Below, one piece after another: positions 1 through 64,000 of a DNA stretch of 64,000 bases. This stretch comes from Neophaeotheca triangularis (Eukaryota). The DNA is taken from contig BAAIJX010000009.1 in assembly GCA_054600435.1 (NCBI GenBank), positions 434,001 to 498,000 of the forward strand. Reading direction: 5' to 3'. Under the pieces are notes generated by a model. The model made no database searches. It was not told the DNA's origin and saw nothing but the letters and a program-made list of their open reading frames with translations. The position numbers and the translations under genes are program-made. How positions within the stretch are numbered: the stretch's first letter is position 1; every line of letters starts with the position of its first letter.

Positions 1-500
1 ATGGGAAGTATGTATGTGCTTTGCATAACAAAATCAGTAATATCGTAGCATGGTTGCGAACAAGGTGCGAACGAGATTGCAATGTTTACAAAACAAAAGT
101 GCGGAAGCGCGGGGGACTTTGAATTGAGACGAAAGACGGCATGGTCAACGGTCCTGTTTCAGCTGATATGCAGGGGTACCTGGGTACTCGGTATGGTCAA
201 GTCACGTGCGAATTGTCTGTCGTAGACTGCAAGAGAAGGAAGAAACACTCAATGAGCCGGCTGCAAATTAACATTTCCTATACTGATCCGGACCAGTGTG
301 AATTTTAAATCGCCTTTGGGACCTTCGCCCGTCTATCCCGACCGAAATGATAAGTAATCGCTAGCCCATAATGCTCGCCCAATGTGACATTCCCTACGCC
401 GCACGCCATCGCTTTCCCTCAAGAACACATTCCGGTTCCTATTTCTGGAGCTCTCAAATCGCTATTGCCCATAGACAACAGTCTGCGGTTTCCAAGCTTA

Positions 501-1710
501 CTAAACTGGGTTTCCAAACTGCGCCCTCAGGCCAATAATCTGGTCCCTCGCGCCAGCGTCCATGGCGTAGACTTGCTCCCTCGTGAGCGCCATGATGGCA
601 CGTAAAGCTTCTTCCTGGTTTGGCTGGCCTTGTGGGGCCTGTTGCGGCTGCGGCGGGGGTTGGTACGCTTGTTGCTGTACCGGGGGGGTCGGGGCGTAGC
701 CCATTTGTGGAGGCCCCTGTTGAGGAGGGTAACCATATTGGCCTTGCGGAGGGAACTGTGGAGGTGGTTGCTGCATTGCTTGCGGCGGCGGTGGCTGTTG
801 GTACATCTGCTGTGCTGGAGGCTGGGATGGCGTAGGGGCGGGAGCCGTCTGTTGCACAAGGGAGTTGATAACGCTTGTGTCGACGACGCCGAGGAGCAGC
901 AGCGCCTGGAAGACGGCGTAGCTGAGTTGAGGTGCAGATGTGAGGAGGGCCGTTGCGCGCTGCGGCTCGGTTTGGACGAGGTTCTTCATCTGGCTGATGA
1001 TGTCGAGAAGTTGGGGTGGAGGGATGGAGGAAAGCGTGCGACTGATTGCGTCGGGGGCTGTGAGGTTGGGATCGAGGTCGACTCCAGATGGGAGTGGTGG
1101 AAGTGCTGATGAGTCTCCTGGTACCGCGTTCGTGCCATTCGCATCCGCTTGGGGTCCGTTCAGATTGAAATGTGCTGGTGGTGGTGCCCTGCCACTGCCT
1201 CCATCTTGTTGCCCTCCAGCTCCGCCTCTACCACCGCCGTTGTCGTTGCTGTAGTCAACGCGCAGTGTCCTTCCCATAACCTCGTGTTCGTTCAGGTTGC
1301 GAACAGCGCTCGCGGCCTCGTCAACGTTGGTATACTCCAAAAATCCGAAACCCTTAGGCTTCCCACTCTCCTTATCGTAGACAAGGCGGAAGTTCACCAC
1401 CGAGCCAACGCGCCCGAAGATCTCGCATATTTGCTCCTCGCTGACTCCTGCGCGCACCTCAAGTTAGCAAGATTCTCCACCCTATGCAAATGTCAATCGC
1501 AACTGCCCCCATTTATCCCCTGAATGGATGCTTATTTCGATTTCTCATCCAGTTTCTCGGGCTTTGTGATGTGTTGACTGTCTCTCCCGTCCATGCTTCT
1601 CCTCGTCTGAGGCAGTAGGAACGGTAACAATGAGGTTTTTACACGTTATACGTACCGTATGGGATGTTGCCAATGAAAACCACCCTTCCACCCTTCTCGC
1701 GCGCAGCCAT
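501..1710 (-). CDS. RNA15: Cleavage stimulation factor 64-kDa subunit (RRM, hinge and C-terminal domain); one intron 1655..1448
   Basis: Exon 1 reads MAAREKGGRVVFIGNIPY-G. The intron is GTACGT...GCTAAC...CAG. Exon 2 carries RNP1 KPKGFGFLEY, the CSTF2 hinge (DAISRTL...QLLDIISQMK...LSYAVFQALLLLG) and a C-terminal ALTREQVYAM motif. Confidence 0.92.
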
Positions 1711-2209
1711 AGTTGCCTCACTATTTCACGGGCCTTACTGATCCGGTGTGTTCATTCGCAGTCTGGTGTCGAAGATTGAAGGAGGTAGGACGCCAGAAAC
1801 GTATCGGTCGTGGGTATTTTGGCAGAATGTCGATGGCAGAGTCAAGACTTGTTAGTGTGTTCGTAGTCGCGATTTCGCTTGCGAAAGTAAGATTTGGTCA
1901 GAGGTTGATGTTGTTGTGTTTGGTGTTGAAGGTCAAGTCGTGCACGCCGTACTCGTGAGAGTTGAAGCTTCAACGCATTGTTGCCAAGACTGCGTTCGAC
2001 TTCACTTCCGACAGCTCTCGCTCACAATAGCATGTGAATGCGACAACTTCACTTTGTTGAGTCTTGACGTGTCGCGCAACCCAAGATACCACTCTATCAA
2101 ATTAGCTATTGCAACAATGTATGTTAGAAGCTTCTCAGACACCCGAGCCAAGCTAATTACTCTCGTCGCAGCTGAACAGCAAACCATGCGACAGCGATAG
2201 CCCGTCAAG

Positions 2210-5149
2210 ATGCTGACTTTCACTCCTCTCCTCGGAGCCCGCACCCCCTCGCCTGCCTCCCAATCCCTCCTCGAACTTGACGGCGGTGTCAAAATCCTCA
2301 TCGATGTCGGATGGGACGAGTGCTTCGACACCTCTAAGCTCCAAGCGATCGAGCAGCACGTCTCCACCCTCTCCCTCATCCTCCTCACACATCCCACGCT
2401 CGACCATCTTGGAGCATATGCACATTGCTGCAAGCATGTGCCTCTCTTCAGTAAAGTACCAGTGTACGCGACATCACCGGTAATCAATCTGGGGAGAACA
2501 CTTTTGGCGGATTTGTACAGCACATGCCCGGAAGCTGCCAGCATTATACCCATAGAGAGCATAAACAGTGCTGCCGGCGCGAAAGAATCGGACCGGACTC
2601 CAGACTTACTTTTACAAGCCCCGACGCCGGATGAAACAGCGACTTATTTCACCTTGATCAACCCTTTGAAATACCAACAGCCGCACCAGCCGATACCCTC
2701 GTCCTGGTCACCTTCTCTGGGTGGTCTCACTATCACCGCATACTGCGCAGGACATACACTAGGAGGCACGATATGGCACATTCAACACGGTTTGGAAAGC
2801 ATAGTGTATGCCGCGGACTGGAACCAGGGGCGAGAGAACCTATTCGCAGGCGCGGCATGGCTCAGCTCGAGTACAGGGGGTGCGGAGATTGTGGAACAAC
2901 TTCGCCGTCCTACCGCGCTGATATGCTCTTCAAAGGGCGTGGAGAAGACGAATCCGCTCTCGCGGAAGAAACGCGATGAAACGCTGATAGCACTCATTCG
3001 AGAGACGGTCGCGCAAGGCGGGAAGGTGCTCATACCCAGCGACTCTTCGGCAAGAGTTCTCGAGATGGCTTTCATACTCAACAGCTCATGGCGCGAAAAT
3101 ATCGATGGGCCTCACTCCGAGACTTACAGAAACACCCAGATATACATGGCTTCCAAATCGAGTACATCGACTGTACGATATATGCAGAGTATGCTGGAGT
3201 GGACCGAAGAGACAGTCATGCGGGATGCTGAGGCCGCCATGACATCGAAAGGACAGCAGGGCCAAGGGCAGGCGAGTCCGCTTGACTGGAAGTTTGTTAA
3301 GATGCTGGAGAAGAAGAGTCAGGTGGAGAAGGCCTTGCGCAAAGACAAGCCGTGCATCATGCTTGCTTCGGATGCCAGCATGCAGTGGGGATTCTCGAGA
3401 CAAGCACTGGAGGAACTAGCTAGCAGTGAGAAGAATTTGGTCATTATGCCGGATCGAGCGACGAAGCTCGATGAAAACAAGTCTGGGTTGGGGGAGCAGC
3501 TGTGGGATCTGTGGCGGCAGCGGACTGGCTACACTTCTAACCAGAGTGGAGTCAAGATCGTGAACACGGATGGTATGGTAGTGAACTTGGATCAGACCAC
3601 AACAACTAGTCTGGAGGGTGATGAGACTCTTCTATACCAACAGTACCTCGCTCGACAACATCAGCTGCACTCTTCCCTTCAAGGCGATAACACTATGCGA
3701 GACAACCCCACCGAAGAAGCCGCCGACGACCAAGCATCAGAGTCTTCTGAGTCCTCCGATGAAGATGAAGACGCCGAGTACCAAGGAAAAACCCTCAACC
3801 TTTCCGCGCAACTCACCCAATCCAACAAACGCAAACTGGCCCTCACAGATGCCGAATTAGGCATTAACGTTCTACTCAAGAGCAAGACTGTCCACGACTA
3901 CGATGTGCGGAACAAACGTGGCCGCGAGAAAGTCTTCCCTTTCGCCACCCACAAGGCCCGCAACGATGAATATGGCGATCTCATTAAACCCGAGGATTAT
4001 TTGCGAGCGGAGGAACGAGACGACGTAGACGGACAGGATATGCGCGACGGTGTCGACCACGAAACCTCGCTCGGGCAAAAGCGTAAATGGGACGACATGG
4101 CCTCGAATGCGAAGAGAACGGTCAAGGACCAGGGCAACCGGACAAAGGCTGAGCGCGAGCCCGATGATATCGACGCGGCTATAGCAAGAGCCACTGGAGA
4201 AGGCGGCGGTGCGGGCGGGAAGAGCGAAGATGAGGAATCAGACTACGAGCCTGATGAGGCAGTCATCGAGGGTCCACAAAAGCTTCTGAGAGAGCAACGC
4301 CAAGTGGCATTACGGCTCCGCGTCGCGCACGTAGACTTCTCTGGACTTCACGAGAAGCGAGATCTGCAAATGCTGGTCCCTCTCATCCGCCCACGCAAGC
4401 TCATCCTCATTGCAGGCGAAGAGTCGGAGACCCAAACCCTCGCGGAAGAGTGCAGACAACTCCTCACCGCCAGCGGCACTGGCAACGAAAGCACAGCGCC
4501 CGAAGTCCTAACCCCCACCATCGGCGAAGCTATCGAAGCCAGCGTCGACACCAACGCATGGACGCTCAAACTCAGCCGTCAGCTCGCCAAAAAACTGGCC
4601 TGGCAAAATGTCAAAGGCATGGACATAGTGGCGCTGCAAGGTCTACTCGATGCCGAACTCACCGACACCACACTTTCAATTTCCGAAGGTGCCGACGATG
4701 GAAGCAAGCGCAAGAAGCTTAAACTCGAAGAACCCACGCCCACCACCAATGACCTCAGGGTCGCAACCTCGACCAAAACCCACGCTTCCACGGCTCTCAT
4801 GCCCCTCCTCTCTCTTCTGGGCCCCTCGCACACCGCTGTCACGACAACACCCGCCAAGCAAGTTCAGCCCGTGCACGTCGGAGACTTGCGGCTCGCGGAT
4901 TTGCGCCGGCAATTGCACTCCATGGGCCACAGCGCAGAATTCCGCGGCGAGGGTACTCTGTTGGTCGATGGCGCGGCCGTCGTTAAGAAGAGCGGGGACG
5001 GCAAGATCGAGCTCGAGGTCGCGAGTGTGCCGCTCAGACGGCGGCAGATGGGGGCCATGATCAGCAATGGGGACGGGGGGTTGCCGTCTTTTTGGAGGGT
5101 TCGGGAAGTGGTTTATCGGGGTTTGGCTGAGGTTGCTGGCGGGTCGTAG
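2210..5149 (+). CDS. CFT2: CPSF subunit 2 (CPSF100), metallo-beta-lactamase/beta-CASP fold
   Basis: 979-aa ORF with FTPLLGA, KILIDVGWD, AGHTLGGTIWHI, IVYAADWNQ, VDFSGLH and C-terminal HVGDLRLADL...AEFRGEGTLL motifs. Confidence 0.93.
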   Translation: MLTFTPLLGARTPSPASQSLLELDGGVKILIDVGWDECFDTSKLQAIEQHVSTLSLILLTHPTLDHLGAYAHCCKHVPLFSKVPVYATSPVINLGRTLLADLYSTCPEAASIIPIESINSAAGAKESDRTPDLLLQAPTPDETATYFTLINPLKYQQPHQPIPSSWSPSLGGLTITAYCAGHTLGGTIWHIQHGLESIVYAADWNQGRENLFAGAAWLSSSTGGAEIVEQLRRPTALICSSKGVEKTNPLSRKKRDETLIALIRETVAQGGKVLIPSDSSARVLEMAFILNSSWRENIDGPHSETYRNTQIYMASKSSTSTVRYMQSMLEWTEETVMRDAEAAMTSKGQQGQGQASPLDWKFVKMLEKKSQVEKALRKDKPCIMLASDASMQWGFSRQALEELASSEKNLVIMPDRATKLDENKSGLGEQLWDLWRQRTGYTSNQSGVKIVNTDGMVVNLDQTTTTSLEGDETLLYQQYLARQHQLHSSLQGDNTMRDNPTEEAADDQASESSESSDEDEDAEYQGKTLNLSAQLTQSNKRKLALTDAELGINVLLKSKTVHDYDVRNKRGREKVFPFATHKARNDEYGDLIKPEDYLRAEERDDVDGQDMRDGVDHETSLGQKRKWDDMASNAKRTVKDQGNRTKAEREPDDIDAAIARATGEGGGAGGKSEDEESDYEPDEAVIEGPQKLLREQRQVALRLRVAHVDFSGLHEKRDLQMLVPLIRPRKLILIAGEESETQTLAEECRQLLTASGTGNESTAPEVLTPTIGEAIEASVDTNAWTLKLSRQLAKKLAWQNVKGMDIVALQGLLDAELTDTTLSISEGADDGSKRKKLKLEEPTPTTNDLRVATSTKTHASTALMPLLSLLGPSHTAVTTTPAKQVQPVHVGDLRLADLRRQLHSMGHSAEFRGEGTLLVDGAAVVKKSGDGKIELEVASVPLRRRQMGAMISNGDGGLPSFWRVREVVYRGLAEVAGGS

Positions 5150-5961
5150 TAGGAGTTTGAAGCGGACTGGGTGGCGAAGTTTGCTGGGGTCGACTTACCT
5201 GGCGAGTAAATCAGCGTTGTGAATCGAAGCGTCCCGATCGAAGCCGTCTTTCCAGCGTGTACGAGTAGGAGGTGTAAGGCTAAAGAGACCTGGCCATATT
5301 CGGCCGGATACTGCATTCAGCCTCTCCGGCCCCGTCTGGCGACTAATGTCGAATTATCTGTCACGATATCCGCGCCCCGGCGCAGAGACTCGTCGCTTTA
5401 TAGCAAAGCACCAGCGGTCGCTGTTCCGGGGCCCTTGGAATGAGGTTTTGGTTAAGAACCTGATGTCTAGAGCTATCTTGCCCGCATCCAATTTGTGTCC
5501 GTTCATCTGTTTTGGAGCACCAATGGCCGACACTGCATGGCAAGTATCTGGATGCGCAATGTTTTGTTCCAACGAACGTCACTGCCACAATCTGTCCTCA
5601 ATACTATGTCGCAAGGGCCCATTATGGTCACAGCTACAAATTGCGTAGGCTGCTATCCCACGACTATAACCCATGACGAGCCCCAGCACTATCATCATCA
5701 CTCGCACGAGTGTGTCGTCGAGCACTTAGCAAGTACCAAGCAACAAACCTCAACATTGACCGCAACCTGCAGTGCCGCGGCAAGCAGTGCATATACGTGC
5801 TTGTCTCGGATGTTGACACGCAAGGTTAATAGTCACAGAAACGCAGCAAACTCCCACTTCCAGCAAGGTCATGAGTAAACCCCTCAAATCCTTTTCCGTA
5901 CGTTCACCTTCTTCCTCTACCACACTTACTACCAAAACTCCTCGACAACACAAATCAAGAT

Positions 5962-6969
5962 ATGCCCTGCTCCGGAAATCAACCTTGTACTTGCAACAAC
6001 CAGCAAGCCTCCGCTCCAGACCAACCTGACCTCCCACCACCCTATATCTGGCGAGCAGAAGGCGGCTACCTCCCCACAAGCAACCCCTCGTCACTCGCCT
6101 CTACGAACATGCCGGCACCCGCAATAATCTCCGTACAATCTCCACCGCCTCAGGTTATATACCTGTGGGGTCCACCACCACCACCACCTGCGCCAAAAGA
6201 AGAGCCTTCGCCACCCGCGCCTCCTGCTGTTGCTCCAGCTGCAGTCCCGACTCAGACATCTACAAAGAGACAAAAAGTCTGCTTCACGCGCCGCAAGTCG
6301 GACGGAGGCAACAGACGCATCTGCGTTAGCTTTCCAATCTCTCAGTCAGCCAGAGCTGTACCCACGACAGCCCCTGAACCCGAGCCTGCACCGGCGAGCG
6401 TCAAGCCCGCTCCTTCCAAACCCGCTTCCACCAAACCAGCATCCTCTAAACCTTCGTCCACCAAAGCGCCCTCTAGCAAACCCGCTTCTAGCAAACTCCC
6501 CTCAACCAAACCCGCACCCTCCACCAACGCATCAAAGCCCAAAGAACACCCCTCCGTCGAGCGTAAAACCAACTCCCTCGCCCCGCCCTCCCTCCGCGAA
6601 GGCACCAACTACATGTTTCCCCCGACCCACACCATGCTTCACATCTTCAACAAAGCAGCCCCGATCTGGGAACCGCACTACCAAAACCAGAATCTCGACT
6701 TCAAGATCTTCAAAGTCGGCACCAATTTCAGTGTCGAGGATGTCATCGAAAGAGTGCGGGGTGTTGGGGGTGATGAGGCCGGGAGGGAGAAGTGCGAGGG
6801 CTGGGCGGCGGTGGAGGTTGTCGAGGTTGGGGATGGAAGATGGGTTAGGGGGAGTGCGGTGCGTTATGGGAGTTGCAAGGCCAAGGGGGGGAGACTCGGG
6901 GAGTTGGGGTGGGGAGGGAAGAGAGGGGGCGATTTGCCGCCGGTTTGGATTGTGGTTATGAAGGTTTAG
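5962..6969 (+). CDS. Pro/Ser/Lys-rich protein of unknown function with a globular C-terminal domain
   Basis: 335-aa ORF with KPAS-type low-complexity repeats followed by a complex segment (HTMLHIFNK...FKIFKV...LPPVWIVV). The start codon is uncertain. Confidence 0.6.
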   Translation: MPCSGNQPCTCNNQQASAPDQPDLPPPYIWRAEGGYLPTSNPSSLASTNMPAPAIISVQSPPPQVIYLWGPPPPPPAPKEEPSPPAPPAVAPAAVPTQTSTKRQKVCFTRRKSDGGNRRICVSFPISQSARAVPTTAPEPEPAPASVKPAPSKPASTKPASSKPSSTKAPSSKPASSKLPSTKPAPSTNASKPKEHPSVERKTNSLAPPSLREGTNYMFPPTHTMLHIFNKAAPIWEPHYQNQNLDFKIFKVGTNFSVEDVIERVRGVGGDEAGREKCEGWAAVEVVEVGDGRWVRGSAVRYGSCKAKGGRLGELGWGGKRGGDLPPVWIVVMKV

Positions 6970-7243
6970 GTTGGATGAGGGTGTGTGGGATTGAGTCGGG
7001 TGGTTCGTTTGAAGGGAATTTGGGCGTCGACAATTTTGGGTCTATCCGGGTTTTGGCTGCATTTATGGGTCGGGAAAAAGGTGCATTCCCGTGCTGCTGT
7101 ACTGTCTAAGCTCTTTCAGCGACTTTCTAAAGTCGTGTACTTTGTAGCATTATCCGAAATCTCCAGTTTGTCCATTAATGAAAACCAAAAGACCAAGCCC
7201 CTCCGCGACCAACCCTGCCATCAAACCACTCGCCAAAACACAA

Positions 7244-9895
7244 CTACCTGATCTCTACCCTCACCTCCTGACCAAGCGCGGTCCAAAACTCCCCTGCTGA
7301 CTCCGGCCCCATCATCTCCCCCAAAACCTCCCCCTCCATCCATCCCTGCACATAACAAGACCCACAAACCCTCCAACTCCCATCCTCTCTCTCCCTCAGC
7401 ACTAACGGAACCGAACAACCCGCCACCAAGCCCAAAGACCACCTCCCCGCCAAACTACTCCCCTCTCGAACCTGCTTTGCCACATCCTCCGGCACGAGAC
7501 CCATATACCCCTCCTCCGAGACAAAAGGGACACGGCCTTTGAGCGTCATGCTCACGATGTCTAAAGCTTCGACTCGCGAGTAGCTGCCCGCAAAGGGACG
7601 GACGTGGCGGGAATACGGGGTTTGGTCGTTTTCGACAAGTTTTGGAGCGCGCGGCCGGGGGAGGCAGATGTACGGCTCCTGGTCCGGCCACGTTTCGTCG
7701 ATGTTAACGAGATTTTGGGCCCGAGGGGGCCAACTGCTGGGGACATCGCCGTGGAGCATGGCTGTTGCGGCCTGAAGAGTGTCCGAGTAAGGGTTGGCGT
7801 AGGCGGGGTGGGTTGTGTACCAGGCGGGGATTGCTCGGGTGTAGTGGTGGAGGGCGAAGTAGGCGTAAGGATCGCAGGGCGGGAACGCTATGTCGCTTGG
7901 GATTTCGAGGAGGGGGGTGATGATGTGTGAGACGCGGTCGGGGATGATGGCGGAGCATGTGAGGGCAGTATTGGAAATTGAGAAGAGAGGAAATTGTAGG
8001 TCGTCAGGTTTGATGCCTCCGTCGGCTGAGTATAGGGGGCCGTCTAGATTGTCGACTGCGTTCAGCGTGACGCTTGGGATGCAATCGCGGCGGATAAGAC
8101 AGCTGGAGGCCGCAGGCTTGCTCCAGTCTGGGCACCAGGATGGTGCAGATTGGTAGAATTTCTCGGGCTCAAGCTTCGTATTCTCGACAGCCCCTAGGAT
8201 GTCAAGGCTTTGATATTGCTCCATTCAAGCCGCCGCAAAATCAGCATAAACGGCCTCGAGGGGCTTGCTATAGTCCATGCTGTATTCGAGACCGGCTCCA
8301 GTTTTCTTGTCTTTAGCGACGTTCCATAACGCGAATAGCTTGTCTTTAGGCTCTGTCGCCTGGAAGTCACGGGTGAGAAGCAGACACTGAAGGAAGCCAG
8401 GCGAGTCTGCCGGGACATCGAACCAGTGTGACAAGAACGGGGCGTCTGCACGACTAGTCAAATGTCTGAAGTAGAAAATCTTGCGAGCAAAAGCCAAGTC
8501 TTTCACTTCAACATCCTCGAGCGAGGAATCTGCTTCCATCATGTGTCCCCGGAGAGTAGGGTCACGCTTCAGCATGCTCTCCAGATGGTACGCCGCCATT
8601 TCAAGTTGCTGAAAAGAGGTCTCGAAATCGTCTTCAACGCCAACGGCTGGGTTAGAAGCCCACGCGATCTCCTGAATAATCCACACGCGGCGAAATTAAG
8701 GCCTTAAGAAAAATTTGTACAAGGCAGCGGCCATCTTGTGAAATTGCTGAGGTGAGTATCTGTTTCCGCCATCTTCGTCGCCGAAATGCCATTCCCGTCT
8801 GTCATTGCGGCGCATCATTGGTACTTGCAGGGCCTGTATCAATTCCTTTGCGAGATGAGAGTCATCGTTATGGGCGCCCACGTAGCTCACGATCGATACT
8901 GCACAGTCGTAAATCTCGGACATACGAGATAGCTGCCTGTTCCTCTCTTGCACATTTTTTTGATTGATAGAGATGGCGTCGATCCATAACGGTATCATTA
9001 TTTTGCTTTGGCGCAGCCGTCTGAGAATGTTGGCGAGAGTCTTGCGTACGCTCAAGCGTAGTCCATTCATCACTATCGTCTCTGGTTTTTCATCCGTGCC
9101 CCATGTGTAGGAAAGTGCCGTATACGTGACATCGCAACGTAATGGGCAGTGTCCAACCTGGATCACAATTGGTGTCGTCGGATCCTCTGAGGGCATAAAC
9201 ACCAGCACTCGAATCTCATGCGCCACGGTATCCAGTGACGAATACACATAGTCGTGCGTGGCGTCCGCTCCAGGTACACACTTGTCGCCCAGGCCCAAGG
9301 GGATCGGATAGACTTGTGGCATGACGACCTCGTCAGGGACGCCCTACCACTGCTTCTCCCAATTCGCATATCTCGAGTCACGCATCGGCTGGATGATACC
9401 CTGGTCAACGAGCGACGCATTGTACTCGTGCATATCCACTACCTCAGTGCCTTTTGAATACATCTTGTCGCAATGCTCTCTGTTCCAGTACTCCCGCTGT
9501 TCGTCGGGAATCTGCAGCTCGAGACAAAGATACCGACACCACAGCCGCACGACCTCGTCTTTCTTTCTATAATGCCTAAGGAATCTCTCGAGCGCGGCGG
9601 GGACGATCAAGCCATGGCCATTGACCTCAATGGCCTCTTCAAAAAGCCGATAGCCCCTAGCATTTTTGATGGCTACAAATGATCCGGCCTCGGAGAGAGG
9701 CGCCGTTTCCAGAATGCACTTAACGTAGGCGTGTTCGTCTGCATTATCGCCATCATAGGGACAAAGGCAAAGGAACCGCTGCTCTTCGGTGTCGAAATCA
9801 AGGGGATCGTATTCGAAGTCGGGCCGAGCGACCCGCCTGCCTTCGCCCTCGTGGACTACAAGTGGATTGGCGTGCGGATGCCGAATGTCCTCCAT
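7244..9895 (-). pseudogene. HET (heterokaryon incompatibility)-domain gene, one reading frame of 884 codons interrupted by three in-frame stops; pseudogene or recoded gene
   Basis: Four listed ORFs are all in the same frame, separated only by TAG (9346-9344), TAA (8698-8696) and TGA (8227-8225). HET motifs: YTALSYTWG, LWIDAISINQ...ERNRQLSRMSEIY, RP*FRRVWIIQE, ATEPKDKLFAL, PSWCPDW, GCSVPLVLR...G.CYVQGWMEGE. Confidence 0.8.
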
Positions 9896-10651
9896 GGCCG
9901 ATTACGAACTGACAATGCTTTGCGTTGGTCCTTACCGAGTCTGGAGCATGGGGCAATGACCGTCCCTACAAACAAGACGGGAAGAGAAAAGATAAGATAG
10001 AAAGAACCCGCAAGATGCGCAATGGAAGGGAAAGTATGAGGTATACTTAACTTGCGCCTCCGCTTACCAGCCTCGATAGCTGAAGCAACGGCCAACAAGG
10101 CCGGCCCATTGAGGCACCATCTGAAACTAGAAGCGAAGGATTCTTTGGGCCGGAAGCATGCCGTAAGCGCCAGGATCCAAGTCACTCACAACTCGAGCTC
10201 CCAGAAGGAAGCATCGTACCGACGCCCTGATCCGTCAATTCGTTGCCTCGGTCAATAAACAATTCATTGTAATAGGACTCTTGGAACTTTGATGTCGTCG
10301 GGATAAGATAGAGATAGCATAAAGTGTCAAAGCCATGTTCAAGACTCCTTTTGATATGGTCCGTGCGCAGCGATCCTCGAGCGAAGTGGCCAGGGTCAGA
10401 GCTAGGGTTGGTGTTAACTTGTATGGACGAAAGGGTGCCGAGAGTTATATCGATACACCTAGGTAATGTCGTCAGTATCATCGTCGAACATTCGGCGTCT
10501 GAAATCTATCACTTGTGCCGTACATGTTTTTCAAGAGTATGGAACGATATTGCTGCATTGATGAGTTATCATACTAACGTAGCACACGGGTTCACCGACC
10601 TTGATAAAGAATGATCTCGCTTCTTAGCGTTTTCAAGGACCTCGTGACTTC

Positions 10652-12811
10652 TCAATAATACGCTCTGGTGCCACCAGTCTCCCATTTACTTACCTTCCCC
10701 CCAGAGCTCGGCGTTGCAGCTTCACCCCCCTCCAACTGCTTATGTCCACCTCCCAAACTAATCCGACTACGACTCTTATTGCCCCCTTCATAGGGACTCT
10801 GCTCAATCCCCCTAGGCACAGCCCCAACCCACTCCCAAACCCTCCCCACATCGCCAGTCCTACTCTCCCTCACCGCAGACCTCACGTTCGCATTCCCTTC
10901 AACCTTACCCTGCACCCTCTTCCACAAATCCGCCCTACGCTTGGCACTGAATTCATCCCTGAGCACATCATCGCGCAAAAACGCAACACCAACGTGTCGG
11001 TCCTCGCTCACTTCGCCATCAGCATAAGCGGCGGCTTGCAGACGCAGCTGCTCGAAAACTTCAGACGCGAGGAGTTTGGCTTTGGCTTCGAGTTCGCGAG
11101 AGCGGCGCCAGTGGTGGCGGGCGTAGAAGGCACTTGCGAGCAGCGACAGCACCGTTACAAGACTTCGAAGATACTGTCTAAATGTCGCTGAGAGGGATCT
11201 TCGGACTGCGCAGCTGAGGGGGACTCGGGCGAGGCTGGTGGAGCGGAGGGTGAATTGTTTGGAACGGCTACAGGAGCCGCGGCGGCGCTGGTTAGTGTAA
11301 GCTCGAGAAATTACCAAGGGTCGGGGGTTACGAGGTGAGGGGGTTTCTAGGACTTACTCGTCAACGCCGCTGACGACTTCGTCGGCGGCTTGGATGTCGC
11401 CAAAGGCGCTGGACCAAAGGTCTTCCCATTCGTCGTCACTCATCTTTTTGCTGCGTTTGGAGCCGATTGTTTGCTTGAGGGTGCTTTCTTTGACGGAAGG
11501 GGTTGAGGTTTCGCCGCATTCGTAGCGGGCGGTATGCTGGCGTAGCTCTTCCACAGCGCGCTCTTTCACTGACTGGACTTTGCGAGCCTTCATGCTGTCA
11601 GGTTCACACGATGGCGCGAGTGGCACCACGCCGCCTAACGAGAGTGGGTGAGGCGTGAGGACAAAGTCCGGCTCGCAGACGGTGCGCAGCTCTTCGTAGC
11701 AGTAAGCGTGTGGAGGGCAGGGCTCGCATTCTGGTCGCAGCACCTCAGCCCAATCTGGGATGTGTACGCCAGCGACTTCGTGACTCGGCTGTCCTACACC
11801 ACAGTAGCCGACTTGCACCTTCTCTTGTCGCCAAAGCGCAGCCAATCCGCCTAGCATCGCGATAGTGACTGCAAGTGGCGCAAACTTGGCTGCTGGCTCT
11901 CGTCGCTTGGGACGACGCGTAGAGACCAGCTCGCCAGACCGTTGCGCTTGCACCAGCTCTTGTTGCTCCTCGGGCACGAACTCCTCACTTGGCTCGACAC
12001 TGTCCGCATCTCCCTCCTCTTCAACCTCTTCAGCGCCCGCCCGCATATCGAATGACTTTCTTGACGGCACGACTACGCCGTCTGTTTGGGGTCTCCTCGC
12101 AGCAGGGGCTGGTCTGCTGAAACCCTCCGTCCGCCTTCTAACCTCCTGTCGTCGAGCGTCCGCATCTCTGGCAGGTCCCAAAGTCGTGCGTCTCCGATCC
12201 GCCGGGGCAGGTGGAGACCTGGAACCCGCAGATTGGAAGACATTGTCGGTGGAAAACGGGCTATCATTCTCTGCTGCCTGCCCCCTCTGAGCGACACCTG
12301 GTGTGACAGCAGCCAGACTAGCCCTAGACTTTCTCGACGCGGGTCGCTTGGCCTCCGGCTCCACAGGCTCCTCGGGCTCCTCTTGAATTGCCACCGAACC
12401 ACGCGCATGCTTGCTGCTACTGCGTTTGCCGGTCGCGCTCTCCACAGGCGGGGCAGTAGAGTGACGTTTGCCTCTGGGCGTCTTCGTTTCCTGAACCTCG
12501 GCGGTGCTAGCGCGCGTAGTCCTCCTCCCAGTCCTCCTCCTCGCATCCTCAACACTGTCGTCCTCTACTTCATCCTTGTCGGCTTCGCTACCTGCGTCGA
12601 CGATGCCACGGCTAGAGCGCTTAACTCTGATGCTGGCGTCGCGCAAGCTGCTGGCCTGTGGTCGCACGCTTTGGTTGAAGATGTCGACGAGCTGAGATTT
12701 TTTGGCCGAAGAGGGGTAGGCGATGCTGTGAGCGACCAGAATGGAGCGCAGCTTGGGGACGGTTAGAGAGTTGGGATCGAAATCCGGGTCGAGGTAGGCC
12801 TGATCGTCCAT
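10652..12811 (-). CDS. SRC1: Inner nuclear membrane LEM/HeH and Man1-Src1 C-terminal domain protein; intron 11357..11268
   Basis: N-terminal YLDPDFDPNSLTVPKLRSILVAHSIAYPSSAKKSQLV (HeH), a TM segment, GYCG...CEPCPPHAYC, a second TM segment and a C-terminal LRDDVLR...VWEW. The intron is GTAAGT...CTAAC...TAG. Confidence 0.88.
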
Positions 12812-13260
12812 GTTGTCGCAAAGTGTATAAGATTGCGACGAGCAGGCAACTTGACGGTGTAGGTACGCGACGGCCTTTTTCTTGTCAGGTCGCCTTGAAG
12901 TATGTCCGTCTCGTTTGGGAAAGGATGTCGTGGGCAGCGGGGTGAAGAAGAGGGCAAGTGGGAAAAGATGGGTGCAAGTGAAAGTGTTGTCTGGTCGCAC
13001 AGGTAAACACAAGGCCAAAGCGGCCTAGGCTGCACTACCCACCCACCCTCCCGCTCCCGTCCCGTCTCGGAAGCTTGGCCCCCACTTCCACACGTACGTC
13101 AGGTGCTACCAGAGCTTCAAGCCGACCCTAGCTCCAAAGGTCTATCAAAATTTCCTAGACTGAAGAAAACTACAACCATAACAACAACACCCTGCTGAAG
13201 CAATAAGAAGAATAGTCATTCAGTCAAACAGTAAGAGGCCAAAGACAAAACCCACCAACC

Positions 13261-14136
13261 ATGGCCGAAACCTGCGCAAAGTGCTCCGGGCTCCTCGTCA
13301 TCGACCTCGCCGACTCCGACTCCGAAGGCGACAACCCCATGAGCAACGACAACAACACCATCCCGGACGACGTGCATCTCCCCTGCGCCTGTCATTTCCA
13401 CTGGGAATGCCTAGTCGACAACTACGAACTGGGCAAATGCCCCTCGTGCTCCGCCAACATAACCTCAACCCCCTCCGCCACCGCCAGCTCCTCCTCTTCC
13501 ACCCCAAGCCAGGAACCCAAACAACAAGTCCTCGTGACCCTGCACAATGAAGGTGGCGTGCAGGAAAACCTAGACATCCTACCCATCCTGACGGAAGAAG
13601 CCTACCTGCGCGCTTACCCGGAAGAACGCCGCAGCCGCGCCTTCCTGGAATTCTGCCGTGAAGGCGACCACCGCGCCGTGATAGACGTACTCACACGACC
13701 GCAAGGCGACGAAGACGAAGACGACGACGATGAAGGCGACGTGGACATGTCTTCGCCCAATACCCTCGTCAACAGCAAATCACCCGATCAAATCCTGCGG
13801 TACCAAGACCCTTTGGCGCACGGGCAGAGTGGATTGCACGCCGCGGCGGCCAATGGGCACCGCGAAGTCGCGTGGTTGCTGTTGCTGTTGGCGAGTGAGG
13901 TGCCTGAGATGGAGTTTCCGGCGCTCGTGTTTCAGGAAGCTGCGGCGCTCGGGGTTATGCGGGAAAGCCAGGAGGGGAAGGCGGATATTAGAGGGTTGAG
14001 GGATGAGTTTGGCAGGTCGGCGGAGGATGTAGCGAGGGAGAGTGGGAGTGCTGTGTGGCAGGGTTGGATTGGGAGTGGGAGGTTGGCTTTGCCCGGGGGA
14101 GGTGGGGGGTCTTCTTCTGGGGCTGTGACTGTCTAG
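13261..14136 (+). CDS. RING-finger plus ankyrin-like protein
   Basis: CAKC...CACHFHWECL...CPSC zinc-ligand pattern and an ankyrin-like GQSGLHAAAANGHREVAWLLL. Confidence 0.75.
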   Translation: MAETCAKCSGLLVIDLADSDSEGDNPMSNDNNTIPDDVHLPCACHFHWECLVDNYELGKCPSCSANITSTPSATASSSSSTPSQEPKQQVLVTLHNEGGVQENLDILPILTEEAYLRAYPEERRSRAFLEFCREGDHRAVIDVLTRPQGDEDEDDDDEGDVDMSSPNTLVNSKSPDQILRYQDPLAHGQSGLHAAAANGHREVAWLLLLLASEVPEMEFPALVFQEAAALGVMRESQEGKADIRGLRDEFGRSAEDVARESGSAVWQGWIGSGRLALPGGGGGSSSGAVTV

Positions 14137-14481
14137 GTTCGAGTAGGAGAGGGTTTGGGTTTGTGCGTGATGTGTTGTTGAGCGAGGCGTTGGTGGTTGG
14201 GAATGATGTACGGTCAAAGGGCATGAAGGTCCCAAGTGGCGTTGATTGAAAAAAGTGAGCTTAGTCATGCTATCAATCGTGGGCTCTGGCGACTCAGCAG
14301 CCGCACATGCAAGTATTTTATTTGGACTGTTTCCAGTGTATGCTTTCAACCTATGCTCCTAAGCCATGAAACGCCAATACAGGCCAAGCAGTTGAGCGTA
14401 GCCAACCAAGTCCCCTTTTCAAAGCAACAACAAAGGGGTATGACGGGTGTTGAACGCCATAGATAGGAAATGCACACATCA

Positions 14482-17400
14482 TCACTTCTTCACACCCTCC
14501 GCGCCCTTACCCTCGCCTGATGCGCCAGGAACAGAACCGGTTTTATTCCGCAGGACCCTTTGCCGACTCAACAATTGGCTGATCAGAAAGTGCCCCACAT
14601 CCTCATCCGCCCAATAGCTCAAATGACTGGCAATAGCAGCCAGCAGATTGATATCGAAAGCACCTTCTTGGATGGCATAGTCGACCCGACCGTTGCCGTT
14701 GAGACGCCGTACTTTCTCCTCTTCGCGCTTGAGCCGGCGCTCGCGCTCCCGCGCTTCCAGGTCCTCGGCGCTGTGGGCTTCTGTCTCGGGTTTGGCGCCG
14801 AGGTCGCGTGTGTTGGTGTCGGAAGAGATTGAGCGCCGGCGTTTCTGGTAGCCGGAGTAGAGCGTTTCGAGTTGGCCGGAGATGAGGGTTGGAGGGCGGT
14901 TGGGGGGCGTAGTTGATGTACTGGAGGAGTCGGAGACGTGGGCGATTTCAGTGCCCTCGGCTGGTAAGGGCGCGAAGGGAATTACGCCAGCTTGGACGTT
15001 GGTGCCCGCGCCTGATGAGAGGGCGTTCGCGAGTTTGGGTGCCTGGGGTGGCTGCGAAGGTGCTCTGTCGGCGCGGGCGCTGCTTGCTGTTGCTGTCGGT
15101 GTGTCGTCGCCTGTGTAGCCTAGGCCGCGGGTGAGGAGGCTGGAGGCGATACCCGAGGACATGCTGGACCAAAGGGAAGAAACAGATTGCCCGACCCGTG
15201 CGCCTATGCCGGTGAAGCCTTGACCCACGGGTGCGCCGAAGATGCCGCGTTTGGTGTAGGGCAATGGCTGTGGTTTGAGAGAAGCCATCGCGGGGGAGAT
15301 GAAGGGCTCGATGCGATACGAGATGGGATCCGTGGGATGGAAGATGTTGAAGATCTGAGCGCATTTGGGCGAAGACACGGAGAGATCGCTAGGGACTTCG
15401 TCGGGAAGCTTAGGACCTTTGGGGCGGCCGGTGGAAGCCGTGGGATCAGCAAGGAACGGATCTTGCATGCTGCGAAGCTGACGGCCACGGTCGCTTGTGG
15501 GAGCTCGTGCCGCGATCGTACGCCCTTTGAGCATTTGGAAGAGGCCAATAGGAGAGCCCAATGCGTAAAAGTCGGAAACCTCAAAGTCCAACATCAGAGG
15601 ATGATCCTTCTTCGACTTGCCCTGTTTGTGCTGCTCTTGGCTGCACAAGATGTCGAACATGATCGCTGAGCCCAATGAATGACCAATCATGCTGACCTTG
15701 CCGTTGAAAGTAGGATTGCGGTCGATGAAGAGATGGTAGATCCTATTGCACTCTTGCAGGACTATGCGGCTGATGTGATCTTTGTACGCCGGCGACTGAT
15801 ACAACAAGATGTCAAGGGCCAGGTCGGTGATTAGATTACGAACAGCAGGCACCCCCTCAACCGAGATGTCTTCCAAGTTGGGGTAGTCTTCCTCTTCACC
15901 AAAGCCTGAGTCGGCCAAGTCATGTTCTTTGCGGTTGTGCTTGAGGCTCTGCTTGGGGAAGTCGAGCAAATGTCGCCAGCAAATTGGAAGCACCTGGATG
16001 CGGCAATTGTTGGTCAAAGTATCAAGCTCTGCATTCAGTGCCTTCAGGTCTGGAGACTCTGCATAAACGGCTTTTAGAGTCTTTCGCAAGGTGTTAACGT
16101 CGTGCACGAAGTTGACACTTTCCAGTCGAAGACCCAAACGTTGGCCAATGCCGTGTGTAACCAGGATGAGATGCTCAATTTCACGGTCCTGATCATCACC
16201 ATCCTGCTCTCGATAGTCGTCTTCGATTTCCTTTTCGTCACGTCTTCGGCGCTCCTCCTCCTGCTTGTCGGGATCTTCACTGGCTTGATCGGACAGTAGA
16301 GTTGACATTTGGCGTTCGAGTGTCTGGCGTCTATTCTCCGAGTTCGTGCTTGGACGACCCTCCTCGGGTGGCTCTTCGCCATTCATAACCTTGTTGTCGT
16401 GCTCTCTTTGCAGGCGTTCTTGACTCGGCGATCGCTTTGTTGCGGTGTTCTTGCCATCCGCAGTGTCTGTCTTCTTGGGTGCCACACTGTAGCCCCTCGT
16501 CATCTTCATGCCAGCGAAATGGCCGCCACCCGCAAATCGTGAGTACATGGTGTAATTCATCCTTGACATGAAGTCATCTGTGAGTAACCAGGCCGTCGCT
16601 CCATCTTGATAGGTAACCACTGAATTCATGTGCGAGCCAAAGAGGCGGTACGTGTTTTGAGGCGGTTCATCAGGTTTGGCAGGCTCTGTCTTGCCATCTC
16701 TGGGCGTCTCTTTGGCTGCAGACCGGAGATCGGGATTGGAGGGTTTGGCAGCAAGAGGATTTGAAGAGCCCTCTCTAGCCATCTCCTTCTCCGCTTGCCC
16801 TGGTGCCCATGATGCAGGTCGACCGCCCCTTTTCTTTTCCGCTGCGTGGGATTGAGCGGTAGGAAGTTTCCATGCCTGAGTCTTGAGATAACCCTCCTCG
16901 AGCTGAGAGGCCAGATTCTCGTCGCATGGTCTTTGGATCCCACCATCCTGATAAAACCAAGTTCCTCGGCGAATATCGTAAACAGGTCCCAGCCAGTAAG
17001 CAGGCAACAGCTCTCTGCGCTCGACATCAACGTCAAACAGGTAGTCCTCGTTGACTGGCACTTTCACTCTTCCAGGCTGATCTCCATCGTTGAGACCCAC
17101 ATTTGGCCTCTTCTTGTCCGTCGAAGGCCCCTTTGCCATACCAATATCTCCACCATCTCCATGCAATTGCTTTGTCTCATGCGCATCCTCTTCATCGGCG
17201 ATCTTGTTGAAAGCAGTCTCTATAGCCTTTGAATCCCTTTTCGAAAAAGCCGCGTACTTCTTAGGCGCCCCCGGCGGCTTCTCCTCCTTCTTGTTCTGGC
17301 CGGAAGGATTCGGTCGCCGCTTCGGGACATCGACAGCATGAAACCACTGCACCCGCAGCGGCGGGCAATCCCTGGGGTACTTCCTCAGACTCAATCGATG

Positions 17401-17589
17401 GCGGGTGCTAATCCGATGATCGGCGCCCTTTTGCTCCTGCAAGACAGCCTCCGGCGGCTCGCCATCCTTGCCCTTACTCGGTGCGACCGACGGACTCCTC
17501 GTCCAGGGCGAAAGCTTACCGAGACTCGACTTGAGATAACCTTGGTTTTGATCGTGCGGGCCGGGAGTTTGGTTCCCCTGCGAGGCCAT
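14482..17589 (-). CDS. DDHD-domain phospholipase A1 (DDL1-like)
   Basis: HLILVTHGIGQ, lipase motif GHSLGS, GSPIGLF, FNIFHPTDPISYRIEP and SHLSYW. The first ATG in the ORF is at 17589. Confidence 0.88.
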   Translation of the reverse strand: MASQGNQTPGPHDQNQGYLKSSLGKLSPWTRSPSVAPSKGKDGEPPEAVLQEQKGADHRISTRHRLSLRKYPRDCPPLRVQWFHAVDVPKRRPNPSGQNKKEEKPPGAPKKYAAFSKRDSKAIETAFNKIADEEDAHETKQLHGDGGDIGMAKGPSTDKKRPNVGLNDGDQPGRVKVPVNEDYLFDVDVERRELLPAYWLGPVYDIRRGTWFYQDGGIQRPCDENLASQLEEGYLKTQAWKLPTAQSHAAEKKRGGRPASWAPGQAEKEMAREGSSNPLAAKPSNPDLRSAAKETPRDGKTEPAKPDEPPQNTYRLFGSHMNSVVTYQDGATAWLLTDDFMSRMNYTMYSRFAGGGHFAGMKMTRGYSVAPKKTDTADGKNTATKRSPSQERLQREHDNKVMNGEEPPEEGRPSTNSENRRQTLERQMSTLLSDQASEDPDKQEEERRRRDEKEIEDDYREQDGDDQDREIEHLILVTHGIGQRLGLRLESVNFVHDVNTLRKTLKAVYAESPDLKALNAELDTLTNNCRIQVLPICWRHLLDFPKQSLKHNRKEHDLADSGFGEEEDYPNLEDISVEGVPAVRNLITDLALDILLYQSPAYKDHISRIVLQECNRIYHLFIDRNPTFNGKVSMIGHSLGSAIMFDILCSQEQHKQGKSKKDHPLMLDFEVSDFYALGSPIGLFQMLKGRTIAARAPTSDRGRQLRSMQDPFLADPTASTGRPKGPKLPDEVPSDLSVSSPKCAQIFNIFHPTDPISYRIEPFISPAMASLKPQPLPYTKRGIFGAPVGQGFTGIGARVGQSVSSLWSSMSSGIASSLLTRGLGYTGDDTPTATASSARADRAPSQPPQAPKLANALSSGAGTNVQAGVIPFAPLPAEGTEIAHVSDSSSTSTTPPNRPPTLISGQLETLYSGYQKRRRSISSDTNTRDLGAKPETEAHSAEDLEARERERRLKREEEKVRRLNGNGRVDYAIQEGAFDINLLAAIASHLSYWADEDVGHFLISQLLSRQRVLRNKTGSVPGASGEGKGAEGVKK

Positions 17590-18384
17590 ATTGCCAACGT
17601 CCTTGCCCCATGAGTGACCTGACTCTCGGCGGCTGAGCGAGACGGTTGCCCGCGGGGTGTCGCTATTGGGAAGGATGAATGGGAAGTTGCGGCGGATGTA
17701 AGACTGGAGAGAGGAGGTTCGAGCCAACTTTGCGGATTGCTGGGCTATTATGTACAGGGCGAGACAGGGCGGATGTTCCAGCGCAGCGGTTCCTCAGACG
17801 ACTGGCTACTTTTAGTCATCTGAAGTTGGCAGCAAGCACGACGCACTCGAACAAGGTGTCAGAAGGCGTTGGAAACGTCGTCCTTGACTTGTTGTCTCAT
17901 CCAACTGGAAGTCTAAACGTCTACCTACTAGTATCCTATTAGTACCTATAAGGTGGGAGAGGTAACCTTAGTTGACACATGTACCTTGCTACGTCAGCCT
18001 CGGCAGGGGAAGCACCAACAACCGCCAAGCTTTGGCTGCAAAGTGCCGTCCGCGCTGTCTCCTTCCGCCGCACGCACAGCAATAAAATCCAGCGTGTTTC
18101 GTTTCTTCAGGTGAGCACATCCAGCAGACTGTCAACACCACCTGGGCACACCACTGCAGCACCTCACACGCTGCTGTCTCGCTTGCGCATTGCTGCTGTC
18201 TCTGATGACTTGCATCGTGCTGGAGCGGCTGTGTATCAGCCATCGCGTGCAGCATGCAGCTTGCTCAGAAGAAACAAAAAGAGCTTGCATCCGCGTTCAT
18301 CACTCATTCAAAAGCACCGTAAGGCCACTGTAGACTTGGTCCGCTAACATGGAGACACAGAGCACAGCCTTTTAGCAAAACAAC

Positions 18385-18864
18385 ATGTCCACCTCAACGC
18401 CGGAGAAAGAGCACATCGAGCACCTGGTAGCGACCAAGCTCCCAGGCTCGCCCATCTACGCATTCCTGCTCACACCCGTGCGCATCATCTCCGCCTCACC
18501 TGGCCAATTCATCGCCCGTCTCCCCCTGGCAGACGTCCACATGAATAGCGGTGGCTCGATCCACGGCTCCGTGTCCGCAACTATAGTGGACTGGGCAGGC
18601 GGCATGGTGATTGCGACGCAAGACCGTCGCGAGAAGACGGGCGTCAGCGTAGACATCCATGTCAGCTACCAGTCCGGCGCGCGAGCTGGCGACGAGATAG
18701 AAATCGAAGGGATGGCGGAGAAGGTGGGTGGAAGCTTGGCTTTCACGCGCATCACCATCTTCAAGGTCGATGGCGAGGGAAAGCGAGGCGCCATTGTCGT
18801 GCGTGGCTCGCATACCAAGTTCGTCAAGGGTACTGGTGGCGGAGTTAAGCCGGCGGGCACGTAG
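18385..18864 (+). CDS. PaaI/hotdog-fold acyl-CoA thioesterase (ACOT13-like)
   Basis: HMNSGGSIHGSVSATIVDW, GVSVDIHVSY, KVGGSLAFT and GSHTKFV motifs. Confidence 0.88.
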   Translation: MSTSTPEKEHIEHLVATKLPGSPIYAFLLTPVRIISASPGQFIARLPLADVHMNSGGSIHGSVSATIVDWAGGMVIATQDRREKTGVSVDIHVSYQSGARAGDEIEIEGMAEKVGGSLAFTRITIFKVDGEGKRGAIVVRGSHTKFVKGTGGGVKPAGT

Positions 18865-21800
18865 TCTGCTGCTTAAAGGTATACCTGTGCTGTCTGGTCC
18901 TTTGGGAAGGGAGGAGCATGGAGGCTGCGACGTCAACACGGCGAAACCAAAACCCCCTGCCTTCTTTGCGTGTGGCACGGTACATTCACTTTGAGTGACC
19001 GCACTCACTCTTGTAGGGGAGAATAAATGTCTTCTGTGCTTTAGAAGCTGCTGTGAGCGTCTCGGCGCTATGAGCAGTTCGCAATTCAATGGAGACTACA
19101 GACCATAGTACCTAAGAAACCGATACATGAGACGAGCATCTTTGATAACAAACTTTTTTCTCACGTTCTTAGAACCCGTTGACAACCATACCATACCGTA
19201 GTCATATCTCTGGTTCCGTACCGAACATGGGCTCTGGATACAGCGCAGCCCTACAAGCAATGTGGAACTCAATCCCACATCTTGCAGCGCCTATCCTTCA
19301 TACCTAGTAAGCACCGTACTGTATGTGAGTATGTCTTGCGTCTGCGCCTTGCAGCATCTCGCATCCCTCCAATCTGGCGCCGGCAATTTTGTAAATCACG
19401 ACTACAGGAATCTAATATCACTGAGCGCTCTTACTACAAAAGTCTCGCGGATAGATCATTATTCTGTAGTAGATACCGGCAGTGACACGCAGCAGCTATC
19501 CCCCTACCCCCTCGCTGGCAGCCTTTACCGCTACATACAGTACGTCCACTGTCAAGGTCCGTCGCGCTCCGCACGCGCGAGACAGAGGTGCAGCGGGCCA
19601 CCCTTGCACTACAGTACAGTGCAGTACAGTACTGTACGTACGCGGTCGGGCGCAGGCAACGCGAGATCAGATCTACTGCCGAGGCGTACCTACTTTACCT
19701 ACTACTGTGCATACTGTGCATACATACTGATCAAGTAGGCGATGGAAAGTCGACGCAACGCCGTGGCCTTGCGAGACGTTTGACAGTCGCCGGAGAACAA
19801 TGGACGATCGAGTTAAGGTTCCCGTCATCATCAATCACATGCGCAACCAGCTTTGGCAGACTAGACCACGCTGTATTTCTGTTTCTTCTCTTTTTTTTTT
19901 TTTTTGTTTCCGTTGAGAATTGGCCGGGTGGCACAGCTTGATGGCGCCCCACGAGACTGGGTGGTGAGTTGATAGCGTAGAGAAAGGTGAAGGCTGGGGC
20001 TGGAGGAGGACATCTCGTGAGACGACGAGAAAGAGTCGGGCGAATCACGAGACGGCGTTTGTCCCCGCTTCGGCTGCGAGTCACCTGGCGTTCCGCGTGG
20101 GTCGAAATGGCGGTGAGCGAAAGGGCAAGATCTCCACCATCAACCTTGTCCTCGTTGCCGTAACCCAAACACTACACATTTTTTGTTATTACCCCGCCGG
20201 CCTGGGCTGGAAGGCTGTTAGCCCGTTGTCGTTGTTTTGTTCGCTGGTGGCCTGCTTGTTGTTGATCGCGATGCGAGATGATAATCATAATAACAATAAC
20301 AATCATAATCATAATGCATGGGGACTCGCGAGGCAGACGTTCCGCCGTCCCGCTGGTGAGCGATCCTCTGCTCCGGGCTCCTCCACCATCCAATCTGTAC
20401 GCACGGCTAATCACATGTTGACAAGTCGTACAGATGTGTTTCATGTGTCCCTATCGGGGCCTCACGAGGGCGGAAAGAGGAAGCAGCACGTGTGTGGAGG
20501 GAGGGAGGCCGCTGGAGGCGTGGGTGAAGGAATGTACCTAGGTACGTATCCTGTAGCGCCGGGCCGTTTGTGCTCCAAGCTAAGGTAGCTGGCATCATCT
20601 ATCTACTAATTACTACCTTACTGTGAGAGTAGTGGCGCTCGTTTTGAGTTGCCCAGACCCTACATACCCACCCCTACGACGTGTCAAGCTGCGATTCGAG
20701 AGGGCGTTTTGGGGAGAGGAGTCCTGACTTATACGTTTCCGTACCATTGGGCCCGAGGGTGAGGGCTGGCCCTGGTTTTCCGAACGACACTACCCACTAG
20801 TAGGTAATGGGTACCTGTACCTTCAACGAGCGGGTGACGCGGCGGGTGTGGCCACGGTACCTTAGGCAGGAAGATATCGTGGAGATTGTTGCTGGTGTCT
20901 GGGTGGAAGCTTGGCCGTCATGCGCTGTCCATTTCGCGATGCCTCGCTGATCTCCGCTATCGTCGTCAATCGTCAACGATTCCGCACGTTGTTTTCCGTG
21001 ACCTGGTGTACCTAAGTAAGGCGTACTATGTAGGTGTACTACTAGTAGACGTGGCCCAGGCGCTTTTAGAGCCCACGCCCGTATCACCTGCAGCTGCAGC
21101 GGGAAGCGACGCGAAAGGGAAAGGCCGTTGGAGGGAGAGGACGGGCGGGAAGAACGACCTGCACCTGCAGCAACTTTGTGCATAATCGCTCTCGGACCGG
21201 CTCTGCTCTGTGCTGCGTGCATGGATGCTTGCGACTTCGATCAGATAACAGCTTCAATAATGTTGAAATCCACACATTCGTGTTGACTTGATGGTGGTGC
21301 GAGCAACTCCAGTCTTCATACCAAGCTGTCATCTGGCCAGCCCTCGCACAGAGGAACGACTACACACTGTCGTCACCCTGGAAGCCTTAATCTATTCATT
21401 CTAGTGCTACTACCCGATATGGACCCCCTCTGCAAGCGAATGGTCTTTGTCGCTTTTTTAATCGACGGGCTCGTTTACAAATTAAGTACAATCAGTGTGA
21501 CGAGGACAGACGAGACGAGGCTTCAGAGTCACCAGCGATGCCAGTACAGTGGGAATGGGCTTGCCGCCACCGGATTCACTGGCCCCAACGCGTTCTGCTA
21601 TTGCTGACATCCCCACATCTCTTGGACATGTCTCGGACACGTAGAACTGTACAGATCGCGAGTACCTTTATGGGTGAGGTGATATTATTATCCCGAGTAC
21701 GAAGAACTCAATGGAAAGGTCAATATCGTGCCTTAGCTTAGCTTCATCTCTGCAGATATTTGTATCAAAAGCTCCTCCGCTAGGCGGACATGGCCGGCTG

Positions 21801-22511
21801 ATTGGAACGGCTCGATCGCTCAAGCTCGCATATTACTCTTGATCGATCAAAAGGGCAAACGGTGGGATGTGGCGTGTTCGGCTGCCTGTCACTCTCCTGC
21901 CGACCTGGTAAAGGAGAAGTTCATGCGTCCAAAGTGTCCGTCATGGGTAGGAAGTGGAAAAGAAAGGGTCGTTTCAGCAAGCGCGTTGTAATTCGTCGCT
22001 GTACTTCACGGGTCTGACACAACTTACGTTACAGCTGCAGCTGTGTTGAAGTGAGGAGAGGGCAATAATGCGAAGGTGATGATTGAAGAGCGATAAGGAA
22101 CTCAAAAGAGTAGTCAGTTAGGTAGTAGGTACTCTAGTAGTATCGGGCAAGTTGGAGAGCGTGACGGCGGCGAGCGAGGATTGGCTGAGAGGCTTTCCAG
22201 TTATGCTACGCTAGACACTACTACTACTGCTATTACTACAACCTAGGTAGGTACCTATTAGCTTGAGCCAACGGGCTCCACACGGTACCCGAGCAGAGAT
22301 CGAACTTCACACCTGCCTACCGTTTCTTGCCCGGAATCCTACAACGCCGCGGGCACGTCTCGATACAAGCCTCTCTATCGTCGGTCGTCGACTTCTGGAC
22401 CCGCAGTCAGTAGTCAAGCCCTGTTGTACTACCCAGTCTACAGCCCTTTTCGCACTAGGGACTTTACTTCCTAATAGACACGTACTCGCGGTACCTCGCC
22501 GGAGAAGAATG

Positions 22512-25185
22512 GCATTGTTCTCCGGAGCAGGGTTTCTTCAAGCGGAGTCTTGCGGATTGTTTCGTGCCAAAGTGAGTCGTTTGGACGCCCTGTAGGCCGT
22601 AGTCGTCCCGTATTTCTGATCTGGCTATCAAGCTTGTACGTACCGTGTAGTAGTATCAGCGTTCAGGCTTATCTTCGCCGAACTGCAGCGACAGGATCTT
22701 GGTTATCACCGGCCGGCAGACCGCAAACTCACGCAGCAGGCCGGGTGGACCATACCGTGATTGTAGTAGCGACTGAGGTTGTGTTCCCGCCGCAAAATAG
22801 ATAGTGCTAGTGCTGCCAATACTACCACTACTGCTACTCACCACTGCCACTGCCGATCCCCTCAGCCTCTACTAGGATTAGCAGCCCGCTTGCATTCCTA
22901 CGGGCCAAGAGACCAGAACTGGTGCCAGCCACCCCAAGCACCACCGGCTACTGCACCGTGCCAGTCGCAAACCCTGCCCATCAGCGCCTTTCCCCACCCG
23001 CGCCGCAACAGGTACCCCTGCAAAGGCGTGTTGGCTGTCCGTGTCTCAGCAAAAAGCGAGAAGTATACAGCCTCTTCCCGTCGCCGGCACGCACGCACTT
23101 TCCACCATCACTACTCCATCATCATCACCAGCATCATCATCCTGCCTCGACTTGCATATCACGACTCCAAACGCCGGCTGTTGGAAAACGCTCAAGGCTT
23201 CCCCCCCCGACCCCGAGACCTGCAGCAGTGCCGTCCGGAGTACCACGAGCACCACGAGCATCATCCCTTCACCACGCACCCTACCCACGCCTACCTTGCC
23301 TTACACTCGCCATCGCGCCCCGGCCCGCACGCGCAGCCTCAGCTGCACTCCAACAAGCAGCGCAAAACGTAACGTACCGTAGCGAAGCGAAGCGAAGCGC
23401 AAATCGGCTCGTTGGCTGCACCTCTACGCACCTTGGCCACGGGTAGCTTCGCCCTGCTTCTCTGCCTCCCACCATCTACGCTATCTGTGCACCCACCACC
23501 AGTCCACCACCGCGAACTGCACGCAACGATCACCTGCCTCTGCGACAGGCTACGGTACTCCACCACCACCCATCGGCGCGCTGTACCTGACTGCTGCCGC
23601 ACCTTACTTGCTGCTGCTGCTGCCGCCGCCAAACGGCTTCACACCAGGCCAGGCCACGCGCGGGTCATCGCACTACAGTGCCCACACGTATAACGTAGCC
23701 GCCGCCGCCGCCAGCACACGCGACTGACAGTAGTGACTACTGCTGAGAGGCTCGCGCGCCTGATCCGACCCGATCCTATCCCATCCTGTTCTGATCCCGG
23801 CCACCAGTCGCCCGAATTAGCCCGATCGACGAGGGGAGCTCCAGCAACTCTAGGCTCTGCTTCTGCGCAGAAAAGCGAAAAAAAGGTACAGTAGCAATCC
23901 CGCCGGCCGACTCTTCTCCACACCCCCTCCCACTTCTGCTCTTGCGTTCTGTTTCTCGCCTAGCGTCGTCTGGCCCGTGCCTCTCGGCAGCTAGCTCACG
24001 CTCACACCCAACCTAACCTGGCAACCTCTCTCCGCATGTAAAGCGCTCCAGCCCAGCTTCTCCCCCACTGCACCTCTCACAGCGAACCGCTTCCTCTCGT
24101 GCATTGCAGCATTGCCATTTTTCCTAGACAGAATCAGGGTGCGTGCTATCTTACAACACGCCCGTGTCGTGCAGCAGAGCCACCACCACCACTACTGCCA
24201 CTGCCACTTGTCACTGCTCTACCTCTGGCGACGACGGCCAGGCAGAGACAGACACGAGACACGCGCCAACGAACACATTTTTGCTAACGACACATTGCTC
24301 CCCTACAGGTTCATCCGGTAGTAGTCGTAGTTGCTTCGCGTTGATAACGACCCACGACCTGTTACGACCTGTTACGACCCGTTACGACCCCTCCATTGCG
24401 TTGAACGACTCCTCGATTTGTCGCTGCAGTCGAACCGCTTACGGTCCGGCGTCATTGTTAAAACACCAGCATTACGAAATACAACCTCACGATCCAGTCC
24501 CGCCCTTCAACCTCTGCCGCAAACCGTCACCTACTCGATACGGAGCGCGTCATCACTTGACTCTCAGCATAACCGCTCCAGTGCACTCGAGACGGCACCT
24601 CCTCCGGAACACCGAGTATTGAAACACCAAAATCCCCATTCTTGTGTACGCGACTTGAGAAGCAAACAACCGAACCTTCTCCTCACAACAGCCAATCCAA
24701 CCCGACCAGCCCCCTGCTACATTACACAAGGTCGGGAAGACTTGATCTGGCGATTCGGATAGCTGCGCGAACCGTTGTTACACCCAACAATCTTCCTCAC
24801 CACTTCCTTGCCAACCGAAAAGCTGGCGCTGCCTCCGATATCCCAAGTCCAAAGCCGTGGCTACGACAACGGTCAGCAGTGGTACCAATCTCAGCCATAC
24901 CACCAAGGCGCATTCGTTGAGCGCGTCCCACAGGTCGCAGGCCTTCAGGAACAGCCAAGCTCGTCATCTGTCGGCTCGTCGCCTAGAGCTGGGTCGTTTA
25001 GCGCATCTTCGGTCGCGAATCAGTCCTACGACTCGAGCACTTCACTTTCCTCCTTGGTTGACGGCAGGAAAGCAACAGGCCTGCAGACACCCTCTCCAGA
25101 CACTTCCGGGTACCCCGCATCAAGCATTGCGTCGCACTCTTACCCTTCTGCTGGTTACCAGTACAGCTCTCAGAGCTACAGCAAC
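22512..25185 (+). promoter_or_regulatory. AUG-depleted upstream/leader region of stuA, with a probable 5'-UTR intron (about 24139..24309)
   Basis: A manual scan found one ATG in 2.67 kb (24036, ATG-TAA). There is a donor GTGCGT at 24139 and a branch/acceptor GCTAAC...CTACAG ending near 24309. The transcription start is unknown. Confidence 0.55.
24354..24390. repeat. 10-bp tandem repeat ACGACCYGTT, about 3.7 copies
   Basis: acgacctgtt acgacctgtt acgacccgtt acgaccc. Confidence 0.85.
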
Positions 25186-27118
25186 ATGAACGCGCCTCAA
25201 GGAGGATACATCGACGTGAGTCAATCGCATCAGCAGCCATCGGGTCCGGCTTCGAGTATTGGCCACTACACAAACTATGGCCAGCCCCAAGCTCTCCAGC
25301 CTGCAACCCACGGCTATGCACCCACAACGTACAGTCAGCCGTACAATGGCTATAGCATGGCACCCATGACACAGGGACATCCAGTAACATCGTCAATGGG
25401 TTCTCAGATGGTACAGCAGTCTCTTCCTTTGCCTACCATGCCGCCAAGTCAACCACCGCCTGGATCTGCAGGAGGACAACAACAATTCTCTCAAAGCTAT
25501 GACACGACCGGGCAGATTGCTCCGCAAGGCATGAAGCCGAGGGTTACTGCCACCTTGTGGGAAGACGAGGGGAGTCTTTGCTTCCAGGTCGAGGCGAACG
25601 GTGTCTGTGTTGCAAGGCGTGAGGACAACCACTTCATCAACGGCACAAAGCTCCTTAATGTTGCTGGCATGACGCGCGGACGGCGCGATGGCATTCTGAA
25701 GAGCGAGAAGACGCGTCACGTTGTGAAGATAGGACCTATGCATTTGAAGGGTGTTTGGTAGGTCGAGATCGGCGAGCTCGTGTATCTTTGCATTGCTAAC
25801 ATATGACAGGATCCCGTTTGACCGCGCGCTCGACTTCGCCAACAAGGAGAAAATCACGGAGTTGCTCTACCCGCTCTTTGTTCACAACATTGGAGCTCTA
25901 CTGTACCATCCCGCCAACCAAGCGCGACAAAGTATTGGAAACGCCGCCATGGCAGCTCGCAGGACTGATAGTCAACAGGAGTATATGAGGACACCTCAGG
26001 GCAGCCAGCCTCCGACTTTGACCCACCATCATTCGATGAGCAATCCAGTTGGAGCGAGCGTTCCCCAACCTCCGCATTCGATTGCGCCGCATCCTTCCTC
26101 TGGAAGACCAGGTCTGGACAGAGCGCACACTTTTCCAACTCCTCCAACAAGTGCATCAAGTCTTACAATGGGAATGGGTAACTCAGGAAGCTCGTATGAG
26201 TACGGCGGCAACGGACAGCCAGCAGCAATGCAACCAGGTCAGCCTCTTCCTCACGATTCTGGCTACAACGTTGCGAAGTCCTTACCAACAACTCCCCCAG
26301 CTACTACGCCACCTCAACAACCTCAGAGCCAGCAGCAACAACAGCAGCAGCAGCCCCAGCAGCCCCAGCAGTACCAAACAACGCAGCCATACGACAATTC
26401 TCGGCAAATGTACTCTGCGCCTTCGAGCTATAGCCAGTACCCCCCTCAGCCAACCATGAACCGCTATGGGCAGATGCAGCCAAGTCCCGGGGTCAAGAAT
26501 GAAATGGCCCCTCCAGCGCGTGCGGGCGCCGAGAACGAGCACACAGACAGTAAAGTTCAGGGCGGGTACGCAGGGCATCCAGATGCTGACGGGGAACACG
26601 AGGGTGAATATACTCACACCAGTGCGTCATACGACGCCAGACGAGCTTCGTACAATTACAAGCCTAACGTCGCCTCAGGACCGATGCATTCTGATCCATC
26701 GCAAATCTCGCCTGAAATGACTCACTCGCCGCATCAAAATGGCTCAGGTCGTGCGACTCCGCGTACGGCATCCACCTACAACACGGGATACAACACTCCT
26801 CAACGACCATCCCAGCTACCTTCTAGCAATCTTTACAACGTCATTAGCAATGACACTAGAGCTGGAGCTCCAAACGGTGTAGAGCCCTATCATAGCCAGC
26901 CGGCCTACCAGCAGCCGCCACCACCACCGCAATATGCTCAGATGAACGGCGTACCACCATCTAACAAACGCATGCGCGATGTCGATGATCAAGAAGATCA
27001 GTATGGCCGCCCCCTCTCTGCAGGAGGCGATGCCGCTCTGAAGAGGCAGCGTACAGACGGTGCACCGCGTCCAATTAGTCAGCCACAGCCTGTCATGGCC
27101 GGCGGCAAAAGGCGATAG
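25186..27118 (+). CDS. stuA: APSES transcription factor StuA/Asm-1; intron 25758..25809; frame open upstream to 24763
   Basis: APSES domain KPRVTATLWEDEGSLCFQVEANGVCVARREDNHFINGTKLLNVAGMTRGRRDGILKSEK...HLKGVW|IPFDRAL, then RPGLDRAHTFPTPP and a basic C-terminus. Confidence 0.95.
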
Positions 27119-27757
27119 AATACCCTCTTGTCCCACGGCTCGGTCACTAACAGAGAGGCTTCATGCGTGACCCCTGCAGCCATCGGCGGTTGTAGGCACA
27201 TGGGCATGCAAACATCGGAGCGCTTCACCTCTAGCGATGACCACGACTGTGAGCGAGCGGCGCTGTGAAGCTCCAGAATTTCTTATGTTGAGCGACGAAA
27301 CGAACATTCCCTCACCTGTACTTTCTTCCCCTGGAGACAAAGCGCGAGTAAACTCGAAACATTCGACGAATTGACGACTATGACTTCTATCGAGCCTGAT
27401 GATTATGAGCGACATAACCCCCCTTTACGGACGAAGCGCCATAAAACTCTTTTTGCCGCGTCCGCTGCTGGCGTCGATCATGCGCCAACGTTTGCCCAAC
27501 TACCCACCCGGCTACAGTTGCATGATTGCGCGGCGGCGGATGCTTTGCGTTTTTCTTCTTTTCTGTTCTCCGAAGTCATCCTCCCTTCAAAGGGGAATAA
27601 GGCCGCTGAACCAGGCAGGACTGCTCGAAACAGGCCACCTCTTCCTCTCTTCTATTGAAGCGGACGACATGACGGTTGCCCGCGAAAGCATTGCAAGAGG
27701 CGTCTGTGGTTAGCGGTTTTGCAGCGTGTTCAATCTGGCGATACTTGCACGAGCGAT

Positions 27758-27797
27758 GAGGTGATGTGACGGAGGTGATGTGACGGAGGCGATGTGA
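27758..27797. repeat. 14-bp tandem repeat GAGGTGATGTGACG, about 2.9 copies
   Basis: Seen directly downstream of stuA. Confidence 0.8.
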
Positions 27798-28408
27798 AGC
27801 ACAAAGGCGCGTGGTTCGACGTATCTGATGAAGTTAGAGAGAGAGAGGATGGCAAAGTGCATAGCCCTCGTCGAAAAGTTTTTCCCCTTTATGAATCTGC
27901 ACCTTCACGTTTTCTACAGTGCCTGTTGTGTCATCTTGCTGGTGAGACATGTCCATTTACCCGGCGCACTTTTGAAGAGGTGTGGTGGTATGTTTTATCA
28001 TGCATGTGCTGTACCGAGCTAGCTAGATTGCCTATCATCTGCTTTTCCCTGCATTAATCGCTTGCAATGGCTGGCAACCTCAGCTAACCTCATGCAAGCG
28101 AGCAAAATGGCACGTGGTTGCGAAGCGCGAATCGGACAAGCTGGAAGCCGCCGTGCCAAGGCCGTGGGGGGGTGTGCCACTTCTCTTTCACCTTGCACGA
28201 CGACTCCTTCTCTTCGCTTCAACACTTGAACACCAGCATCCAGAACGAGCAAACTACAAACACAACCTGCAGCGCCAGCACCTAACGACACTACCACTCA
28301 CGTAGCCAATCTCACTCCACTACCGCCGATCTCCATCAACCGAACCGTCCTCGAGACTACCTTCGACTCCCATATCTCCCCCCGAAACAACCGTGGCAGT
28401 CTATCCCA

Positions 28409-29386
28409 ATGGCGCTCTCATCCAATTCCAATTACAGTAGCATGAGTAGTAATTACTCCGCCAGCGGGCGCCGCTCCTCTTCCAACGACTCGGCCCGCCG
28501 TAGCGCCGCAGCTTCCCCCTCCCACAACACGCAAGCCTCAGCCTACCTCGTCGACGTGGCCACCATGTCGCTCACGGGCTACCACTTCTCCACCTCCACC
28601 ACCGGCGGGGTAGGCGGACTGGGGTGGTTGGTTTGAGGTCCCTTCGGGGGTCCGAACCACCGCTTCGCCGCCGCCGTCTCCGGGGACGACGGCCGCCAGG
28701 CCCGCGCATGGCCTGGCGAGGAAGCGTTCCGGGGGCGCCGAGCGCGCCGCGCGTCACGTCACGGGAGAGTGTGAGAGACTCTTCTGCGAGGCTCTGGGGG
28801 CTGTGTTCTTGGTTGGGAAGAGCACTGGTCCGCAGGGTAAGCTTGTGACGGATGCGCATCACGAGGGTCGAAGGGCTGTCAGGCTGCCGCACGACCTTCC
28901 CACACCTGAGCCCAGCCCTGACGGCAGATTTGTTTCGCCTGCGATGGCTGGCTTCGGGCCTGCTGCGGCTGGGGTGTGGGTTAGAGATTTTGTCGAGGTG
29001 TGGGATTATGCTTGCGGGGGCAGGTTTAGGGGCTTTGTCGCTGAGACGGGATATGGAGAGAGAGCTTTGTTCGTCTTCTTCGATCGTGAGGTTGTCGGCA
29101 AGGATTTGAAACCTGGGTAGGTTTTGTTACTCGCTCTGCGCGGTTTCTTGGATTTGTGCTAACATCACTGGCCAGTCTCATGGCTCTCCTCGAACTCGCT
29201 GGCGCTGACGGCATTGACTGCTCGCAACTCGTTGTTTGCGTCGATCGCACCGCAGAACCCTCCGACGTTTCTGATCTGACCCGAGATCTTGGGTGGGTGG
29301 GATTTGAGCTCATGATGCTTGACCAGTGGGCAGGCAGGGAAGGGATTACGAGTGACAGGTGGATCTTCTTGGGAATGGACGTGTAG
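28409..29386 (+). CDS. OAZ1: Ornithine decarboxylase antizyme: ORF1 28409-28633, +1 frameshift, ORF2 28635-29116, intron 29117-29175, last exon 29176-29386; about 305 aa
   Basis: ORF1 ends GGG TGG TTG GTT TGA. The +1 frame is open from GAG GTC and reads ECERLFCEAL, EVWDYACGGRFRGFV, LFVFFD, DLKPG|LMALLELA, LVVCVDR, LGWVGFEL and SDRWIFLGMDV, all antizyme-domain motifs of filamentous ascomycetes. Confidence 0.93.
28631..28637 (+). other. Programmed +1 ribosomal frameshift site GUU-UGA-G
   Basis: The ORF1 stop overlaps the start of the +1 antizyme frame. No intron signals bridge the two frames. Confidence 0.9.
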
Positions 29387-29835
29387 AGGATGGGACGAGC
29401 TGGCAAAGGGGCGAAAGATTTCATGCGGTCGGTACTACCTATTGCTGCGGTATTGCGTCAATGCGGAATGTTGATTGCTTGTGGTGGTGCTATTACTTGC
29501 TTTCCCGCACACTGCTAAGGTCGATGGCATTTATATGAACGCTGCTAGAAGGCTTTTGGCCAAGTGAAGTGCCAAATATATCGTTCTGCCACAAAGCTAC
29601 CGGATGCTCGCCCGATTCCGATTGCCCACGAGGAAGTCCCAGATGAACAGCTAAAGAGTACTTTCCCCTATAAACACAGACGTGCTTTCCGTGCACTATC
29701 GTAAGTACTGCAACTAGCTCTCCTTACTTTGTTCCTCCAACGCCAGCCTCGATTCCTCTCCTTCATCAACATCATTCACCGCAGCACCGGATATTCGCCC
29801 CTTACTAACCGCATCACTAGCTCCGGCATGTTATA

Positions 29836-32800
29836 ATGCCGCTCTTCAACCGCCGCAAACTACGACGAAGAGGCTCCGAGTTCTTCTCCAAACTACCTTT
29901 CCAGTTTCGTCGCCGAGGCACCTCCCGCGCCAACTCCTGCAACGGCTCACAAGCCTCTTCCGAAAACAGCAGCCTCGACTCTACCCCCTCCGCCGCTTCA
30001 GTGCCAGCACACCGCACCATGGCTAGCCCACCTCCCATTCTCAATCTAAGCAAAATGCGTTCTTTCTTTGGCAGCAACAGTCAAGAGCCGGCCGGCTCGA
30101 GACCTGCCAGTGTACGCAACGATTCCTCTCCTCAAGACTTGAAACCCTCCGCCCACGATCCTGGCCGTACCGTGTCTGAGCCATCTCCAAAGCGAAGACG
30201 CTCTGTCCGGTTTCGCGGAATCGATCATAGCCAACTCGATGGCACGCCTGACGATGGACGAGAGTCTCAGTCCAGAAGCAAGTCGAGTGATTCGAGGCTC
30301 AGCAGACTTTCTCAGAACTTGTCTGAAAAGTTCGACCAAGTCGGCACTGCTCTCGGCATGGTCAATGGCAACGACACGTTGATTCACCGGCCTAAATCGA
30401 GACCAAAAGTGCCTTTCATAGACACCGATGCCAATCGCATTGCCGACAGTCGATCTGTTGAAGACGCCAATGCCTCGCCCAGTCCCACCATGTCCAGCGT
30501 GCCCTCCTCACCCACCCGCCGGACAGACGCGAGTCCCATTAGTGTAGCTTCGACCGCAGCTTCCAGCCTGATAAGCCCTCGTTCCACTGGCAGCTACAAG
30601 CGCGTCACTCCCGAAGACTACCAGAGCAAACACAGCAAAGAAGATGACAATACACTTCCACCCATCGAAGAAGACAGCGGGTATTACCTCTTCATCCCAG
30701 TGCAAGAGGCACCTATCAACATCGTGCCTACCGTTGACACTGTCGAGAAAGCTTCGGCCGCCAAAGTATATCTGGAGACTTCCTACAACGAGCTCATGAT
30801 GGAAGCCCAATCGCCCCGCTCTGTGCGACGCAGGCGCTTCGAGCAGAAGCTGCTGGATTATGGCGTTCCTCATGCGCAAAGAGTTGCGGCGAGACAGCAG
30901 TGGGCTAGGGCTGAGAGCGACCATTTACGCCAGATGCGGACGCTCAATGCGAGCTCGTTCTCGAGGCACAACGTCAAGGGCGTCTCGATAGCTGGGTACG
31001 ATGTCGTGAGAGTACTGGGTAAAGGTAGTTTTGGGGTCGTTCGACTTGTCACAGAACGTGCTGGTGAGAAAGATGCTGTCGAAACTCCAAAGAGCAGTAG
31101 CCAAGACGACGACAAGACCTCCCGCTCTCGTCGCACGTCAGCTACTCCTAGTCGGATGTCTTCCTCCAAATCGGACAGGCTCAAGAACAAGCCGCTCTCA
31201 GAGGTATTCGCCATGAAGGTCATCCGCAAGAGTGAGATGCTTCGAAATGCTCAGGAGGGTCATCTCCGCGCTGAGCGGGACTTTCTTGTGGCGGCTACCA
31301 CAGCATGCTCCCGCTGGATTGTCCCACTTATCGCCTCTTTCCAGGACAACATCAACCTCTACCTCGTCATGGAGTACATGATTGGCGGCGACTTCCTTGG
31401 CCTGCTGCTGCGCGAAGACGTGCTTGAAGAAAGTGTCGCCAAATAGTACGTGGCAGAGATGATCCTCTGCGTAGAAGAAGCGCACCGTATGAGATGGATT
31501 CATCGAGACGTGAAGCCCGACAACTTCCTCATCTGCGCCAGCGGCCACCTCAAGATCAGCGATTTTGGACTCGCTTTTGACGGTCATTGGACGCATTGCC
31601 AGAGCTACTACACTAATCATCGCTACAACTTGCTCGAGAAGTTGGGCATCAAAGTTCGTGGAGATGAGCAGGACGTTCTTGATGACTTCGAATCTGGCGG
31701 TGGAGGTGATGGTACCCCTTCGAGCGGCGCATCTTCCAAGACTGGCAGCAAAAGCCACGTCGACAACGAAGACTCCGTCCGCCGCGAAGGCCTCCTCAAC
31801 TATCGCAACCGCACTGAACGCCGCAGACTCGCACGCTCAGTCGTAGGAACAAGCCAGTACATGGCGCCAGAGGTGATCATGGGACAACCTTACGACGGCC
31901 GCTGCGACTGGTGGAGCATTGGCATTATCCTCTACGAATGCCTCTACGGCCGAACCCCCTTTTTCTGCGAGAACCGGCAAAAGACCAAAGAAAACATCGT
32001 CCAACACCGCGCGTCTCTTGGCTTCCCCGTCCACGAACGCTGGTCGCGTCCAACGTCCGAATCCCGCCGCTGGCTCCCTTCCCCCTCCGAACTCGTCATC
32101 GACCTAATGATGGCCCTGCTCACAGACAAAGAAGTCCGCCTCAGCGCCCGCCACTACCAACGCCTCGACCACAACAGCGGCAACCGCCTAGGCCGACGCC
32201 TCTCCGCCGCCGCTTCCACGAACCCTGCCGCCAACGGCTCCCCCAACACCCCCTGCCGCCACGTCACCGCCGCCGCCGCCGACGAAATCAAAGCCCACCG
32301 CTTCTTCACCGGCATCCCTTGGGCTCAGCTACACCTGATGCCACCCCCCTTCGTCCCCCGCGTCCGCGAAAACCAAAGCATAACCAAGTACTTTGAGTCC
32401 GAAGCGGAGATCGCCAAAGACGACGCCGACGACTCCGACTCGGAATTCTTGGATTTGTGCAGGGGTATTTCGCCCGAGATGAACAGCGAGGATGTCTTGA
32501 CGCTGTTGGGCGGTCAGGAGGCTTTTTCAAAGTATCGGGCTAGATTGCTCGCGGTTTGGAAGACGGAGATGGGGTTTGTAGACCACAATGCCGTTTCGGA
32601 CGGGGATTTTGAGCGGGAGCTGGCGGTTTTGGAGGGGCAGATGGGAAGAGAGGGGTTTGCGGAGTGGAAGAGCGATGTCTTGGGTCGGGTTTTGCCGAAA
32701 GTTGTCGGGGGTATGGGTGGGGGTGGTGCTGGTAAGGAGAGGAAGAGACCTCGGGATCGCATGTTGAGGGATGTGGGTGTTGGGAGACGCGTGATGGAGT

Positions 32801-32901
32801 TGAGGAAGCAGGGGGCGTTTTTGGGGTATACTTACCGTAGACCCAGGGAAGTTGAGGCGGTTGAACTGGGCGCCAGGGGCATGGGGTGGAGCGAGCGGTG
32901 A
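29836..32901 (+). CDS. AGC-group NDR/COT1-like Ser/Thr kinase (PUK1/STK-21-like), 1021 aa if the in-frame TAG at 31444-31446 is decoded
   Basis: LGKGSFGVV, FAMKVIRK, AERDFL, LYLVMEYMIGGD, AK*YVAEMILCVEEAH, IHRDVKPDN, DFG, SVVGTSQYMAPE, DWWSIG, IKAHRFF, PPFVP and FLGYTY. Both listed ORFs are in the same frame and separated by one codon. Confidence 0.9.
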
Positions 32902-33893
32902 TGGTGTGTTTGCTATTCATTCCTTTTCTATTTTTCTTCGACTTTAGTTCTAGGGCGTTTTGGGGGAAAGTCCTGGGGCGTCTTCCGTAGACCTGCGAAA
33001 ATTTCCTCTTTAATCTTTTTTTTTCTAGCGGCTCTGGTACGGGGCCAGTTGGAGACAGGGTGAGGTCGACAGTATTCGACAAAAAGACCAGTGACATTCA
33101 TGAAGAGGGACACGGTGACGACGACTTGCCCTTTCAAACCGGTCGAGACGCTCCGAGCGATACAGCGAGATGGGCGGACCAAGTATAAGTCCAGCTCTCA
33201 TCCTATACAAGTAATGCCGCGGTGAACGAGGCCGAAGCTTGGGCTGCAATTCGTGTGTACGGTATTTATCAAAAATTCTAAAGCCAGACAATGAATGTGC
33301 ACAGCTTGAAGACTTTGACCTTGAACACGCTCAACAAAGACGATGATCAGGGTCAAGAACAGAAGGACAGGAAGATACAACGGGTTGGTTTCTCACGTGG
33401 TCATCCACCGTAGTGATAATCGCCTGCTTCGATGGATGCCTTGGATTCATTGAGCTATGGTCGTATCTGAATGAATTAGCGGCAATATGTATGTATTCAA
33501 ATTTTGTTTATCTCTTCTGTTGGAAATCAAATGTCAAGGAATTGAGCCCTGTTTGATGTTCACAATCGAAAGCAAGTCTTCAGGAGTCAGCCGGCTTTTG
33601 CGGGACTTGTGGTATTCTTGGCAGTCGACCTGACCACTGTATCTGCCAACACACAGGATCAAAAGTGCGGAGCCGAAGCTCCCAGTAAGGCAATCTTTCA
33701 AGAGTAGAGTGACGAGACAAGTCATAAGACGCTGCGGAACTGTTCCAATAGCTTTTGCAGCTTATAGTCTCGTACCATGGAACCCTAGATTCATCGCCCT
33801 CCCGAATTCTCGACAACCAGAACCACCGCATATCCTCTCCCATCTATCAATCTTATCCTTACACACGCGTCCCATCATACCGCCAACCCAACC

Positions 33894-34614
33894 ATGACGA
33901 CCTCAATACCTATCCGCACTGCCCAAGTCCTAGGCCTAACCGGCACAGCCTTCCTCTCCGGTCCGCAACCCCAAAAAAACCCAACCATCCCTCTCCTAGC
34001 CCCCAACCCAAAACCCTACTAACCTTCCCACCCAACAGGCCTAATCACAACCTTCTCCCTCATAGCTGTGCCGGGCATAGCCTCCACTCTGCCCTCGAAA
34101 CCCTCCTCCGGCCCCGAAGCTCACGGAAACCAAAAACCTTCCCACCCCTGGACAGCAGCGCGGCAATGGCAGCACATGTACCTCCGGGGCAAATACCTAG
34201 TCCCGCCGTTCGCGCTGGCATGTTCCGCGACGTTCGGGTCGCTGGCTTTGAGACGTACGTATTCTTCGAGCCGTGAGATCTCTTTTGCGGCGGTATTTTT
34301 TTTTTTCGCTGATGGATTCGCTAGTGTGGCCGCGATCCGAGACCGTCTCTGGACACAGTCTGGTGTTGCTGGCTCCGGGGTACTTGTATGCGGCTGCTGC
34401 ACTGCTGGTGCCGGGGATTGTGCCTTTTACGCTTGGAGTTATGATGCCTACAAATGACGCTTTGGAGGGGATTGTGGCTCAAGGGCCGGGGGCGGCGAGG
34501 GCGGACGAAGTCGGCGAGCTGATGCAGAAGTGGAAAGTTTTGAATTACACCAGGGCGTCGATGGTAGCTGTGGCAGCGATGTTGGGCGGTTTAGCGATGG
34601 CGCAGACAATGTAG
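33894..34614 (+). CDS. DUF1772/anthrone oxygenase-like membrane protein; introns 33961..34038 and 34255..34324
   Basis: The spliced product reads MTTSIPIRTAQVLGLTGTAFLSG...AARQWQHMYLRGK...IVPFTLGVMMPTNDAL...LMQKWKVLNYTRA. Both introns are GT-AG with branch sites. Confidence 0.78.
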
Positions 34615-34717
34615 ATTCAACGCGCTACCATGGAACTAGTGCAATTCGTAATTTGTTCAATGGTACAATATCTTCTTTTCTATTCCTTTCCTTTCCTTCG
34701 ACTAAAGCCCGAGCTTC

Positions 34718-37700
34718 TTACTCGTTGAAGTTACCCTCCCCAAGATCGACCTTACCTACACTCCAAACCTCTCTTTCATCCTCACGCTCGTCGCTACTGA
34801 GCCCAAGACCACCTTGGCCGCCTTCTGCCTCTTTCCTCTCCCTGGCCTGCCCACTCAGCCTCAAAGCCACACGCTTGAAGTACTCCTGCATGCTCCTCTT
34901 CTGGCCCGGGGGCAACTCGGCGCCAGGGCCAGCCATGTATTTCTCGAAAACTGCGCCTTCTTCCTCGACAACGTTGAAGATTCCTAGGAACGCCGCTTCC
35001 GCTGACAGCTTAACCGGGATGACAGGGTCGCGCACCGAAGCGAAGATGGGAGGCGTGAGCAGTGGCAAATGGGGACGAACCATGTCGTTGTCTTCGCGGC
35101 TGATTGTTCGGACAACCACTAGCGAGAGGCGGCGACTGTCGACTGAGTTGCCTGGGGCAATCACTGTTGCCAGAGCTTCGAACAGAGGTTTGCAGGCATC
35201 GAAGCTCTTGTTGCTGCTGGGGGTCAGGAGATACTTGCCTGCCGCGAGCACTGCGTTGTCCGCGATGAAGGGATGCTTGCTCCCGATGCCTTGAGATATA
35301 ATCTGTGGCGTGACTTCACCAAGAGCGCCACTGGTTAGAGACTCAGGCGATTCCAACAGCACCGAGTTCAGGGCGAGAATGGAGGGATTGGTGAAGTTTG
35401 TGGTCAACACTCGGGATCTGGCTTTTGTTAGTTGTCTGTGCACGTCAGATTTGGGGAAGAAGACTTGCTTGATAAGAGCTGTAGCGGAGTCTGCCGGCAA
35501 GACTCTGATCAGCGCTCCTAGCAAACGGGCAAATGTGATGTTCATCGTGTCGTCGGAGTCGGCGGTATCAGAGTCGATCAAACCCAGGATCGAGTTGCGT
35601 GAAACCTCGTTCATGTTCGCACCGGCCTTGCTGACAACTTCGTAGAGCGCCTTGAGCATGGCGTTGCGCACACCTGTATCCGAGGTTTTCGAACCAGTGA
35701 CGAGCTCGGCAATCAGAGGATCGATACGTGGTGTCATCGTGATGAGAGTACCGAGGGCCTTGGCGGCTCTTGACCGTAGCACCTCGCTCGATGGATCCGC
35801 GAGGGACTTGGCAAATGTACGCTGCAGCTGAGGCAGGAAAGGCCGCAAGGCTGCGGGCACCTTCTGGAGGAGGTTGTTGAGCGTGAGCAAGATGGCAGCC
35901 TTCAGCTCGACAGATCGCTCAGAGACAACACGAATCAATGGTCCAGTGATGTTGGTAACGAAGGGTTTCAAGCCTTCGGGACTGGTACGGTCGATGAGGT
36001 CTGAGATGGCGAGAGCTGCTTGGGTACGCTGCTCCGCGGAGCCGTTCATGAGACCTTGCAAGAAGATTGGAAGAATCGCATTGATCCCCTTGGGCAAACT
36101 GAAACCCGGCAAGTTGTGGCCCGCGACACCGACCTGGTTGAGAGTCGTCTTGGTCGAGCTCACCAATGATTCCATCTCCTCTTTCCGCAGGTGTTGCGTG
36201 AGGGCAGACAACGCAGTCCAAGCAGCCTTGACAACCTCTGGATCGCTGTCATCAAAGGCAAGGAGCAGACCACGTATGAGGTCTGGGTAGTAGCGTGAGT
36301 AGTCGACATCGGCCTCGGCGAAGAATTTGGCGAGATGCAGGTCCGCTCTGGCCCTCTTGCGGTGATCGTCGTGCTTTATCATGGCAAGCATCACGCTCAT
36401 CATAGTGTTCAAGCCATCATACTCGTCCACTGATTGCAAAATGGCATCAAACGACCTTTCAAGATCTGCCCTGAGCTCTTCATCTTTGCTTGACACAATG
36501 CTGTCCATAAGCGAGTTGAGGATGGTAGGCAGCCTTCTTGTCATGGAAGAGCCCGCAACTTGTGACAGTGATGCCAGAGCCCGGGCATTGAAAGCCGAGA
36601 TAGGCGTGGTAAGCAGCGTGGGCAGAAGGTTTGGCAAGATAATGTTTGATCTTGTGGTCTCCGTGAGCAGGGTGAGCAATGCTGAAAGGGCGTTCTGAGC
36701 GGTGTCTTCGGCTCGTAGGAGGTTGAGCAGGTACGGTAACACCTGGTCGACCACACGCTTGCCAATCGCACGCTGCAAGGAGTCGAAAGCTTCTGCAGCC
36801 GCTTCTCTGACATCTCCATCTGAGTCGACGAGCGCAGTACGGACGACCTGGATGAGTGTCTTCTCGTAATCCTCAAGCGAGTCTGGAGAGGCGGCACCAA
36901 TGAGCTCGCGTAGGGCAATACAGATACCTTGTCTTGCGTCTGTATCGGTCGAAGTCTGCAAGCCCTCTTCGAGTGTAGGTAGCAAAGTAGCCAAAACACC
37001 TTCACCAGCCTTCCGGATAAGCTCGCCAAGAGCGTTGCCGGCAATGACCTTTTGCTCCATGTTGGAGCTTGCCAGTCGGCGAATAAGGAATTGCGTGAGA
37101 GTCGGAATGAGCTCTCGCAGGGTGCGTGGCGAGGAAACGAGTGCCTTCCAGACGTTGACGGCTGCCGTTCGCACGAGACCAGAGGTATCGTTGCGGCAGA
37201 TGTAAAGGGCTGAGAGCACCTTGTTGCGCCTCTCTTCGCCGAGGACCTCGAGAAGAGATGCACCAGCTTCTTGTGCAGTCTCTTCCACGTCCTCTGCCTC
37301 CGTCTTGCCACTGATTCCTGTAAGGTTGAAGAGCAAGTCTCCGACAAGTTCCACCGAACTGAGACGGATGCGGTAGTTATCGTCTGCAAGACCACGCTCG
37401 AGCTCGGGGAGCAAAAGGTCGATCGAACGTGTGGCGAAATTTTTGACGAGCAGGCGACCGGCTCGCAGAGCCGTCTCGCGAATAGACTCGATGTCGTCCG
37501 CTAACCCCGCAAGAATGGGCGGAATAATTCTTCCAAGGTAGTTGGAAAAGCTGTTACCAAAGCAAGCAGGCAAGAAGATAAAGAGAGACATGAAGCCCTC
37601 GCGTACAGACGCCTTTGAGCTTGAGACGTTTTGCAAAATTGTTGGAAGAGTATCTTCAAGGCGACTCGTACCAAGGCCAGCAAGAACCTCGCTGAGCGCT

Positions 37701-40700
37701 TGTGCAGATCCCAAACGATCGCCAGCTCCACTGTCGGATTTGAGCGTCGCCATGAGACTTGGGATGAGATCGGGCAGAGCATCCTCGCCGAGCTTCTCGA
37801 TGGTTGAGCCCAAAGCCTTGGAAGCGGTTGCTCTTGTCGTGGGCACGGGGTCAACGATGGCTATGCGCAGACCAGCCACCAGGATAGGCAGATGGTTGAC
37901 GAGGTCTCTACGCTCTGTAAGATGTGCAAGACTGCCGATGATCTGCGACGCCTTGCGCTTGGTGGCAGATCGGTCGCCCAGACCACGTTCTAGAATGCGC
38001 ACAACCAGTGCAAGCGACGGAGCGTCCAGGTAATGAATAAAGCTGACCTTAATCAAAGCATCCAAGGCATCGTCGGTGTATTTTGTGGGGTCACTCAGTG
38101 CCTTCAGTAAGATGTTGACCTGGCTCTTGACTTCAGGGTTGCTAATGACTTCTCCGAAGCGCTGCAAGCTCCTGTTGGCGGAGGCTCGAACCTCCTTGTG
38201 ACTGTCATTGAGAACGTCAGTAAGCGGCGGGATGATATCTGGCAAGCTGACCGCCAATTGCTGCGGGTCGAGGTATGCCATGGCACCCAAGGAGTCGCAA
38301 GCTCCCTTTTTGCTGCGCCATTGCTGTTCTTCCAAACCTTCCAGCAGCATCGGCAAAACCTCCTTCACACCAAAAGAGCTCAAAGAGGCGAAGCACGTCT
38401 TCGCAGCGTCGAGACAAGCATCTCGAACATCGGCACTAGCATCACCAAAACCGGCGAGAAGTTGAGGCACGATCTGAATAACGTATGGCTCAAAGACGCG
38501 CCCAAGGAGCAACGACATCAGCTCAAACGCCAAGAAAGCACCCTGTCGCTCATTGATGTCCTTTTTGTTCTCAGAAGCGCCCTTGAGCGTAGAGACAACG
38601 CGACTTTCGCGCAACGCTGCGATACCTCTACCTTTGACAACACCCGCAAGACCGTAAGCAGCGCCTCTCCGAGCCGCATACTTCTTCGAATGCAAAGTCT
38701 CGTCGATCATTTGCTGTAGGTACTTGGTTGCTTTGTCTTTCGATGCACGAACCAAGGGCGGCAGACACTGTGCCACAGCGTATTGTACAGACTCTGAAGG
38801 AGTGTTGAGGGTGGAGAGAAGCCTCTGCACGACAGCAGGCACACGTTCATCGCCCGGAGGGAGATGACGTGCAAGCGCACCATATAAGATGACGACGGCT
38901 TCGTTGACTGCATCTTGAGCCGCGGAGCTGTGAGTAGAGCTCTCGAGTGTGCTTTCGCAAAGCTTCATCAGTGCCTCGACTTGGGTTTGAGCTTGCGCGG
39001 AAATGATTGTGACTGCCGAATTCACCATGGCATCGCGAACGGCGTTGCTACGATCGCCAAGAGGGCCGCTTTCAACAAGGAAGTGCATGAAAGGCACCAG
39101 GTGATCCGGCGGAAATACTGGCGCAAGCTCTCTCAAAGCCAAAGCAATACCGTGGCGGGCTTCCCAGGGGTCCGACAAGTCTTGTTTGAGGAGCATTCCG
39201 TATTTGTCTTTCTTGGGTATCTTTTCTTTCGCTCTGTCAATGTATGTCTCTTGCAGACGATTGAGCAGACCCTCGAAGCTCGAAGGATGCTGTTTCGTTG
39301 CAGCAGCGACTGCTCGCGCAGTAGCTCGCCGCAATTGGGCGTCTTTTGACTCAAGGTACGGGAGGAGTTGATACACAGAGTCCGGTGCCACCTTCAGCTC
39401 GTTCTCTTCCCAGATCTCATGCGCAATATCAACGTGTTCGTCTACATCATCGTGGCAAGCGAGCCAAACTTCTTCGTAGAACTCGCGATCCTCGAGATCA
39501 AGCTCAGCACTGATTGCCTGCAGTACTGCACCCCGCACGGAAGTATCGGGGACAATTGCGCCTTGGACTATGGTGTTGGTTTCAGGTTCGCTCGTGTTAG
39601 GTGCAATACTACGGCACAGATCAGAAAAGCAATCCTTGAGAGCCTTGAAGTGCTGAGTATGCCTCATCATAGAATCAATCAGCAGACTCAGCAGCTGCTG
39701 ACGAGGTAGATGAGTATTACTGCAAGTGTCGGTATGGAACGATAAGAAGTCCATGGCAAGCATCATCTGCTCGTCTGCGTCTTCGCCGGCTGGACGATCG
39801 ATACCGCCCTGCCCGAGGACAAGGAACATCAGGGCGAAGATGTAGCTCAAGCTGACGGTGTCGAAAGGTCTTTGCTCTCCCAGCGATCGTAGACGATAGA
39901 GTAGCCTGGTGACGAGGTCGCCTAAAGGTTCGGCAAGCAGGTTCTCCGGTATTGTGGTTATACCCGCTGCTCGCAGAGTCGCAACGCCAACAAAAGAGCG
40001 CAGGGGACCCAAGCGGTTGCTGATGCGATCAGCGCAGAGCAAATAGCCAAGCGCGGCGGCATCACCTAGAATAAGACCAGCGCCGGCTTGTATCACCTCA
40101 AATAGGAGCTGCACAGATGGCCCAAACCAGGTCTCTGCTTCGGTTGGCGGTCCGACCGAGAGCGCACTGATGATTCCGATGCCGCGACGCAGTCGGTCGT
40201 TGATGTCTGCCACCTGTGCCCTGATGCCAGACTCTTTGGACAGTTGCGCAGTCACCTTAGCTTGCTCATCCGCAGTAAGCTTCTTTGCTTGCCCTTTCTT
40301 TTGGGCCAATTGCGCTCTAAGCTCCTCTTCCCACTTGAGCGTGTCGTAGTCTTTTGTGTTCTTGCTGATAGGTTGACTGGGACCTTGCTTTGAGAGCACA
40401 TCCACGAATGCGGTTCCCTCTGGCGTGCGGTAAATGGCAGCCTCGGTGGGTCCGATCTCAGCAAGTTGCGAAGGGTCGAGGTCCCGCCTAATCTGAGAAA
40501 CGATCAAGGGCGTCATAGCATCTGGTGCCACGAAGGCTAGCTCAGCCGCAGCTCCGCACGCCGCAGACTGGAAGGCTACGAGTGGCTTGTATGCCGGGTC
40601 CTCAGTTACTGCCAATATGCTGGCAAGACACTTCTCTGGAGCTTCTGAGGCAAGCTGTCCGGGATCAACATTGGTACGTAGACAGAGCTCGATCCAGAGT

Positions 40701-42811
40701 GCCCTCGGAATCAGTTGCTGTCGACAGAGCACCAGGAGCCTGGTCATCTGGTCTTGCAAAACTTCCTTGGGAATCAATAGACCCGACTTCTCTACAGTCT
40801 CCGGAGCTAGGCATATTGATTGTACGACCCGAAAGAGCTCACTACGACCCGTCTTTGCAGCGACGGCGGCGCTGTCTTTTGCTTCGGTTTCGGCATCTTC
40901 ACACCACTGCCACAGCCCCCCGGCAACAAGCTTCGCCACCTTCTCAGGCTCAGCGAGGTACATGGTCTGCAAGAAATTTGAAGCGTCTTTTTTCATGAGT
41001 GCCGACAAATTTCCACTAGTCAACGTGAAGATGAGAGCTTGTGCCCAGGCTATCGAAGCATCATCACCTTCATCTGTCGGCGTCAACTTTGAAAGAGTTG
41101 ATTGCAAAGCGCGAAGCAGCCATTGAATGTCTTCTTTGGCCGTCATCTTCGAGTATACCCTTGGGCTAAACAGGAATGATGGCTTCGATCCAGTGGCCAG
41201 TGCCTTCTCGGCGATCCCGGCCTTTTTGACAGCTGCGAGGCTTTTGAGGTTCGACATGGCGGGGACCTTTGATGAAGCTAAAGCCACTGTAGCGCACGCG
41301 ATGGCAGCCTGACCGTTTTGGGTTGCTGGCATTGGGTTGGCGATGACTTCATTGAACGCATCGATAAGCTTCGGGATCCCGGCGTCCGCAAAATCGCAAG
41401 CAGTATCTCCGTTCAGACTTTCTTCGGGCAAAGACCAGATCGTGTCGGCAAACTGGAGAGCCCAAACTCGTCGCATTGGTAGTTTCTTCTCGGCCAAGCC
41501 CTTCGAGAATGCATCATGGATGGACTTGTCCAGCGACAAACCGTTATTTAGGCCGTAAGAGATGAAGCGAGAAGCCGCCGCGACCTCCGCAGAAGCAGCA
41601 GCCTCGTTGGGTTCTTTTGCTGCGGTAGCTATTAGCCCGGCGGACGCCTTGAGAGCCACTTCATTGGTAGCTTCTAGCGCTCCAATCATGTTGGCATGAG
41701 CGGTGCGCTGGTCTGCTGATGCGACCTTGTTGGTTTTCAAGGGCGTAAGAATATCCTCAAGAATTTTCTCCAAGCTCTTGCTGTCGTGGCAACGCTTAGC
41801 TGCAACCTCAAACGTATGAAAGGCACCGCTCCGTACAGCTGCGTTGGTAGACTTTGTGCTAGAAAGCAAAGGCTTCAACAAGTTGTCGGCCAGAACCTCG
41901 GAGAAATCCAGTGATGGGGGCAACGAGGCAATCATTGGCGCGACCAAGTCGTTCAACACGACCTCGGGTGCACGCAGTAGCGATTTTTCAACACCGGGCA
42001 CGATTTCTTTCCGCAAATCATCGATGCTGACATACGATGAGAAGAAGTCGGCCAACGAACTTGCAATGTACCAAGGTAATTGAACTCGCGACCCTAGAAT
42101 CTCACGTAGATAGAAAGCAAAGAAATCAGCCTTGTGAGCTTCTATTTGCTCAGTCCTATCGGGCAACCTTTTGCAGACGCCCGCAATGATGCCCAATGGC
42201 AGTGCGTTTTTAGGCGTGGGCGCTGGGCCCTTGGTTGCGAAGTGTTGTACGCATGTATCAATTGCTTCAGCCCCAAAATCGGCCTTGAACAGCACGCGGA
42301 AGGCGCGTCGGCTCACGCGGAATGCTGTTGACTTTGTGCTCTCTTTCGGGTTGGATGCAAGCAGAGTATTGAGAGCGTTGTTGAGAGCGTTCAGCAGTCG
42401 CGTGCCGCAACCCTCCCACACGTCCTTGTTTGAGGCAGCCGCCTGGAGAAATAAAGAGGTCCATCGTACAAGGGTAAAGGCGTTTGCAGGTGCTATCGCA
42501 GGTTTCGCTGCCTCCTTTTCTATGACATTTGAGAACGGAACGACGAGATCTTGCGCATCTGGTCCAGAAGCAAACAATGATAAGCACCTTTCGACAGCCT
42601 GACGGGATCTTGTGTCTACGTAAAGAGGATATGTTTCGAAGAGGAGCTTGAGGAGAGGAGCACGCTGAGCTTTCGGAAGGTCGGGGAGCTTCTCGTGGAT
42701 GTGGTGAAGTTCGGATATGCGTTGCCTCGTCGAAGGAGAGAGCAAGACCTGGCGCGCCTCGACCAAGTCCAGATCTTGTTCGGCGTCTCCGTTGGCGACC
42801 GTTTCCGCCAT
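34718..42811 (-). CDS. GCN1: Translational activator GCN1 (HEAT repeats); probable GC-AG intron 35468..35418
   Basis: About 2680 aa with ARRGAAYGLAG, WRSKKGACDSLGAMAY, HYLDAPSLALVVRILERGL, RIRLSSVELVGDLLF and ITGPLIRVVSER. The first plausible ATG is MAETVANG at 42811. Confidence 0.95.
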   Translation of the reverse strand: MAETVANGDAEQDLDLVEARQVLLSPSTRQRISELHHIHEKLPDLPKAQRAPLLKLLFETYPLYVDTRSRQAVERCLSLFASGPDAQDLVVPFSNVIEKEAAKPAIAPANAFTLVRWTSLFLQAAASNKDVWEGCGTRLLNALNNALNTLLASNPKESTKSTAFRVSRRAFRVLFKADFGAEAIDTCVQHFATKGPAPTPKNALPLGIIAGVCKRLPDRTEQIEAHKADFFAFYLREILGSRVQLPWYIASSLADFFSSYVSIDDLRKEIVPGVEKSLLRAPEVVLNDLVAPMIASLPPSLDFSEVLADNLLKPLLSSTKSTNAAVRSGAFHTFEVAAKRCHDSKSLEKILEDILTPLKTNKVASADQRTAHANMIGALEATNEVALKASAGLIATAAKEPNEAAASAEVAAASRFISYGLNNGLSLDKSIHDAFSKGLAEKKLPMRRVWALQFADTIWSLPEESLNGDTACDFADAGIPKLIDAFNEVIANPMPATQNGQAAIACATVALASSKVPAMSNLKSLAAVKKAGIAEKALATGSKPSFLFSPRVYSKMTAKEDIQWLLRALQSTLSKLTPTDEGDDASIAWAQALIFTLTSGNLSALMKKDASNFLQTMYLAEPEKVAKLVAGGLWQWCEDAETEAKDSAAVAAKTGRSELFRVVQSICLAPETVEKSGLLIPKEVLQDQMTRLLVLCRQQLIPRALWIELCLRTNVDPGQLASEAPEKCLASILAVTEDPAYKPLVAFQSAACGAAAELAFVAPDAMTPLIVSQIRRDLDPSQLAEIGPTEAAIYRTPEGTAFVDVLSKQGPSQPISKNTKDYDTLKWEEELRAQLAQKKGQAKKLTADEQAKVTAQLSKESGIRAQVADINDRLRRGIGIISALSVGPPTEAETWFGPSVQLLFEVIQAGAGLILGDAAALGYLLCADRISNRLGPLRSFVGVATLRAAGITTIPENLLAEPLGDLVTRLLYRLRSLGEQRPFDTVSLSYIFALMFLVLGQGGIDRPAGEDADEQMMLAMDFLSFHTDTCSNTHLPRQQLLSLLIDSMMRHTQHFKALKDCFSDLCRSIAPNTSEPETNTIVQGAIVPDTSVRGAVLQAISAELDLEDREFYEEVWLACHDDVDEHVDIAHEIWEENELKVAPDSVYQLLPYLESKDAQLRRATARAVAAATKQHPSSFEGLLNRLQETYIDRAKEKIPKKDKYGMLLKQDLSDPWEARHGIALALRELAPVFPPDHLVPFMHFLVESGPLGDRSNAVRDAMVNSAVTIISAQAQTQVEALMKLCESTLESSTHSSAAQDAVNEAVVILYGALARHLPPGDERVPAVVQRLLSTLNTPSESVQYAVAQCLPPLVRASKDKATKYLQQMIDETLHSKKYAARRGAAYGLAGVVKGRGIAALRESRVVSTLKGASENKKDINERQGAFLAFELMSLLLGRVFEPYVIQIVPQLLAGFGDASADVRDACLDAAKTCFASLSSFGVKEVLPMLLEGLEEQQWRSKKGACDSLGAMAYLDPQQLAVSLPDIIPPLTDVLNDSHKEVRASANRSLQRFGEVISNPEVKSQVNILLKALSDPTKYTDDALDALIKVSFIHYLDAPSLALVVRILERGLGDRSATKRKASQIIGSLAHLTERRDLVNHLPILVAGLRIAIVDPVPTTRATASKALGSTIEKLGEDALPDLIPSLMATLKSDSGAGDRLGSAQALSEVLAGLGTSRLEDTLPTILQNVSSSKASVREGFMSLFIFLPACFGNSFSNYLGRIIPPILAGLADDIESIRETALRAGRLLVKNFATRSIDLLLPELERGLADDNYRIRLSSVELVGDLLFNLTGISGKTEAEDVEETAQEAGASLLEVLGEERRNKVLSALYICRNDTSGLVRTAAVNVWKALVSSPRTLRELIPTLTQFLIRRLASSNMEQKVIAGNALGELIRKAGEGVLATLLPTLEEGLQTSTDTDARQGICIALRELIGAASPDSLEDYEKTLIQVVRTALVDSDGDVREAAAEAFDSLQRAIGKRVVDQVLPYLLNLLRAEDTAQNALSALLTLLTETTRSNIILPNLLPTLLTTPISAFNARALASLSQVAGSSMTRRLPTILNSLMDSIVSSKDEELRADLERSFDAILQSVDEYDGLNTMMSVMLAMIKHDDHRKRARADLHLAKFFAEADVDYSRYYPDLIRGLLLAFDDSDPEVVKAAWTALSALTQHLRKEEMESLVSSTKTTLNQVGVAGHNLPGFSLPKGINAILPIFLQGLMNGSAEQRTQAALAISDLIDRTSPEGLKPFVTNITGPLIRVVSERSVELKAAILLTLNNLLQKVPAALRPFLPQLQRTFAKSLADPSSEVLRSRAAKALGTLITMTPRIDPLIAELVTGSKTSDTGVRNAMLKALYEVVSKAGANMNEVSRNSILGLIDSDTADSDDTMNITFARLLGALIRVLPADSATALIKQVFFPKSDVHRQLTKARSRVLTTNFTNPSILALNSVLLESPESLTSGALGEVTPQIISQGIGSKHPFIADNAVLAAGKYLLTPSSNKSFDACKPLFEALATVIAPGNSVDSRRLSLVVVRTISREDNDMVRPHLPLLTPPIFASVRDPVIPVKLSAEAAFLGIFNVVEEEGAVFEKYMAGPGAELPPGQKRSMQEYFKRVALRLSGQARERKEAEGGQGGLGLSSDEREDEREVWSVGKVDLGEGNFNE

Positions 42812-43119
42812 GCTGCCGATAGGTATCGAATTAGGTGTACAGAAAGGACAAGATAAGGTGGTCGTCTGAGTAGGGCCTGACGTTGCGGTTGGAGCTACAA
42901 ACAATTTGAGCGGCGTCCGTATGGGGAAAGACAGCCGAGACAACGCCGACTGTGACGCGCGCCTCAGTTTTGTGTTGGATGGTATGACTAGGCACGTGCT
43001 CGACAATAAAGCTTCAACATTACTTTCACCTCTCTTATGTCGGCTCGTGATTTTTGAAACAACGCACCAGACCAGGATCTCTTTCACCTGGATTATAGCG
43101 TACTTCTAAGACTACAACA

Positions 43120-46100
43120 ATGGCCGGCAAAAAGAAGAAGCCCGCCGCAAACCCGGCAAGGGGGTTCGCCACGACATCCACTGTCTCCAAGACCAAGACA
43201 GAGAGCAAGCCATCGGAAACAGAGAGCACAGATGCATCAGGCAGGGTTTCGCCTACAACAGCGCCCACATCCAACGGCTCGCCGACTCAAGAGCCTGGCG
43301 CCAATGGCATCCTGAATGGAAAACGAGAGCTTCACGAACTCACCCCAGCCGAGCTCGAAGAGCAGCTCGAAACTTCAGAGCTCCAACAATTCATAGAGCA
43401 ATATGGTCCCAAGGCCAAGAAGGAATCTTTGCGGCAAGTCTCGAGGCTTCAAACAGACAGACGACTGCTTCGTGGCCAAGCGGACTACCTCTCCGTTAAA
43501 TCGTGGCTGCCAGATGAGCTCATGCAGCAAATTCTTGACTACGCGGCCGCCGACACCGAAGCCGAAAGCTCGAATGGTATGCCCAAGAAGGTAAGGTTAT
43601 CTTTAAACGATGATCTGCTATCCAAGGTCTGGCAGCTACGCACAAGTCTCCTTAATCTTGAGTTTCCACCTGCTCGTGCGAATGAAGTGATTGTTTACTT
43701 GATCACCCATCCACCAAATGAAGAGGCCGGTAGCATTTGGGGCTTGGCGGAAGCTCTTGAATGGCTTACACTGCACTGTGAGCGGGATGAACTGTCTGAT
43801 TATGACCATCAAAAGTCAAAGGCTGTTTCAGAGGTCATGGAAGATGGCGCAACAGATGGTGGCAGCGGTGCGGCAGAAGACACCAAAGATGCGTGGAAGA
43901 AAAAAGAATCACTCGAACAAAAAGGAACGGCCGCGCCAAACATAACATCGCAGGATGATGGCATCGACGTGAGCGACTTGGAGAGCGACCTGGAACCGGA
44001 CGAACTGATGTCTGTGTATCTCCAATCCAAGGCAAAACTCTACGAGCTGGATCCTTCAGCTGAGCCGAAAGGGCCTACGAAGAAGAAGCAGACCAAAAAA
44101 CCAACAGCCTCGAACAAGCCTGTGGGTACCGGCCAGCGCAAGTTACACCAAAAGCTCGAGAGAATAGAGTCGGATGTCCTTTTCGACCAACGTGAGGCCG
44201 ATGCACGATGGTCTGAGCAGAGAGTGGATTTGATGCGCGATACTGCCGAACGCAGAAGATTTCAACTGCAAAGCGAGGACAAGCCACAGAAGCAAACCCA
44301 GGATGCTACGCCAATCGAGGGAAACGGTGCCTCTGGCCATGTCAGTAACGAGGCTGAACGAATGGGTCAAGAACTTCTCCAAGAGACTGAAGAGAACGAA
44401 GACGATGACGACATGCTCGGTGGCATGTTCAATTCTTTGCCTGGAGTGAACGACGGTCCATCTTCAAATAGCACGGATACTGTAGCCAGTGACAGCGTTA
44501 CTGTCAGGGAATTTGGGCGAATGACAGGCATGCATCCGAAGCGAGTACTGGAGGAGGCATGCCGGGCGCGAGACAGCAAGTGCACACTGGTATACAAGCA
44601 TGTCTCTCCGACAACGTACTCGAGCAGACACTCAATCAAAATCCAATGGACCAAGGAGCAAGAAGTTGTCACGGCCGAATACTTACCCTCGGTAGCGATA
44701 CACTCAACACCCAAAATAACCACAGTCACGATGCTGCAGATTGCGACACCCGACCCGAGCCAGAGCGAGGCGTACGTTGCGACTGCGGCTTTGCACATCT
44801 TCTTTTCCGGCTCGGCGAAAGAGGAAAAATCGCATTTGCGATTGCCGCCTGCGTTCCGAGACCTCTGGGACGAATTCAGCCATTCCAAGCGCGAAAAGCT
44901 GGATACCGCAGATCGCGAGACTGTCAAAGAACTGAGGAAAATGGTCGAGGGCAACTTACCCAACACCGACGAAGACGAGGATGAAGAGATCATTTTCAGT
45001 GCAGGGCTCCGTCGGCGCCATGAGGCCAGCAGACCTTCCACTCCAATGATTGGACAGCAGGAGGCCAGGCCTTCCAACGAGCCATCTCAGCAACTCCAAG
45101 AGATGTGGCAACGAAAGGCCTCTACGAATCCATACCAGCGCATGCTCGAAGCACGCCAGCTGCTCCCAATGTTTGCTTTCCGAGACGCTGCATTGGACGC
45201 TATATCCAAGAATCCCGTTACCATTCTTTGTGGTGAGACCGGTTGCGGAAAGAGTACCCAGCTACCTGCCTTCATCCTCGAACATGAATTAGCGTCTGGA
45301 CGTCATTGCAAAGTGTACTGCACGGAACCTCGACGTATTTCAGCAATCTCGTTGGCTACAAGAGTGAGCGAAGAGATGGGTGAACGCAAGGGCGATGTTG
45401 GTACTTCGCGGTCTTTGATCGGCTACTCTATTCGCCTGGAGTCAAACACAACTGCTCAAACCCGGCTGGTTTACGCTACTGTGGGTATCGTTCTCCGCAT
45501 GCTGGAGAGCAAGGATGGCTTAAATGAGGTTACGCACCTTGTGTTGGACGAAGTGCACGAGCGCAGCATAGACACCGATTTTTTGCTCATCGTACTACGA
45601 TCGCTCATGCTACGCCGACCGGACCTGAAGGTTGTCTTGATGAGTGCTACTGTCGATGCCCAAAAATTCTCGGAGTACCTAGACGGCGCGCCTGTCATTA
45701 ACGTTCCTGGACGAACTTTCCCCGTGCAGGCGAAGTTCCTGGAAGATGCTATCGAGCTTACTGGACATACCAACGAAGACGCTTCAGCTAAGCCAGCAGA
45801 TGAGGACGATGACGCCAATGAAGGCGATGCAAAGTCCAGCTCCGAGGGACAACTCGCTAACTACAGCAAAAAGACTGTGAAGACTTTGGCAGCCTACGAC
45901 GAGTACAGGATAGATTATAGCCTAATCGTCAAGTTACTCGAGAAGGTCGCTTATTCCCCAGAGTACAACAAATACAGCAAAGCTATCTTGATCTTCCTGC
46001 CGGGTATCGCTGAGATTCGCCAGCTGAACGACATGCTCGGGGGTCATCGGTCCTTCGGGAAAGACTGGCGTGTACACCCTCTGCATTCGAGCTTCTCGAG

Positions 46101-47520
46101 CGAAGACCAGCAAGCAGCCTTCGAGGTGCCTCCTCAGGGTGTGCGCAAAGTCGTTCTCGCCACGAATATCGCCGAAACTGGTATTACCATTCCTGACGTG
46201 ACGTGTGTTATCGACACTGGCAAGCACAAGGAGATGCGCTTTGATGAGCGTCGTCAGATGTCGCGTCTCATTCAGTCGTTCATCGCTCGCGCCAACGCCA
46301 AGCAAAGGCGAGGCCGTGCTGGTCGTGTTCAAGAAGGCATTTGCTTCCACTTGTTCACAAAGTACCGCCACGACCAAATGATGGTAGAGCAGCAGACGCC
46401 AGAAATGTTGCGCCTGTCCCTCCAAGATCTGGTCATGAGGGTCAAAATTTGCAAACTTGGCAATGTCGAGGAAGCGCTGTCGCAAGCACTTGATCCGCCT
46501 TCCAGCAAAAACGTGCACAGGGCAATCGAAGCACTAATCGACGTCGGAGCCCTGACCTCAAACGAAGAACTCACGCCTCTGGGCCAGCAACTCGCCAAAT
46601 TGCCCTTAGACGCCCAGCTAGGCAAGCTCGTCCTCTTCGGCAGCATCTTCGGCTGCCTTGACTTCACCCTCACCGTCGCTGCCATGCTGTCTTCCAAGTC
46701 TCCTTTCCTTAGCCCCATGCACGCGAAAAAACAAGCCGACAGCGTGCGCCTGGGCTTCAAACGCGGCGACTCCGACCTTCTCACCGCTTTCAACGCCTAC
46801 ACCACGTGGCGCAAAATATGCACCACCACCGGCATGTCCGAATACACTTTCTGCCAGAAAAACTTCCTCTCACCCCAAAACCTCGCCAGCATCGAGGAAC
46901 TCAAAGGGCAACTCCTCACCGCCCTCCACGATGCGAACTTCGTAAAACTCAGCCCGACAGACCGGCAAACACTATCCCGCAGCCGACACAACTCGCGCCA
47001 GCGCACCTTCGTCCCTATACCCGCGCCCTACGACCGCTTCAACGAAGACGACAACTTGATAAACTCCGTGACAGCCTGGTCCTTCTATCCCAAAATCCTC
47101 AAAGCCGACGGCAAAGGCTGGCGCAACATCGCCAACAACCAATCCCTAGGCTTGCACCCGACATCTGTGAACAAGACCTCCCTGCCACCCGATGTCCGTT
47201 ACATGTCCTTCTACAGTATCATGCAGTCGTCTTCTCGCTTCACGAATGCGCAGGAGACATCGCCTGTGGCGGATTTCGCTATGGTGTTGTTGGCTGGCGA
47301 AGCGAGTTTTAACTTGTATGCCGGTGTTGTGGTTATTGATGGAAATCGGTTGAGATTTAAGGTTGGGGAGTGGAGGACTTTGATTGTGCTGAAGATTTTG
47401 AGGGCCAAGGTAAGGGAGGTGGTGGCGAGGTTGTTTAAGAGTCCCGGTAGGGAATTGGGTGCGAAGCTTGAGAGGTGGATGGAGGTTTTTGAGAAGCTGT
47501 TTACAGAGCGCTCTGGGTAA
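43120..47520 (+). CDS. DEAH-box RNA helicase, DHX29/DHX57/Ucp12-like
   Basis: GETGCGKST, TEPRRISA, DEVH, MSAT, ATNIAETGITI and QRRGRAGR, then HA2 and OB-fold regions, with a long N-terminal extension. Confidence 0.92.
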   Translation: MAGKKKKPAANPARGFATTSTVSKTKTESKPSETESTDASGRVSPTTAPTSNGSPTQEPGANGILNGKRELHELTPAELEEQLETSELQQFIEQYGPKAKKESLRQVSRLQTDRRLLRGQADYLSVKSWLPDELMQQILDYAAADTEAESSNGMPKKVRLSLNDDLLSKVWQLRTSLLNLEFPPARANEVIVYLITHPPNEEAGSIWGLAEALEWLTLHCERDELSDYDHQKSKAVSEVMEDGATDGGSGAAEDTKDAWKKKESLEQKGTAAPNITSQDDGIDVSDLESDLEPDELMSVYLQSKAKLYELDPSAEPKGPTKKKQTKKPTASNKPVGTGQRKLHQKLERIESDVLFDQREADARWSEQRVDLMRDTAERRRFQLQSEDKPQKQTQDATPIEGNGASGHVSNEAERMGQELLQETEENEDDDDMLGGMFNSLPGVNDGPSSNSTDTVASDSVTVREFGRMTGMHPKRVLEEACRARDSKCTLVYKHVSPTTYSSRHSIKIQWTKEQEVVTAEYLPSVAIHSTPKITTVTMLQIATPDPSQSEAYVATAALHIFFSGSAKEEKSHLRLPPAFRDLWDEFSHSKREKLDTADRETVKELRKMVEGNLPNTDEDEDEEIIFSAGLRRRHEASRPSTPMIGQQEARPSNEPSQQLQEMWQRKASTNPYQRMLEARQLLPMFAFRDAALDAISKNPVTILCGETGCGKSTQLPAFILEHELASGRHCKVYCTEPRRISAISLATRVSEEMGERKGDVGTSRSLIGYSIRLESNTTAQTRLVYATVGIVLRMLESKDGLNEVTHLVLDEVHERSIDTDFLLIVLRSLMLRRPDLKVVLMSATVDAQKFSEYLDGAPVINVPGRTFPVQAKFLEDAIELTGHTNEDASAKPADEDDDANEGDAKSSSEGQLANYSKKTVKTLAAYDEYRIDYSLIVKLLEKVAYSPEYNKYSKAILIFLPGIAEIRQLNDMLGGHRSFGKDWRVHPLHSSFSSEDQQAAFEVPPQGVRKVVLATNIAETGITIPDVTCVIDTGKHKEMRFDERRQMSRLIQSFIARANAKQRRGRAGRVQEGICFHLFTKYRHDQMMVEQQTPEMLRLSLQDLVMRVKICKLGNVEEALSQALDPPSSKNVHRAIEALIDVGALTSNEELTPLGQQLAKLPLDAQLGKLVLFGSIFGCLDFTLTVAAMLSSKSPFLSPMHAKKQADSVRLGFKRGDSDLLTAFNAYTTWRKICTTTGMSEYTFCQKNFLSPQNLASIEELKGQLLTALHDANFVKLSPTDRQTLSRSRHNSRQRTFVPIPAPYDRFNEDDNLINSVTAWSFYPKILKADGKGWRNIANNQSLGLHPTSVNKTSLPPDVRYMSFYSIMQSSSRFTNAQETSPVADFAMVLLAGEASFNLYAGVVVIDGNRLRFKVGEWRTLIVLKILRAKVREVVARLFKSPGRELGAKLERWMEVFEKLFTERSG

Positions 47521-47895
47521 AGGGTTGGAGAAATGGGCTTGGGTAGGATGCTGGTTATGAGGTCAGTACGAGTTTAACGGGGACATGAGTGAAGGTATGG
47601 TTCGTCGGTAGAGAGTTAGGCCCTGCACAAGGTGAACAAAGACTGGACTGCATACTGATGGCAACAGGAGTGATCTAGTTGAAATGACAGCAGACACCCA
47701 AACTATTGGCATGAGGTGTAATCTCTTCTCTCAATTCTTTCGTAAAACTCTCCCATCCCCGCAATCGGCAGGAGCCACTCTCAAAGCTGGTAACGTTATA
47801 CTGTACATGCATTATCTAGTGGACAAGCGCTCCTTCAAACGCCGACCCATGCCGGTCTGCTTAGCACTAGCAAAGGCGAAAGGACAGTCAACCTC

Positions 47896-48913
47896 TCATA
47901 GAGATGTGAGGTAGTCCTCGATCTCCGACGGGCTGAGCTTTCTGAAACGCGGCCCTTGAGCACCTTCCACCCCTTCGTAGCCGAGAAGGTCGTCCGCCGG
48001 TGGGCCAACGATGCCTGTAAGAAGTGTTAGCGGGGCAATCGAACTGTAGGTATGCCACGACAGTGCACTCACCAATCTCTACGGTGTCCCCATTCATCTC
48101 CCCCTCAATCGTCTCCTTCAGCGTCAACAGCGCAATGTGCACGGCATCCTCCAGCTCCAAACCCTCAGTATACCTCTTCTCCAAAAATGTCTTGGCGCTC
48201 GTTGCACTCTTGCCAATCGCCGTAGCCTTCCAAGGGAAATAACTCCCGGAAGGATCAACCTGGTACAAACTTGGCCCGCCCTTGCGAATACCGCCACTCT
48301 TGCCCTTCTTCTTCTCCCTCTCCGCCTCCAACTCCGTCTCATCACCCGCATCCTTTGCTTCGTTCTCCGGCTCGATCCCATCGTCCCATCCCGCTATCAA
48401 CAAACTGACACCATAGGGCCTCACACCTCCGCTCTGCGTGGCCTCCTGCATAATGCGCGCCACATCCTGCACCAGGATGCGCGTGGGCGGGTATTCGTTG
48501 TAGATGCGCTTGTAAGCCGTGTGCGAGGTTTTGCGGGCTTTGTCGACGAGGACGCGGTAGTCCGGGCCCATGCCGCTGTAGACCATGCCGATGTTGGGGG
48601 TGACGAGGGAGACTTTGCTGGAGGAAGAGGCGTCGATGAGGGGCGTGCTGGATTTTTTCTCCGTCGCTAGCACGATTCCGTTGGCGGCTTTGATGCCGAG
48701 GGAAGTTACGCCTTGGTTTACTGCGTTTAGGGCATACTCTGGGGGAGGGTCAGTAAGGGGAGTGTTGGGATGGTTGGCTGGGGGTTGCGGTACCTATTTG
48801 TACCAGCTTTCCGCTGTGTTTCCGTTAGCATTTGTTTCCTTTGTTTTATTTGTTCATTCGTGGCCTTACCTGGGCGAGAAGGTGGTGAGAGAGAAGGAGT
48901 ATCTATCGGCCAT
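47896..48913 (-). CDS. PRE8: 20S proteasome subunit alpha-2; introns 48868..48814, 48793..48739 and 48072..48015
   Basis: The spliced product reads [28 protein letters not shown]...[11 protein letters not shown]...[14 protein letters not shown]...EIEDYLTSL. Confidence 0.95.
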
Positions 48914-49468
48914 GATGGGCCTGTGGTGGCGAGTGAGGTGCTTGCTGTGCTTTGGGAGGGACAGTCCGTATCAGGAAGAGATGTCGTCGCCGGCTACAGG
49001 CAAGGCAGAAGGTTATGAAGTGTAGTTAGTTGGTTGGATGAGTGTTTGAATTGATGGAGCTCTATTGCTACCAACGTAGCTCTCCTCCGTAAGTGGAAGC
49101 TCAGGCAACGCGGATACGCGAAGCTGTCATGTCTTGGCAATTATTCATGCCTGAGAAGTGAGGTTGAAGAAACAGGAAGCGGCGTCTCCCGTCCCTTGTC
49201 GCCGAGGTCGAGGCCAGATTGCTCGTTCCTTTTCCCGTCCACGTCCCGACCTCACGTCCTGCCCTGCCCTGCCCTGCATCCTATCACCGCCCAGAACCTT
49301 CGGGCGCCTTGGTGTCGTCTGACTACCACAATGCGAGCCTACCATCATCTACCTTGCTTTCTGCTCAACACCTACGACGCAGGCTGAACCTTCCTGGCTA
49401 ATTACACCTGATCATACCTAATCAAAATCTCTTCACGTCTCTCCCCAGCAGCGGTAAGCCGGTCCATC

Positions 49469-50470
49469 ATGGCTGACGCCTGGACATCCGGAGCTCAATG
49501 GCAGTTCCCTTCGGACCTGCCAGGCAGCTTCCACAATGGCCTCGACGAAGCTGGCGAGCAGATCAGACGAGAAGCCGCCGCATCAGAACAGCGATCCAAC
49601 CCTGCCTCCCCATCTGACCCCCCAACAACACCACCACCCAACCCTACACAAGAACAAGAACAAGAACAACCAAACGCCCAACCAAAGAAGAAAACTCGCC
49701 ACTACCCACCCCGCCAATGCCGCATCTGCCTCGACACCGTCCTCCCAACTTTCCATCCCATCGAAGAGAACAGCGAACCCCGCGTAACCTACGACTCCCC
49801 CGAAGGCGGGCGCCTTCTCCGACCTTGCAAATGCAAAGGCTCGCAAAAATACGTGCACGCCGACTGCCTCAACGCGTGGCGGAAAGCAGACCCTCGACAA
49901 AAGCGCAACTACTGGCAATGCCCGACTTGTAGCTACAACTACCGTCTCAATCGCCTGACGTGGAGTAGCCGCATTAGTAGCACGGCGGCGCAGATTGCTC
50001 TCACGGTTTTGATCTTCGTAACGAGCATGTTTATCCTAGGCTTCGTCGCCGATCCGATTATCAATCTGTATCTCGATCCTGTCTCCACCATCGCCACTGC
50101 TGGTGGACCCACGGGGAGTTTCATCTTCGAAGACGAGGCGCCGAGCTGGGGTGAGCACTTCATCAAAGGGCTAGCGAGCCTGGGCCTGCTAGGGTTCGCG
50201 AAGGTGTTGATGGGTCTGAGTCCCTGGCATTGGTTCAACATGAGGGGCGGTGGGTTCATGGGCGGCGGAGGCATAGGCAGGAGTGCTGTAGGCGGGACGG
50301 GCAGAGGTAGGATCCGGGAGCTGAGCTGGATCACCATCCTCGTCGGCATTTGCGCTTTCCTCTGGGCAGTGTGGAAAGGCGTGCGAGCGTGGTCTAGGAA
50401 GACGCTTGAAAGCGCCGGCGACAAGGTCATGGACGTCCATGACGAGGAAGAGGATGACGACGACGACTAA
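49469..50470 (+). CDS. RING-CH (RINGv) membrane protein, putative E3 ligase
   Basis: CRIC...PCKCKGSQKYVHADCL..W...CPTC followed by about three hydrophobic segments. Confidence 0.88.
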   Translation: MADAWTSGAQWQFPSDLPGSFHNGLDEAGEQIRREAAASEQRSNPASPSDPPTTPPPNPTQEQEQEQPNAQPKKKTRHYPPRQCRICLDTVLPTFHPIEENSEPRVTYDSPEGGRLLRPCKCKGSQKYVHADCLNAWRKADPRQKRNYWQCPTCSYNYRLNRLTWSSRISSTAAQIALTVLIFVTSMFILGFVADPIINLYLDPVSTIATAGGPTGSFIFEDEAPSWGEHFIKGLASLGLLGFAKVLMGLSPWHWFNMRGGGFMGGGGIGRSAVGGTGRGRIRELSWITILVGICAFLWAVWKGVRAWSRKTLESAGDKVMDVHDEEEDDDDD

Positions 50471-51440
50471 GTTTTACGAAATCACGTGTACTTGCTGACG
50501 AACACTGCCACCCATTCCGTTCCACACTACTACCCCCTTTTTTTTGCCCCCTCACCGTACTTCCCGCATGTCTTAAGTTGGCTCAGCCAGTCCCCCGGAC
50601 TCCCCAATGGCGAGGCAATCAGTCAGATTGCGGACATCAAACCACCCTTTTCGTCTCTTGCCTCTTTGCGCCGTCATGGCGCGAGAGCCTTTTCAAGAGC
50701 GGGGGTGCTTAATCACGTCTCGACTATACGCCATCTCGACCGAGCCCTGCATTTAGGGCGGTTTCCACGGTCGGGGTGATAATGGTGGGGGTGATACACA
50801 CCTTGCTAGAGTTGTTGTTGATGGTGCGGTTTCTTGTCGTCCGTCTCGCGCGAGCGTGCAGCGTCGGTGGTGCCGAGTCTCTTCGTTTTCGTAGCTCTAT
50901 GTACTCAAAATCAATGCTCTCCGAAGTCATCTTTGCTCAACTCGAACGATGCGATTTGAAGTCTCGCGCTTTTTTATAGGTCGGTCCAGGTTCTGTCAAT
51001 GCCGGCAAGTACTGAAACTCAGCTGTGGCATCTGAGCTTCAATGGCCCCAAGTTTTGTGCTTCTCACGAGTCACCTTCGTGCCCGTAGTCGACTCCCTGC
51101 ACACCCTAAAATCCTTGACGAGAATCCTCTATTTCTGGGACTCGGACTCGGACTCGAAGAGAACTGAAATGGTTGCTCGTCGACGTCGTTCTCGACGATC
51201 TTAACAAAACAGCCATCAACTGTCAACAATCCATGGCAATCACACATGATGATAATCACCAAGTCTCCAAAACGAAGCTCAGTAAAGTTGGATGGCGGAC
51301 ACGAGCGATTGGTATTGGTATTGCTAGAGAGAAAAGAAAACACAAAGAGCCCTCCGCGGCCCCTTCGACTATAAGCAAACAAAAGCATATTTCCCCCTTT
51401 TAGACAAAAAACTAAAAAGTCCTCCCTCAATCTATCCCAC

Positions 51441-53864
51441 CTACTTCTTCTCGCCATCGACAGGCACCCTATACCCATCGCTGCCGCTCGAGCGGTCCTC
51501 GTCACCCATCTCGACACCAGTATGGACGCGGATGTCCTCGAGGCCGCAGAGCACCTGGGGCGCGTAGGAGCGGTCGCCCTCCATGCGGCGTTCCGGCGGG
51601 ACGAGCCAGGCCAGAGTGTCGGGCGCGAAGAAGCCGATGAGGGCGCAGAAGACGCCCATGTAACCGCAGATGAAGCCGAAGATGTAGAGCGGGTCGTTTT
51701 GCACGTCTTGGAACGAGCTGACGTGGAAGGAGTAGACGATGATGAGCACGGGTCCCGTGAAGTAGCGGAGGATGACGGGCCAGAATACCGGGAGTTTCCA
51801 GTTGCCGCTGCCTGGTGGCGCGACGCTGACGTTCAAGTCGCGGCGGAGTTGGTTGCCCTGCGGATTATTGTCAGTTGTTTGTTGCGAGGCGACGTCTTTG
51901 GTTCGTGCTTGGAACTTACCGAGTAGGCACCCATCCACCAGAACTTGGCCAAGTAGGCATTTCTGCCCCAGAAGGACGGCGCGGGCGAGTCAGGCGTCTT
52001 GGCAATGAAGAGTGAGGCCAAGGTGAAGATGATGTAGATGCTGAAAGCGGTGACGGCGCCAGCCCAGGGCTCGACAGTGTGCGCAACCGTGAGGCCGATA
52101 ACGTGGGCACCAAGGTACCCGAAAAGATTGCAGATAAACGCCGGCGCGCCGACTTGGCCGATAACATCGCGGTGGCGGTAGACGACTGTTGCGGACATAC
52201 ACTCGCTCCATACAACCCACGGAAGAAGAACGTTGTTGTTCGCCTGAAAGATGTCAGTGTTTGTTGCTAGCAGTCATCTAGTCCCCAACGAGAAAAACTT
52301 ACCACATCGATGCCGTCGAGTAGATAGAAGCCAAATTGCGTCGTGTAGATCAGTGAGATGAGGAAGCACACCACGCAAACCAGCGAGGACCAGAAGATGC
52401 GCGGATACCTCTTGGTGAAGGGAGCGTCACAGATAGTGGTGACAGCGACGTCCATCATGGCAAAAGAAGAGCTTAGCCCTAGGAGGAAGAGGGTGAGGAA
52501 GAACAAAACCTGCTCTAGATTAGCATACGCTCGTACGTAACTGAGCATAGTCGCATTTCGTGGATTAGACTTACGCCCCAAACTTGAGATCCAGGCATTT
52601 CCGAGATGGCGGCCGGGAAGGTCAGGAAACCCAAACTGAACGACCCAATTTGGCCCTCGGACTCGGGCGTCATGCCGAGGTAGCCCACGACACCGAAGAC
52701 GGCAAAGGCAGCCATTGTCTCGAATGCAGCGTTACTGCAGCAGATGATGATGGCGTCGGCTACGGCGTTGGCTTGCGGGGAGTTGTACGAGGCATATGCC
52801 ATGAAGTAACCGAAACTGTGGCCAAGGTCAGCTACGGGACCGGGACATCTTGACGCACGCTGGGGACGTTGTTCCACTTACCCAACACCCGTGCTGTAGA
52901 AGACCTGTGCAGTGGCGTCCTGCCAGATCTTGGCCTGCGATAGTTGGTCACCATTGAACTCGCACCAGAAGAGGCAGATGCCGCGCCGTGCGTTGGGCAA
53001 AGAGACACCACGCCCGATGAGCACAATTAACATGACGATCGGGAATCCCATTGTGAAGTACACGACCTTTCCGGTGGTGGCGATACCCTTGTACAGACAG
53101 AGCCAGACGCAGAACCAGGCGAAGAATGTCCAGCCTGCCAATTCGGGGACGACTGAGATTCCAGGGTAGACCATGTAGCCATTATCGCCTTCGACGGGAT
53201 CGACCCCGCCGTGGACCATGGCGTAGAAATTATCAGTGTCACCCTCCCATGGCAGTGGGGTGTGGAAGGAAGCTTCGAAGTATCGGAGCACGTAGGCAAG
53301 CATAGGGATACTGTCGAGAGGTTAGTCGGGGCTTCGTCCGTGTACATTCGTCGATTGGCAACATACTAGTACAGGGCGATCAATAGAGCAACCCAGATCT
53401 GACCGAGACCGGCGCCACGGAGGCGCCTATCAGCGGCATTCCATGCGACGACGGGACCACTGTACATTTCACGTCAGCAGGCGAGAAAGGAAGGCGTTTA
53501 AAACTGCAGTGCGACATACCCTCGAAAAGATTGACCGACGGAAACTTCAAGGATGAGAACAGGAATGGCCAACAGCGTGATAGCCAACAAGTAGGGAATA
53601 AACCATTGCAGACCATTATTATTGAAGACTGCAGGTAGTCCGTCAGCGCTGGATACGACGTGGAGGAACTTGAAACCGAAATGTCGTACCTTGCGAGGGA
53701 TAGCGCAGGAGGTTACCGAAACCCACGGCGCCTCCCATGGAGGCCAACACATAAGAGGTTCGCGAGCCCCATTGATCACGCCCATCCTCTGACTTCTTGT
53801 TGCCTTCGCTGCTGAACAGCGATCTCTTGATGCCTCCGAGAGTGGGCATTGAAAAACGACCCAT
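51441..53864 (-). CDS. Neurotransmitter:sodium symporter (NSS/SNF/SLC6) family transporter, 7 introns
   Basis: RDQWGSR...GGAVGFGNLLRYP, NNGLQWFIPY, LEVSVGQ, GKVVYFT, W.DATAQVFYSTGVGFG...AYASYN and LGFLTFP. All seven GT-AG introns were traced and preserve the frame. Confidence 0.88.
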
Positions 53865-54992
53865 AGTTGCGACGCGTTGCTCGCTGGAGCCGGCAGCGCA
53901 GGTAAAGGTGGTGGAGATGTAGTGGATAAGAGCAGAGCAAAGGCGACCCAAACCCCAAGGTGACGGGCGCAGTGACGGTAGAGGTTTATATGGTAGATTC
54001 GATCCAGATAGGAACGAAGGATGATTTAAAAAGGGAGGGAGGGAATTGTGAGGGGAGGGGTCTGGGGCAGCAGTAGTAGTGAAACGGGGGTCGAGGCCTG
54101 CAGCATAGCCTTGGGCGGATGCGACCAGCAGGCTGGGCACCAACAGGATGGCAGTATACTATCTCTTCGTTTCGCAGAGCGAGAGAGAGGGAGATGGTCG
54201 CGACGTACGCCATGGCCCCAGTGGCCCTGATGGTGGGATTCGAATGCTTGCATTGGAGAGCACGCGGGAACCCACTTTCCCGGGGTCCAATGGAGCAGAG
54301 AGTGCAGGCGGCTGACCCGTCTGGACTCTGTGGCGTTGTTGCCAACACCGTCCAGGTCTTGTGTCTCTTGACAACCCCCCACGACCACGAGTACGGCCCC
54401 CCTTGGTCCTCCAAAGCGGGGATCGCTGGCAGGGTTGTAGACTTGTACAGTACTTAGGTAGTAGTGCTGCGATTCGCGTCAAGCTGCCGCAGTTTCGACA
54501 GCTTCGTACTAGTTGTTCCACGGGGACTCCGCGCTGTCTTTGGGCAACATTTGGCAAAAGAAGAAAGGAAGCTTATCGCGGGTCAATAATACCTCATGTG
54601 GCGCTGGGTGATGAAGCCATGGGAAGGACCAGGCAGCTGGTCGCGTATCGTCTATCTCTTCAAGTAGAAGCCGGCGACATAGTAGTAATCGCAGTGTAAG
54701 AGTTGACTTGGGCTAGATAGGAGGTAGATAGGTGGTTGCAACTAGTCCCCCGAGATTATATGAGATGATTATTAGTATTATTATTGTAAGATAAGACGCA
54801 CTTGCCCGTTGATGTATAGTAGGTATAGTAGTACTAGTACTGTAGAGAATCAGGTGCGCCCCCAGCCTAGATGGCTCGCTTCTGCCGGCCAATGACTTAT
54901 CTGAGACGCGTCTTGGAGTCGCTTGGTATGCTCCTTGGTATGGCCTATTCTGTATGTAGCAGGTACCGCCAAGCATTGTTATCGGATCATCT

Positions 54993-55056
54993 AGCCCATC
55001 CAGCCCATCCCATCCAGCCCATCCCATCCAGCCCATCCAGCCCATTCAGCCCATCC
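54993..55056. repeat. AGCCCATCC-type microsatellite-like repeat
   Basis: Run of cagcccatcc/catcc units. Confidence 0.8.
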
Positions 55057-55561
55057 TGCAAAAACTCTTTTTATGTAGTTACTCCGAGATTCATTCATTT
55101 ACCCAAAACAAGCAATTCTAAGAGTGGCAAAGTATTATCGAAAGCGTCTGCCCGATACTTACAAGTTATCATTACTGCGCTCAAGGGGAATCATCGGGTC
55201 GAGCATCTTGAAAAGTAACTCAAGGGAAAGTACTACTACCCGTCTAGTAGTAAGGTAACTGGAGAATATATGCCAAGACATGATGCCTCAGGCACGGAGG
55301 CTGCGACACAGTCTGCTCTTGTTTGCTACCTTGACCTCCCGACTCTCTGAGCACGGCTACCTCAAGGCTCCTTGAGCATCGCAGCTGTGAATCCTCATCC
55401 TGTCGAGTAATTTGGTAAGTAAGCAAGCAGTCACGGCACCCCGATGCAGTCGACTCTACCTCTCCAACATACTCCAACTAGAAAGACCCACCTGGCGGGC
55501 CGAGGAGCCTAAAATAAAGACGACGGTGCACCACTTTCACTCACTCGCGCGGCGACATCTC

Positions 55562-57480
55562 ATGGATCATCTTTCATCCGAAGCCGACGATGCTAGGACG
55601 AGCATTGTCGAGTCTCCAGCGGGAGTCGCTCAGGCGGCTTCCTCAGCGAATGCTGTTCCGAAAGCACGGCATCCGACGCCAACGCTGGCTCTACTGCTCT
55701 TCATTCTCCTCTTCTCGACAGCAACACGCTTGATCAACCTGCCTGTCAACCGGATCGTGGAGCACAGAATCTGTCAAGAGTACTACGAGGCTCATGAGCT
55801 GTCCATTACTTCTCCGGGTGGATCTATCCCGGAGAGCGCGTGCAAACTCGACCCAATACAAGCAAAGCTCGGTTGGATTTCAGGGTCTTTGGACACCGCC
55901 ATTCTCGTTGTTGGTAAATCATCTTCAATCAAGTCGTCCGCAACCGTATACTGATGTAATAAGATCTCGTTACGGCGATACCAATGGGGTTCCTCGCCGA
56001 TCGGTTAAGTCCCCGCTTGGTACTTCCCCTGAATTGCCTGGCGACAGCCGTACTACTTCTTTGGATCATATTCGTCGGTCCGTCAACAGCATCCATGATT
56101 CTCCTAGGGAGTCCTGCTGACGCTGATCGTAAGGGTACGTTCGATTTATCCCGATATCAATGATGCTGGCGGGTCTTTTTTTGGGAGCTTTCGGCGGTGG
56201 GAACTGCATTTTCCGGGCAGTCACGCTCAAGGTTGTGTCTCAAATATCCGGAGACGAGGCTCAGATGTAAGTTTGCTCAAGATTCATTGGATCAAGGTTC
56301 CTGAACAAGAGTACTGCTAACGTCATCAGTACTTCAAACGTGGCCTTGCTGAGTTCTCTGGACTATAGCACCTCTCTCTTCGGACCATCTCTGGCTGCTG
56401 CACTCATGTATCGCTCCGCATGGCTTCCCGTCCTGGTTGGATTAGTGTTAATTGCGGTGGCTATTCCTCTGGTGGCCTTCCTACCTTCGCCGCAAACGCA
56501 TCCTTCGACCGAACCATGCGAGTCTAGGTCGGTGAACAATATAAATTCCAACCAAGCAACAGCAGAAGAAGAAACTCCACTACTTGCGGGTAGAAGACAA
56601 TCAACTCCCGAGAACACAGACGAGGATGAAGCGCTAGCAGCTAAGGATAGCTCCACCGCCCGCAGTTTTGTTCGCCAGTACACCAATGTTTTCAATTCAG
56701 GCCCCGATTTTCAGCGTCTTCTCATGTGCAGTTTCCTCACCGGCTTCGCAGGATCGGCTACTGGGCTCTTGCGCCTGTATGTTTCCAAGCGGTATGGTTG
56801 GCCATTAGCAAAGGTTAGAATCTCTTGTTCAATCTTCGCGATGGCTCGTTGAGCTGTACTAACCCGCCTAGGTTGGGTTTCTGCTCACATTGAAAGCCTC
56901 AATCAACATCTTCATGATGGTTGTCGCTGTGCCTCTATACGTTCGGGCATGGCTGCGTCTAAGCAAGGACAATGGCCGTACGGCGAGAAAGGACACAGTG
57001 GGCACCGCATTCCTTCTGTTGGTATCGGCCATCGGCGCTACTCTCATTGCTGCGTCTTCAAGCGTTGAATTTCTTATACCATGTCAGTGACAAGTCTCCC
57101 CGTATAATGGGGTCGAAGCTAACCCACCATAGCTCTATGCGTGGCCGCTATTGGAAGCGCTTTTGCGCCATTCTTCTATGCTTTGGTTAGGAACTTACCA
57201 ACCGGACCTCTGCGCAACGAAGGTGGAAATGAGAGCGTTTTGTTCACGACATTGGTTGTAACCAATAATCTGGGAGCGCTAGCCGGCACACCCATCATTA
57301 CAGCTGCTTGGGTTAAGAGCTTGGGGGTCGGGGGAGCCACGCTCGGCACACCGTACTACATCGCCGCAGTGCGTACACTACACCTCTCGCAGAGTCAGTG
57401 ATCTTGATGCTGACAGTCATGTTATACTCTAGGCTGTTAATTTGGCTGCTCTTGCCAGCGTTTGTAACGTCAAGGCATGA
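55562..57480 (+). CDS. MFS transporter, 6 introns
   Basis: The spliced product contains RIVEHRICQEYY, CKLDPIQAKL, PMGFLADRLSPR, FGGG, LYVSKRYGW and GTPYYIAA. Introns were traced with branch sites; two use AAG acceptors. Confidence 0.8.
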
Positions 57481-57691
57481 CTATGTGAGTGTGCCGACGC
57501 ATGTTGCCGCTTTCAGACCACGAGCAGCAACTACACTGGCATCGCGCTAGTCAAACATGCAACAGTTGTTGGACCAGTACGTCAAACTACCAAAACTACA
57601 TAAGCGGCCGTCAAAGTTAAGAATCAACAAAAACGACAGAACATTGCAAATGGACCACTGCATTCCCCGGTGATAGCCGAGTCCGATAGGC

Positions 57692-58366
57692 TCACCAATG
57701 GACCCTACAGCATCGGGAGCACGTTCTCTGCGGCACGGCGCCCGGTCTTCCTTCGTGGAAACCCCAAAGGACCTCAATGAACGCTTCATCCTCGTCTTCC
57801 GGCATCTGGTCCATCGTGATGGTGGTTCTGCCCATCGTATACTCGAAGCGTTTCAGCAGCGACCCAGTGATCTCGTGTTCGACCCTAGAGATACCAAGGC
57901 GTTCCGTCAGGCCGTACGTCTCCATCACCAACGCAAGATCCCCGACAAAATCAGTGGTGAAAGCGGCAGGGCTGGCAGAAGGCTGGGCATCGAAGGCGAA
58001 CTCGTACGGCACGAGACCGCCATCCGTCAACGCCCACGTGGATCCCGTGAGTTGATTGCGAAGAGCATCCGGCATCTCGTCAATCTGCCAGGGCGTCACT
58101 ACATTGCCGTACTGGACTAGTCGTTCGTTTGATTGCAAGTCCATGTGGCGGTGTTTGACGATGATGCCGTAGTGGCGGTGCATTTCGTGTCGGACGAGAA
58201 CATCTCTTTCTCCCTGTCAATGCTGGGTAGGCAAATGAAGAGGCGGCGCATCATACCTCAGAGCGTTGAACGCATCATCGTCGATTGGGTTGGTGCGGTG
58301 AAAAGCGAAAGCGTCGCGCTCCTTTGGGATGGATTGCCAGATGTTGGGGAGTGCTTCGAGAGCCAT
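57692..58366 (-). CDS. Hypothetical protein with a Cys/His-rich C-terminus; intron 58256..58206
   Basis: MALEALPNIW...NALR|DVLVRHEMHRHYGIIVKHRHMDL...W...LVPYEF...CSRCCRVH. The 3' end is uncertain because a GTGAGC donor overlaps the stop. Confidence 0.6.
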
Positions 58367-59882
58367 GATGGGTGTTCAAACTAGAGATCAATAGGCTAAT
58401 TGCTGGTTTGAGGAAGACGCTATAAGGCGAAACGGTCCCACCTGCTCGCGGAGAGGAGGGCAGCCTTTTGTTTTCTTCTACCCCTCATTCAGCCTTGCTT
58501 TCGCCCTTCGCCGGAAGGAGGGGTATATTGCAGCAAGCTAAAGCCCCTTGGTGCAGCGTGGCGTCTATCTAATACTCGAAATAAAGACAGCTCGGTACAA
58601 ACGAGGCTACTACCCAGTACATGGTTGCCTCAATCATGAATCCTAGAGCACGAAAACAAGCGCATTGATGTCTTGCGACACCGGATTAGTAACTGCAGAT
58701 CTACCCTCGCGCTCTGCAACTACAATTACAGACCTATGCAACTTCGGGGTAGAGTACTAATCTCGCACCGGCCGCCAGCCATCGGGTATAAGCAGTTGTG
58801 CAACCGTTTGACAACCTGCTTCATATATAGCCAAGCAGCCTGCTGACATGGTGGAAGTACAGCCACAATATGCTGCTACTCATGAGCTGTTCGCATGGCT
58901 GGCAGTAAGAGAAGACAAGGCAGCTAGATGCCGCTCGAAGAGCGCTGCGCGTGCTCTACAACGTCGCCTGCTACAAAACCACGTCAGGCTGGCTGACAGG
59001 CGCTGCACTCATCTTGGACTACCTAGACAAAGAAGTCTTGGAGCACAGCTCACATGCTGTGCGTGCGTCTGGATGTGTGACCCCCGAAAAAAATTTACCC
59101 GCCACACTATGTACCTGTGTTGGCTTCCTACGTCCCCTGGCCATTATATGCTGTCAATGCCGTTTTTACTAACTTTGTTTGAAAAATTCTCCACTTCATA
59201 CTTGGACAGTGCCGCAATGTGATGCTCGATCCATCCTTTCAGTGTTGAAATCGAAGGAGATTCGTTGCTACCGCTACAACTGTCAGGAACCGCCTTGTCT
59301 CGTCAAAGCCTGGATGAGGTATCGTTCGAAGCGACAATGACTCAACTGTACGCCAGGTCTTGAGGCTCACCTTCCTCAATCGTTCCTGACTGGAAAGTGA
59401 TCCTTGTTCACACTAGTAGTGTTCTATGGCAAGAATACCTATATGGTACCGTGAAAGGTCCATTGCAAAAGTCTGCAAGGTAAGCACGAATTCGTTGCGA
59501 GGTGTACTCAAGGCGATTGCTAATGCGTGGTACCTGGTCATCAACACATGTGCCAAGACAAAGCACGTGATTTGAGTGAGAACAAGCGAGCTCGAGGGTC
59601 GGAGGGAGGCATCGCGACGAAGGCAATCGAACTTGAACGAAGCAACAACCAGAGACAAGAATGCGGGCACCCGGGAACCGCGAGGGGCCGTCCCGCACCT
59701 AAGGGGGACAGAAGGTCTAAAGTCTACAGAGCAAGCTACCCCTCATCCGAAGTCCGGGAGCTGATGCGTAAGGTAAACATAAATGCGACTGTAGGTCACT
59801 TTGCAACAAGAATAATGTCCCTTTTCCACACCTTCTCAAACTCTTCGATTCAACCCAATCACAAATACAAACCGCCACCACA

Positions 59883-60470
59883 ATGCCCGACACAAACCGC
59901 CCCCCAACAACCAACCAACTCTCCCAAAACCTCCCCGGCCCGACCGCCTACCTAACGGGCCACAACGAAGAATCCGGCAAAGCAATCGTCCACTCCACCC
60001 GCCCAGTGCAATGGCAAAAATACGATGAAGACAAACTCGCCATGAGCGTAGCCTACACAACATCCTTCCCGCCAGACCTCAACGGCGACGCAGACGTAAA
60101 ACAACACGAGCAAAAAGTCGCATCCGGCAACCTCGGTCTCGTGAGCGGAGGCGGCACCGTGCTCCGCTACGTCGATTTCGCTCCGGGTTACGAGTGCATG
60201 ATGCACCGCACGCAGTCTGTGGACTACGGTATCGTGCTCGAGGGCCAGATTGAGAGCGTGCTGGATAGTGGCGAGGTGCAGCTTATGGGGAGGGGGGATG
60301 TTATGGTGCAGAGGGCTACGATGCATGCGTGGAGGAATCCGAGCGGTACTGAGTGGGCGAGGATGATTTTTTGTCTGCAGGATTGTAAACCTTTGACTGT
60401 TGGGGGTAAGAGGTTGGGGGAGGATCTTGGTAGGGGGACTGAGGGGGTTCCGCCGAGTGGGAATGATTGA
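59883..60470 (+). CDS. Cupin-2 barrel protein
   Basis: TGHNEESGKA, RYVDFAPG, MHRTQSVDYGIVLEG and GDVMVQRATMHAWRNPS. Confidence 0.9.
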   Translation: MPDTNRPPTTNQLSQNLPGPTAYLTGHNEESGKAIVHSTRPVQWQKYDEDKLAMSVAYTTSFPPDLNGDADVKQHEQKVASGNLGLVSGGGTVLRYVDFAPGYECMMHRTQSVDYGIVLEGQIESVLDSGEVQLMGRGDVMVQRATMHAWRNPSGTEWARMIFCLQDCKPLTVGGKRLGEDLGRGTEGVPPSGND

Positions 60471-60742
60471 GGAGATTGAGATTGGAGAGGTATGCAGGAG
60501 TGATATATGAAAGATTATAAAGGCTACAGTCTGAGCCAAGGGCGAAGGCTGGCTCGAAGCCATGGACTATGGCCGTATGCCGTATAGCCGGCGCCCTTGA
60601 GCCGGAAAGGACCTCCCGCAGAAAGATTGAAAACGAGCAGGCCCTAATTCAGGCCAGCAAATCCAAGAACTCCCTCAAATAACGCCTCGGCAGCATCTCA
60701 AGCTTTCTCAGGTTTCTTTGAAGCTTCAACATCATTCACACC

Positions 60743-62290
60743 TCAAAGTTCACCTTCTTCACCCTCTCCTTCACCCTCTCCTTCACCCTTTACTTCACCC
60801 TCCACTTCACCCCCCTTTTCACCCTCCACCTCACCCCTCTCTTCACCATCCCCTTCCCCCTCCTCCCACAAATCCTCCATCCCCTCCACCCCTTCCCTCA
60901 AAGTCCTCCTCAAAACATCCGCATTCCTCCAATTTGCCACCTCATGCCCCACCCTCAACTCCCTAGCCCTAACCCCCGCGCCCGCATCCCTCCGCCGAGC
61001 CTCATAAACCCTTTTATGAATCTCCAGCCGACAAAGCGCGATCTTCAACGCCCGCACCGTGCCGAGCTGATCCCGCGCCACGGCTTCCATGTCAACGTCC
61101 AGGGCGGCGACGTTGGCGAAGAGCCAGCCGCGCTGTCCGAGTTCCGTATCGCCTAGGTCGAGGAATGTTTTCTTGTCGTGGCGGGATTGCTCCGTGGTGA
61201 AGAGGGGTTTGCGGGCCGCGGGGTCCGAGGCGATGGCTGTGGCGTACGAGGGATCGAGGTCTTTGCGGCAGGTTTGGTATTCGGTTTCCACTTTGTCGGT
61301 GATGGCGTCTTTGCAGTCGAGGACTAGGGCTTGGAGGGTTTTGGCCTGGTTGATGGGGGTGTACAGGGGTTCTTGTAGGGCTTTATAGACGAGCGGGTGT
61401 TCTTTGAGGCAGGTGTGGAGGCGGTTGGCTTTGCGTTGGAATGTGTATTGCGCGGAGATGAGGTCTTTGGAGGTGGTCTGGGTTTGTCGTTAGTTGTTAC
61501 CACTTGAGCTGTGGTTTAAGGGGAAAATAGGGGAGACTCCTACCACGCCCTCCTTGTGTGCCTTTCGCTTGGTTGTGTTCAGCTTCTTCGTCAAGTCTTT
61601 GAAATGCTTCCAGCCTCCTGTGGTTTCGTCGCCAATGACATGTTTGATGAGCAGCTCGCTGACGATGGAGCGGTCGCTGTTGCTGATCCGGTTCTTGAGT
61701 TTGCCGTTGCCAGCCAGCCATTCTGCCCAGACTTTTTCGCAGCCTGCTACCGTCATGTCGGAGATTTTGGTCGCTGCGTCGAGGGCAAGGTCGTATTCGG
61801 GGTCGTCACGACTCAATGTGTCGACGGAGGACGAGTCGTTGGTGTCCTCGACGGCAGTTTCCTTCTCCTGGTCTGGATCGCCACCGTCGGGAGCATTTCT
61901 TCCATGGGCAGGGTTAGACAGTTGCTTGTCGTTCTTTGTCGGTTCGACCCTCGACGACTCCTGGGCCTGTTCCTGCTGGGGCTGAGCGCTAGCGGTTCCA
62001 GGGGGATCGGCTTCGTCGACTACGACCGGGGCAAAAGGCGTGCTGGGGTCACCCTTGATCAAGCCCTGTGGACGGCCTTTGCGCTTCTTGGAAGGTATCG
62101 TCTTGCCAACTTTAGGCTTTTTCGAAACGTCTGTACCGACTTCGGGCGCCTTGGAAGAAGGAACATTATTCTGCTCATCGCTCTCCTTCTTGATCGGTTG
62201 TGGATTGGACTTCTGACGCTTCGAGCCCTTACCTGGCTGCTTATCAGCGTTGCCGGGAGCGGGGTTTCTTTTGATCGGATGGTCTGTCAT
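60743..62290 (-). CDS. Hypothetical protein of about 493 aa with a Glu-Gly repeat tail; intron 61543..61478
   Basis: Two ORFs are joined in frame by a GTAGGA...CTAAC...CAG intron. No family was recognised. Confidence 0.6.
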
Positions 62291-62566
62291 CTTCTCGATC
62301 GGGATGGATACAGTTGTCGATAGGTAGGTAAGTTGTTTTGGATAGATGGACAATTATCTAGTATGTGGAAAAGGTATGGATCGTCGGGTATGGTCGAGGT
62401 AAGTTGGAGAGGTTGATAGTAAGTCGAGTCCAGTATCCTAGAAGGAAGGGTAAAGATATATACGCATCTCGTGTGCGAATAGTAACGTTCGTATATCGAA
62501 CAGTAACGTTTCTGTATCGTCCTGTTACGCACTGGCTGTCTTTTATAGGCATATTCGTGCGTTGTA

Positions 62567-62740
62567 GTCTGCTGTATAGGCGCAAACATCCGAGTTACCG
62601 GCGATGCGACCGTCGAGGGTGACCCCTACGTCTTTGTCTGCTTTACAGGCGCAAACACACATGTCCCAGGCGACGCAACCCTTAAGCGTGATCCTTACGT
62701 CGTGGTCCGCTGCATTTGTGCAAACTCTAGCGTGCCTTGG
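62567..62740. repeat. Degenerate 69-bp tandem repeat, about 2.5 copies
   Basis: Units start at 62567, 62636 and 62705. Units 1 and 2 match at 50 of 69 positions without gaps. Confidence 0.7.
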
Positions 62741-62879
62741 GGCGTAGGTCCTAGTCTTGTGGTTGAGCTGGATTGCCCGATCACCTGGAGTAACGGTGGT
62801 CTTCGCGCCCGCTCCAAGAGCAGGGTGTTTTGATCGAGCAATTAACTGCGCTTTCCTAGGTCAAACAGGTTAGGACGGC

Positions 62880-63165
62880 CTTCACCCTATCCTTCGCACC
62901 CTACCTCACCCTCTTTCTTATCTTCTCCACCTCCTAATTCACCTCCTACTTCACCCTCCTGCTTCACCCTCCACTTCACCTGCCTCTTTACCTCATACTT
63001 CACCCCCTTCTTTACCTTCCTTTTCATCTCCTACTCTACCCTCCTTCCCCCCTCCTTCCCCCCTCCTTCACTACGTACCTCGCCCTTCATATTACCTCCT
63101 ACTCCACCCCCCTAGTTCTTCGCCCTCTTCCTTCAGCCCCTCCTTCTTTCCACTACTTCGCCCCT
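62880..63165. repeat. Degenerate CTTCACCCTCC-type polypyrimidine repeat
   Basis: Similar to the 12-bp unit at 60735-60850 that encodes the EG tail, but with stops and indels on the minus strand. Confidence 0.65.
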
Positions 63166-64000
63166 GCGGTGTGCTACAGTCGTGAAAACGTGATGCTTCC
63201 TGCATAGCCGTATTAAGGGGGTTTTTCCGAGGCTAGCGCTATAGCGTTGTGCGACTGTCTAACGGCAGAAAGTGATTCAATCTGAAGTACATAGGGTGAA
63301 GAGCGAGAAAATGGGAAGTTTAGAAGTCAAAAATAACGGCACAATATTCCGATTCTCGCACGACTAAGACCCCAGCATCCTTAAATTCATTTTTTTCGTA
63401 GGAAGGGTAGGAATAAGAAGCAAAGTACATATAAAAGAAGAGCAGTAAGGCAGTTTAGAGAAAGCAAAGCAAAGCAAAGCGTTGGCAAAACAAAAAGCAT
63501 ACCTAATGTTGAAAGCCACGTTCAAGAAGCAAACGAAAGGAGGCAAAGAATACAACGCACAAGGGACAAACGGAAGGGCTATTTCCGTATTATGGGGTGC
63601 ATGCCCGTCTGCTGGTTGCTAGGGGGAGCTACATCGAGTAGTGGTCAAGATCGAATCGCCCTCGAGGCAACGCTGTCCTGTCTGGAATGGTAGGTCGCTG
63701 GCCGGAGAGTGGCCCTTGACAGTGATAGAAGGTATCACGCTGCCTACTGTCATTTCCTGAATGGGAAGCGCAGTGTGCAGCTGGGAATTCAATGTTGTAG
63801 GTGTCGATGTCATGTTGGTGTTGGTGTTGGTATAACTGCTGCATCTAAAGCGAATCCCCAGGAGGGAGTCGCCGAGGTATCACTAGCGGCTCGCGATAAG
63901 GCGGCATCTCGCCGGGAAACGAGCTGCTACTTCCCGGGATCGCAATTGGCGAATGAAAAAGAGGCGATCAAAGCAAGTGGGGCTATATCTGTTTCACTAC

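Follow-up and report, generated by a model that had tools for sequence, protein, structure and literature searches.

The window analysed here is a stretch of 64,000 nucleotides from Neophaeotheca triangularis (GCA_054600435.1, BAAIJX010000009.1:434,001-498,000, forward strand), and all coordinates given below are window positions. Its forward strand carries the coding frame of an NDR-like kinase of the PUK1/STK-21 type (29836..32901), which starts with the ATG at 29836, ends with the TGA at 32899-32901 and needs no intron. The 1021 codons of this frame include one in-frame TAG at 31444..31446 (codon 537; here called site A), which is its sole stop, and there are no frameshifts. The local reading is GTC GCC AAA TAG TAC GTG GCA GAG ATG. 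The stretches that are open in this one frame on either side of the TAG span 29821-31443 (541 codons) and 31447-32898 (484 codons). Obvious intron and gene starts aside, this is the longest flank pair among the 29 window stops with 90 or more open codons in either direction.

The frame gives a Pfam Pkinase match with an E-value of 8.6e-48. The catalytic motifs are intact on both sides of the stop and stand where the earlier note had placed them: GKGSFG at 31018-31035, HRD at 31501-31509, DFG at 31561-31569, APE at 31864-31872 and DWW at 31906-31914. A long insert separates DFG (residues 576-578) from APE (residues 677-679), and with this insert and a core nearest to Cbk1/STK38 the protein belongs with the NDR/AGC protein kinases. 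Downstream of the TAG the C-terminal sequence FLGYTYRR (32818..32841, forward strand) is conserved, and we take it to be the NDR-type hydrophobic motif. The stop replaces an invariant Trp. Among 120 long homologues the residue at site A is W in 111 and F in two, as had been anticipated in the proposal that an aromatic residue belongs here, and W is invariant in alignment A1. In yeast Cbk1 (4lqs) the residue matching site A is the F of 'trFymae', and by analogy with PKA the TAG-bearing stretch is presumably the start of helix E.

The best matches and the tree neighbours place the host in the Dothideomycetes, which the earlier note had raised only as a condition; the nearest named relative is Rachicladosporium. 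PUK1/STK-21 is an NDR-like kinase of filamentous ascomycetes, and judged by its sequence the window gene is its orthologue in the Dothideomycetes. All 80 metagenome loci bear the family signature, and searches with the window protein and with locus L078 share the hits P0060, P0072 and P0103. L078 is a Fusarium locus (76-96% identity to Fusarium proteins) and reads TAG TAG at DWW, while nine loci, together with L033 and L044, read TAG TGG there, as in N. crassa. The names 'cbk1' that are found on orthologues are annotation transfers. The window gene does not have the DWW stop; its DWW is plain TGG TGG (31909-31914). The idea of a PUK1-like gene with its stop at a different Trp thus holds, the orthogroup being shared and the stop lying at codon 537. 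The DWW stop also varies inside the Sordariomycetes, M. oryzae being reported to have TGG TGG (PMC4817773). The DWW stretch is absent from all 17 Fusarium gene models with a YMAPE match and kept in Pyricularia, which agrees with what that paper describes.

The TAG is real and no assembly error. A contig from a second sample of the same organism (X2, about 1.5% diverged) covers 30621-31544 with three differences, none of them at the TAG, and a contig from an air metagenome of another study (X3, depth 3) covers 31410-31560 with no difference. Both are Logan contigs rather than raw reads, and the TGG that an assembly error would have hidden appears in neither. Of two further runs, X1 yielded 0 contigs for this region, and X4 turned out to contain another organism, with pieces less than 90% alike and the site outside their cover.

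The stop is common to many orthologues and not private to the strain. Exactly ahead of the site-A Trp column stop 105 of the 119 non-self short homologous gene models, which are protein models, the type of stop at site A being known from DNA for only eight cases. An in-frame TAG at this site is found in 7 of the 80 metagenome loci. Seven of the 120 long models skip the column by a gap, and four of these gaps also delete HRD. The named carriers belong to the Cladosporiales, the Mycosphaerellales and the Pleosporales (Didymellaceae, Periconiaceae), and they include Hortaea, Friedmanniomyces and Rachicladosporium, which to our knowledge are known only as asexual fungi. A FastTree phylogeny, built from 215 residues ahead of the site in 292 rows, requires at least 28 changes between stop and sense; as the method is quick and the segment short, this should be read as several changes and not as a count of origins. 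The protein from the window itself (P0122), the gap models P0024, P0025, P0027 and P0056, and rows with fewer than 150 upstream residues (e.g., L056 and L057) were omitted from the tree. The protein databases were also searched for a W-bearing protein near-identical to a stop-truncated one, and none was found, the best pair being 88% identical. TAGs at the same sites occur in four loci that are not dothideomycete-like (L056, L057, L033 and L044), a hint that the range of stop-gating is wider still.

Behind the stop the gene is under purifying selection. For the TAG-bearing pairs L003/L004 and L005/L007 the dN/dS downstream of the TAG is 0.056 (dS 0.68) and 0.063, and upstream of it 0.071 and 0.088; dS between carrier pairs is 0.68 and above. 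The frames downstream of the TAG, 454-469 codons long, are intact. The relaxed selection named earlier as one way in which the proposal could fail is thus not seen, and from selection and intact frames together the gene appears to be translated past the stop. That a dispensable gene has repeatedly decayed into a pseudogene, or that the stop is a sequencing error, is highly improbable. A single transition turns TGG into TAG, and many carriers are annotated as truncated genes, but the TAG recurs in two further data sets as one stop with no frameshift, the downstream sequence has the low dN/dS given above, and the same codon is affected across orders, unlike what is expected of a decaying pseudogene. 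RIP was also considered and ruled out: no signature of it is seen, because the GC content is flat at 0.545 and the housekeeping neighbours are intact.

The 32 codons that follow the TAG (31447..31542, forward strand; YVAEMILCVEEAHRMRWIHRDVKPDNFLICAS) contain the catalytic loop HRD, and the matching stretch is annotated as an 'intron' in other genomes. Alternative splicing would here remove an in-frame intron of 96 nt, beginning with GTACGT at 31446 and closing with CAG at 31539-31541, and take the stop out with it. The GTACGT does resemble a fungal 5' splice site, and three public annotations, of Dothistroma, Zasmidium and Zymoseptoria, use the equivalent gap. However, the GT is an automatic by-product of a TAG followed by TAY, and the stretch that would be skipped includes the catalytic loop. 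It also evolves as coding sequence, as was expected when it was claimed that no intron fits: in TAG-bearing lineages third positions account for 6 of 7 and 12 of 15 differences, with one and two residue changes. An annotated intron of the same kind is moreover reported to be unspliced in F. graminearum (PMC4817773; PMC7306014). We therefore regard splicing as very improbable.

It may also be asked if the message is recoded at all. The gene could produce a 536-residue N-terminal fragment, possibly together with a piece re-initiated at Met541, the two acting as separate proteins or as a split kinase. An ATG is conserved four codons past the stop (in AEM), and purifying selection acts on both halves. 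Even so, this arrangement leaves unexplained that the stops at five sites of the gene are always TAG and fall on Trp codons, and it would leave the proteins of L039 and L057, which have two such TAGs apiece, in three parts. We know of no precedent for a kinase core that is split within helix E, and consider this alternative quite unlikely.

Taking the 80 metagenome loci and the window together, 32 clean in-frame stops are found at five sites; every one is TAG, and TGA and TAA are absent. Conserved Trp codons make up four of the sites and a Tyr codon the fifth. Besides the helix-E Trp (site A), these are the Trp pair of DWW (site B, 31909..31914), which is the published editing site of PUK1/STK-21 and has TAG in 12 other loci; W356 (site C, 30901..30903), with TAG in six Pleosporales-like loci; Y597 (site D); and W494 (site E, 31315..31317), with TAG in locus L074. 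Sites B, C and E, all on the forward strand, have TGG in the window. Only 12 of the 146 codons of the coding sequence that lie one step from TAG are TGG, so the probability that at least four of five sites would fall on TGG is 2e-4. The stop is thus real, old and widespread, never other than TAG and seldom anywhere but at a Trp codon, with purifying selection behind it.

That this stop has a function and is recoded, in one way or another, is very likely. The main rival to RNA editing is programmed readthrough, where a near-cognate tRNA reads the UAG and the full-length kinase is made from unchanged RNA. A conserved stop with purifying selection downstream is explained equally well in this way. 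UAG readthrough inserts Gln, Tyr or Lys, and as relatives have the aromatic F at site A (2 of the 120 long homologues and 23 of the 80 loci), a Tyr inserted at the UAG might be tolerated. TGA is the leakiest stop and is read by near-cognate tRNA-Trp, but it is never used among the 32 clean stops. The stops also fall on Trp codons at four of the five sites, even though the codons a single change away from TAG include 101 for Gln, Lys, Glu and Tyr and only 12 TGG. Readthrough is favoured by a C after the stop or by a CARYYA-type motif; in contrast, the following base is U at sites A, B and C, A at site D and G at site E, never C, and the motif is absent, so the context is not a leaky one. In Sordariomycetes, furthermore, the same orthogroup is reported to be experimentally edited and not read through (PMC4817773). 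Readthrough is thus the foremost alternative, yet an unlikely one, and the decoding of the stop as Trp is counted in favour of editing.

That TAG has become a sense codon throughout the genome is next to inconceivable. Nothing speaks for it beyond the open frame that results when TAG is read as W, while in the rest of the window TAG serves as a normal stop, closing the CPSF100 frame at 5147-5149, seven codons beyond a complete C-terminal Pfam domain. Ten window TAGs have 90 or more open codons to either side, and of the seven to eight of these that were tested (the kinase TAG and the neighbours of 23380 being left out), none was inside a Pfam domain when read as W.

Restorative editing of UAG to UIG, read as Trp, fits the setting of site A. 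The TAG lies in a predicted hairpin (31438..31454, forward strand) with a 4-bp stem, GCCA (31438-31441) pairing with UGGC (31451-31454), and a 9-nt loop (31442-31450; AAUAGUACG). The stem, the loop and the bases around the adenosine at 31445, with U at -1, A at -2, G at +1 and A at +3, are all as first described for this site. Fungal editing is reported to prefer U at -1, A or G at +1 and +3, and a hairpin loop (PMC11156358). In the predicted minimum-energy folds the TAG is in a hairpin loop in all seven distinct TAG-bearing contexts; the stem is likewise kept in all seven, with 90.5% of the stem cells pairing. A stem of at least 4 bp is found in 6 of 7 TAG contexts and in 10 of 35 TGG contexts (Fisher p = 0.008, uncorrected for relatedness). 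Two pairs are altered on both sides in a compensatory manner, with CG/GC at 31440/31452. Coding constraint from the Ala, Lys and Val/Ile codons, however, largely dictates three of the first four pairs of the stem. A change to UGG would restore the conserved residue, and this is combined with a suitable context, a predicted loop and purifying selection behind the stop.

We consider it probable that restorative UAG-to-UIG editing gates the kinase in the Dothideomycetes. The unedited message would give a 536-residue fragment lacking the catalytic loop, and the kinase would then be off. A deaminase of the tRNA-deaminase type (Tad2/Tad3-like) would act on A31445, displayed in the small hairpin loop with U at -1, in a stage-specific manner and, by analogy, in the sexual stage. 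The UIG would be read as UGG, giving the full 1021-residue kinase. The same stop in more than 100 relatives, with strong selection elsewhere in the gene, makes RNA editing the most likely way in which the message is repaired.

The host lineage does not belong to those in which editing has been demonstrated (Sordariomycetes and Pyronema). The editing machinery consists of short Tad2/Tad3 isoforms and an Ame1 able to bind Tad3. The origin of the editing system, through an Ame1-Tad3 interaction, has been placed in the Sordariomycetes, with a separate origin in the Pezizomycetes (PMC11087585; PMC10776026), and genome-wide editing was, according to one review, not seen in Aspergillus nidulans or Botrytis cinerea (PMC11156358). 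These origins, and the fact that carriers are regarded as asexual, were counted against editing in the host. The papers found on A-to-I mRNA editing and the Dothideomycetes gave no report of editing in the class, and those listed for RNA editing with Zymoseptoria, Leptosphaeria, Pyrenophora or Venturia mention neither A-to-I nor RNA editing; supplementary material, such as the per-gene trees of PMC10776026, could show TAGs outside the Sordariomycetes. The same review describes the question of which Pezizomycotina classes edit their mRNA as open (PMC11156358), while another states that pseudothecia-forming species have never been examined for RNA editing (PMC7306014). On balance we incline to the view that the Dothideomycetes have a working A-to-I-type recoding of UAG to Trp, of which the PUK1 kinase would be a conserved client, gated at at least five codons across lineages.

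If this is true, the origin of fungal mRNA editing moves well outside the Sordariomycetes, or there is a third independent origin. The persistence of the gate in fungi that are regarded as asexual (Hortaea, Friedmanniomyces and Rachicladosporium-like rock fungi) would mean either that they have sex cryptically or that editing is not confined to the sexual stage. The Dothideomycetes are the largest ascomycete class, and restorative editing would reach crop pathogens (Zymoseptoria, Dothistroma, Ascochyta) as well as extremotolerant black fungi. The gating of one kinase by stops at five sites would be convergent, which argues that the kinase is harmful outside one life stage. With this codon the question of which classes edit becomes a one-amplicon experiment. 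There is also a systematic annotation error, as more than 100 public models are cut at the stop or have an invented intron that deletes the catalytic loop.

Several known systems resemble this one in part. Fungal programmed readthrough, for instance that giving peroxisomal isoforms, likewise has conserved coding sequence after an in-frame stop, but the known cases favour UGA with C at +4 and yield a C-terminal extension, whereas here the stop is always UAG, at Trp codons and in the middle of a catalytic domain. The best solved relatives of the kinase, Cbk1/COT1 and STK38 (4lqs, 6bxi; E 2e-60), resemble it in the long DFG-to-APE insert and in the aromatic F at the position of the stop, but are separate paralogues with no internal stop. 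In the Sordariomycetes the NDR-family kinase DBF2 is reported to undergo a sexual-stage UAG-to-UIG change that tunes kinase activity, as proposed here; however, what is edited in DBF2 is a normal terminator, and a destabilising tail is added (PMC13123824), while in the window gene editing would lift an internal stop and so allow the kinase to be made at all. The 71 'PSC pseudogenes' of F. graminearum, which undergo restorative editing, are described as having TAGs derived mostly from TGG, gained and lost repeatedly at the same site and kept by selection, as is the case here. Their reported origins all lie inside the Sordariomycetes, whereas the present stops are found in Dothideomycetidae and Pleosporomycetidae (PMC10776026). 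The closest parallel is PUK1 of F. graminearum (FGRRES_01058) and STK-21 of N. crassa (NCU03242), where a premature UAG is changed to UGG by A-to-I editing in the sexual stage (PMC4817773). The known orthogroup is also marked by expression confined to fruiting bodies and by a part in forming ascospores. In PUK1/STK-21 as in the window kinase, an invariant Trp of the kinase core is replaced by an in-frame TAG, with U at -1 and a hairpin loop, and in both cases annotators have introduced wrong introns or truncations (PMC4817773; PMC7306014). They differ in host, the present one belonging to a class from which editing has not been reported and in which we infer it, and in the site, which is the DWW of subdomain IX in PUK1/STK-21 and the helix-E Trp at codon 537 in the window. 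While UAG-to-UGG editing of PUK1/STK-21 at DWW is known, a PUK1 probably gated by a stop at the helix-E Trp in Dothideomycetes is most likely new.

The kinase gene of the window consists of a single frame flanking the in-frame TAG at 31444-31446 (GTC GCC AAA TAG TAC GTG GCA GAG ATG), with 541 open codons upstream and 484 downstream; counted from the ATG at 29836, the TAG is codon 537 of 1021. The frame contains a protein kinase domain (Pfam, E 8.6e-48), and the GKGSFG, HRD, DFG, APE and DWW motifs share it, at the coordinates reported in an earlier note on this DNA. As that note stated, DWW is without a stop here (plain TGG TGG, 31909-31914). The adjoining housekeeping genes (CstF2-like, CPSF100, Src1/Heh, DDHD lipase, GCN1, DEAH helicase and a proteasome subunit) are intact, and the flat GC content (0.545) gives no sign of RIP or poor assembly. 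The TAG is borne out as real by assembled contigs, as distinct from raw reads, of two sequencing runs. The contig from X2, a second sample of the same organism differing from the window at approximately 1.5% of positions, has three differences over 30621-31544 and none at the TAG, and the contig from X3, an air metagenome from a separate study, is identical to the window over 31410-31560. Their agreement rules out both an assembly error and a stop private to one isolate. Over 29600-33000 of the window the depths of the X2 contigs are approximately 120 alternating with pairs of approximately 60, and many differences are confined to one member of a pair of overlapping contigs, which suggests that X2 contains two haplotypes (diploid, hybrid or mixed culture), with the TAG in both.

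Genome-wide reassignment of TAG is excluded, since a TAG terminates the CPSF100 frame just past its last domain. A further TAG, at 9346-9344, lies within 8699-9901 (minus strand), where the frame of a HET-domain gene follows, without a change of frame, on 185 open codons that end in CAG TGG TAG (Q W stop). The upstream stretch looks like a degenerate copy of a HET N-terminus, and the TAG could be a gene boundary, a pseudogene or a second recoded stop.

Among 120 long homologues the helix-E column holds Trp in 111 and Phe in two, while seven have a gap that in every case takes out this column (Dothistroma septosporum, Zasmidium cellare, Zymoseptoria tritici, Teratosphaeria nubilosa, Baudoinia panamericana, Cryoendolithus antarcticus and one Friedmanniomyces copy). 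The gap models were inspected by aligning 16 of the 121 sequences, and four of the seven also lack the HRD catalytic loop. The gap bears the signature of a gene predictor's dodge of an in-frame stop; according to passages in PMC7306014 and PMC4817773, gene models of PUK1 once had the same annotation mistake. A search for shorter proteins, with 120 of 957 matches listed, gave 106 that end right before the Trp column, or 105 of 119 when the window's own fragment is set aside. Together with the seven gapped models this makes the stop one shared by many orthologues rather than private. The carriers include Salinomyces, Vermiconidia, Meristemomyces, Oleoguttula, Extremus, Hortaea (a cluster of 91 members), Lecanosticta, Saxophila, Acrodontium, Rachicladosporium, Periconia digitata, Ascochyta rabiei, A. 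lentis and Boeremia exigua, and thus represent both subclasses of Dothideomycetes.

The public misannotation of this gene is systematic (protein models P0020-P0027, P0056, P0126-P0241 and P0242-P0264). Dothideomycete models break off at the stop or lose HRD to invented introns, and in models of Fusarium and Trichoderma cornu-damae such introns delete DWW. The Bipolaris maydis model P0074 reads 'RRLLVMTYLSETYHLRQ' where its relatives have 'QRQQKRRE-W-YLAE' at W356. It may conceal an in-frame stop; the metagenome loci nearest to it (L009, L012 and L019) have TAG at this codon.

The frames after the TAG run for 454-469 codons and reach the conserved C-terminus. For two pairs of metagenome loci in which both members carry the TAG, dN/dS was 0.056 downstream (dS 0.68) and 0.071 upstream (L003/L004), and 0.063 and 0.088 (L005/L007); the relaxed selection that the earlier note had considered was not seen. 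In the 32 codons just past the TAG, which is the stretch removed by annotators, the first pair has seven differences (six third-position, one residue change) and the second 15 (12 third-position, two residue changes). This pattern and the low dN/dS exclude both an intron over the stretch and a decaying pseudogene. Judged by these substitutions, the sequence downstream of the TAG is translated. Among the displayed differences between X2 and the window, with 14 more lying outside the counts, five are synonymous and four non-synonymous downstream, against 12 and seven upstream.

Eighty metagenome loci were retrieved with the family alignment, their taxonomic labels being nearest-match guesses. 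At the helix-E codon 47 loci have TGG, 23 have TTC or TTT and seven have TAG (L003, L004, L005, L007, L010, L011 and L057), while in three the codon was not found; the stop type at this site was read from DNA in eight carriers only. When every locus and the window were scanned by tblastn for stops with conserved residues on both sides, 52 emerged, namely 41 TAG, eight TAA and three TGA. By inspection, ten of the TAA/TGA cases are intron starts (GTAAGT, GTGAGT or GTAACC), the last lies upstream of the conserved block, and nine TAGs are intron ends or badly aligned stretches. This leaves 32 clean in-frame TAGs, no TGA and no TAA, at five sites: the helix-E Trp, codon 537 (eight, window included), DWW (W692, W693; 12 loci and the second Trp in L078), W356 (six Pleosporales-like loci), Y597 (four Sordariales-like loci) and W494 (one locus). 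In the coding sequence of the window 146 codons are one mutation from TAG, 12 of them TGG, and with random nonsense mutation P = 2e-4 for four of five sites on Trp. A split or truncated product would leave TAG-on-Trp at five sites without explanation. Since a G-to-A change turns TGG into TAG as often as into TGA, the absence of TGA fits a mechanism that decodes UAG specifically as Trp, as UAG to UIG does. Translational readthrough of UAG, the serious rival, accounts for the conservation of the stop and the downstream selection, but not for the missing TGA, the Trp specificity of the sites or the absence of C directly after the stop. The stop is very probably functional, selectively maintained and recoded.

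Two loci are doubly stopped at conserved Trp codons: the Pleosporales-like L039 (3514, W356; 4366, DWW) and L057 (527, helix E; 983, DWW), which is not dothideomycete-like, its nearest matches being at approximately 60%. The first Trp of DWW is TAG at L033:4570, L044:1453 and L056:4191, whose nearest matches are unnamed or Eurotiomycetes/Lecanoromycetes-like proteins, which hints at stop-gating of the kinase also beyond Sordariomycetes and Dothideomycetes. In L003, L004 and L010, all with the helix-E TAG, the DWW motif, invariant elsewhere, has Leu (CTC) instead of its first Trp.

According to PMC11156358, more than 70% of fungal editing sites have U at -1; A or G is preferred at +1 and at +3, as is a position in a hairpin loop. 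The window TAG has U, G and A at these positions, and the 4-bp GCCA/UGGC stem closing a 9-nt loop, also noted earlier, is present. In predicted minimum-energy folds all seven distinct TAG contexts place the TAG inside a hairpin loop. A stem of at least four consecutive pairs occurs in 6/7 TAG and 10/35 TGG contexts (Fisher p = 0.008), and the bases of the one free wobble pair (31440/31452) are complementary in 7/7 and 18/35 (p = 0.03), both uncorrected for relatedness; the pair is C-G in four TAG contexts and G-C in three. Of all stem cells, 90.5% are paired, a figure reached by 3/500 shuffles in this small sample of predicted folds. The predicted hairpin at W356 is better (7 bp, 6-nt loop, -12.3 kcal/mol in L012). 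The context fits known fungal editing, and A-to-I editing is probably the mechanism of recoding.

The host, left conditional in the earlier note, is a dothideomycete, because the closest protein matches, none above 68% identity, belong to Teratosphaeriaceae, Elasticomyces, Friedmanniomyces and Cladosporium, and the window falls with Rachicladosporium (Cladosporiales) on a quick tree. According to PMC11087585 and PMC10776026, the premature-stop-correcting sites known so far and the Ame1-dependent machinery all belong to Sordariomycetes, Pyronema being a separate case. PMC11156358 reports no genome-wide editing in A. nidulans or B. cinerea and describes other classes as unexamined, as PMC7306014 does for pseudothecial fungi. 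A literature search at the level of main texts turned up no account of mRNA editing in Dothideomycetes.

The solved structures nearest to the kinase are the NDR kinases Cbk1 and STK38, and the stop aligns to the Phe of 'trFymae' in Cbk1. According to the sections concerned of Liu et al. (2016; PMC4817773), subdomain IX has UAG UAG in F. graminearum PUK1, UAG UGG in N. crassa NCU03242 (STK-21) and UGG UGG in the M. oryzae orthologue. In agreement with this source, the DWW stretch is absent from all 17 Fusarium models that match YMAPE, while Pyricularia models retain it. One of the 80 loci, L078 (76-96% identity to Fusarium proteins), has TAG TAG at DWW, and 11 further loci have TAG TGG, six of them nearest to Podospora and other Sordariomycetes. 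These are the same patterns as in PUK1 and NCU03242, and they place the kinase in the PUK1/STK-21 orthogroup, as had been proposed from the sequence.
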